This document shows, piece by piece, positions 1 to 43,762 of a stretch of DNA of 43,762 bases; the stretch's first letter is position 1; the number at the start of each line of letters is the position of its first letter. Location: the sequence record SRR22947727_1330, one strand, 5' to 3'. A program made the translations under genes and the position numbers. Below the pieces are notes generated by a model. The model was not told the DNA's origin, ran no database searches, and saw only the letters and a list, made by a program, of their open reading frames with translations.

Positions 1-54
1 TAGAGCGTCGGATTCATAACCCGGAGGTCGCGGGATCGTGCCCCGCTCTCGCTA
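1..54 (+). tRNA. tRNA-Met (CAT), 5'-truncated by the window edge; probably elongator
   Basis: D-arm end TAGAGC; anticodon arm TCGGA-TTCATAA-CCCGG with CAT at 15-17; variable loop AGGTC; T stem GCGGG/CCCGC; acceptor 3' strand TCTCGCT plus discriminator A54. CCA is not encoded. It lacks the three consecutive G-C anticodon-stem pairs of initiator tRNA. Ile2 cannot be fully excluded. Confidence 0.9.
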
Positions 55-55
55 C

Positions 56-86
56 AAAAATCCTAGTTAAAACTAGGGTTTTTTTA
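56..86 (+). terminator. Intrinsic terminator after the tRNA
   Basis: Hairpin TCCTAGT-TAAA-ACTAGGG followed by a T run. Confidence 0.8.
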
Positions 87-141
87 TGCTTTTAATTCAC
101 AGATAAGCCTTAAACAATGAATCACTTATTCTGCCATTCCT

Positions 142-149
142 TATATTTG
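142..149 (+). promoter_or_regulatory. Bacteroidota -7 promoter element (TAnnTTTG) for the DUF294 operon
   Basis: TATATTTG ending 17 nt before ATG 167. Confidence 0.7.
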
Positions 150-166
150 CAGGGCAATCATTTCCT

Positions 167-2083
167 ATGAAAAATACCATTAGCCACAGAGTAGCAGACT
201 TTCTAAAGGGCTTTCCACCATTTAATATGTTATCTATTGAAGTTTTAGAAGATATTGCTATGGAAATAAACATACAATATCTAGATAAAGAGGGGCTGGT
301 GTTCAAAGAAGGAGACAATCCTCATACTAATTTTTATGTGGTGCATAAAGGTGCTGTTGCATTGCGTAAAGCACCTCAAAATGAGATGGTAGACCTTTGT
401 GACGAAGGAGATATTTTTGGATTAAGACCATTAATGGCTCAAGAGAATTACAAAATGGAAGCCAAGGCATATGAGGAAACCATTTTGTATTGCATTCCTA
501 TTGAAGTCTTTAAGCCCTATGCCTTAAAGAACAAAGCAATCGGAAATTTCTTATTGGAGAGTTTCGCTTCAAATACAAGAAATCCATATGCAAAAAACCA
601 TAGGGGAAAACTATATGGAGAGACTAGTTCAGAAGAAACTGAGGCAGTAGTTCCGTTGTTTGACGTTCAACAAGTGCGATGGTCTAAAAACATCATCAGT
701 TGTGAAACAAGTACACCTATAACTGTATTGGCCAGTGCTATGAGGGCAAATAAGATTGGTGCAATACTCGTTTTAAAAGACAAACTACCCATTGGTATTA
801 TCACTGATAAAGACTTGAGGAATAAAATTGGTACTGGAGAAATTCCAATCAGTGGCACTGCATTTGAAATAATGAGTAGCCCTGTAATTACCTATCCCGA
901 AGAACTTACAGTAACCCAAGCCCAAATGGGCATGATGGCCACTGGAGTAAGTCATTTATGTATTACCAAAGATGGAACACCCCATACCAAAGCGGTAGGC
1001 ATTGTTTCCAAACACGACATTATGCTCTCCGTTGGAAATAACCCCTCCGTTTTAATCAAAGCCATTCAAAGGGCTTCTAAAACCAAAGAGGTGAAAAGAA
1101 TTCGTTTGAGTATTATGAAATTATTGAGGGGGTATTTACAACAAGGTATTCCAATGACCATAACTTCAAAAATAATTTCTGAATTAAACAATGCGTGTAC
1201 CAGACAAATTATTACACTGAATTTAAAAAAAATGGAGACCCCTCCACCCTGCTCTTTTGTATGGTTGGCTATAGGAAGTCAGGGAAGAAATGAACAATTG
1301 CTTCAAACAGATCAGGACAACGCTATCATTTTTGAAAAAGAAAGTACTGCTGAAGGGGAACCCCATAAAGAATACTTCCTAGAATTGGCCAAAAAAATCA
1401 ATAAAGGGCTTATGAAAATTGGCTACGAATACTGCCCTGCAGACATGATGGCCTCTAATCCAAAATGGTGTTTAGACCTTGAGAGTTGGAAGAAAAATGT
1501 AAGCTATTGGATCAGTAACCCTGGTAAAAACGAAGTGCTGCTGTCTTCTATCTTTTTTGATTTCAATGCTGTGTATGGCAATACCAAACTTTCTGATGCA
1601 CTGTCAGACGTTATTTTTGACACCCTTAAGGAATTTCCAGTTTTCACCACTCATTTGGCCAGTGGCGCCCTTCAAAGCCCGCCTCCATCTGGATTTTTTA
1701 GAAAATTTTTAGTGGAACATGACGGTGCTAATAAAGACAATTTTGATCTTAAGAGAAGAACCCTTATGCCTCTTACAGATGCTGCTAGAGTATTGGTTTT
1801 ATCTCATTTTGTAAAAGGAATTAACAATACAGCAGCGCGCTTTGAAAAGTTGGCTACACTGGAGCCCAATAATAAAGACTTGTACCTCTCTTGCTCATAT
1901 GCGACCAAAGCATTGCTAAAGTTTAGAACCAAACAGGGTATTCTTCATCGCGACTCTGGTCGCTACTTGGATTTAAATAGCCTGAGCAAAGAAGAACGCG
2001 TAAAATTAAAAAGGACTTTTAAAACCATTAAAGAGATTCAAGAACTGATTAATATTAGATTTAAAGTATCCCAATTATTGTGA
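167..2083 (+). CDS. cNMP-binding-fold + tandem CBS + DUF294 nucleotidyltransferase-like + DUF294_C signalling protein
   Basis: N-terminal cNMP-like domain (VFKEGD, YVVHKGAV, EGDIFG); CBS motifs GIITDKDLR and GIVSKHDI; Pol-beta-type NTase motif GSQGRNEQLLQTDQDN; CPADMMASNPKW; C-terminal FDLK. Confidence 0.9.
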   Translation: MKNTISHRVADFLKGFPPFNMLSIEVLEDIAMEINIQYLDKEGLVFKEGDNPHTNFYVVHKGAVALRKAPQNEMVDLCDEGDIFGLRPLMAQENYKMEAKAYEETILYCIPIEVFKPYALKNKAIGNFLLESFASNTRNPYAKNHRGKLYGETSSEETEAVVPLFDVQQVRWSKNIISCETSTPITVLASAMRANKIGAILVLKDKLPIGIITDKDLRNKIGTGEIPISGTAFEIMSSPVITYPEELTVTQAQMGMMATGVSHLCITKDGTPHTKAVGIVSKHDIMLSVGNNPSVLIKAIQRASKTKEVKRIRLSIMKLLRGYLQQGIPMTITSKIISELNNACTRQIITLNLKKMETPPPCSFVWLAIGSQGRNEQLLQTDQDNAIIFEKESTAEGEPHKEYFLELAKKINKGLMKIGYEYCPADMMASNPKWCLDLESWKKNVSYWISNPGKNEVLLSSIFFDFNAVYGNTKLSDALSDVIFDTLKEFPVFTTHLASGALQSPPPSGFFRKFLVEHDGANKDNFDLKRRTLMPLTDAARVLVLSHFVKGINNTAARFEKLATLEPNNKDLYLSCSYATKALLKFRTKQGILHRDSGRYLDLNSLSKEERVKLKRTFKTIKEIQELINIRFKVSQLL

Positions 2084-2757
2084 TCTTTCCTTTTTTTAAA
2101 AATACACGGACCAAATCGCCCATAATTCTTCCCAAATTTTGGATGAATTATGCTGCACTATTTCTTAAAGAGGAAGCTGTAGATAGTCAAAGTAAATTTA
2201 TTGTTATAGATACTGAAACTACTGGTTTTGACTATGAAAAGGACAGAATACTGTGCATTGGAGCTGTTTTATTGGAAAAAAGTCAAATCGCAGTAAAAGA
2301 TAGTTTTGAAGTGTATTTAACCCAAGATCACTATAACAGTGACAGTACACCCATACATGGTATCTTAAAAGAAGAAAAGAAAGAAAAGACTGCAGAAATT
2401 GAGGCATTAAAAAGCTTTTTAACTTATATAGGCAATGCACCTATTATTGCGCATCATACCATGTTTGACGTTAATATGATCAATAAAGCACTGCACAGAC
2501 AAGGGCTGCCTTCGTTAAAAAATAAACTTTTAGATACCGTAGTATTATACAAGAAAAGCCTATTGAGAAGTCCGCTGATTGAGAAAAAAGACCATTATAG
2601 CCTAGACGAATTGGCAGACAAGTTCAATATTTCAAAAAAAGACAGGCATACCGCTTTAGGAGATGCCTACATCACCGCCCTATTGTTTCTAAAAATTATA
2701 AAAAAACTAAAAGAAAAAACAGGACAGTTAAAATTTAAAAGGCTTTTTATTGATTAA
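2080..2757 (+). CDS. DEDDh 3'-5' exonuclease family protein (DnaQ/PolC-exo-like)
   Basis: ExoI VIDTETTG, ExoII AHHTMFD, ExoIII HTALGDA; GTG start overlaps the upstream TGA (GTGA). Confidence 0.88.
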   Translation: MIFPFFKNTRTKSPIILPKFWMNYAALFLKEEAVDSQSKFIVIDTETTGFDYEKDRILCIGAVLLEKSQIAVKDSFEVYLTQDHYNSDSTPIHGILKEEKKEKTAEIEALKSFLTYIGNAPIIAHHTMFDVNMINKALHRQGLPSLKNKLLDTVVLYKKSLLRSPLIEKKDHYSLDELADKFNISKKDRHTALGDAYITALLFLKIIKKLKEKTGQLKFKRLFID

Positions 2758-2800
2758 ATCAATTGGTTTTAAAGAGGTTTATTCTTCCTGATTTTTTTAA

Positions 2801-4708
2801 CTAAAGGGATTCCTTCATAATTTCTGCTACAACTTCAGGGTTTAATAAGGTGGAGGTGTCGCCCAAATTAGATGTGTCTTTAGAAGCTATTTTTCTGAGT
2901 ATTCTCCTCATAATCTTACCGCTCCTGGTTTTTGGAAGACCAGATACAAATTGAATCTTATCTAACTTTGCTATGGGACCAATATGCTCTGTAATGACCT
3001 GATTGATTTCTTTTCGTAGATTATCTCGGTCTCTGCCCTCTCCTGATTCCTTCAATATAACGTAACCGTAGAGCGCATTTCCTTTAATATCATGAGGAAA
3101 ACCTACAATAGCAGATTCTGCTACAGCTGGGTGCTCATTAATACTATCTTCTATGGGCGCTGTTCCTAAATTATGTCCCGAAACAATAATTACGTCGTCT
3201 ACCCTTCCTGTAATTCTATAATAGCCAACTTCATCCCTTAGGGCTCCGTCTCCTGTGAAATACATGCCTTTAAAAGCAGAGAAATAAGTGTCTTTATACC
3301 GCTGATGGTCTCCCCAAATTGTCCTTGCAATAGAGGGCCATGGGAATTTAATGCAAAGCCTACCGTCTACTTGGTTGCCTTTTATTTCTGCTCCATTCTC
3401 ATCCATAAGCGCTGGCTGAATTCCTGGCATAGGTAAGGTTGCATAGGTAGGAATGGTAGGTGTTACAAAAGGAATGGGTGAAATTAAAATACCTCCAGTT
3501 TCAGTTTGCCACCAGGTGTCTACAATAGGGCATTTCTTCTTGCCAATATGATCATTATACCAATGCCATGCTTCTTCGTTAATAGGCTCTCCAACAGTTC
3601 CTAGTATTCTTAAGGAAGACAAATCATGAGAAGTGACATAATCTAAATTTTCTTTTGCTAGCGCCCTTATTGCTGTAGGAGCAGTATAAAGTTGTGTAAT
3701 TTTATGCTTGTCTATAATATCCCAAAACCTGGAGTAATCCGGATAGGAAGGCACTCCTTCAAACATGACTGTAGTGGCTCCGTTAGCTAAGGGTCCGTAG
3801 ACAATATAAGAATGCCCTGTGATCCAACCAATGTCTGCGGTACACCAATAGACGTCGTTTTCCTTTTGTTGAAAAACATTTTTAAAAGTATATGCTGTAT
3901 AGACCATATAACCCGCCGTAGTATGCAGCATGCCTTTAGGTTTACCTGTAGACCCTGAAGTATATAAAACAAATAGAGGGTCTTCTGATTCCATTACTTC
4001 TGGCACACAATCTCCATAAGCGTCATCTAACAACGGCTGTAACCAATAGTCCCTTCCTTCTTCCATATGAATTTCCGCATGGGTTCTCTTAGCGACCAAT
4101 ACAGAAGCAACACCAGGACAATCTTCCAAGGCTTCATCTACAATTCCTTTCAGGTCAATAGATTTTGCCCCTCTAAAAGAGCCATCTGAGGTAATGAGCA
4201 TTTTTGCCCCACAATCATTGATTCTTGTAGAAAGTGCTGTAGCAGAAAAACCTGCAAAAACTACGGAATGAACAGCGCCTATCCTAGCGCAAGCCAATAC
4301 CGCTATTGCCAATTCAGGAATCATAGGCAAATAAATACACACCCTATCCCCCTTACCAATACCTTGGGCTTTTAACACATTGGCAAACTTACATACACGT
4401 TCATGTAGTTGCCTATAAGTGATATGTATGGCCGGCTCTTTAGGATCATTTGGTTCAAATAAAATAGCCGTTTTATCTCCCCTTGTATATAAATGCCTGT
4501 CAATACAATTTTCTGTAATATTCAGTTGGGCACCTTTAAACCAAGAGATTTCTGCTTTCTCAAAGTCCCAATCCAATACCTGATCCCACTTTTTACGCCA
4601 CATAAAATGCTCTTCTGCCACTTCGCTCCAAAAAAGCTCTGGATCTCTGACAGATTTTCTATAGACACTAAAGTATTCTTCTAAGTGCTTAATGTGATAA
4701 TTACTCAT
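2801..4708 (-). CDS. acs: Acetate--CoA ligase (AMP-forming acetyl-CoA synthetase)
   Basis: YTSGSTGKPKG, WCTADIGWITGHSY, DTWWQTETGG and PKTRSGKIMRR motifs. Confidence 0.97.
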   Translation of the reverse strand: MSNYHIKHLEEYFSVYRKSVRDPELFWSEVAEEHFMWRKKWDQVLDWDFEKAEISWFKGAQLNITENCIDRHLYTRGDKTAILFEPNDPKEPAIHITYRQLHERVCKFANVLKAQGIGKGDRVCIYLPMIPELAIAVLACARIGAVHSVVFAGFSATALSTRINDCGAKMLITSDGSFRGAKSIDLKGIVDEALEDCPGVASVLVAKRTHAEIHMEEGRDYWLQPLLDDAYGDCVPEVMESEDPLFVLYTSGSTGKPKGMLHTTAGYMVYTAYTFKNVFQQKENDVYWCTADIGWITGHSYIVYGPLANGATTVMFEGVPSYPDYSRFWDIIDKHKITQLYTAPTAIRALAKENLDYVTSHDLSSLRILGTVGEPINEEAWHWYNDHIGKKKCPIVDTWWQTETGGILISPIPFVTPTIPTYATLPMPGIQPALMDENGAEIKGNQVDGRLCIKFPWPSIARTIWGDHQRYKDTYFSAFKGMYFTGDGALRDEVGYYRITGRVDDVIIVSGHNLGTAPIEDSINEHPAVAESAIVGFPHDIKGNALYGYVILKESGEGRDRDNLRKEINQVITEHIGPIAKLDKIQFVSGLPKTRSGKIMRRILRKIASKDTSNLGDTSTLLNPEVVAEIMKESL

Positions 4709-4748
4709 GATTTTGGTTGTTTATGTTGGTTATTTGGTAGTTGTTATT

Positions 4749-6449
4749 TTAATGATTTACTGAAGGGGTATTCACGCCACTAGGTATTCTTATATTTTCT
4801 ACAATTTCTTGAACCTCTAGTGGAGGTGCAGCGGTGAAACGGCATACTGTTAGAGACACTATGAAGTTCACTACCATGGCTACTGATCCAAATCCTTCAG
4901 GAGATATTCCGAACCACCATTCTGAAGCAGGTGGGGTGTCTCCCAACCAACCTAGTTTAAATTTAGCCATGTAAAATAACATGAGTAAAATACCCACAAC
5001 CATACCTGAAACAGCACCTTCTTTATTCATTCTCTTATAGAAAATTCCCAATATAATTGCAGGAAAAAGAGAGGCCGCAGCCAATCCAAAGGCTAAGGCT
5101 ACTACAGCTGCCACAAATCCTGGTGGATTGATTCCAAAATATCCCGCAACACAAACCGCCACCACTGCAGACAATCTAGCTGCAAGAAGTTCTCCTTTGT
5201 CAGAGATGGTTGGCATGAAAATCTTTTTGATTAAATCATGTGATACAGAAGCTGAAATAACCAGCAATAATCCTGCTGCTGTAGATAATGCTGCAGCCAA
5301 ACAACCAGCTGCTACAAGAGCAATAACCCAAGCAGGTAGGTTGGCAATTTCAGGATTGGCTAAAACCATAATGTCTGGATCAACTTTAAGCTCATTTATT
5401 TGGGGGTCTGCCACATATTGTACTTTACCGTCTTGATTTTTGTCTTCAAAGGTTAAAAGACCTGTTTTTTCCCAGTTTTTGAACCATTCAGGCATGCCTT
5501 CGTAAGACTTGTCGCTCACTGTTTCAATTAAATTTACCCTAGCAAATACAGCTACCGCAGGTGCTGTGGTATATAAAACAGCAATTAACAACAAGGCCAA
5601 TCCAGCAGATTTCCTAGCATCTTTTACTTTTTTAACGGTAAAAAACCTTACAATTACATGGGGTAAACCTGCCGTACCTACCATCAAGGCTAGCGTAATG
5701 GCTAAAATATCTATCCTATCTTTAGACCCTTCCGTATATTCATTAAAACCAAGTTCTGTTGAAAGACCATTTAGTTTTTCTAATAAATACACCCCAGAGC
5801 CATCATTTAAAGTGTCCCCCATACCTAATTGCGGAATTGGGTTTCCTGTCATTTGAATCGAGATAAAAATAGCGGGTACCATAAAAGCAAAAATAAGTAC
5901 ACAATACTGGGCTACTTGGGTGTATGTAATTCCCTTCATTCCTCCTAATACAGCATAAAACAACACAATGATCATTCCAATGATAACTCCGGTATTAATG
6001 TCTACTTCTAAGAATCTTGAGAACACTACACCTACCCCACGCATCTGACCGGCTACATAGGTAAACGAAACTAGTAAAGCACATACCACAGCTACAATTC
6101 TAGCAGTATCTGAATAATACCTGTCACCAATAAAATCTGGTACTGTAAATTTTCCGAATTTTCTTAAATAGGGTGCCAAAAGTAATGCCAAAAGCACATA
6201 GCCTCCAGTCCAACCCATTAAGTAAACAGATCCGTCATAGCCAGTAAAAGATATGATTCCTGCCATGGATATAAATGAAGCGGCAGACATCCAATCTGCA
6301 GCAGTAGCCATTCCATTTGCTAAGGGTGAAACCCCACCTCCTGCAACATAAAAATCTTTGGTTGAACCAGCTCTAGACCAAATAGCTATTCCAATGTAAA
6401 GGGCAAAAGTGATGCCTACTATAATATAAGTCCAAACTTGAACACTCAT
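4749..6449 (-). CDS. Sodium:solute symporter, ActP-like (probable acetate/monocarboxylate permease)
   Basis: NGMATAADWMSAASF, GKFTVPDF, GTAGLPHVIVRFFTV; many TM helices; directly upstream of acs. Confidence 0.9.
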   Translation of the reverse strand: MSVQVWTYIIVGITFALYIGIAIWSRAGSTKDFYVAGGGVSPLANGMATAADWMSAASFISMAGIISFTGYDGSVYLMGWTGGYVLLALLLAPYLRKFGKFTVPDFIGDRYYSDTARIVAVVCALLVSFTYVAGQMRGVGVVFSRFLEVDINTGVIIGMIIVLFYAVLGGMKGITYTQVAQYCVLIFAFMVPAIFISIQMTGNPIPQLGMGDTLNDGSGVYLLEKLNGLSTELGFNEYTEGSKDRIDILAITLALMVGTAGLPHVIVRFFTVKKVKDARKSAGLALLLIAVLYTTAPAVAVFARVNLIETVSDKSYEGMPEWFKNWEKTGLLTFEDKNQDGKVQYVADPQINELKVDPDIMVLANPEIANLPAWVIALVAAGCLAAALSTAAGLLLVISASVSHDLIKKIFMPTISDKGELLAARLSAVVAVCVAGYFGINPPGFVAAVVALAFGLAAASLFPAIILGIFYKRMNKEGAVSGMVVGILLMLFYMAKFKLGWLGDTPPASEWWFGISPEGFGSVAMVVNFIVSLTVCRFTAAPPLEVQEIVENIRIPSGVNTPSVNH

Positions 6450-6477
6450 AATTTAAAGGAATTTAATATGATATTTA

Positions 6478-6735
6478 CTAATCTTCAAACCCAAATCGTT
6501 TGTCTAGCCTATTCATTAAAAAGACATAGGTAAAGATCAATACCACAAAAATGTAAATTGAACCCTGTTGTGCAAACCAAAAACCCAAAGGAAAACCTCC
6601 TATCTTAAAATTATTGAGTGCGTCTACAAAGAATACACTCAGGCCAAATGAACCTAAAAACCATATAAATAAGAGAATTGACAAATACTTTAAATTTATT
6701 CTCCAGTATTTTTGAGCAGAAATCTTTTGATCCAT
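6478..6735 (-). CDS. DUF4212 small membrane subunit of the solute symporter
   Basis: GFPLGFWFAQQGSI motif, two TM segments; ATG 6735 preferred over the ORF-track start at 6753. Confidence 0.88.
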   Translation of the reverse strand: MDQKISAQKYWRINLKYLSILLFIWFLGSFGLSVFFVDALNNFKIGGFPLGFWFAQQGSIYIFVVLIFTYVFLMNRLDKRFGFED

Positions 6736-6760
6736 AATAGCTTTGATAATCAACTAAATA

Positions 6761-6790
6761 TAAAAAAAAATCCCAAAAATATGGGGATTC
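6761..6790 (-). terminator. Intrinsic terminator after purC
   Basis: Minus strand AATCCC-CATATTTTT-GGGATT followed by a T run. Confidence 0.6.
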
Positions 6791-6814
6791 TTATCTAGTA
6801 TATACAAAACACTG

Positions 6815-7762
6815 TTACTTCAAGAAATCAAGTACATTTTGTTCAATTCTAGTTTGAATATTTTCTACTGGAGCTTTCACAAAAGTTTCTCCTGTGATGT
6901 TTTCGTATAATTCAATATAACGTTCAGAAACGGAAGCGATATAATCATCTGACATTTCAGGAAGCGTCTGTCCTTCCAAGCCCTGGAAGTTGTGGCTAAT
7001 GAGCCACTGCCTCACAAACTCTTTAGAGAGTTGTTTTTGCGCTTCTCCAGCAGCTTGTCTTTCTTCATAGCCGTCTGCATAAAAATATCGTGAAGAGTCC
7101 GGGGTGTGAATCTCGTCTATTAAAACAATTTCTCCAGAAGCTGTTTTTCCAAACTCATACTTAGTGTCTACTAAAATTAACCCCCGCTGTGCGGCTAGAG
7201 CTGTACCCCTTTCAAAAAGGGCATAAGTGTATTTTTCCAACACTTCATAATCTTCTTTAGACACAATCCCTCTAGCCAGAATATCTTCTCTAGAAATATC
7301 TTCATCGTGGTCTCCCAATTCTGCCTTTGTAGCGGGGGTGATGATTGGAGCAGGAAAAGCATCATTTTCTTTAAGCCCCTCTGGCATAGAAACACCACAC
7401 AGGATTCTTTTCCCAGCTTTGTATTCTCTTGCCGCATGACCAGACAGGTATCCCCTAATAACCATTTCTACTTTAAATGGTTCACAGGATTGCCCAATCG
7501 CTACATTTGGATCAGGGGTAGCCGTAAGCCAATTAGGTACAATATCTTTTGTAGCCTCCATCATCTTGGTGGCAATCTGATTGAGTATTTGCCCTTTATA
7601 AGGTATTCCTCTTGGCATAACAACGTCAAATGCTGAAAGCCTGTCGGTAGCTATCATTACTAGCAAATCATTTTCTAAAGCGTATACCTCTCTTACCTTT
7701 CCTTTGTACACACTTTTTTGTCCTGGAAAATTAAAATTGGTATCTGTAATTGTATGGGTCAT
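6815..7762 (-). CDS. purC: Phosphoribosylaminoimidazolesuccinocarboxamide (SAICAR) synthase
   Basis: [40 protein letters not shown] 7762 chosen because it avoids overlap with phoH. Confidence 0.96.
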
Positions 7763-7766
7763 TCTA

Positions 7767-8720
7767 TTAATTTTGGTGTTCGATAGTTTTATAGGCTTCA
7801 ATTACTTTTTTAACCAATTTATGTCTTATAACGTCTTTGTCATCTAAATAGACAATGGAAACCCCTTCAATATTTTGAAGGATTAACAAGGCTTCCTTTA
7901 ATCCAGAAGTAATTCTTCTTGGCAAATCTATCTGTCCGGGATCTCCAGTAACCATGAACTTAGCACTTTTTCCCATTCTAGTGAGAAACATTTTCATCTG
8001 TGCATGGGTGGTATTCTGGGCTTCGTCTAAAATCACAAAAGCATGGTCCAACGTTCTACCTCTCATAAAAGCAAGAGGAGCAATCTGTATGGTGCCGTTT
8101 TCAATGTACAAGGCCAGTTTCTCTGGACTAATCATATCTCTCAGGGCGTCGTATAAAGGCTGCATATAGGGATCTAATTTTTCTTTTAAATCTCCTGGTA
8201 AAAACCCTAAATTTTCTCCTGCCTCAACTGCAGGTCTAGTCAATATGATTCTTTTAACCTGCTTTTCTTTCAAAGCTTTTACTGCCATAGCGACACCTGT
8301 ATAAGTCTTACCAGTTCCTGCTGGACCAATGGCAAATACCATATCATTTTTAGCCATGGCGTTCACCACCTTTCTCTGATTGGGTGTTTGGGCTTTAATT
8401 AATCTTCCTGAAACGCCATGAAGAATTACATCTCCAACAGTTTGCAACACCTCTAGTTCGTCCGGAGAAGTATCACTCAACAGAGCAGCTGCAGCAGCAG
8501 GATCAATTTTATTGTATTTGGCAAAATGGGCGGTGAGTTTGTCAAATTTTTGTTCAAAATCATTGAGCTCAGACTCACTGCCATAAGCCTTAATTTTACT
8601 CCCCCTAGCTATGATTTTAAGTTTTGGAAAATGTTCTTTTAAAAGAGCGACTGTTTCATTGTTCTGCCCAAAAAAATCTCTGGGACTTACGTCTGTAATT
8701 TCAATTATGATTTCGTTCAA
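7767..8720 (-). CDS. phoH: PhoH family ATPase
   Basis: [40 protein letters not shown] start. Confidence 0.93.
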
Positions 8721-8765
8721 ATGAAAAGTTTTACTTAGGTTCTACAATCTGTCTTTTAATGCCCG

Positions 8766-8796
8766 TAAATTTGTGTAATTTTGTAAGACAAACTTA
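8766..8796. promoter_or_regulatory. Closely packed divergent -7 elements for phoH (minus) and the DUF62 gene (plus)
   Basis: Plus strand TAAATTTG 8766-8773 and TAATTTTG 8776-8783; minus strand TAAGTTTG 8796-8789. Confidence 0.65.
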
Positions 8797-8841
8797 CGCA
8801 AAAAAATAGTTTGATATCTTATAAAAATATTAACAGCGTGT

Positions 8842-9672
8842 ATGGCTATCATTACCTTAACTACAGATTTTGGGACAAAAGACCACTTTGTTTCCGCCAT
8901 TAAAGGAGCCATTCACTGCGAGCTTGAGCACCCAATTATTGTTGACATCTCTCACGAAATAAGTCCATTCAATATTCAGGAATGTGCTTATATCTTAAAA
9001 AATGCTTACACCCATTTCCCAAAAGGGAGTATTCATATTGTTGGTGTAGATGGAGAGAAAACACCAGAAAACCCACATATTGTAGTTTTTGTAGACGGAC
9101 ACTATTTTATCTCAGCGAATACCGGCGTAGTCCATTTAATATGCACCAGTATAAAGCCAGATAAAGTAGTAAGTATTCAATTACCTCACTCAGAAGAAAC
9201 AGCCTTCCCTACCCTAGATATTTTCGTGAAAGTAGCCTGCCATATTGTTAGGGGTGGTACTTTAGATGTTATTGGAAAACCATTCAATGACTTAAAAGAG
9301 TTAATTGATTTTAAACCCAAGGTAGACGCAGACGAAAGGAGCATCCGCGGTAGCGTCATTTACATTGACAATTATGGAAATGTGGTGACCAATATTAGCC
9401 AGCAGTTGTTTCAAGAACACCAAAAAGGAAGGGATTTCAAAATAAGGGCCAGACACGCCAGTATCACTAAAATCCATAAAAGGTATTCGGACATTATTCG
9501 TTTTGACTTGGAAAAAGAAAAGCGAAAAGGAGATGGAGAATTATTGGCTATTTTTAATAAGGCTGGCTATATAGAAATTGCCATTTACAAAAGCAATCTT
9601 CAAACAAGTGGTGGCGCTTCCAGTCTTTTAGGCTTGGATTACTTAGACAGTATTAGCCTAGAATTTGACTAA
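8842..9672 (+). CDS. SAM-dependent chlorinase/fluorinase family protein (DUF62, SAM hydroxide adenosyltransferase-like)
   Basis: IITLTTDFG, DISHEISPFNI, FPKGSIH, YIDNYGNVVTNI. Confidence 0.9.
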   Translation: MAIITLTTDFGTKDHFVSAIKGAIHCELEHPIIVDISHEISPFNIQECAYILKNAYTHFPKGSIHIVGVDGEKTPENPHIVVFVDGHYFISANTGVVHLICTSIKPDKVVSIQLPHSEETAFPTLDIFVKVACHIVRGGTLDVIGKPFNDLKELIDFKPKVDADERSIRGSVIYIDNYGNVVTNISQQLFQEHQKGRDFKIRARHASITKIHKRYSDIIRFDLEKEKRKGDGELLAIFNKAGYIEIAIYKSNLQTSGGASSLLGLDYLDSISLEFD

Positions 9673-9886
9673 ATATTTTTAGGGGCTTTCAGTTATAAAC
9701 AATTTTAAAAACGCCCATAAATGTGCTTAAGATTCACTAAAACATACCGCTACATTTGAATCACTTATATTTAAAGGAGTTATGTTGTGTGTTTTCTGCT
9801 TTTAAAAAAAGTATCCTCAAAAAATAGCCGCTTGAATAGGTGTTTTTCTGTTAATAAGTTTGTTTCTCAAAAAAGTACAATTAAAA

Positions 9887-9894
9887 TATCTTTG
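9887..9894 (+). promoter_or_regulatory. -7 promoter element for dnaN
   Basis: TATCTTTG ending 60 nt before ATG 9955. Confidence 0.65.
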
Positions 9895-9954
9895 TAGGTA
9901 GTGGTTTAGTAAGACTTTTTGTTCTACCACATTCAATTCATAAAATTAATATTC

Positions 9955-11073
9955 ATGAAGTTTATAGTTTCAAGTGCTTACTTACTCAAACAACTCCAAG
10001 TTTTAGGAGGCGTTATAAACAACAGTAACACACTACCCATATTAGACAATTTCTTGTTCCATTTAGAAGGCAATTCACTTACTGTGTCTGCCTCTGATTT
10101 AGAAACCACCATGCATGCTGTTCTAGAAGTAGAATCTTCAGATAATGGCAGTATAGCTATACCAGCAAGATTATTACTAGACACTTTAAAAACATTCCCA
10201 GAGCAGCCGTTGACCTTTATTAAAGAAGACAACAATACGGTTGAGATAAGCGCTAATAACGGAAAATACGCACTAGCCTATGCAGACGGAAGTGAGTTTC
10301 CTAATCCAGTGAGCTTGTCTAATCCAAGTAAAACAACCATTCTTGGAGACATTTTAGCTACCGCTATTTCAAAGACTATTTTTGCTGCTGGTAATGATGA
10401 TTTAAGACCTGTAATGAGTGGGGTGTTCTTTCAGTTTAATACAGAGAGCCTTACTTTTGTCGCTACCGACGCTCACAAATTGGTTAAATACCAACGAACA
10501 GATGTACAGGCTTCTCAGACGGCAGAATTTATTATGCCAAAAAAACCATTAAATCTCTTAAAAGGGATTTTAGCTGGTTCTGAGTCAGAGGTAACTATTG
10601 AGTACAATGACAGTAATGCCAAATTTAGTTTCGATCAGACAGAGTTGGTTTGTAGGCTAATTGACGGTAAATACCCTAATTACGAAGCGGTTATTCCTAA
10701 GGAAAATCCAAATGTGCTCAATCTTAACAGAAACTTATTTTTAAGCTCTGTGAGAAGGATTGCTATATTTTCAAACAAAACAACGCATCAGCTCAAATTA
10801 AAAGTAGCCGGTGCTGAATTAAATATATCTGCAGAAGATTTGGATTACAGCAACAAAGCAGAAGAGCGTTTGAGCTGTAGCTACCAGGGAGATGACCTCC
10901 AAATTGGCTTCAATTCAAGGTTCCTTACTGAAATGTTGAATAATCTAAATTCAGATGAAATTACACTCTCTATGAGTTTACCTAACAGAGCCGGTATTTT
11001 AACCCCGTCTGATAGTTTAGATCCAGGAGAACACGTTACCATGCTGGTTATGCCGGTCATGCTTAATAACTAA
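9955..11073 (+). CDS. dnaN: DNA polymerase III beta sliding clamp
   Basis: MKFIVSS start, LPILDNFL, ASDLE, VATDAHKL, RLIDGKYPNY, C-terminal LVMPVML. Confidence 0.97.
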   Translation: MKFIVSSAYLLKQLQVLGGVINNSNTLPILDNFLFHLEGNSLTVSASDLETTMHAVLEVESSDNGSIAIPARLLLDTLKTFPEQPLTFIKEDNNTVEISANNGKYALAYADGSEFPNPVSLSNPSKTTILGDILATAISKTIFAAGNDDLRPVMSGVFFQFNTESLTFVATDAHKLVKYQRTDVQASQTAEFIMPKKPLNLLKGILAGSESEVTIEYNDSNAKFSFDQTELVCRLIDGKYPNYEAVIPKENPNVLNLNRNLFLSSVRRIAIFSNKTTHQLKLKVAGAELNISAEDLDYSNKAEERLSCSYQGDDLQIGFNSRFLTEMLNNLNSDEITLSMSLPNRAGILTPSDSLDPGEHVTMLVMPVMLNN

Positions 11074-11094
11074 GCCTAAATAGTTCCTTGTTTG

Positions 11095-11127
11095 AAAAAA
11101 ACGGCCGCTTTTATAGCGGCCGTTTTT
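11095..11127. terminator. Bidirectional intrinsic terminator between dnaN and the DUF4870 gene
   Basis: AAAAACGGCCGCT-TTTAT-AGCGGCCGTTTTT perfect inverted repeat between convergent genes. Confidence 0.9.
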
Positions 11128-11130
11128 ATT

Positions 11131-11469
11131 TTACTTCAGAAATTTAAAGAATGGATAAGAGATGGGTTCCCCATTACTCACTCTAATCGCATTTAATATA
11201 GGATAAACAAGGCCTAAAATCCCAATACCTATTAGGCCTAAAATCCCTAATCCCAATAAAAAAATAGCAGGAATACATATAAGCGCTAAAAGGAAAAGTG
11301 ATATTTGAAAATTAACAATAGCCTTTCCGTGCTCGTCCATTCCTATGACAAGCTCTTTTTGGGTCAGCCATAAAACTACTGGCACTATTAAACCCCCAAA
11401 GCCGGTGACTAAATCTAGCAACTGACTCAGATGGGTGACCATTAATAAGTTTTTGTCTGCTCTCATCAT
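11131..11469 (-). CDS. DUF4870 small membrane protein
   Basis: THLSQL, EHGKAIVNFQIS, C-terminal YP motif; three hydrophobic segments. Confidence 0.8.
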   Translation of the reverse strand: MMRADKNLLMVTHLSQLLDLVTGFGGLIVPVVLWLTQKELVIGMDEHGKAIVNFQISLFLLALICIPAIFLLGLGILGLIGIGILGLVYPILNAIRVSNGEPISYPFFKFLK

Positions 11470-11560
11470 AATTGTATAAATTGGTTAGACTTCTAAAATA
11501 CAAAAAAAGGAACTTACAAAAGGGATTAAACTAATCTAAGCCCACTCCCATTTTTTTAGC

Positions 11561-11568
11561 TAATTTTG
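11561..11568 (+). promoter_or_regulatory. -7 promoter element for mnmE
   Basis: TAATTTTG with only 4 nt between it and ATG 11573. Confidence 0.65.
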
Positions 11569-11572
11569 CGGA

Positions 11573-12970
11573 ATGTCTCATGAAAAAAATATTATTGCCA
11601 TAGCCACACCTGCAGGTGCTGGTGCTGTATCTATCATAAGGGTCTCTGGATCTGACGCATGGTCTCTTGTCGCAGCGCAATTCAAATCTATCAGAGATAA
11701 AGACCTCCTGAAGCAAAAAAGCCACAGCATACATTTGGGGCATATCACAGATGGAGACAAAATAATTGACCAGGTTTTAGTCTCCCTATTTAAAGGGCCT
11801 AATTCATACACAGGAGAAAACGTAGTAGAAATAAACTGTCACGGTTCATCCTATATACAACAAGAAATACTCCAATTGTTCTTAAGAAAAGGATGCGAAA
11901 TGGCAGCCGGAGGTGAATTTACCCTGAGGGCATTTTTAAATGGCAAGTTAGACCTGAGTCAGGCAGAAGCAGTGGCAGATCTAATAGCCTCTGACAATGA
12001 AGCCGCACACCAAATTGCCATGCAGCAAATGCGTGGTGGGTTTAGCTCAGAAATAAAAGCCCTCAGACAAGAATTATTAAACTTTGCCTCACTCATTGAA
12101 TTAGAGTTAGATTTTGCAGAAGAAGACGTAGCCTTTGCAGACCGTGAAGCGTTTAAAGCGCTCTTAGAAAAAATCGCTAAAGTCCTCAGGCAACTCATAG
12201 ACTCCTTTGCTCTAGGCAATGTCATTAAAAATGGGATTCCAGTAGCGATTGTAGGCGCCCCAAATGCTGGGAAATCTACCCTTTTAAATGCGCTATTAAA
12301 TGAAGAACGCGCAATAGTATCTGACATTGCAGGGACTACTAGAGACACCATAGAAGATGAAATTTCTATTGGCGGCATTGGGTTTAGATTTATAGATACT
12401 GCTGGAATTAGAGATACACAAGACCAAATAGAACAATTGGGCATTGCCAAGACATTTGAGAAAATTCAGCAGGCACAATTGGTGGTTTACATGGTAGACT
12501 TAAAAAAGTGTTCAGAAGATTTGGCCGTTATCACGGCCGATGCCGCAGCCCTTCAAAAGCTCAAAGAAACCTATCCCAAAAAACCACTACTGGTCTTAGG
12601 AAACAAAGCAGACCTTATTTCAGCAGACGCAGTAGCGAAGATTAAAGAAACCATCACAGACCTCTCCCCGCTTTCTGCCAAAGAAAAAGAGGGCATTGAA
12701 TCTCTAAAAGAGGCTTTCCTAAATGTAGTACATACCGGAGCTCTGCACAACAACGACACTATTGTTAGTAATTCCAGGCACTATGACGCCTTACTCAGGG
12801 CACAGGAAGAAATTGGCAAAGTACAAGACGGATTGGCGGCAGGCCTGCCCTCTGACCTCATGGCCATAGACATTCGCCAAGCACTGTATCACTTTGGTGA
12901 AATTACAGGAGAAATTAGCTCAGACGAACTACTTGGAAACATCTTTGCTAACTTCTGTATTGGAAAATAG
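11573..12970 (+). CDS. mnmE: tRNA modification GTPase MnmE (TrmE)
   Basis: IATPAGAGAVSIIRVSG, GAPNAGKS, GTTRD, DTAG, NKAD, C-terminal FCIGK. Confidence 0.98.
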   Translation: MSHEKNIIAIATPAGAGAVSIIRVSGSDAWSLVAAQFKSIRDKDLLKQKSHSIHLGHITDGDKIIDQVLVSLFKGPNSYTGENVVEINCHGSSYIQQEILQLFLRKGCEMAAGGEFTLRAFLNGKLDLSQAEAVADLIASDNEAAHQIAMQQMRGGFSSEIKALRQELLNFASLIELELDFAEEDVAFADREAFKALLEKIAKVLRQLIDSFALGNVIKNGIPVAIVGAPNAGKSTLLNALLNEERAIVSDIAGTTRDTIEDEISIGGIGFRFIDTAGIRDTQDQIEQLGIAKTFEKIQQAQLVVYMVDLKKCSEDLAVITADAAALQKLKETYPKKPLLVLGNKADLISADAVAKIKETITDLSPLSAKEKEGIESLKEAFLNVVHTGALHNNDTIVSNSRHYDALLRAQEEIGKVQDGLAAGLPSDLMAIDIRQALYHFGEITGEISSDELLGNIFANFCIGK

Positions 12971-13284
12971 TGTCTTTTTAATTTCCAAATAAATGCAATT
13001 CTGTAAATTCTTTATCTATAGTTATAGCTTGTGTTTCAGCAGTATTTATTTCATTCATTTAATTAACTAAACTTTCAATGAAATTTCTCTTGAACAATAA
13101 TATAAACAATACAATATTGTGAAAAATGATGTGATCTCTTTTCTCGTTTTGCGAATGTTTTTATATGATTTGTGAATCTAATCTTTAAAGGTTTTATAAG
13201 CTCAAATGAAAAATGTATATTTAAATTCGCTAATTCATTTTACCGAAAAAGTTTGGTGCCAATGTTTAAATTAAAGATAGTTGT

Positions 13285-15351
13285 ATGCGCTTAAAAAATA
13301 ATATTGCTATTACTGCAAGCTTGCTCTTTTCACTAAATACAGCTATTGCACAAGTAAACCCCAAAAACGTAGAGATCATTAGAGATACTTTTGGGGTACC
13401 ACATATTTATGCCAAAACAGATGCCGGTGCCGCTTATGGATTGGCTTGGGCCAATGCAGAAGACGACTTTGAAACCATGCAACTGGGCTATTTAGCGGGT
13501 AATGCATTATTGAGCAAGCATCTAGGATTAAAAGGGGCTTCTGCAGATTTTGTGACACAACTCATCAAGGGGGCTTCATTTGTTGAAGCTAATTATGAAG
13601 CACAAGTATCTGAAGATTTCAAAAAAGTGTTGGATGGGTTTTGTGACGGACTCAATGCCTATGCAAAAGCACATCCTAAGGAAGTATTGGTAAAATCTTT
13701 ACTGCCTTTTACCCCTAAAAAATTAATGACCTATACCTATTTACAGCTATTTGTCATGTCAGACGCAGATAAACTGGTCGCTGCTATAGCGAGTAACCAG
13801 ACGCTAGATTTAAGACCAAAAGAAGCTGTTACGGGTTCCAATACCTTTGCTTTTAATGCAACAAAGACCCAAGACGGAAGTGTGTACTTGGCCATTAATC
13901 CGCATCAGCCCCTTGAGGGGCCAACAGGTTGGTACGAGGCCCATTTAAACTCTGAAGAAGGCACCAATATTGTAGGGGCCTTATTTCCTGGTGCCCCTGT
14001 TATTTTAATTGGTTCAAATGATTATTTAGGCTGGTCTCATACCGTGAATAAGCCAGATAAAGCAGATATTTTTGAATTGGAAATGGATCCAGACAAAAAA
14101 GACCATTATATGGTCGATGCCGTATCCTACCCACTTGAAAAATTTAAAGCCAAAGTATTTTTGAAATTTTTAGGTCTGCGAATTGGTGTAAAAAAGAAGT
14201 TTTACCACAGTATATTCGGGCCTACGCTTAAAAATAAAAGTGGGGTGTATGCTGTAAGAACAGCTTCTCTCTTCGGTATGGGTGCTATAGAACAATGGTG
14301 GCGCATGAATAAGGCGCATAATTTTTCTGAATTTCACAAAGCCCTTGAACCCCAACATATTCCTGGATTTAATATCAGTTATGCAGACAGGAATGACACT
14401 ATTTACTATGTGTCAAATGCTAAGTTGCCTATTAGGGCAAAGGGATATGACTGGCAAAAAATAGTCCCTGGAAACACTAAAAAAACACTTTGGAAAGATT
14501 TTTATAGTCTCAAAGATATGCCGCAGCAATTGCAACCAAGTTCAGGCTATGTGTATAACACCAACCACTCCCCTTTCATTTCTGCTGGTCCAGAAAATCA
14601 TTTAGATCCTGATGAATTTAATAAAGACATGGGATTTGAGCGTTTTAACAACAACAGGAGTGCTCGTTTTCAAGAACTCATTAGTGGCTTTGACAAAGTG
14701 AGCTATGAAGATTTTTTAAGCCTTAAATACGATAATCAATTACCTAGCAAACTGCAGTACACCTTCATGAATATAAATGCTTTGTTTGAAATGGATCCGA
14801 CTGCCTATCCGGAGGTAGCATCGCTAGTGACGCGTATTCAAAATTGGGACAGAAAATCAGATCCGGATAGCAAAGGTGCTGGGGCGTATGCAGTATTTTA
14901 CTATTTGGTTAGAAAATATGTGAACCAACAACCCAATGCAACCTTTAGTGAGGCATCTTTGGTTCCAGTACTCTTGGAAGTCAAAGACTATATGAACACT
15001 TATTTTGGCAGTGAAAATATTGCCTTGGGAGATTTTATTAAGGTGGTTAGGGGAGACTTAGAAATGCCCAGTTTTGGATTACCAGATGTACTGACCGCTA
15101 TGCATGGGGCGCCCTATATAGAGGGAAGGCTTAAAGTGACTGCTGGAGAGTCATATATTCAATTGGTTCGCTTCACTAGTGAAGGGGCTAGTATAAGGTC
15201 TATGGTGCCTTACGGAAGTTCTAACAGACCCAATTCACCCCATTATGCAGATCAGTTGCCCTTGTATATGAAGTTTCAAACCAAAGCCATGCCTTTAGAT
15301 AGAGCGTATTGGGAAAAAGAAGCCGCAAGAAAATACCACCCTATTCAATAA
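13285..15351 (+). CDS. Penicillin acylase family (S45) Ntn-hydrolase, secreted
   Basis: Signal peptide; IIRDTFGVPHI; GSN with the nucleophile Ser codon at 13837; NPH motif; SPHYADQ. Confidence 0.9.
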   Translation: MRLKNNIAITASLLFSLNTAIAQVNPKNVEIIRDTFGVPHIYAKTDAGAAYGLAWANAEDDFETMQLGYLAGNALLSKHLGLKGASADFVTQLIKGASFVEANYEAQVSEDFKKVLDGFCDGLNAYAKAHPKEVLVKSLLPFTPKKLMTYTYLQLFVMSDADKLVAAIASNQTLDLRPKEAVTGSNTFAFNATKTQDGSVYLAINPHQPLEGPTGWYEAHLNSEEGTNIVGALFPGAPVILIGSNDYLGWSHTVNKPDKADIFELEMDPDKKDHYMVDAVSYPLEKFKAKVFLKFLGLRIGVKKKFYHSIFGPTLKNKSGVYAVRTASLFGMGAIEQWWRMNKAHNFSEFHKALEPQHIPGFNISYADRNDTIYYVSNAKLPIRAKGYDWQKIVPGNTKKTLWKDFYSLKDMPQQLQPSSGYVYNTNHSPFISAGPENHLDPDEFNKDMGFERFNNNRSARFQELISGFDKVSYEDFLSLKYDNQLPSKLQYTFMNINALFEMDPTAYPEVASLVTRIQNWDRKSDPDSKGAGAYAVFYYLVRKYVNQQPNATFSEASLVPVLLEVKDYMNTYFGSENIALGDFIKVVRGDLEMPSFGLPDVLTAMHGAPYIEGRLKVTAGESYIQLVRFTSEGASIRSMVPYGSSNRPNSPHYADQLPLYMKFQTKAMPLDRAYWEKEAARKYHPIQ

Positions 15352-15508
15352 TAAATAGTTTTTCAATAGGCCATTGATGTGTTGGCGTATGTGCCCCTTC
15401 TAAAAACATGGCGTAGGCCAAATCTAGACTTTCGCCCCAACGAGAGACCAACAAGATTTTTTTCTTGTCTAATAGAGGTTTAATAGACACCTCATGCTTT
15501 TTCTTCAT
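15341..15508 (-). pseudogene. Probable gene remnant; N-terminus resembles PurD-like ATP-grasp proteins
   Basis: 55-aa ORF with KKILLVSRWGESLDLAYA, a beta-strand/helix start that ends abruptly and overlaps the acylase stop. The family resemblance is from memory and unverified. Confidence 0.35.
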
Positions 15509-15683
15509 AAAAAATAGGCCAAGAGCCACTTTAAAATATAGGGTTAAAATTACATATAAACAAGATTCAAATTGAAAATATTAAACCGAGAATAACACAA
15601 AAACTAAGTAAGCGCAACCCCCTATTTTTTTTGTAATTTTACAGCTGCTAGAAAGGACTTTAATTGTCTTTCAAATACAAGGA

Positions 15684-16712
15684 ATGAATATATTAGTTAC
15701 AGGAGCCGCAGGGTTTATTGGTTTTCATGTGTGCCAACAGTTATTGTCGGAAGGCCACTCAGTAGTGGGATTAGACAATATAAATGACTACTATGAAATG
15801 GGCTTAAAATACGCAAGACTAGAAGCATTGGGCATTCCAAATGCATCAGAATTGCCATACAACGAAACGATAAAGACCCATGAAAATCAAAAATTTAGTT
15901 TTGTAAAACTTAACATTGAGGACCGAGAAAATCTTCCGAGTTTGTTTGCTAACCAATCATTTGATATAGTCTGTAATTTGGCTGCACAAGCGGGTGTGAG
16001 ATACAGCATTGAAAACCCTGAAACCTATATAGACAGCAATATTGTAGGCTATTTAAATATCTTAGAAGCCTGCAGACACCACAGCGTTAAACATTTGGTT
16101 TATGCCAGTTCTTCTTCAGTATATGGCTTAAATGAAGACATTCCTTTTAGTACAGAACAGCAGGTAGACAGACCTATTAGCCTTTATGCTGCTTCTAAAA
16201 AAAGTAACGAACTCATGGCCCATACCTACAGCCATTTGTATGGCTTTTGTACTACAGGCCTTCGCTTTTTTACAGTCTATGGCCCATGGGGAAGACCAGA
16301 TATGGCCTTGTTTTTATTCACTAAAGCCATGCTAGAAGACCAGCCAATAGCGGTGTTTAACCAGGGAAATATGTCTAGGGACTTTACCTATATAGATGAT
16401 ATTTGCAAAGGAGTAACCACCATCATTAACGAAGACACTGGGGATAGAGAAAAAGCAAATGCCTATTACAAACTGTATAATATTGGCAACAGTAGTCCGG
16501 TGGCACTCACAGAATTTATTGAAGCCATAGAAGAAGCATTAGGGAAAAAAGCCATAAAAAACCTCCAGCCCATGCAAGCTGGAGATGTAGCCAAAACATG
16601 GGCAGACGTCAGCGGCTTAGAAAAAGATTATAATTACCATCCAAATACCCCTGTAAAAGAGGGTATTAAACAGTTTATAGATTGGTATAAAGAATATTAT
16701 AAAATAGCATAA
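15684..16712 (+). CDS. NAD-dependent epimerase, UDP-glucuronate 4-epimerase-like
   Basis: GAAGFIG, NLAAQAGVRYS, YAASK, FFTVYGPWGRPDMA. Confidence 0.92.
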   Translation: MNILVTGAAGFIGFHVCQQLLSEGHSVVGLDNINDYYEMGLKYARLEALGIPNASELPYNETIKTHENQKFSFVKLNIEDRENLPSLFANQSFDIVCNLAAQAGVRYSIENPETYIDSNIVGYLNILEACRHHSVKHLVYASSSSVYGLNEDIPFSTEQQVDRPISLYAASKKSNELMAHTYSHLYGFCTTGLRFFTVYGPWGRPDMALFLFTKAMLEDQPIAVFNQGNMSRDFTYIDDICKGVTTIINEDTGDREKANAYYKLYNIGNSSPVALTEFIEAIEEALGKKAIKNLQPMQAGDVAKTWADVSGLEKDYNYHPNTPVKEGIKQFIDWYKEYYKIA

Positions 16713-16734
16713 GGGCATTACTTTTTCAAAGTGT

Positions 16735-16742
16735 TACATTTG
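16735..16742 (+). promoter_or_regulatory. Internal -7 promoter element for ugd
   Basis: TACATTTG ending 23 nt before ATG 16766. Confidence 0.55.
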
Positions 16743-16765
16743 CCCCAATAACACCCAAATATAAA

Positions 16766-18094
16766 ATGAACTTAACAGTTATAGGAACCGGATACGTTGG
16801 ATTAGTTAGTGGAACTTGTTTTGCAGAAATGGGAAACAAAGTACATTGTATAGACATAGACCAACAAAAAATTGATCACTTAAAGAATGGGGTTATTCCT
16901 ATTTATGAGCCAGGTTTAGAAGCCATGGTGAAGCGAAATGTAGAGAACAATAGTTTACATTTTTCTACCGATATAGCCGTACAATTACCCACTACAGATG
17001 TGGCATTTATAGCTGTAGGAACTCCCATGGGAGAAGACGGTGCAGCAGATTTACAGTATGTTCTACAAGTAGCCAAGAGCATTGGTACGCACATGACAAA
17101 ACCACTGATCATAGTAGACAAATCTACCGTACCTGTTGGAACAGCAGACAAAGTGAGGAATGCCATTCAAGAGGCACTAGACCTTAGGGGAGAAAATATC
17201 AGTTTTTCTGTAGTATCTAATCCTGAGTTTTTAAAAGAAGGCGACGCCATTGCAGATTTCATGAAACCAGATCGCGTGGTAATTGGTGCAGAAGACCCGG
17301 AGGCTTGTGAAGTAATGAGTAAGTTGTATATGCCTTTTTTCAGAAGTAGTATGGACAGACTCATTACTATGGATGTACGTTCCGCAGAAATGACTAAGTA
17401 TGTGGCCAATGCCATGTTAGCCACTAAAATATCTTTCATGAATGAGGTCGCTAATATTTGTGAATTGGTAGGTGCAGACGTAAATAAAGTGAGGATAGGA
17501 ATTGGTTCTGACAGCAGAATTGGGTATAGTTTTATTTATCCAGGAAGTGGTTATGGCGGTTCTTGTTTCCCTAAGGATGTAAAGGCACTTAGAAAAACAG
17601 CTTTAGAAAACGGCTATGACGCAAGATTAATTGGTGCCGTAGAAGCTGTTAATGAAAGTCAAAAAATGGTGATCGCTAAAAAAGTAGTGGCGCGTTTTGG
17701 CGCAGATCTCAGCGGGAAAACCTTTGCTGTTTGGGGCTTGGCTTTTAAACCAGAAACAGATGACATGCGTGAGGCTCCGGCCATTTATATTATTAAAGAT
17801 CTCGTTAAAAGAGGAGCTAAAATTCAAGCTTTTGATCCAAAAGCAATGGAAGAAGCCCAACACTATTATTTAAAAGACACCCCAAACGTCAGGTACACCA
17901 CAAATAAGTATGAAGCACTAGAAAATGCCCATGCCATGATCTTACTCACTGAGTGGAAAACCTTTAGAGCACCTGATTTTGACGCTATAAAAACAGCCTT
18001 ACAAGACCCTATTGTCTTTGATGGTAGAAACCAATATTCTGACATTGAAATGCAAAAGAGAGGCTTTGAATACTATCAGATCGGAAAAAAATAA
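16766..18094 (+). CDS. ugd: UDP-glucose 6-dehydrogenase
   Basis: GTGYVG, KSTVPVGT, SNPEFLKEG, GYGGSCFPKD, DGRN. Confidence 0.93.
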   Translation: MNLTVIGTGYVGLVSGTCFAEMGNKVHCIDIDQQKIDHLKNGVIPIYEPGLEAMVKRNVENNSLHFSTDIAVQLPTTDVAFIAVGTPMGEDGAADLQYVLQVAKSIGTHMTKPLIIVDKSTVPVGTADKVRNAIQEALDLRGENISFSVVSNPEFLKEGDAIADFMKPDRVVIGAEDPEACEVMSKLYMPFFRSSMDRLITMDVRSAEMTKYVANAMLATKISFMNEVANICELVGADVNKVRIGIGSDSRIGYSFIYPGSGYGGSCFPKDVKALRKTALENGYDARLIGAVEAVNESQKMVIAKKVVARFGADLSGKTFAVWGLAFKPETDDMREAPAIYIIKDLVKRGAKIQAFDPKAMEEAQHYYLKDTPNVRYTTNKYEALENAHAMILLTEWKTFRAPDFDAIKTALQDPIVFDGRNQYSDIEMQKRGFEYYQIGKK

Positions 18095-18106
18095 CGCTAA
18101 ATTCCT

Positions 18107-19393
18107 ATGTCTGAACCTAAATTTAAAATTGGTGTTGTAGGTCTAGGTTATGTTGGCCTCCCCTTAGCAACACTACTGGCAGAAAAATTTTCTGTGGTAG
18201 GTTTTGACCTAAATATGCAAAGGGTAGCACAAATCAGGGCGTTTTCAGATCCCACTTTTGAGGTATCTAAAGAAAGCCTAAAAGCTGTCGTAAAAACAAT
18301 AGACAGCGAGAAGAACGGATTGTACTGCTCCTCAGATTCAAAATATTTGGCCCCTGTAAATTTTTATATTGTTTGTGTGCCTACGCCAGTCACTAAAGAC
18401 AACGAACCAGATTTTAGCTTATTAGAAAAAGCTTCAGCAGGTCTAGGGTCCTATCTTAAAAAAGGAGACTATGTGGTGTATGAATCTACAGTGTACCCCG
18501 GAGCCACTGAAGGTATTTGCCAACCCATATTAGAGCAATGCAGTGGTTTAAAAGGGAAAGAAGATTTTTATTTAGGTTATTCACCCGAGCGAATAAATCC
18601 AGGCGATAAAAATAGAAAACTCAAAGACATCCTTAAAATTACCTCAGGCTGTAGCCCAGCGTCTGCAGCTATCATAGATCAGGTTTACGCCACTGTAATT
18701 GAGGCTGGCACTTACCAAGCACCCAGCATTTCCGTTGCAGAAGCTGCTAAAGTAATAGAGAATGCACAAAGAGACCTCAATATTGCCTTTGTAAATGAAT
18801 TGGCCATAGTTTTTAGTAAAATGGGTTTAAACACCCATGAGGTTCTCAAAGCAGCAGCCACCAAATGGAACTTTATGCCTTTTAGTCCAGGTTTAGTAGG
18901 AGGCCATTGTATTGGTGTAGACCCCTATTATTTGGCCGCTAAAGCAAAACTCGTGGGACATGATCCCAAAGTAATTTTAGCTGGTAGAAAACTCAATAAT
19001 GAAATGGGCGCCTTTGTAGCCAATCAGGTCCTTCAGATGCTGGCCTTAATAAAAATAGGGATGCCCGGCACAGAAGTGTTATTGGTGGGTTTTTCCTTTA
19101 AAGAGAATTGTCCAGATGTCAGAAATACAGGCGTCATGAGTGTTTACAACGCGCTAAATTCCTTTGGAGCTAAAATAAGCGTCTATGACCCCGTAGCAGA
19201 CAAAGAAGCTGCTTTAAACAGTTATGGCGTTTCACTAATTAAAGCACCAAAAAAAATGGGCTACAAAGCCATTGTTTTATGTGTTCCTCACAAAGAACTT
19301 TTAGCAGTTGATTGGCGCATTTACACAACAGCAAAGGGCGTTATTTACAAAGTAAAAGAAGCTTTTAGCACAAGAGCAGACGGACAATTATAG
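18107..19393 (+). CDS. Nucleotide-sugar dehydrogenase, UDP-N-acetylhexosamine 6-dehydrogenase-like (TviB/WbpO type)
   Basis: GLGYVGLP, ESTVYPG, YSPERINPGD, GLVGGHCIGVDPYY, FKENCPD. Confidence 0.9.
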   Translation: MSEPKFKIGVVGLGYVGLPLATLLAEKFSVVGFDLNMQRVAQIRAFSDPTFEVSKESLKAVVKTIDSEKNGLYCSSDSKYLAPVNFYIVCVPTPVTKDNEPDFSLLEKASAGLGSYLKKGDYVVYESTVYPGATEGICQPILEQCSGLKGKEDFYLGYSPERINPGDKNRKLKDILKITSGCSPASAAIIDQVYATVIEAGTYQAPSISVAEAAKVIENAQRDLNIAFVNELAIVFSKMGLNTHEVLKAAATKWNFMPFSPGLVGGHCIGVDPYYLAAKAKLVGHDPKVILAGRKLNNEMGAFVANQVLQMLALIKIGMPGTEVLLVGFSFKENCPDVRNTGVMSVYNALNSFGAKISVYDPVADKEAALNSYGVSLIKAPKKMGYKAIVLCVPHKELLAVDWRIYTTAKGVIYKVKEAFSTRADGQL

Positions 19394-19423
19394 CCCTAAA
19401 AAATGAGGGTCTTTAAGGCCCAT

Positions 19424-20566
19424 TTAAAGAGACATGGTCTTTCTAGAAGCAAAGGCCTTTTCATAGACCGCTTCATATAAAGGTAAAATATTGGTAATGT
19501 CGAACTTCTGAGCTGCTTGTACAGCACGTTTTTTAAACTGTGCCAAGACCTCTGGATCTTGAAGAATGGCCAGCGCATTCTCAGCCATTTCATCTACCGC
19601 ACCTACAGGACTCAAGAAACCAGTCTGTCCATGAATATTCACTTCTGGAATACCCCCTTTATTGCTGGAAATTACAGGCACTTCGTTGACCATTGCCTCC
19701 AGGGCTGCCAAACCAAAACTCTCCGACTCAGAAGGCAATAAAAAGAGGTCTGAAAAACATAAAATACGGTCAATTTCATTGCTGTTTCCCAAAAACAACA
19801 CTTTGTCTGTTATGCCAAGGGCCTCACATTGAATTTCTGCTTTTTCTCTTTCTGGCCCCTCACCTACCATCACAAGTTTTGCTGTGATGCGTTCTTGGAT
19901 TTTATGAAAAATAGCCACCACATCTGCAATGCGTTTTACTTTTCTAAAATTAGAGATATGCGTCACAATTCGCTCGTGGTCTTGAGCCATTAAGGAACGC
20001 TGACAATCTGTGTAATCATGGGCATACTTCTTAGTATCAATAAAATTAGGAATAACCTCAATCTCTTTTTTAATGTCAAAAAGTTCTAGGGTGTCTTTTT
20101 TTAAACTATCAGACACAGCCGTGACCACATCAGATTCATTAATACTGAAAGTAACCGCTGGCTTATAAAAAGGATGCTTACCCACTAGAGTAATGTCTGT
20201 ACCGTGTAGGGTGGTAATCATTGGAATATAAATACCCTCTTTGGCTAGCATTTGCTTGGCCATAAAGCCCGCATAAGCGTGTGGAATAGCATAATGCACA
20301 TGAAGCACTTCAATGCCATACATTTTCACAGTGTCTACCAATTTACTAGACAGCGCCAATTCATAAGGTTGGTAATGAAACAACGCGTATTCAGGCACAT
20401 GTACTTCATGAAAATGAATGTTTGCATTTAATAATTCAAGCCGAACCGGCTGCTTATAGGTCACAAAATGAATTTCGTGCCCTCTATTGGCTAGGGCTAT
20501 ACCCAATTCAGTAGCAACAACACCGCTCCCACCAAAAGTGGGGTAACATACAATGGCAATTTTCAT
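19424..20566 (-). CDS. bshA: N-acetyl-alpha-D-glucosaminyl L-malate synthase (bacillithiol biosynthesis, GT4)
   Basis: CYPTFGGSGVVATELG, HVHYAIPHA, TTLHGTDITLVG, SNFRKVKR, ESFGLAALEA. Confidence 0.95.
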   Translation of the reverse strand: MKIAIVCYPTFGGSGVVATELGIALANRGHEIHFVTYKQPVRLELLNANIHFHEVHVPEYALFHYQPYELALSSKLVDTVKMYGIEVLHVHYAIPHAYAGFMAKQMLAKEGIYIPMITTLHGTDITLVGKHPFYKPAVTFSINESDVVTAVSDSLKKDTLELFDIKKEIEVIPNFIDTKKYAHDYTDCQRSLMAQDHERIVTHISNFRKVKRIADVVAIFHKIQERITAKLVMVGEGPEREKAEIQCEALGITDKVLFLGNSNEIDRILCFSDLFLLPSESESFGLAALEAMVNEVPVISSNKGGIPEVNIHGQTGFLSPVGAVDEMAENALAILQDPEVLAQFKKRAVQAAQKFDITNILPLYEAVYEKAFASRKTMSL

Positions 20567-20569
20567 AAT

Positions 20570-22246
20570 CTAATGTTTAATTCCTTTTAAAGAAACTGGC
20601 AATACACCAAGCGCCACCTTTTTTCCATAAAGAACTTGAGCGGCATATTGCTGGATTTGAGGTGCATTTTGGTACCCAAAAAACAGCAGGGGAATTTCTT
20701 TTATAAATGGAATATCTAATAACGCATAAGGCTTTGTAAAAACAGCCAAAATAGTGGTATTGGACAATGCGTTAATGTCTTTTAAAAGAGCGACTTCCTC
20801 TGGAGAAAATCTATGGGCTTTATAAGCAGTCTCCATAGACCTATGGTGGCCTACCACCACATAATCAAATGTTTTTAAAGCTTGGACCCCATTTTTTAAA
20901 TCAGACACAGCCACCGCCTGAGCGCCAAAAGACTGAAGGGCTTCTTTAAAAACCGCAGGATAGGCTTCTCCAAAGGCTACAAAAGCCACTTTATCTGAAG
21001 GTTTTAAAACAATAGGTGCCGTATCTGTTTGATAGACATAAGTGGCCGCTTGGGCATATGCCTTATCAATGGTCTGCTTATAAATGGGTTGGTTTAGGTC
21101 TTTGGTGAGTCCATTGAGCTGGACAGGACTGTATTGATTAAGGCCCAAATCATACTTAGCAGCCAATATTTTTTTTACCGAATAGGCCAACCTAGCCTCT
21201 GTTAGCACTCCTTTTTTTAGTGCTTCTGACAAATGCGCAATGGAAAGTCCCAAATCATTAGGAATCACCAGTACGTCATTTCCAGCCAGTAAAGCTTTTA
21301 AAGACACATCTCCATCAGGAGAAAAATCAGAGGCCCCTTTCATATTTAGGGCATCTGTAAAAACAAGCCCTTTAAAATTTAGTTCTTTTTGCAGTAATCC
21401 AGTGGTTACTTTATGAGATAAAGAGACCGGCAAACCGGGTTCACCAGTGAGTACAGGCACATCTAAATGCGCTACCATGACCCCTTGAACGCCTTGTAAT
21501 AAAGGTGTTTTGTAGGGATACAACTCTATACTGTCCAATCTTTCTCTAGTAAAAGGCAATACTGGTAAGGCCTTATGAGAATCTACAGAAGTATCCCCAT
21601 GGCCTGGAAAATGCTTGGCACAAGTAAAAACACCCGCTGCATTCATTCCTTGGCTAAGGGCCAAAGCCCTAGCCGATACCCTTCGCACATCCGATCCAAA
21701 AGACCGGTTGCCAATAATTGGATTGTTTGGATTGATATTCACATCTACCACTGGAGCAAAATTCATATGAACCCCTAGGCGCTTAGCTTGCATGCCCATA
21801 TGGCGACCAATTGTACTAAGAAGGCTTAAGTCCTGAATGGCCCCCAAAGTCATATTCCACGGATACTTTGGCACAGAATCTAATCGCATGGCTACCCCCC
21901 ACTCTGCGTCCATATAGATCATAAGTGGCACAGTGCTGAATGACTGGTAATGATTGGTTAATTGGGCTTGTTTATACGGGGTTCCCAAGGAAAATATCAC
22001 GCCTCCAGGCTGATGCCTTTTTAATTCCTCTTCAAATACCTTCAATTCTTTCTCTGGTGCTTTGCTTTGAACCATCACCACAAACAATTGCCCAATTTTC
22101 TGGGCATTCGTAAGGGATTGATACGTACTGTCTACCCATTGTGCTCTTGCTTCTTCCTTAGACTGTTGTGCTAAAGCAGTGAGACTACTCAAAAAAATGA
22201 GCGTCAAAAGCAATGGGTTAAAGTTGTTTTTTAATGTGTTAAACAT
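20570..22246 (-). CDS. GH3 beta-N-acetylglucosaminidase (NagZ-type), exported
   Basis: Signal peptide; KHFPGHGDTSVDSH NagZ signature; nucleophile motif FTDALNM. Confidence 0.88.
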   Translation of the reverse strand: MFNTLKNNFNPLLLTLIFLSSLTALAQQSKEEARAQWVDSTYQSLTNAQKIGQLFVVMVQSKAPEKELKVFEEELKRHQPGGVIFSLGTPYKQAQLTNHYQSFSTVPLMIYMDAEWGVAMRLDSVPKYPWNMTLGAIQDLSLLSTIGRHMGMQAKRLGVHMNFAPVVDVNINPNNPIIGNRSFGSDVRRVSARALALSQGMNAAGVFTCAKHFPGHGDTSVDSHKALPVLPFTRERLDSIELYPYKTPLLQGVQGVMVAHLDVPVLTGEPGLPVSLSHKVTTGLLQKELNFKGLVFTDALNMKGASDFSPDGDVSLKALLAGNDVLVIPNDLGLSIAHLSEALKKGVLTEARLAYSVKKILAAKYDLGLNQYSPVQLNGLTKDLNQPIYKQTIDKAYAQAATYVYQTDTAPIVLKPSDKVAFVAFGEAYPAVFKEALQSFGAQAVAVSDLKNGVQALKTFDYVVVGHHRSMETAYKAHRFSPEEVALLKDINALSNTTILAVFTKPYALLDIPFIKEIPLLFFGYQNAPQIQQYAAQVLYGKKVALGVLPVSLKGIKH

Positions 22247-22255
22247 ATGAGGGTG

Positions 22256-22741
22256 CTATTTCATGAATTGTCCATGCCAACTTTCACTTGCAGGTACTTC
22301 CCAATAATTTTCATACTCCGCTTTGGTAGTAACCAAATTATTAAAAACAACTGTATTTCCTGTAACAGAACGGTCTTTGGCCATTTTTTTAAAATCAATC
22401 AGGGTTTTGTGTGCCACATGGGGTCCCTGCTTGTAAGTCACATTCATCTTGTCCAAGAGATCAACACTGTACTGGGCTTCCAGACTTTGAATAAAACGAA
22501 CAGAACTGTCAATGGAGCAGCCGGATGCGCTGCCTTGCTGCGCATCTAATCCAAAGATTATAAAGCGGTTATAAGGCATGTCTACCCCAGCGTACAAATC
22601 ATTCCCATGGGCCGTCCATCCAGATAAAAAAGATTCACAAGCCGCTTTAACGGCTGCCGCTTCCTCATTGGTGAAAGGTCTATTGCTTTGGTATATCCAG
22701 ATTTTAGCATCTTCTGGTAATTCTGAAAAAGGGACTAACAT
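22256..22741 (-). CDS. Conserved Bacteroidota hypothetical protein (WTAHG / SGCSID motifs)
   Basis: 161-aa ORF co-oriented with the GH3 and bshA genes; motifs recalled from a family often labelled 'ABC transporter ATPase', but no Walker A is visible. Confidence 0.75.
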   Translation of the reverse strand: MLVPFSELPEDAKIWIYQSNRPFTNEEAAAVKAACESFLSGWTAHGNDLYAGVDMPYNRFIIFGLDAQQGSASGCSIDSSVRFIQSLEAQYSVDLLDKMNVTYKQGPHVAHKTLIDFKKMAKDRSVTGNTVVFNNLVTTKAEYENYWEVPASESWHGQFMK

Positions 22742-22880
22742 AAAAGATTAAATATTTAATAATTTAAAAAATGACTATAAGGCTTTAATTGCGGTGGTTT
22801 ACGCATGAGTAGTTCCTTTTAAATGGAGCATTTATAGTACGCCTAATAAGCCAAAGCATCTGGATTTAAGCGCGCAATTA

Positions 22881-23675
22881 TTACAAATCTCCAGCTTGTG
22901 CAATAAGCTCCGCAATATCCATGACCGCCACACTGCCTTCTTTTTCTTTGTTTTTTATACCGTCTGTCATCATGGTGTTACAAAAAGGACAGGCTGCAGC
23001 CACTATATCTGGCTGGGTTTCTAAGGCCTCTTCTGTTCTGACAATATTAATTTCCTTGTCTCCAGGTTCTGCATCTTTGAACATCTGAGCACCTCCTGCG
23101 CCACAACACAAGCCTTTTTCCTTGCAGTTTTTCATTTCTACGAGCTGGGCATCTAATTTTTTAATCAGTTCCCTGGGTGCTTCGTACACCCCATTGGCCC
23201 TGCCTAAATAGCAAGGATCGTGAAAAGTAATCTTCTTTCCCTTATAAACGCCCCCTTCTAAACTGAGCCTATTTTGATCCATCAAATCTTTTAAGAGTTG
23301 GGTGTGGTGCACTACGTCGTAGGTACCACCCAAGGCAGGATATTCATTTTTTAAGGTGTTAAAGCAATGTGGGCAAGCCGTGACTACTTTTTTAACCCCA
23401 TAAGCATTCAGGGTGGCAATATTAGTAGCCGCCTGCATCTGAAATAAAAATTCATTTCCTGCTCTTTTAGCAGGATCTCCCGAACAGGTTTCTTCTGCAC
23501 CCAAAACTGCGAAAGACACCCCTGCATTGTGAAGAATCTTTACAAATGCTTTGGTGATTTTTTTGGCGCGCTCGTCAAAACTTCCAGCGCAACCCACCCA
23601 AAATAATATTTCTGCTTCCTTCCCAGCGGCAGCCATTGCAGCTAAAGTGGGAACTTCTATTCTATTTTCAGCCAT
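22881..23675 (-). CDS. Fe-S protein with two CCG domains (HdrD/GlpC/FadF C-terminal-like)
   Basis: WVGC, ETCSG, TACPHC, FHDPCYLGR, LCCGAGG, ACPFC; ATG 23675 lies just after the upstream stop. Confidence 0.88.
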   Translation of the reverse strand: MAENRIEVPTLAAMAAAGKEAEILFWVGCAGSFDERAKKITKAFVKILHNAGVSFAVLGAEETCSGDPAKRAGNEFLFQMQAATNIATLNAYGVKKVVTACPHCFNTLKNEYPALGGTYDVVHHTQLLKDLMDQNRLSLEGGVYKGKKITFHDPCYLGRANGVYEAPRELIKKLDAQLVEMKNCKEKGLCCGAGGAQMFKDAEPGDKEINIVRTEEALETQPDIVAAACPFCNTMMTDGIKNKEKEGSVAVMDIAELIAQAGDL

Positions 23676-23679
23676 AGCT

Positions 23680-25005
23680 TTATTTTTCTTGGGCCCATAA
23701 GAGCCTATCTTGTTGGTTGTAAGGCCATGGAGCCCCGTTGTTTTCAATATTCCCCATCATATTATTTAATGCTTGTGGGGCAGCCGATTGTTCCATGACA
23801 AGGTATTGACGCATTTCCATGATAATGGATAAAGGGTCTATACTGACAGGACAAGCTTCCACGCAGGCATTGCATGAGGTACAGGCCCACAATTCTTCTG
23901 GGCTGATATAATCTCCTAACAGTTGCTTTCCATCTGAAACGAATACCCCTTTATTTTTCTTAGTATTTTTTCCAACTTCTTCCAAACGGTCTCTGGTGTC
24001 CATCATGACCTTTCTTGGAGACAATTTTTTCCCGGTCTGATTGGCGGGGCACATATCGGTACACCTTCCGCACTCAGTACAGGTATAGGCGTTGAGCAAT
24101 TGAACCTGATTGAGGTCTTGCACATCTGCAGCGCCAAAACGTTCTGGTGGTGGGGCATCGGCCGCAGGCGCAGCAAAAGGATCTGCAGTAGGATCCATCA
24201 TCATGGCCACTTCTCTAGCCACCGTTTCATTGTGGGCAAATTGCCCTTGGGGCGTGAGTCTTCCAAAATAGGTGTTTGGAAAAGCCAATAAAATATGAAG
24301 GTGTTTGGAGTAATATAAATAATTTAAGAACAACAATATACCGCAAATGTGCAGCCACCAAGCGCCTCGTTCTATCAAGATCAAGCTGCTCTCTGACAGG
24401 TTCTCAAACAAAGGGGCCAACAAACTACTTACAGGAAATGCACCTGCCTTGGTATAATGCGCTGCGTCCATGAGCTGTAATTGATAATCTGCTGCATTCA
24501 TAGTTAAAAAGAGTCCCATGAGCACCCATTCAATATAGAGAATATAGTTGGCATCGTTTTTGGGCCAAGCAGTCATTTCTGGTTTCCAAAAGCGTTTTAA
24601 TTTTAGGGCATTTCTTCTGAGCCAGAAAAAGGCAACAGCTACCACCACTAAAGCAGCAAAAATCTCAAAAGTCCCAATAAGCACATCATAGATGGGTCCC
24701 AAGAATTCGAAAAGCCTATGGGTGCCCAATAAACCGTCTAAAACAATCTCCAGCACTTCTATATTAATAATGACAAAGCCCAGGTACACGACAAAGTGCA
24801 ACAATCCAGAAATGGGACGCTTAAACATTTTGCTTTGGCCAAAAGCTATATAGGCTACGTTTTTAATACGCTCTTTTTTGTCTCCTTGTACTACTGGCTT
24901 TTTCCCCAATTTAATATTGGCGATAAGTTGCCTGATGTTTTGCACAAAATATCCAATTCCAAGCACTAAAATTAGGGCGAAAACCACATTAGGAATGTAC
25001 TGCAT
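23680..25005 (-). CDS. Membrane-anchored Fe-S oxidoreductase subunit (TM domain + 2x[4Fe-4S]; FadF/EtfD N-terminal-like)
   Basis: About five TM helices with His residues (LLHF, WLHI, KHLHI); CTECGRCTDMCP and CTSCNACVEACP. Confidence 0.88.
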   Translation of the reverse strand: MQYIPNVVFALILVLGIGYFVQNIRQLIANIKLGKKPVVQGDKKERIKNVAYIAFGQSKMFKRPISGLLHFVVYLGFVIINIEVLEIVLDGLLGTHRLFEFLGPIYDVLIGTFEIFAALVVVAVAFFWLRRNALKLKRFWKPEMTAWPKNDANYILYIEWVLMGLFLTMNAADYQLQLMDAAHYTKAGAFPVSSLLAPLFENLSESSLILIERGAWWLHICGILLFLNYLYYSKHLHILLAFPNTYFGRLTPQGQFAHNETVAREVAMMMDPTADPFAAPAADAPPPERFGAADVQDLNQVQLLNAYTCTECGRCTDMCPANQTGKKLSPRKVMMDTRDRLEEVGKNTKKNKGVFVSDGKQLLGDYISPEELWACTSCNACVEACPVSIDPLSIIMEMRQYLVMEQSAAPQALNNMMGNIENNGAPWPYNQQDRLLWAQEK

Positions 25006-25008
25006 ATA

Positions 25009-25989
25009 TTAATTTTTAAGTATAATGGTATCGCTTTGGTTCGCTGGATCATTCATGGGTAGTCGGTATTCTTTTTGCTTTTTACCAAAAACAGACACAT
25101 TAATGTATCGCTTTGGGTTTAAGCGCACATCCTGAAGTAAAAGAGACAGCTCTTTGGAAGTCTGGGTCAGATAATCATACATTTCAGTGTCTTTGGTGAG
25201 TTTTCCTAAGCTCCCTTCTCCATTTTCAATACCAGCCAAAATAGCATTTAATTTTTCCGCTGTTTGGCTCAAATTTGCAAAGGTGTTTGTGAGTCCCATT
25301 TTTGAAATAGAGTCTGTTACTAAAGCTAGATTTTCTGTAAAACTGTCTAAGTTTTGTATGCTTCCCTCAATAGCACCTCTATTGAGCACCACAATATCTG
25401 AAAGTACCTCAGTTGCTTTTTGGGTGTTGGCTATTAGGGCGTTTAAGCTTTCTATACTCTGTTTAAGGTCTTTTTTAGTTCTTCCGTCTAATATTGTATT
25501 AATATTGACCAGCAGAGAATCTGCATTTTTAATCACATCTTCCACTTTGTTTTGCAAAGGACTTAGTTGCTGCTGCAACAACTCTGTCACACCTGGTTTA
25601 ACAGAAGCCAATAAAGTATCTCCAGCTTGGGCTATGGGTCCTTGGTCAAAGGCGGGAAGTATTTGAATTCCTTTACCCCCAATAATTCCAGTATCGTATA
25701 GTTCAGCGGTAGAATTTTTAGAAAAACTAAAACTGTCGTCCACAGAAAAAGTAACCAATAAATCTCCGGAAGCATCTAAAAATCCTACATCATTTACCTT
25801 TCCTACAGTAAAACCATTAATTGAAACCGCAGTTCCTGGTTGTAAACCACCCACATGATGGTACACCACATACAATGTCTTATTGTTTTCAAATAAAGGC
25901 GATGACTTTAAATAGCTATACCCCAACAAAAACAGTAGAATACCGCCTATACCAATTATTCCCGTCTTAATTTCCCTGCTTATATTCAC
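25009..25989 (-). CDS. MlaD/MCE family protein
   Basis: SREIKTG + TM anchor; GGLQPGTAVSINGFTVGKV; helical region; GSLGKL; NPKRY. Confidence 0.88.
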   Translation of the reverse strand: MNISREIKTGIIGIGGILLFLLGYSYLKSSPLFENNKTLYVVYHHVGGLQPGTAVSINGFTVGKVNDVGFLDASGDLLVTFSVDDSFSFSKNSTAELYDTGIIGGKGIQILPAFDQGPIAQAGDTLLASVKPGVTELLQQQLSPLQNKVEDVIKNADSLLVNINTILDGRTKKDLKQSIESLNALIANTQKATEVLSDIVVLNRGAIEGSIQNLDSFTENLALVTDSISKMGLTNTFANLSQTAEKLNAILAGIENGEGSLGKLTKDTEMYDYLTQTSKELSLLLQDVRLNPKRYINVSVFGKKQKEYRLPMNDPANQSDTIILKN

Positions 25990-26011
25990 AATATATATTC
26001 TTATTTGTACA

Positions 26012-26019
26012 CAAATTTA
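26012..26019 (-). promoter_or_regulatory. -7 promoter element for the mlaD/Fe-S genes
   Basis: Minus strand TAAATTTG ending 22 nt before the start at 25989. Confidence 0.6.
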
Positions 26020-26046
26020 CTAATAATAATCACTTTTGGCCCCTGT

Positions 26047-27324
26047 TTAGTCCAAGCTTTCTAAGGCTTTTGACAGGGAGATTTTTGTGCCATTTTCATA
26101 GGCGGCTACAAAGGCGTTTAGATAACCCGCATTCACCGCCTGAATAAGCAAATCCTTGGCTTGTTTATAATCCGGTGTTTTACCGTAAAAATACCTATGC
26201 AAACTTCCCACAGGTTCTGTAGAAATATCAGACAGGCCTTTGAAATTATCTGCTGTTAGGGGTATTTTTTTGGAGACCGCCATGAGCTGAATTTTAAAAA
26301 CAATGCCAGGATTAATTTTAACTGTTTCTTTCTTATTCTCAACCATTGGGGCTGACGGAGATAATGTCTTGACTACTGGAGTAGCTACTACACTTGACGC
26401 TTCATTGGTTTGATTTTCAGCAGCATCTTCCTTTTTTTCCTCGATGTTTTTTGCTTCCACAGCGTCAGCAGCAACCGGTATTTCTTTTACTTCTGCCATT
26501 TTAGTGACCACTGGGCTCTCTTTAACTGCGGTTGTCAAAGCTTCTAAACTAACCGTCTGAAGTCCATTTTTATATTCCAATACCGCTTCTGCAATAGCTG
26601 CAGCCATTTCAGACTGTCCTTTCTTAGAGTTTAAATAAGCGCCTTCATTGGCATTGGTTAAAAAACCAGTTTCTACCAATACAGACGGCATAAAAGTCTG
26701 GTGCAACACAATAAAACCAGCTTGTTTTACTTTTCTGTCATTTCGCTTTAAACCTTTGGCAAATCGGTCTTGCATGGATTTAGCCAATTGAATGCTCTTG
26801 TCTAAAAATTCCTCTTGCATGATGGTAAAACCAATCACGGACTCTGGGGAATTAATGTCATATTGCGCATAGCGTTCTTCAAAATTCTCTTCCAAATAGA
26901 TGGCTGAGTTTTCTTTTTTAGCCACCGAAAAGTTTTGTTTATTGGCATGTAATCCCAAAACAAAAGTACCTGCTCCAAAGGCGTTTGAAGTGTGAGAATC
27001 ACAGTGAATAGAAATAAATATGTCTGCTTTTGCCTTATTAGCAATAGCGCCTCTCTGGGTTAACGCCACAAAATTATCAGAATCTCTGGTGTAAATGACC
27101 TTTATATCCTGATAAGAGGACAGTAAAGCACCTGCCTCTAAGGCTATTTTTAGGGCGATGATTTTTTCCATATACCCGTTTCCCAAATTACCAGGGTCTT
27201 TTCCGCCATGCCCAGCATCTAGAACAACTACAAAAGGTTTTACTGGGTCTGGATTTGCAAAAACCGATGCAGAAAATGCCATAAAAAACAACGAACACAA
27301 AAAAGAAGTAGATGAAATCTTCAT
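26047..27324 (-). CDS. N-acetylmuramoyl-L-alanine amidase (Amidase_3)
   Basis: Signal peptide; LDAGHGGKDPG, FISIHCD, PSVLVETGF; Ala/Glu/Lys-rich linker and small C-terminal domain; ATG 27324 chosen. Confidence 0.93.
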   Translation of the reverse strand: MKISSTSFLCSLFFMAFSASVFANPDPVKPFVVVLDAGHGGKDPGNLGNGYMEKIIALKIALEAGALLSSYQDIKVIYTRDSDNFVALTQRGAIANKAKADIFISIHCDSHTSNAFGAGTFVLGLHANKQNFSVAKKENSAIYLEENFEERYAQYDINSPESVIGFTIMQEEFLDKSIQLAKSMQDRFAKGLKRNDRKVKQAGFIVLHQTFMPSVLVETGFLTNANEGAYLNSKKGQSEMAAAIAEAVLEYKNGLQTVSLEALTTAVKESPVVTKMAEVKEIPVAADAVEAKNIEEKKEDAAENQTNEASSVVATPVVKTLSPSAPMVENKKETVKINPGIVFKIQLMAVSKKIPLTADNFKGLSDISTEPVGSLHRYFYGKTPDYKQAKDLLIQAVNAGYLNAFVAAYENGTKISLSKALESLD

Positions 27325-27431
27325 ATAATACAATAGGTTTTTAAACTCTAGGTATAAAAATACAAAATTATAAGCTCTCACGGAAGCCTAAATATATTGT
27401 TAAGAGCAGAGATCAAAATAAAAAATATGCG

Positions 27432-27439
27432 TAAGTTTG
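27432..27439 (+). promoter_or_regulatory. -7 promoter element for lptD
   Basis: TAAGTTTG upstream of the TTG start at 27484. Confidence 0.6.
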
Positions 27440-27483
27440 AACCCTCAAAACACGTATAAAAAGCAACTAATTCGCTTCAATTT

Positions 27484-30219
27484 TTGTTCTTAAAAAAGTC
27501 TTTTTTTTTGTTGTTCTTTGGACTCTTATTAGCAGTCTCGACAACCTATGCCCAAGAGGGAAGCTCGCTGTCTGTGATGATGCAGAGCAAACAAGACAGC
27601 CTCAAGATTTTAGAAGAAAGGATGGCAGAGCGAAGAAATGGGAGAAAACCAAAGAGCGCCCTTTCAGACAGTATTCCTAAAGACTCTGTCATTGAGAAGC
27701 CTGGTATTTTAGTAGATAAAATACGTTATAAAGCAAAGGCTTATGCCAAAATGAGCACTTCTAGTCATGCCATTTACTTGTATGATGAAGCAGAATTATA
27801 CTACCAAGACACTGAACTTACTTCGGGTAAAATAGACATGGATTACCTTAAAAATGAGGTTTATGCTGGAAGACTCAAAGACAAAGAAGGTAAGTTTTCG
27901 CAATTGCCAAATTTTATTCAAGCCAATAGCACTGTAAATCCAGACTCCATTCGCTTTAATTTTGACACCCAAAAAGCACTGATATGGAATTCAAGATCCG
28001 AACAACAAGCTGGCCTGGGTTCCTTTGGAGGAGAGAGCATGAATGTCTTGGCCAATCTGACCAAAAAAGAGAATGATTCGGTGTACTTTTTAAAAGACAT
28101 TCGAATGACTTCCTCACAAACCCCAGAAGATCCCGATTTTTATATTCGAATTAGAAAGGCAAAATTTGTCCCTAAAAAGAAAATAATTTCAGGCCTTGCC
28201 AACTTATATATTTCTGACGTTCCAACCCCTATAGCACTGCCCTTTGGTTATTTCCCAATGACCTCAGGAAGGTCAAAGGGACTGATTATGCCCACTTTTG
28301 GAAATGATCCAGATAGGGGGTATTTTCTCCAAAACGGTGGCTATTACCTACCCATCTCTGATTATTTAGATTTAAACCTCACAGGAGATGTGTATTCCAA
28401 CGGAAGTTGGGGTTTTAGAACACAGTCTGTTTATACCAAAAAATACCGCTACAGGGGTAATATTAATTTCAGGTATGAAAATTTAGTCACCTCTCAAAAA
28501 GGGTTTAGTGACTATGGTAAAAACACCATATACAACATCCAAATATCTCATTCTCAAGATGCTAAAGCCAACCCCACATCTAGACTTTCTGCCTCAGTAA
28601 ACTTAGGGAGTAGTCAGTATTTTAGAAGCTCATTAAACCAGATGAACCTTCCTAATACACAAAACAATAACATGTCTTCTTCAATATCATACTCGAAGAA
28701 TTTTCCAGATTATCCGGCAGTAAACATGTCTGTAACGGCCTCTCACAATCAGAACAACAATACGCAAGCTATAAACCTTACGCTCCCAACTTTTCAAGCA
28801 AGCATGGAACGTATTTACCCCTTTGCCAAGAGAGATGGTATAAAAAAAGGGATCTTACAAAATATAAACTTCACTTATTCCACTAGGGGGGAAAACAGGT
28901 TCCAAACCACGGACTCGCTTTTCTTTAAAAAAGAGATGTTTAAAGGAGCTAAGCTTGGTATGACCCATAGCATCCCATTTAACACCAACTTTAAGGTAGC
29001 CAAATACTTTAGTGTTTCTGTGGGGGGTAGCTACGAAGATTCATGGGTGTTTGAAACTTTTAATAAAAGGGTGGAAAATGGTATGTTGATTAAAGACACT
29101 ATTAAGGGCTTTGATCGTTTTAACAAATACAACTTAAGCGCTAGTATAGGAACCACTGTTTATGGGACGTTTGCTTTTAAAGAGGGATCTAAAATTCAGG
29201 CATTAAGACATGTGATAAGACCCTCTATTAGCATTGGATACCTTCCCTCTTTTGATCAATTCTACGACAGCTACTTGGACGCCAACGGAAAAATGGTTCA
29301 GTACACTAGATTTGAGGGATCTATGTTTGGCGCCCCTGGATTACAATCATCAAGGTCAGTAGGTTTTTCACTTCAAAATACCCTTGAAGCTAAAATGGCT
29401 CCAAAAGACTCTACCCAAACAGAACCTAGAAAAGTGAGTCTTTTAAACAACTTGAACTTCTCTTCTAGCTACAATTTTGAAGCAGACTCACTGCGTTTAG
29501 CTCCTGTAAACTTCTCAGGAGGAACCAGCTTATTTAATTCTAAATTATCTGTGAACTTTTCAGGGAATTTAGATCCCTACGCCATAGACAACAACGGCAG
29601 AAGGATAAACACCTTAAATGTCCAAAATGGGGGTGGTTTATTTAGACTTACTAGGGGGAGCGCCAACCTGAGTTACTCCTTAAATAATGATAGTTTTAAA
29701 AAGAATAAGGGTTCCGAAAAAGAGGCCTCTGAAGAAGACAAAAGAAAGATAGAGAACCAGCAAGATTTTTATATGGCTGCTTCAGGAGGGCGTTCAGATG
29801 GGCTTTTTGGTAGGGCTGGTGAGTTTAGTGACAATAGAAGTTTTGGCAATGACTCAGGGGGTGACGCAGTAGAAAACCCAATTTACGGCACAAAGATTCC
29901 ATGGAGTTTAAATTTGGCTTATGCCATTACTTATAACAATTCTAATAGACAACAAGATTTCACCAACAACTCGCTTATGTTCTCTGGAAATGTAGACCTT
30001 ACCCCTATGTGGAAAGTAGGCGTTTCTTCAGGTTATGATTTTAAAAACAAGGGATTTACGCTTACCCAATTTAGAGTAGAGAGAGATTTAAATGACTTTA
30101 GACTTAATTTTGACTGGACCCCCTTTGGTGATTACGAAAGATGGTATTTCTTTATTGGAATAAAGAGTTCCCTATTGAGTGACTTGAAATGGGAGAAAAG
30201 AAACCAACCAGTCCGCTAA
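27484..30219 (+). CDS. lptD: Putative LPS assembly outer-membrane protein LptD (Bacteroidota type)
   Basis: Signal peptide; 911 aa; PTPIALPFGYFP, GYFLQNGGYY; aromatic-rich beta-strand pattern; divergent from the amidase. Confidence 0.82.
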   Translation: MFLKKSFFLLFFGLLLAVSTTYAQEGSSLSVMMQSKQDSLKILEERMAERRNGRKPKSALSDSIPKDSVIEKPGILVDKIRYKAKAYAKMSTSSHAIYLYDEAELYYQDTELTSGKIDMDYLKNEVYAGRLKDKEGKFSQLPNFIQANSTVNPDSIRFNFDTQKALIWNSRSEQQAGLGSFGGESMNVLANLTKKENDSVYFLKDIRMTSSQTPEDPDFYIRIRKAKFVPKKKIISGLANLYISDVPTPIALPFGYFPMTSGRSKGLIMPTFGNDPDRGYFLQNGGYYLPISDYLDLNLTGDVYSNGSWGFRTQSVYTKKYRYRGNINFRYENLVTSQKGFSDYGKNTIYNIQISHSQDAKANPTSRLSASVNLGSSQYFRSSLNQMNLPNTQNNNMSSSISYSKNFPDYPAVNMSVTASHNQNNNTQAINLTLPTFQASMERIYPFAKRDGIKKGILQNINFTYSTRGENRFQTTDSLFFKKEMFKGAKLGMTHSIPFNTNFKVAKYFSVSVGGSYEDSWVFETFNKRVENGMLIKDTIKGFDRFNKYNLSASIGTTVYGTFAFKEGSKIQALRHVIRPSISIGYLPSFDQFYDSYLDANGKMVQYTRFEGSMFGAPGLQSSRSVGFSLQNTLEAKMAPKDSTQTEPRKVSLLNNLNFSSSYNFEADSLRLAPVNFSGGTSLFNSKLSVNFSGNLDPYAIDNNGRRINTLNVQNGGGLFRLTRGSANLSYSLNNDSFKKNKGSEKEASEEDKRKIENQQDFYMAASGGRSDGLFGRAGEFSDNRSFGNDSGGDAVENPIYGTKIPWSLNLAYAITYNNSNRQQDFTNNSLMFSGNVDLTPMWKVGVSSGYDFKNKGFTLTQFRVERDLNDFRLNFDWTPFGDYERWYFFIGIKSSLLSDLKWEKRNQPVR

Positions 30220-30332
30220 TCATTTATAGGGTTGGTATTGCTATAAAGATCTCACTCAAAACAACCCAAGCTTTGGCTTATTTTTAGTTGACTAGATCTA
30301 AGAAGAATTTAATAACTTCATAAAAAAATACC

Positions 30333-30716
30333 ATGAAAAAAATAATTACAACACCCAATGCACCCGCACCTATAGGTCCATATAACCAAGCAGTTTTGAG
30401 CGGAAACACCCTATATATCTCTGGCCAAACCCCTATTGACCCTAGCACAGGTAATTTAGTAAGTGGTAGCATAGAGGAAGAGACCCTTCAAGTCATGAAA
30501 AATATTGAAGCCATTCTAACAGCTGCTGGTGCTACTTTTGAATCTGTCGTAAAGGCAAGTATATTTGTAAAAGACATGCACCAATTTAAAGCAATCAATG
30601 GCGTATACGGAAGCTTTTTCAATGCTGCAACAGCCCCAGCGAGAGAAACGATAGAAGTTGCTAACTTACCCATGTTTGTCAATGTGGAAATTTCTATGAT
30701 TGCTGTCATTGAATAA
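30333..30716 (+). CDS. ridA: RidA/YjgF/UK114 family enamine/imine deaminase
   Basis: APAPIGPYNQA, LYISGQ, PARE, VEI. Confidence 0.9.
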   Translation: MKKIITTPNAPAPIGPYNQAVLSGNTLYISGQTPIDPSTGNLVSGSIEEETLQVMKNIEAILTAAGATFESVVKASIFVKDMHQFKAINGVYGSFFNAATAPARETIEVANLPMFVNVEISMIAVIE

Positions 30717-30732
30717 ACAACACTTTACCTAT

Positions 30733-30765
30733 AAAAAAAGGCCTGAAAATTCAGGCCTTTTTTTT
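30733..30765. terminator. Bidirectional intrinsic terminator
   Basis: A7-GGCCTGA-AAAT-TCAGGCC-T run between convergent ridA and kinase genes. Confidence 0.92.
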
Positions 30766-30783
30766 ATATAAAACGGTACTTAT

Positions 30784-31635
30784 TTAGATATTCTCTTTGT
30801 GAAAATCAACCAAACCATCGATAGGTCTTTGTTTAATTTGTCCCACTATTAAATCATTACGATCCATCACCTCTTTGAGCTCTTCTTGAAGATAGAATGC
30901 GATACTTCCTACAAAATGAACAGGTACTTTAGTAGCCAATTCAAACTGCATAATATAATTGTTCACAAACTGCTGTAGTCCTTTTTTAATAACTCCATTG
31001 CAGTAAGGATGCTTTTTGTGTTCCACTATGAACTTAGCAAACTTGGCCAAATAAGTATTTGGATTGGGCTGTTTGTATAAATTTTCTTTAATCACATCTG
31101 CCTCTAGATTAAATTCTTTGGCAAATTGAATGCCTAAATCCTGTGGCATTTTATGGAAGTAATAATCCCTAATAAGCTTTCTGCCAAAGAAGTTACCACT
31201 ACCATCGTCCATTAGGATATAACCCAATGATTGCACTTTTTGAAAAAGCTGGTGGCCGTCATAATAACTACAATTAGACCCAGTTCCTAGAATACATACA
31301 ATTCCAGGATCCCCTAGTTTGGTGGTCGCATAAACGGCGGCATAGGTGTCTTCGCGAACATCTGTTTGTGCGTTTGGAAAAAAGGTGCTGAAAATTTCTG
31401 CTAAGAAATTTTTCATCCTATCCGTGCCACATCCAGCACCGTAAAAGTATACATGGGTAACGACTTCTGAATTCTTGGAAAGTTCAAAATTATTGGCCAA
31501 TCTATCTTCAATCACGTCTCTGGTGAGTACTTCAGGAGATAAACCTAATGTTTGGGTAAAAAATAATTGATTCCCCTTTTCATCCAAGGCAATCCAATCA
31601 GATTTTGTAGCCCCACTGTCTGCTATTAAAATCAT
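30784..31635 (-). CDS. BadF/BadG-type sugar kinase (N-acetylglucosamine kinase-like)
   Basis: ILIADSGATKSDW, YFYGAGC, CILGTGSN, LGYILMDDGSG. Confidence 0.85.
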   Translation of the reverse strand: MILIADSGATKSDWIALDEKGNQLFFTQTLGLSPEVLTRDVIEDRLANNFELSKNSEVVTHVYFYGAGCGTDRMKNFLAEIFSTFFPNAQTDVREDTYAAVYATTKLGDPGIVCILGTGSNCSYYDGHQLFQKVQSLGYILMDDGSGNFFGRKLIRDYYFHKMPQDLGIQFAKEFNLEADVIKENLYKQPNPNTYLAKFAKFIVEHKKHPYCNGVIKKGLQQFVNNYIMQFELATKVPVHFVGSIAFYLQEELKEVMDRNDLIVGQIKQRPIDGLVDFHKENI

Positions 31636-31648
31636 AGTTATAATATAT

Positions 31649-31676
31649 AAAAAGCCCCGAGTTATACCCAGGGCTT
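31649..31676 (-). terminator. Intrinsic terminator/attenuating hairpin after gap
   Basis: Minus strand AAGCCCTGGG-TATAA-CTCGGGGCTT (two G-U pairs) followed by Ts. Confidence 0.7.
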
Positions 31677-31690
31677 ATAAAAAGTAATTA

Positions 31691-32713
<1,023 letters not shown>

Positions 32714-33700
32714 TTATGTTGACATGATATCGGACACTCTAATGAGTTCCTTATCTATTTTTGTGTGTCCTTTAATCGCTTTAATTAAAGGAGTTAATGT
32801 TAAATTATTGTCTTGGATTCCCACCATTAGACTGCTCTTGCCTTCTAGTAGGGCTTCCACAGCTTTAACGCCCATTCTACTGGCAAGTACACGATCAAAG
32901 CAAGAAGGCGAACCACCACGCTGCATGTGGCCCAATACTGAAACACGTACGTCGTAAATAGGAATGTGCTCCTCTACGTATTCTTTGAGTTCAAAAACAT
33001 TTTTACCGGTTTTATCACCTTCAGCAACTACAACAATACTGGATGATTTTCCAGACTGTTTGGATCTTTTTAAAGACTCTAACAAACGATCTAATCCAAG
33101 GTTCTCTTCAGGGATTAAGATTTCTTCTGCTCCTGCACCTACGCCTGCGTTTAAGGCTATATGTCCCACATCTCTTCCCATAACTTCTACAAAGAAAAGT
33201 CTGTTATGAGAACTGGCGGTGTCCCTTATCTTATCTATGACCTCTACAACTGTATTTAAAGCAGTGTCAAAACCTACCGTATAAGTTGTGCCGTAAATAT
33301 CATTGTCTATAGTCCCAGGAATCCCAATGACTGGAAAATTGTATTCTTGGTTAAAGATCATGGCTCCGGTAAAACTTCCGTCTCCTCCAATAACCACAAA
33401 AGCATCTATACCTTCTTTTTTAAGATTTGCATAGGCTTTAGCCCTTCCCTCAGGGGTTCTAAACTCCAAAGACCTCGCAGACTTTAAAATAGTACCTCCT
33501 TTATTGATTATATTATTGACACTTCTAGCGTCCATGGGTTTAAAATCACCCTCTATCATCCCTTCGTAACCCCTGTAAATCCCTATACATTCAATCTTCA
33601 TGTAGGCGCAAGTTCTCACTACAGAACGAATAGCAGCATTCATTCCTGGTGAATCTCCACCGGATGTAAATACCCCAATTTTTTTAATTTCTGTACTCAT
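32714..33700 (-). CDS. pfkA: ATP-dependent 6-phosphofructokinase
   Basis: TSGGDSPGMNA, GGDGS, PGTIDND, EVMGR, LGHMQRGG. Confidence 0.97.
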   Translation of the reverse strand: MSTEIKKIGVFTSGGDSPGMNAAIRSVVRTCAYMKIECIGIYRGYEGMIEGDFKPMDARSVNNIINKGGTILKSARSLEFRTPEGRAKAYANLKKEGIDAFVVIGGDGSFTGAMIFNQEYNFPVIGIPGTIDNDIYGTTYTVGFDTALNTVVEVIDKIRDTASSHNRLFFVEVMGRDVGHIALNAGVGAGAEEILIPEENLGLDRLLESLKRSKQSGKSSSIVVVAEGDKTGKNVFELKEYVEEHIPIYDVRVSVLGHMQRGGSPSCFDRVLASRMGVKAVEALLEGKSSLMVGIQDNNLTLTPLIKAIKGHTKIDKELIRVSDIMST

Positions 33701-33724
33701 AATCTCTTAAAAGCGTAAAACTAA

Positions 33725-33732
33725 CAAACTTA
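33725..33732 (-). promoter_or_regulatory. -7 promoter element for pfkA-gap
   Basis: Minus strand TAAGTTTG ending 24 nt before the pfkA start. Confidence 0.65.
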
Positions 33733-33781
33733 AACGGATGTAAACGGCTATTTTAGAGAATATTTAATTTGAACTGAAAAT

Positions 33782-33794
33782 TCAAACGTTTTCG
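33782..33794. promoter_or_regulatory. Candidate LacI-family operator upstream of pfkA
   Basis: TCAAACGTTTTCG with a palindromic AAACGTTT core and central CG. Confidence 0.45.
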
Positions 33795-33830
33795 TTAATA
33801 AAAAGCTTAGAATATTGTGATATACCTACT

Positions 33831-36800
33831 TTATTCCCCTTCTTTTTTATTCAAAATCTTTCTCAACAACTCTTGAAAAGAATTAAAATCTACCTGATAA
33901 GAGAGTCCTACGCCCTGGGTATACCCCTGCCTGTCAGCTAAAAATTGCTGAATTTCATTCTCTCTATTGAAAATTTTAGCAGATAAGCTCCCTTGATCGT
34001 TTAGGATGATTTGTATTTCTGCGTCTCCAGCCACTACATTTTCTGTAACACCACCCACAGGCACGCCCAATCTTCCATTAAATAATACCCGATCACTAAT
34101 CTGGGTACTCACACTCACCCCTATTCTTGAATCCGTCTGCAAATTTGAGACCCTGTCCAGCATTCCTTGCTCATAAGACAATCCAAAGTTGAGTTTGTCA
34201 TTGCTTCCTTCTAATATACTACTCAACAATCCTGAGGCAGACTGCAGCAGGTTGCCAGTAACTGCCTGTTGGTTAATTCCTGTGGCGTCGTTGACAAAAG
34301 TTCCTTGAGCGAGAAGGAAAAAAGCGTTTCTATCCTGAACGGTGGGATCTTGCAGGGCGTATTGTAATTCTGATTTTACTACTGAATTGGTTCCTGGGAA
34401 AGCAATGTCAAAATCTATATTAGGGTTTTCTAAGGCACCATTTAAACGGACCAATACCTCTGTTGGAATTCTATTGGTATAGCCACTACTCTCTAAAAGT
34501 GGTGCTGGATTGGCAAACAAACCATAAGAAGCTTCCATATTGAGCTGGGCCCCCATTGGGTCTCCGTCCCAAATAATACTCCCTCCCGGATTTACTTTAA
34601 ATGTTTTGTCTATAAAACCCCCAAATTTATAATTATAAGACCCTGTAGCTACTACAAAATCTCCAAACATTTTAAACTTTCCATTGGTGTTAATTTCCAT
34701 GAGTAGGATACCTCCACCGGTCCCTTTTAAGGAAGATCCAGATTTTTGATCCACCACTATCTCTACCTCTGCTTCTGGGGTTACTGCCAAATCAAAATTA
34801 AGCTCTAAACCCCTGTAGTCTGTTAGTTCTTTTACAGTAACTTCAGTATCTAATGTCCTCTTTTCTACAAAATCTATAAAAGTATAGTCCCCAACATTCA
34901 CAATATCTTGTAAGGGTATCTTAAGTGATGTTCCTAGTGCTGTAGCGCCAGAAACATCAATATTCAATGCTTTCGTGGGGCCATAAATGCGTCCATTGCC
35001 ATTTAGAAACCCACTGCCATAATACAGGGCTTCTGGGTCGTAAGGTGTATTCAAAATTAAGAAGCGTTCAGAAGAGGCGTCTATAGTGAGGTCTAATTTC
35101 CAATCGTCAAAAGATCGGTGGTCTATGGTGCCTGATAATTTAGCCTGGGTGTTATGCGTATCATCAATTAGCGTAATATCTTTAAAATCAAATACTTGAT
35201 TATAGAGACCTATTTTAGCATTGGGAGAAAAATTATAATTAACACCAAGATAAGGAACGCTTATTCCGGCTTGGTTCAAGGTGAGTGTTCCTGTAAAATC
35301 AGGATTAACTATAGGTCCTGTAATTTCTGCATTTCCCCAGAGCCCTCCCCTTATATTACCTATAACACCTTTCCCCAAGGGACTAAAAGGCTCTAAAGGA
35401 AAAGCGTTAAAACTGGCTAATAATTTAATTTGATAATCACTGCTATCTGATTTGAAAATATTCCCCAACAGGCGTAATTTTTCTTCTTTATCCCTTAATA
35501 ATTTAGCATTGATAATAAAATCTGAAAGATCCCCATTGCCCAATAAGTCAAGATCTAAATTACCTAGGACCGTTTTATTAATTTCAAAGTCTGCTATATC
35601 TAAATTAGAATTAGGAAAATATACATTGTCTTTTTGGAGTATGTTGAGTTCTCCATTTACCTTTCCATCCAAATCAAGGCTGTCTACCCTTGGAAAAATT
35701 TTTCTAAGGGCTACTTTAGAGAAAGACAACCTTATGTCCTTATAGGTGCTGTCTGCCAATTGACCATTTAAAACAACATTTTCACGCTCAGGAGAACTCA
35801 TGACCAAGGAAGAGACAAAAACACTATCTAAATTTTTATTAAAGATTACTTTATTGTCCTTGTTGCCTGCCTCATTAATAAACCAATCAGCGCCTTTGAA
35901 GACCAAGGTAGACTTTTTCACTCCTATTACAGATTGCTTACCGTCGTTAAAGGTGTGGTAAAAGTTTAACCCAAAAAGATCTGAACGGTCCTTCCCTCCC
36001 TTGAATTCTGCTCTGAAAAACAGGGTGTCTTGTAGGGTGTTGTTAATGAGTCTAAGGTCTTCAATGTCGTAATAGGGGGTCTTGGCACTTTTAAGGGCCA
36101 AAAAGGTATTAAATAAAGGGTTCTTAGTGTCTACTTTTAAAACTACACTATCCAAAAGGTTGTTGTACAAAGAGAATTGAGGGGATTTAAAATCAAGTTT
36201 AAAAACACCGACATCGGCCTGAAGGGCCCCACGAATAAAAGTATTGGGTCCAAACTGCACCTCGGGTAGGAAAATCTCCACTAGTGTATTATAAATATCA
36301 AATTCAAAGGTCATTTCTTGGCCCTTGGTTACCTCAAATGGTTTGTAATTGGTGTAAATACTTCCCATGGCATTTTGGAGGAGCTTTCCAAATTCCAGCA
36401 ACTTATAACGCCCACGAATAGCTCCAGATATAATGTCTTTTGAATTGATAGAAATGGTCCTGAATCCGTCTACTAGGCTGTCTGCAGCAACATTAAAATC
36501 TTCAAAAAAATAAGTGTTTTTAGCATTTTTGTATTGGGTATTTTTAAAGGCCAATACACCCAATACATTGTCTATATCCGTCCCTTTCAAGTCAATGTCC
36601 AGATCCCCTTTAAAAAGAGATATAGAATCCTTGACCAAATTCATCTGATGCAAATTTGCATAATCCACAGAGGCGTTAAAATTAAAAGCCCTGTTGGCCT
36701 TTGAAAAATCTGCCAATCCACTGAAGGAAAACTTACAATTAGGATCTTCTACCGAAAGGGACCCTTCAAAGCGTTCATTTTTAAATAATCCAGATACACT

Positions 36801-38243
36801 AGCGTCTATATAATTATATCCTTTAAGGGTCATATTATACACCAAACCTTCTAAGTTGGTATTGAGATTGTTTAGTAAAAAACCGGTCCCTTTAATATTG
36901 GCGTCCATGCTCACTGCCCCAAGTGCATTTATTTGTGTATAGGCGCCTAAATCAAAATCTATCAGAGACAAGAAACCTTCATAAACACCTCGGTTTATGT
37001 CTGTGATATTAGAGAGGTCTACAGCGGCATAAAAATTACCCAAGCGTGTGCTTGCGTTAATTTGAGTGGTGATCTGATCTGCACCAATCGCTGCATTCCC
37101 CCTAAGGGTAAATGTGCCTAGACGGCTCATAGACAATGGAAGGTTATTGCCCAACACCCTTGGCATTAATCGCTTTAAGGATCCGTATTGGCTCTCAAAA
37201 CCTTTGATGTTGGCGTCCAAATAGAAGGGAGTCAAAGTGTCAAAAAAGGCATTAAAACCAAAATCACCCCTTAAAGCTGTATTGTCACTGGTTAAAAATA
37301 AGTTTGAGGCATTGAGCTTATTTAAAGTACCATCTAGGTTGGCGGAGAAATTAAAAACGGAAGTTTGGTCGAACTCAGGATAAAGTAAATTAATGTCCGC
37401 GGTTCCTATCTGGCTGTCTTTAAATTGTGCATGAAACAAAACTTTATTGTAAAAATCACCAAAATCTTCCCTGTCATAATCTAAGGTCACTTGTCCTAAA
37501 ATAGTGGAGTGTGGTGTTTTTAATATGAGTGATTCAAAACGCATTTGATTCAGTCCATAACTAAATTGGGTGCTTAGATCTGAAACAGCTATTCCGTTGG
37601 GGGTATCAAAGGTCAACTGCTTTATGGCTGCATTTACCTGAGGTCCTTTTATCTTAAAATCAGTTGCTTTAATCAGGAGGTTGTTGGCTGAAAAAAGGGC
37701 TGGTTGTGTTTTATTAAAATCTGTAATTACAAAACGAGCATTAGAAATTTGGACTTGTTTGGCGAATAATTCAAAAGGATTAGCTCCACTACTTTCTGTG
37801 TTTTCTAGGGTTACTTTTTCTAAAAAAACACCCCAATTGCTTTGTTCACTGTTTGGGTAGGTGGTTATTTTATAGGTCAGTTGGTCTATTAAAACTTTCC
37901 CTAAACTAAAGCGGCCTTTTACAAGCGCATTAAAATCTAAAATAGGGGCTTTTATTTGTTTTGCGTAAAACAAGGTGTCCTGTTTGTAATCCTCAGCAAA
38001 CACATCATTAAGTCCAAATTGAAAGGTAAAAAGGGAACCCTCTACCCCATTTACGGAAAGATTGATTCCGTATTTGTCTGCAAGAGAATCGGTCAGCTTA
38101 CGGGCCAAATAGGTTTGAAAAGTAGCACTGGAAAGCAACAAGGTTCCCAAGCTTAAAAACAAGAGTACCCCCAAAGCTATTTGAATGACTATTTTTCTGT
38201 ATTTTTTGATAGCGCTATATGTTTTACCTTTGTGAGATATCAA
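33831..38243 (-). CDS. tamB: Translocation/assembly module TamB (AsmA-like) protein; start codon uncertain
   Basis: N-terminal TM anchor, long beta-rich body, DUF490-like C-terminus (GGSIIWDGDP, YTQGVGLSYQVDF). Confidence 0.85.
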   Translation of the reverse strand: MISHKGKTYSAIKKYRKIVIQIALGVLLFLSLGTLLLSSATFQTYLARKLTDSLADKYGINLSVNGVEGSLFTFQFGLNDVFAEDYKQDTLFYAKQIKAPILDFNALVKGRFSLGKVLIDQLTYKITTYPNSEQSNWGVFLEKVTLENTESSGANPFELFAKQVQISNARFVITDFNKTQPALFSANNLLIKATDFKIKGPQVNAAIKQLTFDTPNGIAVSDLSTQFSYGLNQMRFESLILKTPHSTILGQVTLDYDREDFGDFYNKVLFHAQFKDSQIGTADINLLYPEFDQTSVFNFSANLDGTLNKLNASNLFLTSDNTALRGDFGFNAFFDTLTPFYLDANIKGFESQYGSLKRLMPRVLGNNLPLSMSRLGTFTLRGNAAIGADQITTQINASTRLGNFYAAVDLSNITDINRGVYEGFLSLIDFDLGAYTQINALGAVSMDANIKGTGFLLNNLNTNLEGLVYNMTLKGYNYIDASVSGLFKNERFEGSLSVEDPNCKFSFSGLADFSKANRAFNFNASVDYANLHQMNLVKDSISLFKGDLDIDLKGTDIDNVLGVLAFKNTQYKNAKNTYFFEDFNVAADSLVDGFRTISINSKDIISGAIRGRYKLLEFGKLLQNAMGSIYTNYKPFEVTKGQEMTFEFDIYNTLVEIFLPEVQFGPNTFIRGALQADVGVFKLDFKSPQFSLYNNLLDSVVLKVDTKNPLFNTFLALKSAKTPYYDIEDLRLINNTLQDTLFFRAEFKGGKDRSDLFGLNFYHTFNDGKQSVIGVKKSTLVFKGADWFINEAGNKDNKVIFNKNLDSVFVSSLVMSSPERENVVLNGQLADSTYKDIRLSFSKVALRKIFPRVDSLDLDGKVNGELNILQKDNVYFPNSNLDIADFEINKTVLGNLDLDLLGNGDLSDFIINAKLLRDKEEKLRLLGNIFKSDSSDYQIKLLASFNAFPLEPFSPLGKGVIGNIRGGLWGNAEITGPIVNPDFTGTLTLNQAGISVPYLGVNYNFSPNAKIGLYNQVFDFKDITLIDDTHNTQAKLSGTIDHRSFDDWKLDLTIDASSERFLILNTPYDPEALYYGSGFLNGNGRIYGPTKALNIDVSGATALGTSLKIPLQDIVNVGDYTFIDFVEKRTLDTEVTVKELTDYRGLELNFDLAVTPEAEVEIVVDQKSGSSLKGTGGGILLMEINTNGKFKMFGDFVVATGSYNYKFGGFIDKTFKVNPGGSIIWDGDPMGAQLNMEASYGLFANPAPLLESSGYTNRIPTEVLVRLNGALENPNIDFDIAFPGTNSVVKSELQYALQDPTVQDRNAFFLLAQGTFVNDATGINQQAVTGNLLQSASGLLSSILEGSNDKLNFGLSYEQGMLDRVSNLQTDSRIGVSVSTQISDRVLFNGRLGVPVGGVTENVVAGDAEIQIILNDQGSLSAKIFNRENEIQQFLADRQGYTQGVGLSYQVDFNSFQELLRKILNKKEGE

Positions 38244-38260
38244 TTATGATTCCAAAGATA
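38225..38260. promoter_or_regulatory. Face-to-face -7 elements for tsaD (plus) and tamB (minus)
   Basis: Plus strand TACCTTTG 38225-38232; minus strand TATCTTTG 38260-38253. Confidence 0.65.
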
Positions 38261-38261
38261 A

Positions 38262-39305
38262 ATGGAAAATACCTCAATTCACATTTTAGCGATAGAATCT
38301 TCCTGTGACGACACTTCTGCGGCGGTACTCAGGGGAAACCAAAGACTGAGTAATGTGGTGGCTACCCAAAAAATACACGAAGCTTATGGTGGTGTTGTGC
38401 CAGAATTGGCCTCAAGAGCACACCAACAAAATATTGTCCCTGTAGTAGATCAGGCACTTAAACAAGCGGGTATAGACAAATCTGCCCTCCATGCCATTGC
38501 CTTTACTAGGGGGCCTGGACTTATGGGATCTTTACTGGTGGGAACTTCCTTTGCCAAGTCACTTTCCTTAGGCTTGGACATTCCACTTATTGAAGTGAAT
38601 CATATGCAAGGCCATGTCTTGGCACATTTCATTAAAAGTCCAGAGGAACCTAAAAAAGCCGTTCCAAAGTTTCCCTTTTTAGCCCTGACCATTAGTGGTG
38701 GTCACACGCAAATTATATTGGTCAAAGATTATTTTGACATGGATGTTTTAGGGGAAACCCTGGACGATGCCGTTGGAGAAGCCTTTGATAAATCTGCAAA
38801 AATATTAGGCTTCCCCTACCCTGGGGGTCCTTTGATTGACAAATTTGCCGCAGAAGGAAATCCCCATGCATTTGAATTCCCTATCCCAAAAGTGGGTGGT
38901 TTAAATTTTAGCTTCAGTGGACTAAAGACTAGCATACTCTATTTTATACAGAAAGAAACGGCTAAAAACCCAAATTTCATTGCGGCGCACAAAGCAGATA
39001 TTTGTGCATCTATACAGTACACTATTGTGGAGATTCTCATGATAAAAGTGAAAAAAGCCGTAACCCAAACAGGGGTTAGAGAAATAGCGATTGGTGGTGG
39101 TGTTTCTGCCAATAGTGGCATTAGAGCAGCGCTTACAACTGCGGGGGAAAAACACGGATGGACCATTCATATTCCTAAATTTGAATATTGCACTGATAAT
39201 GCGGCAATGATTGGTATAGTGGGCTATTTGAAATACCTCAATAAGGATTTTACCCACCAAAAAGTGGCCGCAAAAGCCAGGTACATTATTGATCCATCAT
39301 TATGA
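38262..39305 (+). CDS. tsaD: tRNA N6-threonylcarbamoyladenosine transferase TsaD
   Basis: ILAIESSCDDT, GGVVPELASRAH, NHMQGH, SGGHT, DDAVGEAFDK, CTDNAAMI. Confidence 0.97.
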   Translation: MENTSIHILAIESSCDDTSAAVLRGNQRLSNVVATQKIHEAYGGVVPELASRAHQQNIVPVVDQALKQAGIDKSALHAIAFTRGPGLMGSLLVGTSFAKSLSLGLDIPLIEVNHMQGHVLAHFIKSPEEPKKAVPKFPFLALTISGGHTQIILVKDYFDMDVLGETLDDAVGEAFDKSAKILGFPYPGGPLIDKFAAEGNPHAFEFPIPKVGGLNFSFSGLKTSILYFIQKETAKNPNFIAAHKADICASIQYTIVEILMIKVKKAVTQTGVREIAIGGGVSANSGIRAALTTAGEKHGWTIHIPKFEYCTDNAAMIGIVGYLKYLNKDFTHQKVAAKARYIIDPSL

Positions 39306-40015
39306 ATTTATTTTATGCACCCTGCTTTACGGCAGAAGACAACAGTGTAGCGCTGTCCCAAGAGGAGAGCAAACACGCGACCAAAGTACTTAGAAAAAAA
39401 ACAGGAGACCTCATTCACCTCACCAATGGAAAAGGCCTTATGGCTCAAGGTGAAATTTCAGATACTGCGGGTAAAACAGTACAGGTTTCTCTAATAGAAA
39501 TTCATCTGCAAACACCAAAACCCTATTCCTTAGATCTTTATGTGGCGCCCACTAAAATGAACGACCGTTACGAATGGTTTTTAGAGAAAGCAACTGAAAT
39601 AGGGCTTTCTAGTATCACACCCATAATATGCGATCAATCAGAAAGAAAAGTGATCAAAGCGGAGCGATATGAAAAAGTGCTTTTAAGTGCTATGAAGCAA
39701 TCCCTACAAGCCTACTTGCCCTTGCTTCACCCAGCCATTTCTTTAAAAAAATGTTTGGATCAAGATATTAGTGGAGAAAAGCTATTTGCGCATTGTGAGG
39801 CAGACAAGATGAAAACAGCTTTAAATTCCCTAGATTTAAAAAATAAAAAACTATCTATTTTCATTGGCCCTGAGGGAGATTTCTCCCTATCAGAAATTAA
39901 AAAAGCCATAGAAAAAGGGTGCAAACCCGTGAGTTTTGGAAACACCAGACTCAGAACAGAAACAGCTGCTTTATACGCTTGCGCCTCTGTGGCAGCTCAA
40001 AATGAAAGTGAATGA
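39302..40015 (+). CDS. rsmE: 16S rRNA m3U1498 methyltransferase
   Basis: HATKVLR, EKATEIG, IGPEGDFS, RLRTETA; ATGA overlap with tsaD. Confidence 0.93.
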   Translation: MNLFYAPCFTAEDNSVALSQEESKHATKVLRKKTGDLIHLTNGKGLMAQGEISDTAGKTVQVSLIEIHLQTPKPYSLDLYVAPTKMNDRYEWFLEKATEIGLSSITPIICDQSERKVIKAERYEKVLLSAMKQSLQAYLPLLHPAISLKKCLDQDISGEKLFAHCEADKMKTALNSLDLKNKKLSIFIGPEGDFSLSEIKKAIEKGCKPVSFGNTRLRTETAALYACASVAAQNESE

Positions 40016-41100
40016 ACGCAAAAATCATTTCTTCTGGGATTTTAAGGGCCCTGGCTATTGTAGTGGCTATTCTGGCTGGTTTGTATTTTCTAAATGCAAT
40101 TACAACAGTTTTAGTTTATATAGTCATAGCGGCCATTGTATCCCTTATTGGGAGACCCATTGCCCTTTTTCTAAAAAACAAACTCAGGTTTAATAGGACT
40201 ATAGCCGCTATAAGCACTATGGCTATTTTATTAGGTATTTTATCCATGCTTATTGCCCTGGTAGTTCCCTTACTCGTTCAACAAGGGGAAAATCTAAGCC
40301 TATTGAATATTAAAGGCCTCAAAAGTAGTATTACAGACTTATATGCAGAAATCACAGCCTATTTTGGTCTAGAAAACAATTCTTTATTTGCTCAATTTCA
40401 AGACAGTAGCTTAATCACCACTTTATCATTAGAGCAGCTACCCGCGTTTTTTAACGCCGTATTGGGTCTTCTAGGGAACTTTGGAGCAGGCCTCTTTTCG
40501 GTGGCCTTTATCTCTTTCTTTTTCTTAAAAGACAGTGAATTGTTTGAAAATGGCATTCTGATGTGGGTGCCTTCAAAAGAAAATCTTAAAACCAAGAAGG
40601 CTTTTGCTAAAATTAAAAGCCTCCTGTCTAGGTATTTTTTAGGATTGTTGTTTCAAATACTCATATTGTTTGTGATTTACAGTATTGTTTTGAGTGTTTT
40701 TTCTGTGCCCAACGCCATGGTCATTGCCTTTCTTTGCGCCCTGCTAAATCTTATCCCATATGTGGGTCCAATAGTGGGTGGAATGCTCATGATGTTTTTA
40801 ACCATGAGCAGTCAATTAGGCGCTTCATTTAATGAAATAATCTTACCGAAAACCACCTATGTAATGATCGGTTTTATCATAGGACAATTGGTAGATAATT
40901 TCTTGTCGCAACCCCTTATTTTTTCTAAAAGTGTGAAGTCACACCCACTGGAAATATTCTTAATTATTTTGTGTGGCGGCTTACTTTGGGGCGTTACTGG
41001 AATGGTGGTAGCGATCCCATTATACACGGCAATAAAGGTGGTATTAAAGGTGTTTTTTACAGAAAATAGTCAGATAAAATCTTGGACAAAAAACCTATAG
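40012..41100 (+). CDS. AI-2E family transporter
   Basis: Multiple TM helices; NLIPYVGP, QLVDN, HPLEI, GMVVAIP. Confidence 0.88.
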   Translation: MNAKIISSGILRALAIVVAILAGLYFLNAITTVLVYIVIAAIVSLIGRPIALFLKNKLRFNRTIAAISTMAILLGILSMLIALVVPLLVQQGENLSLLNIKGLKSSITDLYAEITAYFGLENNSLFAQFQDSSLITTLSLEQLPAFFNAVLGLLGNFGAGLFSVAFISFFFLKDSELFENGILMWVPSKENLKTKKAFAKIKSLLSRYFLGLLFQILILFVIYSIVLSVFSVPNAMVIAFLCALLNLIPYVGPIVGGMLMMFLTMSSQLGASFNEIILPKTTYVMIGFIIGQLVDNFLSQPLIFSKSVKSHPLEIFLIILCGGLLWGVTGMVVAIPLYTAIKVVLKVFFTENSQIKSWTKNL

Positions 41101-41107
41101 TTTTACT

Positions 41108-42289
41108 TTGAATAAGAATATATTAAATACTGGTATTCAAAATTTTATAAATAAAAATTTAACTACTGACACCTTGTCAGTTGCGCTTTCCAAACCCCTT
41201 TTTGAAGGGGTAAGCAATACTGAAATCATTCAGCAGATAGAAGCGGCTAAAAAGTGCGTCCACAAGCTACCAACTTGGTTTAATACCCAGGGCATTTATT
41301 ACCCCCTACCCCTTCAAGTAGAACAGACTTCCTCTGAGATTACTGCGCGCTATAAAGCGGGTTTGATCCGGGGTAAATCACTGGCAGATATCAGTGGTGG
41401 AACTGGTGTAGATAGCTTTTATTTTGCAAATAATATAGAGCAGGTTTATCACCTTGAAATTAATCCTGAATTGGCTGAAATCGCCGCCTTTAATTTAAGT
41501 GTTTTGGGGGCTAAAAATATTTGTTCAATGGCCACTGACGGCATTGCGTTTATTCAAGATTTTAAAGGTACTCTTGATTGGGTTTATATAGACCCCTCTA
41601 GAAGGAGCGATCAAAAGGGAAAGGTTTTTATGCTAGCAGATTGCAGTCCCTCTATGCCAGCCATATTACCCATGCTTTGGAATAAAACGGACAAGATTTT
41701 GATTAAAACAGCTCCTCTGTTAGATATTAGTGCTGGTTTAAAGGAATTGAGTTCTGTCAAAGAGATTCATGCGGTTGCTGTAAATAGGGAAGTCAAAGAG
41801 CTGCTGTGGCTACTAGAAAAGGATTATGATGGGCCTGTGGCCCTTAAAGCTGTTTTGCTCAATGAAAATGGTTTGTTAGATTCATTTAACAGCAGCATAT
41901 CCGAGGAATCACATAGTAGTGCTAGTTTTAGCCTACCCCTCGATTATTTGTTTGAACCACATGCAGCTGTATTAAAATTAGGGGCTTTTAAAAGTGTTTC
42001 TAGCCAGCTAGGGATGGCTAAACTTCACCCAAACAGCCACTTGTACACCGCTCATAATATTGTGCCCTTTCCAGGTCGTAGCTTTAAAGTATTGAATTAT
42101 TTTGCCTACCACAAGAATGCCATGAGGTCTTTTGAGAAGACCAAAGCCAATGTGAGTACTAGAAACTTTAAAATGACCGTGGCGGCTTTAAGAAAAAAAC
42201 ACCACCTCCAAGACGGAGGCAGTGTGTACTTATTTTTTACAACAGACCTCGAAGAAAAGCCCATTGTAGTGGTTTGTGAAAAAACTTAG
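41108..42289 (+). CDS. Class I SAM-dependent methyltransferase with THUMP-like C-terminal domain
   Basis: EQTSSE, ADISGGTGVD, YIDPSRR, KTAPLLDI, HLYT; TTG start. Confidence 0.82.
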   Translation: MNKNILNTGIQNFINKNLTTDTLSVALSKPLFEGVSNTEIIQQIEAAKKCVHKLPTWFNTQGIYYPLPLQVEQTSSEITARYKAGLIRGKSLADISGGTGVDSFYFANNIEQVYHLEINPELAEIAAFNLSVLGAKNICSMATDGIAFIQDFKGTLDWVYIDPSRRSDQKGKVFMLADCSPSMPAILPMLWNKTDKILIKTAPLLDISAGLKELSSVKEIHAVAVNREVKELLWLLEKDYDGPVALKAVLLNENGLLDSFNSSISEESHSSASFSLPLDYLFEPHAAVLKLGAFKSVSSQLGMAKLHPNSHLYTAHNIVPFPGRSFKVLNYFAYHKNAMRSFEKTKANVSTRNFKMTVAALRKKHHLQDGGSVYLFFTTDLEEKPIVVVCEKT

Positions 42290-42999
42290 GTCAATAAGTT
42301 TCCTTGCTCATCCCAGGAGGCTATATTTCCCCTAGTTTTCTGATCTATGCATTTGGCCAACCAGGCTTCTTCATAAGCCATACCGTGTTGGTCTAATACC
42401 TCCTGCGGCACACCATCCCAAACATTAGGCATATTTCCTTGATAACCCAAGTCTTTAATTCCAGTTTCTGTGGTGTAATACCCTGTTAGGGTGAGGTTTC
42501 TCATTAAAGAAAAGAAACGCACTTCTAGCGGGCGTGCCCCTTCAGAAACAGCTAGATCTGGATAAGCTATTTCTTCTAATATCTCATGTTGTTGTGCAGG
42601 CTCTAATTTTTTAAATTCAAGTCCAAAACGCCTGTTACTTATGTGATCTAACCACATTAAGCCACCCCTAATTGGGGTTTGAAATGCCGGATAGTCTTTG
42701 GCCATAAACTCAATGAAATCTGGAACACCCACACTGGCAGCGCTTGGAAAATCTTCATTTTCAGGTAAGATCAATGCGGTAAGGATGGCCAAACTTTCCA
42801 ATTCATGTGGAGTGAAAAATTGCTGGGCATGCAAAGCAGCTATTTGAGCGTCCTCCTCAGGAGTTCTACCATAGTTGGTCGCTCCAGTAGCCATGGCTTC
42901 TTGTGCTTCTGCACTAATTTCTGGTTGGCAAGAAGCTAAGGCCAAACCTCCAGCTGCTACACCAATAAAAAGGGACTTTATACTTTCTCTTCTATCCAT
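42286..42999 (-). CDS. Gluconate 2-dehydrogenase subunit 3 family protein (predicted Tat lipoprotein)
   Basis: MDRRESIK twin-arginine, LASC lipobox, GVPDFI, GYYT, LGYQGN. Confidence 0.85.
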   Translation of the reverse strand: MDRRESIKSLFIGVAAGGLALASCQPEISAEAQEAMATGATNYGRTPEEDAQIAALHAQQFFTPHELESLAILTALILPENEDFPSAASVGVPDFIEFMAKDYPAFQTPIRGGLMWLDHISNRRFGLEFKKLEPAQQHEILEEIAYPDLAVSEGARPLEVRFFSLMRNLTLTGYYTTETGIKDLGYQGNMPNVWDGVPQEVLDQHGMAYEEAWLAKCIDQKTRGNIASWDEQGNLLT

Positions 43000-43002
43000 T
43001 TC

Positions 43003-43761
43003 TTAAATATTTTGCATTTTAAGCTGTTCTACTATATAGTCACAAGTTCTCCATGAGAGTGCTAAGATGGTCCATGTTGGGTTTTTGTCGGCCTGAGATA
43101 CGAAAGGCCCAGCGTCTACAATAAATACATTGTTAGCGTCGTGTAATTGCTGGAACTGATTTACCACAGAGGCTTTTGGGTCATTCCCCATTCTGGTGGT
43201 ACCCACCTCGTGAATAATTCTTCCTGGCGCCTCTAAACCGTACTCCCTGTCTGCACCTGGTGCTGCAGAAAGTGCCTCGCCACCCATATTGTGAATAAGC
43301 TCGTCAAAGGTCTCATGCATGTGCTTGGCTTGTTTTCGCTCAAAGTCTGACCAATTATAATGAAAACGAAGCACTGGAATACCAAATTGGTCGACCACAG
43401 AAGGATCTATTTCACAGTAGTTGTCTTCCATAGCGATAGATTCTCCTCTACCGCCAAAACCAACAACAGATCCGTAGTATTTTTTTACATCCGAACGCAG
43501 GCTGTTGCCGTAACCGCCTACCTTAAGTCCAAAAAACTTATTGTATTCATTGGCGTTAAAACCAAAGCCGTAGTTAGGCATTCCCATACCACCCCATACT
43601 TCTATGTGGTAGCCTCTAGGAAAATCCAATTTCTTATTGTCTAACCACCAGGGGGTATAAACATGCATACCTCCTACACCATCTTCATTGTACATTTTTC
43701 TGTTCACCAAATCCGGTACAAAGGCAGACCTACCGCTTCCCGTAGAGTCGTGGAGGTATTT
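43003..43761 (-). CDS. GMC family FAD oxidoreductase, C-terminal part (5' end beyond the window)
   Basis: Frame stays open to the window edge (KYLHDSTG...); DQFGIPV, HEVGTTRMG, KNPTWTILALSWR. Confidence 0.88.
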   Translation of the reverse strand, partial: KYLHDSTGSGRSAFVPDLVNRKMYNEDGVGGMHVYTPWWLDNKKLDFPRGYHIEVWGGMGMPNYGFGFNANEYNKFFGLKVGGYGNSLRSDVKKYYGSVVGFGGRGESIAMEDNYCEIDPSVVDQFGIPVLRFHYNWSDFERKQAKHMHETFDELIHNMGGEALSAAPGADREYGLEAPGRIIHEVGTTRMGNDPKASVVNQFQQLHDANNVFIVDAGPFVSQADKNPTWTILALSWRTCDYIVEQLKMQNI

Positions 43762-43762
43762 A

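Follow-up and report, generated by a model that had tools for sequence, protein, structure and literature searches.

GlnD and GlnE place a reversible NMP mark under the control of small-molecule sensing, and in both the removing activity resides in the same polypeptide, as an HD domain in GlnD and as a second nucleotidyltransferase (NTase)-like module, acting by phosphorolysis, in GlnE. The DrrA/SidM writer of Legionella and the de-AMPylase SidD are separate proteins, the latter with a phosphatase-type fold, and in MntA-HepT (MNT-HEPN) a pol-beta NTase AMPylates a helical partner of the HEPN type. We know of no DEDDh enzyme with demonstrated cleavage of a protein-NMP bond.

[quoted passage not shown] The NTase family comprises 1458 clusters (50% identity) at E≤1e-30, and in model pseudomonads it belongs to the acetate/pyruvate/propionate regulon. 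Protein nucleotidylation by a PP_0354-type NTase has already been proposed (PMC5715377), and again in the accessible part of a preprint (bioRxiv 10.64898/2026.09.07.749794). Our literature searches found no report of AMP or UMP transfer to Tyr, Thr or Ser of a protein for any DUF294 protein, no paper joining DEDDh enzymes with deAMPylase activity, no eraser role for the exonuclease of the cassette and, in agreement with the sequence-only reading of the DNA that preceded this analysis, no demonstrated substrate for the pair.

Deletion of pp_0353, the exonuclease gene, impaired growth of P. putida on pyruvate, as did deletion of actP-I, and was complemented in trans, whereas deletion of the NTase gene pp_0354 caused no such impairment; in transposon fitness data at 5 mM acetate cited there, pp_0353 likewise resembles actP-I (PMC9927547, accessible sections). 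Propionate growth was reduced by both deletions according to the available portion of bioRxiv 10.64898/2026.09.07.749794, which is not simple antagonism. For two other species, the accessible text of Price et al. (bioRxiv 10.1101/072470) describes cofitness of DUF4212 genes with a gene located nearby, named 'COG2905 (RNAse T domain protein)'. Since loss of the exonuclease mimics loss of the transporter and loss of the NTase does not, the Pseudomonas genetics are compatible with an antagonistic pair, short of proof. We take COG2905 to be the NTase, and the cofit gene could hence be either NTase or exonuclease.

Layout of the locus

The window, i.e. the whole 43,762-nucleotide stretch of record SRR22947727_1330, carries on its plus strand a sensor NTase gene (167..2083, 638 aa; cNMP-like domain, CBS pair, DUF294 NTase and DUF294_C helical domain) and the gene for a DEDDh 3'-5' exonuclease (2080..2757, 225 aa; PF00929, E 3e-26). 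The two overlap in a GTGA (2080..2083, plus strand), where the exonuclease GTG begins at 2080 and the NTase stop TGA occupies 2081-2083, an arrangement typed as translational coupling. Converging on this pair from the minus strand are genes for acetyl-CoA synthetase (Acs; 2801..4708, 635 aa; TIGR02188, 958 bits against a cut-off of 725), the large subunit of a VC_2705-family sodium/solute symporter (4749..6449, 566 aa; TIGR03648, 863 bits against 321) and its DUF4212/TIGR03647 small subunit (6478..6735; PF13937, E 7e-32), the stop codons of the exonuclease and acs genes lying 43 nt apart. The DUF4212 gene has an ATG at 6735, and its ORF as listed opens at TTG 6753; a terminator-like hairpin is present 3' of purC, just upstream of this gene.

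Pfam, NCBIfam and motif positions recovered every feature that the sequence-only reading had placed between 167 and 6735, including the domains of the NTase, the GTGA overlap and all three Exo motifs. That reading also had the pair converge on DUF4212, symporter and acs genes, which stands. For the permease, the label ActP needs correcting: the ActP model TIGR02711 gives 153 bits against a cut-off of 1099, and the permease is a TIGR03648 (VC_2705-type) symporter, not ActP proper. Acetate as its cargo is suggested by the adjacency of acs; relatives of this symporter type have been tied to lactate and D-alanine (bioRxiv 10.1101/072470, accessible part).

As in the window, the NTase of the PP_0354/PP_0353-type cassette contains the same four Pfam domains, an RNase_T gene follows directly downstream, and a symporter with a small subunit is encoded nearby; in a Pseudomonas record (L130) the exonuclease overlaps the NTase by 4 nt, just as it does here. 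The window NTase is, however, only ~23% identical to that of the P. aeruginosa record, and the Pseudomonas genes form one operon with DUF485-ActP, whereas in the Bacteroidota host of the window the pair is convergent on the DUF4212, VC_2705 symporter and acs genes. Identity rises to 64-66% with 'DUF294 nucleotidyltransferase-like' proteins of Cellulophaga and Flavobacterium. The locus is the Flavobacteriaceae copy of a widespread, previously noticed two-gene cassette of sensor NTase and exonuclease, which accompanies sodium/carboxylate importers and probably toggles uptake.

With start codons picked by one fixed rule in 109 NTase-exonuclease pairs, the exonuclease start overlaps the NTase stop in 65 and follows it by 0-15 nt in 40, no start being found in the remaining 4; the junction is thus overlapping or no longer than 15 nt in 105/109. 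Because of these tight junctions, and because a conserved LPxFWxxYxxxF motif begins upstream of ATG 2143, comparison with relatives supports GTG 2080 rather than that ATG as the probable start of the exonuclease. In some records (L013, L027, L036, L085 and L130) the exonuclease frame is open inside the NTase gene.

Fold and motifs of the two proteins

The NTase opens with a cNMP-binding-like domain (aa 38-116, 278..514, plus strand; PF00027, E 7e-12), and the cAMP-contacting E and R-[ST]-A residues of the usual consensus are presumably missing from its segment FGLRPLMAQENYKMEAKA. Next comes a CBS pair (aa ~173-294, 683..1048, plus strand; PF00571 in two stretches, E 5e-15), the PDB sequence matches of which are CBS proteins, and then DUF294 (aa 316-453, E 1e-43) and DUF294_C (aa 492-632, E 2e-26). 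The latter two fall within a GlnE/DrrA-type NTase module (aa 296-638, 1052..2080, plus strand) delimited by an AF2 model (pLDDT 92, pTM 0.90) and structure comparison. Its catalytic motif GS-x10-DxD, GSQGRNEQLLQTDQD, lies at aa 370-384 (G370, S371, D382 and D384; 1274..1318, plus strand), exactly where the sequence-only reading had put it, and, with a third carboxylate, supplies the G[SG]-x(9-13)-DxD core of pol-beta NTases. G370 is kept in 47/47 rows of an NTase alignment (A4), D382 in 44 and D384 in 43, and the third carboxylate, D465, is invariant both there (47/47) and in alignment A1 (66/66).

A sequence search of the PDB returned no DUF294 NTase domain among solved structures. In VIA-align comparisons, the module superposes as a whole, NTase plus helical KNTase_C/HEPN-like domain, on solved GlnE and DrrA members: 1v4a, the GlnE AR domain, gives Z 26.9 over 308 aa at 2.8 Å, DrrA (6yx5_B) Z 25.6 and the GlnE AT domain (3k7d_B) Z 25.5. 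Below these, from Z 12.8 downwards, come partial DrrA entries and helical domains of the HEPN type, and the next whole-module match is ANT-4 at Z 8.3. Foldseek gives only four matches at E≤1e-3 (E 6e-7 to 3e-6), all of them GlnE AR, DrrA or GlnE AT proteins; no cGAS/CD-NTase-type match occurs among the rows listed by either program. The idea that the fold is common to GlnE-type protein modifiers is accordingly borne out, the enzyme belonging to the GlnE/DrrA structural group (Z 25-27), and DUF294_C has been placed together with the C-domain of GlnD/GlnE (PMC3710099, accessible text).

Pfam gives only cNMP_binding, CBS, DUF294 and DUF294_C in the NTase, with neither an HD domain, as already noticed from the letters, nor a second NTase-like module; the window thus combines a single NTase module with a separate DEDDh enzyme, whereas GlnD and GlnE, which share the NTase and helical-domain module, perform removal within one polypeptide. 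Its sensors are cNMP-like and CBS domains rather than ACT. Weak PF03445 matches were also seen in frames of ~890-1000 aa that resemble GlnD/GlnE. DrrA, matched in writer fold, is secreted and acts as an effector on a GTPase of the host, not as a housekeeping regulator, and its counterpart SidD is of the phosphatase type, unlike the DEDDh enzyme of the window. MNT-HEPN entries (7aer, 5yep, 8xdj) are among the weaker Foldseek and VIA-align matches to the C-terminal helical domain, but the MntA NTase is minimal, whereas the NTase of the window carries its HEPN-like domain in the same chain, not as a separate RNase toxin. Membership in a defence system was considered and rejected: the NTase matches no PADLOC family and the exonuclease matches generic DEDDh models only.

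The exonuclease (RNase_T PF00929, 93 bits against a cut-off of 24) contains a complete DEDDh set on the plus strand, with Exo I D44/E46 (DTETTG, 2209-2217), Exo II D130 (HHTMFD, 2467-2469) and Exo III H190/D195 (HTALGD, 2647-2664). These five residues are invariant in 50/50 rows of alignment A3, from which row L077 was left out for a stop codon inside the range used, and the DEDHD set is kept in 98/105 partner exonucleases. The protein nevertheless falls under every NCBIfam equivalog cut-off, the best being NF006601 (124.7 against 189); this holds for DNA polymerase III epsilon (dnaQ_proteo TIGR01406, 79 against 223; NF004316, 81 against 196) and for RNase T (TIGR01298, 26 against 246). Among solved sequences it comes closest to the PolC exonuclease domain (2p1j), Cas2-DEDDh (8fy9) and DnaQ, with which it shares the DEDDh fold and all catalytic residues and from which it differs by the equivalog scores and a clade-specific N-terminal extension; no polymerase, clamp or CRISPR context was seen within the window. 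The extension carries the motif LPKFWMNYAALF (aa 17-28, 2128..2163, plus strand), conserved as LPxFWxxYxxxF in the Bacteroidota partner exonucleases, while in Proteobacterial partners the extension is of another aromatic or basic kind, and fused forms of the exonuclease lack it altogether.

Prediction of the pairwise complex, a check that the sequence-only reading had proposed, gives a score of 0.69 for NTase plus exonuclease against 0.00 for the best of three controls and so supports binding. Of 157 solved complexes, 116 reach this mark, as do 2 of 215 mismatched pairs, counts that are only rough as own alignments were used. The runs share at least 96% of contacts, with a partner pLDDT of at least 77, and the model suggests that the two proteins bind each other through the cNMP-like domain of the NTase (residues 3-9, 31-40, 104, 106 and 109), away from its active site, and a surface of the exonuclease that takes in residues beside H190/D195. 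Such an interface would fit regulation of the exonuclease equally well. The N-terminal interface residues of the NTase showed no clear split between forms with and without an exonuclease, and the proteobacterial paired forms lack the motif.

Distribution of the pair and its links to symporters

Comparisons drew on the closest genome (G001) and on the phylum to which it belongs. The Flavobacteriaceae set consists of the best 80 relatives for the 25-row alignment A2, and wider sampling relied on genome search and a plasmid collection, from whose 58 matches 11 replicons were chosen. Since tblastn alone overlooked the divergent exonuclease of L128, local HMMs were built for exonuclease detection. 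The exonuclease lies directly downstream of the NTase on the same strand in 76/80 Flavobacteriaceae loci, two of the four misses being contig ends, so that it is absent in 2/78 assessable loci (L046 and L057). Phylum-wide, it is directly downstream in 33/46 loci and out of sight within ~9 kb in the other 13, nine of which had their neighbours examined by Pfam; among the inspected replicons of Proteobacteria and Bacillota the figure is 10/11. Members of the NTase family turned up in Bacteroidota, Alpha- and Gammaproteobacteria and Bacillota.

A symporter, with DUF4212 or DUF485 as small subunit, occupies the same strand block in 7/11 replicons. In the genomes of family f7, a TIGR03648 symporter is found in 16/17 with the pair versus 0/14 without it, even though pair and symporter are unlinked, 0.6-0.8 Mb apart, in four closed genomes; Acs is present in all 31 and its co-occurrence is therefore uninformative. 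The association is not strict: the pair occurs without a TIGR03648 symporter in 12/40 genomes, and the symporter without the pair in 21/49. Recurrence of the pair beside symporter and acs genes holds in several phyla, and the co-occurrence and neighbourhood analysis that the sequence-only reading had suggested links the pair to symporters. AGATAAG, considered as a shared site upstream of both operons, was rejected (9 matches against 7.0 expected; 28/100 shuffles as high), and no conserved motif was seen in 18 upstream regions, from the window and 17 relatives.

Natural RNase_T::CBS::DUF294::DUF294_C fusions account for 3 of 120 listed long exonuclease relatives, and 12/12 long NTase relatives are PHP::Cache::PAS::CBS::DUF294 fusions; in L099, a Cache-PAS-CBS-NTase is flanked by a Metallophos gene immediately upstream and by DUF485-SSF on its downstream side. 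NTases without an exonuclease directly adjoin DUF485-SSF, DUF4212-SSS-Acs, an SNF symporter or a Na/Ca exchanger. Both DxD positions are lost in three of the 47 A4 rows (L122, L124 and L125), none of which has an exonuclease, and the sole other change is D384N in L123, the partner of the most degenerate exonuclease; apart from this substitution, DxD is lost only in NTases without an exonuclease. Most NTases of the latter kind retain DxD, from which it follows that an eraser of the exonuclease type is not obligatory. In 7/105 partner exonucleases, forming one paralogous clade, S/T-E-D-N/S/H-D replaces D-E-D-H-D, and 6 of the 7 NTases beside them retain DxD, indicating that the exonuclease can persist for a non-catalytic role. 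Unpaired NTases and this degenerate clade argue against a strict writer/eraser rule.

Proposed mechanism and alternatives

Upon the observed fold, motifs, coupling, conservation, fusions, symporter linkage and co-occurrence of the pair we build the following reading, to which we assign a probability of about 40%: the pair would be one regulatory machine, in which a mark made by the NTase holds symporter-dependent uptake off and the exonuclease releases it. The NTase would be a ligand-sensing enzyme, its catalytic half having the protein-nucleotidylating fold of GlnE and DrrA, and would most likely use an NTP to attach an NMP to a hydroxyl, probably of a carboxylate-uptake protein, yielding a phosphodiester. 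The exonuclease, an intact DEDDh phosphodiesterase apparently produced in step with the NTase and probably seated on its cNMP-like domain, would most likely hydrolyse this phosphodiester to a 5'-NMP. The NTase product would thereby keep sodium/carboxylate symporter-dependent uptake off until the exonuclease lifts the block, and the cNMP-like domain and CBS pair would set the balance of writing and erasing. For this switch, chemistry, target and direction of effect are what we infer. An eraser role is plausible, and that the exonuclease undoes the action of the NTase is indirectly supported by the NTase fusions, the replacement by PHP, the pattern of DxD loss, the complex prediction and the published phenotypes.

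We further suggest, more doubtfully, that a GlnE-type writer is bound by protein de-nucleotidylases, namely this exonuclease clade and the substituting PHP and Metallophos proteins, to form a GlnD-like off/on switch for sodium-coupled carboxylate symporters. The DnaQ fold would then have a new enzymatic job and secondary transporters a new mode of regulation. Should the pair write and erase in this manner, its eraser would join those of GlnD, GlnE and SidD as a fourth kind of NMP-removing enzyme, the DnaQ fold would gain a non-nucleic-acid substrate, and the way in which bacteria throttle the uptake of useful but toxic short-chain acids would be explained.

The roles might instead be reversed, the exonuclease being the output, which trims or degrades a specific RNA (e.g. 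the symporter mRNA or a small RNA) and is itself required for symporter expression, and the NTase binding, perhaps nucleotidylating, and restraining it. The nearest solved relatives of the exonuclease do work on nucleic-acid 3' ends, the predicted contact joins the exonuclease to the sensor domain and involves residues beside H190/D195, and a phenotype was reported for the exonuclease mutant and none for the NTase mutant (PMC9927547, accessible sections). We nonetheless consider this unlikely, given that NTases without an exonuclease directly beside transporter genes must have other outputs, that PHP takes the place of DEDDh in fused sensors, that Pfam finds an RNA-binding domain in neither protein, and that the strict catalytic conservation of exonuclease-paired NTases demands a substrate. 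The same writer/remover logic and comparative evidence apply alike to a small diffusible signal, a nucleotidylated metabolite or short oligonucleotide made by the NTase, cleared by the exonuclease and acting on the symporter or Acs. Oligoribonuclease is a DEDDh enzyme that clears dinucleotides, and the fold relatives include the small-molecule aminoglycoside ANT nucleotidyltransferases (Z 7-8). These rank far below the full-length matches, which are the protein-modifying GlnE and DrrA; moreover, cGAS/CD-NTase types are absent from the rows listed (an absence only), the NTase has no PADLOC family, and pairing synthase and degrader tightly at 1:1 would be futile without gating, rendering such a signal rather improbable.

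The juxtaposition of a pol-beta superfamily NTase with a 3'-5' exonuclease also recalls the CCA-adding enzyme and RNase T on tRNA ends, such that RNA 3' ends would be tailed by the NTase and trimmed by the exonuclease; the PHP and Metallophos families themselves include 3'-5' exonucleases. The GlnE/DrrA-type fold, the absence of CCA-adding or poly(A) polymerase entries from the 50 VIA-align rows listed (again an absence only) and the failure of Pfam to find an RNA-binding domain make this very improbable. The view that the genes are functionally unrelated neighbours, the exonuclease being a spare DNA proofreading or repair enzyme, has in its favour the weak likeness to the DnaQ and PolC exonuclease domains; it is disfavoured, to the point of being barely credible, by the scores under all epsilon equivalog cut-offs, the overlapping junction kept across phyla, the existence of NTase fusions, the co-occurrence with symporters and the carbon-source phenotypes in the accessible sections of PMC9927547.

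The locus and its gene neighbourhood

The window is chromosomal DNA from a member of the Flavobacteriaceae. Its sensor nucleotidyltransferase gene (NTase; 167-2083, + strand, 638 aa) encodes four Pfam domains, namely cNMP_binding (aa 38-116), a CBS pair, DUF294 (aa 316-453, E 1e-43) and DUF294_C (aa 492-632), and its closest named relatives, at 64-66% identity, come from Cellulophaga and Flavobacterium. The cNMP-like domain presumably lacks the consensus residues that contact cAMP. Both the domain assignments and the position of the catalytic motif GSQGRNEQLLQTDQD (aa 370-384, nt 1274-1318) agree with the sensor NTase described in the sequence-only reading. The translational coupling to a nuclease with all three Exo motifs, claimed there as well, was also found: the RNase_T/DEDDh exonuclease gene (Exo; 2080-2757, + strand, 225 aa) has a GTG start at 2080 that overlaps the TGA stop of the NTase, and D44/E46, D130 and H190/D195 are present.

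The pair was further said to converge on a DUF4212-symporter-acs operon. All three genes are indeed there, in convergent orientation: acs (2801-4708), with which the operon ends 43 bases beyond Exo, a VC_2705-family symporter (4749-6449) and DUF4212 (6478-6735). The permease is not ActP proper, however: its bit score is 153 for TIGR02711 (cut-off 1099) and 863 for TIGR03648 (cut-off 321). The start region of this operon lies behind a terminator-like hairpin that follows purC. The remainder of the window consists of housekeeping genes, including dnaN, mnmE, LptD, TamB, pfk and gap; two ORFs on the - strand (22256-22741, 161 aa; 30784-31635, 283 aa) match no Pfam family at E<=1e-5. Positions 1-83 begin with what appears to be a truncated tRNA gene, of which the window edge leaves the 3' end, and continue with a terminator-like hairpin (56-83); ARAGORN reported no complete tRNA in the window.

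Conservation of the neighbourhood was followed in three samples. Among the best 80 genome loci, all from Flavobacteriaceae, Exo lies directly downstream on the same strand in 76, and a symporter and/or Acs within 10 kb in 26. The corresponding figures are 33/46 and 13/46 (within ~9 kb) for the strong matches in 151 genomes sampled from the phylum of G001, the genome nearest to the window (72% of sampled words common), a sample that takes in near-identical G001 itself and paralogues from the same genomes. Finally, in 11 replicons picked for genus diversity from 58 plasmid-collection matches, Exo is directly downstream on the same strand in 10 and a symporter belongs to the same block in 7, which bears out the sequence-only reading, where the pair was said to recur beside actP/acs in other bacteria. 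Two Flavobacteriaceae loci without Exo (L033, L075) stop at a contig edge and two (L046, L057) are truly Exo-less. At many loci of this family purC-phoH adjoins the pair without an intervening acs block, so the acs-symporter block is a variable insert.

Gene order varies between replicons: DUF4212-SSS-NTase-hypothetical-Exo in Ruegeria, acs-DUF4212-SSS-NTase-hypothetical-REC-Exo in Paracoccus, DUF485-ActP-NTase-Exo in P. aeruginosa and Methylocella (with acs in front in Microvirga), and NTase-Exo-DUF485-ActP in Aeromonas. Three Vibrionaceae records and Cytobacillus have the pair alone; in Skermanella, Exo is absent from the gene table of the plasmid collection, which is incomplete.

Fold, predicted complex and partners of the NTase

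An AlphaFold2 model of NTase aa 296-638, built from a 47-row alignment (pLDDT 92, pTM 0.90), was compared with 48,161 PDB representatives. The three best matches were GlnE 1v4a (Z 26.9; 308 aa, 2.8 A), DrrA 6yx5_B (Z 25.6) and GlnE 3k7d_B (Z 25.5), directly followed by partial DrrA entries and HEPN-type helical domains at Z 12.8 and below; the next whole-module match was an aminoglycoside NTase (Z 8.3). Foldseek returned only four hits at E<=1e-3, from the same three proteins, and a sequence search found no DUF294 NTase domain among solved structures. To our knowledge, all characterised members of the GlnE/DrrA group transfer AMP or UMP to protein tyrosine. DUF294_C is listed together with the GlnD/GlnE C-domain by Anantharaman et al. 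(PMC3710099). Clustered at 50% identity, the large family comprises 5774 clusters for E<=1e-3 or 1458 for E<=1e-30, the majority ~630 aa long.

Pairwise complex prediction, run for NTase and Exo, scored 0.69 (individual runs 0.69, 0.73 and 0.66) against 0.00 for the best of three controls, with contact agreement of >=96% and partner pLDDT of >=77, and thus supports the binding of the two proteins as modelled. The benchmark mark is reached by 116/157 solved complexes and 2/215 mismatched pairs, counts that hold only roughly here because our own alignments were used. On the NTase side the predicted interface takes in residues 3-9, 31-40 and 104-109, in the N-terminus and cNMP-like domain, and on the Exo side residues 63-77 and 187-208.

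Three unrelated phosphoesterase folds accompany the NTase. RNase_T::CBS::DUF294::DUF294_C fusions of ~700 aa (P0298, P0363, P0379; 3 among the 120 long Exo relatives listed) carry the exonuclease in the place of the cNMP-like domain. The 12 long NTase-module relatives (P0273-P0284, 1175-1247 aa) are without exception PHP::Cache::PAS::CBS::DUF294::DUF294_C proteins, with the PHP phosphoesterase domain N-terminal, and at L099 a Cache-PAS-CBS-NTase gene lies between a Metallophos gene (upstream) and DUF485-SSF (downstream).

Among 47 representative NTase modules, DxD is lost at both positions in L122, L124 and L125, which are all Exo-less and belong to one subclade. This subclade (L121, L122, L124 and L125) consists of full-length cNMP-CBS-DUF294 proteins without the DxD motif or an exonuclease; they look like pseudo-NTase sensors and are found beside a Na/Ca exchanger (L121, L122) or Acs (L124). 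A degenerate Exo clade (L114-L117, L119, L120 and L123; 7/105 partners), a paralogous second pair in g12-type genomes, has S/T for the Exo I aspartate in 7/7 and has lost the Exo III histidine in 6/7 (to N/S). The clade retains the N-terminal motif (YPDFW), acs is near 4/7 of its loci, and from sequence it looks like a conserved pseudo-exonuclease. Its most degenerate member (TEDSD, 179 aa) is that of L123, where the NTase carries D384N. In a tree of 71 NTases, the deepest split has Exo-paired forms on either side, and the Exo label must have changed at least 5 times (by a quick method; long branches were flagged by the tool).

Evidence for a proposed antagonistic pair

Co-occurrence was counted in the same 151 genomes. 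A strong DUF294 match is present in 40 and a TIGR03648 symporter over the cut-off in 49; 28 genomes have both, 12 the NTase only, 21 the symporter only (19 of these from family f16) and 90 neither. In family f7 (31 genomes), 16 have both, one the NTase only (G035, some of whose bases are withheld), none the symporter only and 14 neither; the four closed genomes of this family show a distance of 0.6-0.8 Mb between the two loci. Genus g11 has both in 8 genomes and neither in 10; genus g12 is contrary, with the pair in 7/7 and the symporter in 0/7. No test statistic is given, since related genomes are not independent. Acs, being near-universal (142/151; 31/31 in f7), is uninformative, and for f7 the counts favour the symporter over Acs as functional partner.

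The cassette is already known, and the window copy is a further member. Protein nucleotidylation was proposed for its NTase by Sepulveda and Lupas 2017 (PMC5715377). According to Henriquez et al. 2022 (PMC9927547), pp_0354 (NTase) and pp_0353 (Exo) of P. putida form one operon bound by ErdR, and their P. aeruginosa homologues adjoin actP-yjcH. Deletion of either gene leaves growth on 20 mM acetate unaffected; growth on pyruvate is impaired by deletion of pp_0353 (complemented in trans) or actP-I and not of pp_0354, and pp_0353 resembles actP-I in transposon fitness on 5 mM acetate. A 2026 preprint (10.64898/2026.09.07.749794) reports lowered growth on propionate in either deletion; its authors suggest that a protein is modified in a way "similar to ... 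reversible uridylation of PII" and that PP_0353 has a role like that of RNase T. According to two further sources, propionate induces PA3232-PA3235 (Dolan et al., 10.1101/2022.08.25.505149), and DUF4212 and its symporter matter for the use of D,L-lactate or D-alanine (Price et al., 10.1101/072470).

The best-supported picture, to which we give a probability of roughly 40%, is that NTase and Exo act antagonistically on one phosphodiester product. A GlnE/DrrA-type NTase, gated by its sensor domains, would be the writer, a phosphodiesterase bound to it the remover, and the product would keep symporter-dependent uptake off. Such a switch would explain why losing Exo has the effect of losing the transporter and losing the NTase has none, why unrelated phosphoesterases can replace Exo, and why NTases without DxD have no Exo. 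Cleavage of Tyr-AMP by a 5'-NMP-releasing exonuclease is chemically feasible: snake venom phosphodiesterase deadenylylates glutamine synthetase. The same published genetics also fit if Exo is itself the effector, acting on an RNA and restrained by the NTase; the conserved pseudo-exonucleases, and the position of the predicted interface on the sensor domain, lean toward this possible, if unlikely, arrangement. A small signal handled by the two enzymes seems improbable, RNA tailing by the one and trimming by the other quite improbable, and we can hardly credit that the two are unrelated neighbours. For the antagonistic pair, none of the papers searched suggests that the exonuclease removes what the NTase makes. 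New here are this reading of the published phenotypes, the NTase-symporter co-occurrence in f7, the PHP-domain fusions, the association of DxD loss with Exo absence, the pseudo-exonuclease clade and the controlled prediction of a putative complex.

Gene junctions and divergent loci

At L108, the gene after an Exo-less NTase whose DxD is intact encodes, on the same strand, an SNF-family sodium symporter; L110, L112 and L126 group closely with this NTase on the tree, and of the four it was L108 whose neighbours were scanned. This suggests that the ties of the NTase family extend to sodium-coupled transporters at large and not to carboxylate symporters alone. In family f30 (L082 5161-7389; G131, G119, G095) the VC_2705-type symporter has 740-780 aa, ~170 aa more than that of the window, and the extra part has no Pfam hit.

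Alphaproteobacterial operons carry inserts between NTase and Exo (L127 7799-8317; L129 7811-8308 and 8308-8679; L132 7848-8429). The insert protein (165-193 aa) matches no Pfam family in L127 and L129, which were scanned, and is recorded as hypothetical in L132; in Paracoccus a receiver domain is inserted as well. Exo is long in operons of this type (479-659 aa), its N-terminal half having no Pfam hit.

In 109 NTase-Exo pairs, the window counted in, the Exo start was taken as the nearest in-frame start codon from -20 to +40 relative to the NTase stop. By this rule it overlaps the stop in 65 pairs (by 1 nt in 28, 4 nt in 23, 8 nt in 7 and 20 nt in 7), follows after a gap of 0-15 nt in 40 and is not found in 4. 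Bacteroidota Exo partners have the N-terminal motif LPxFWxxYxxxF in common, which the alternative ATG at 2143 would cut; proteobacterial partners have other N-terminal extensions, aromatic or basic, and the Exo domains of fused forms have none.
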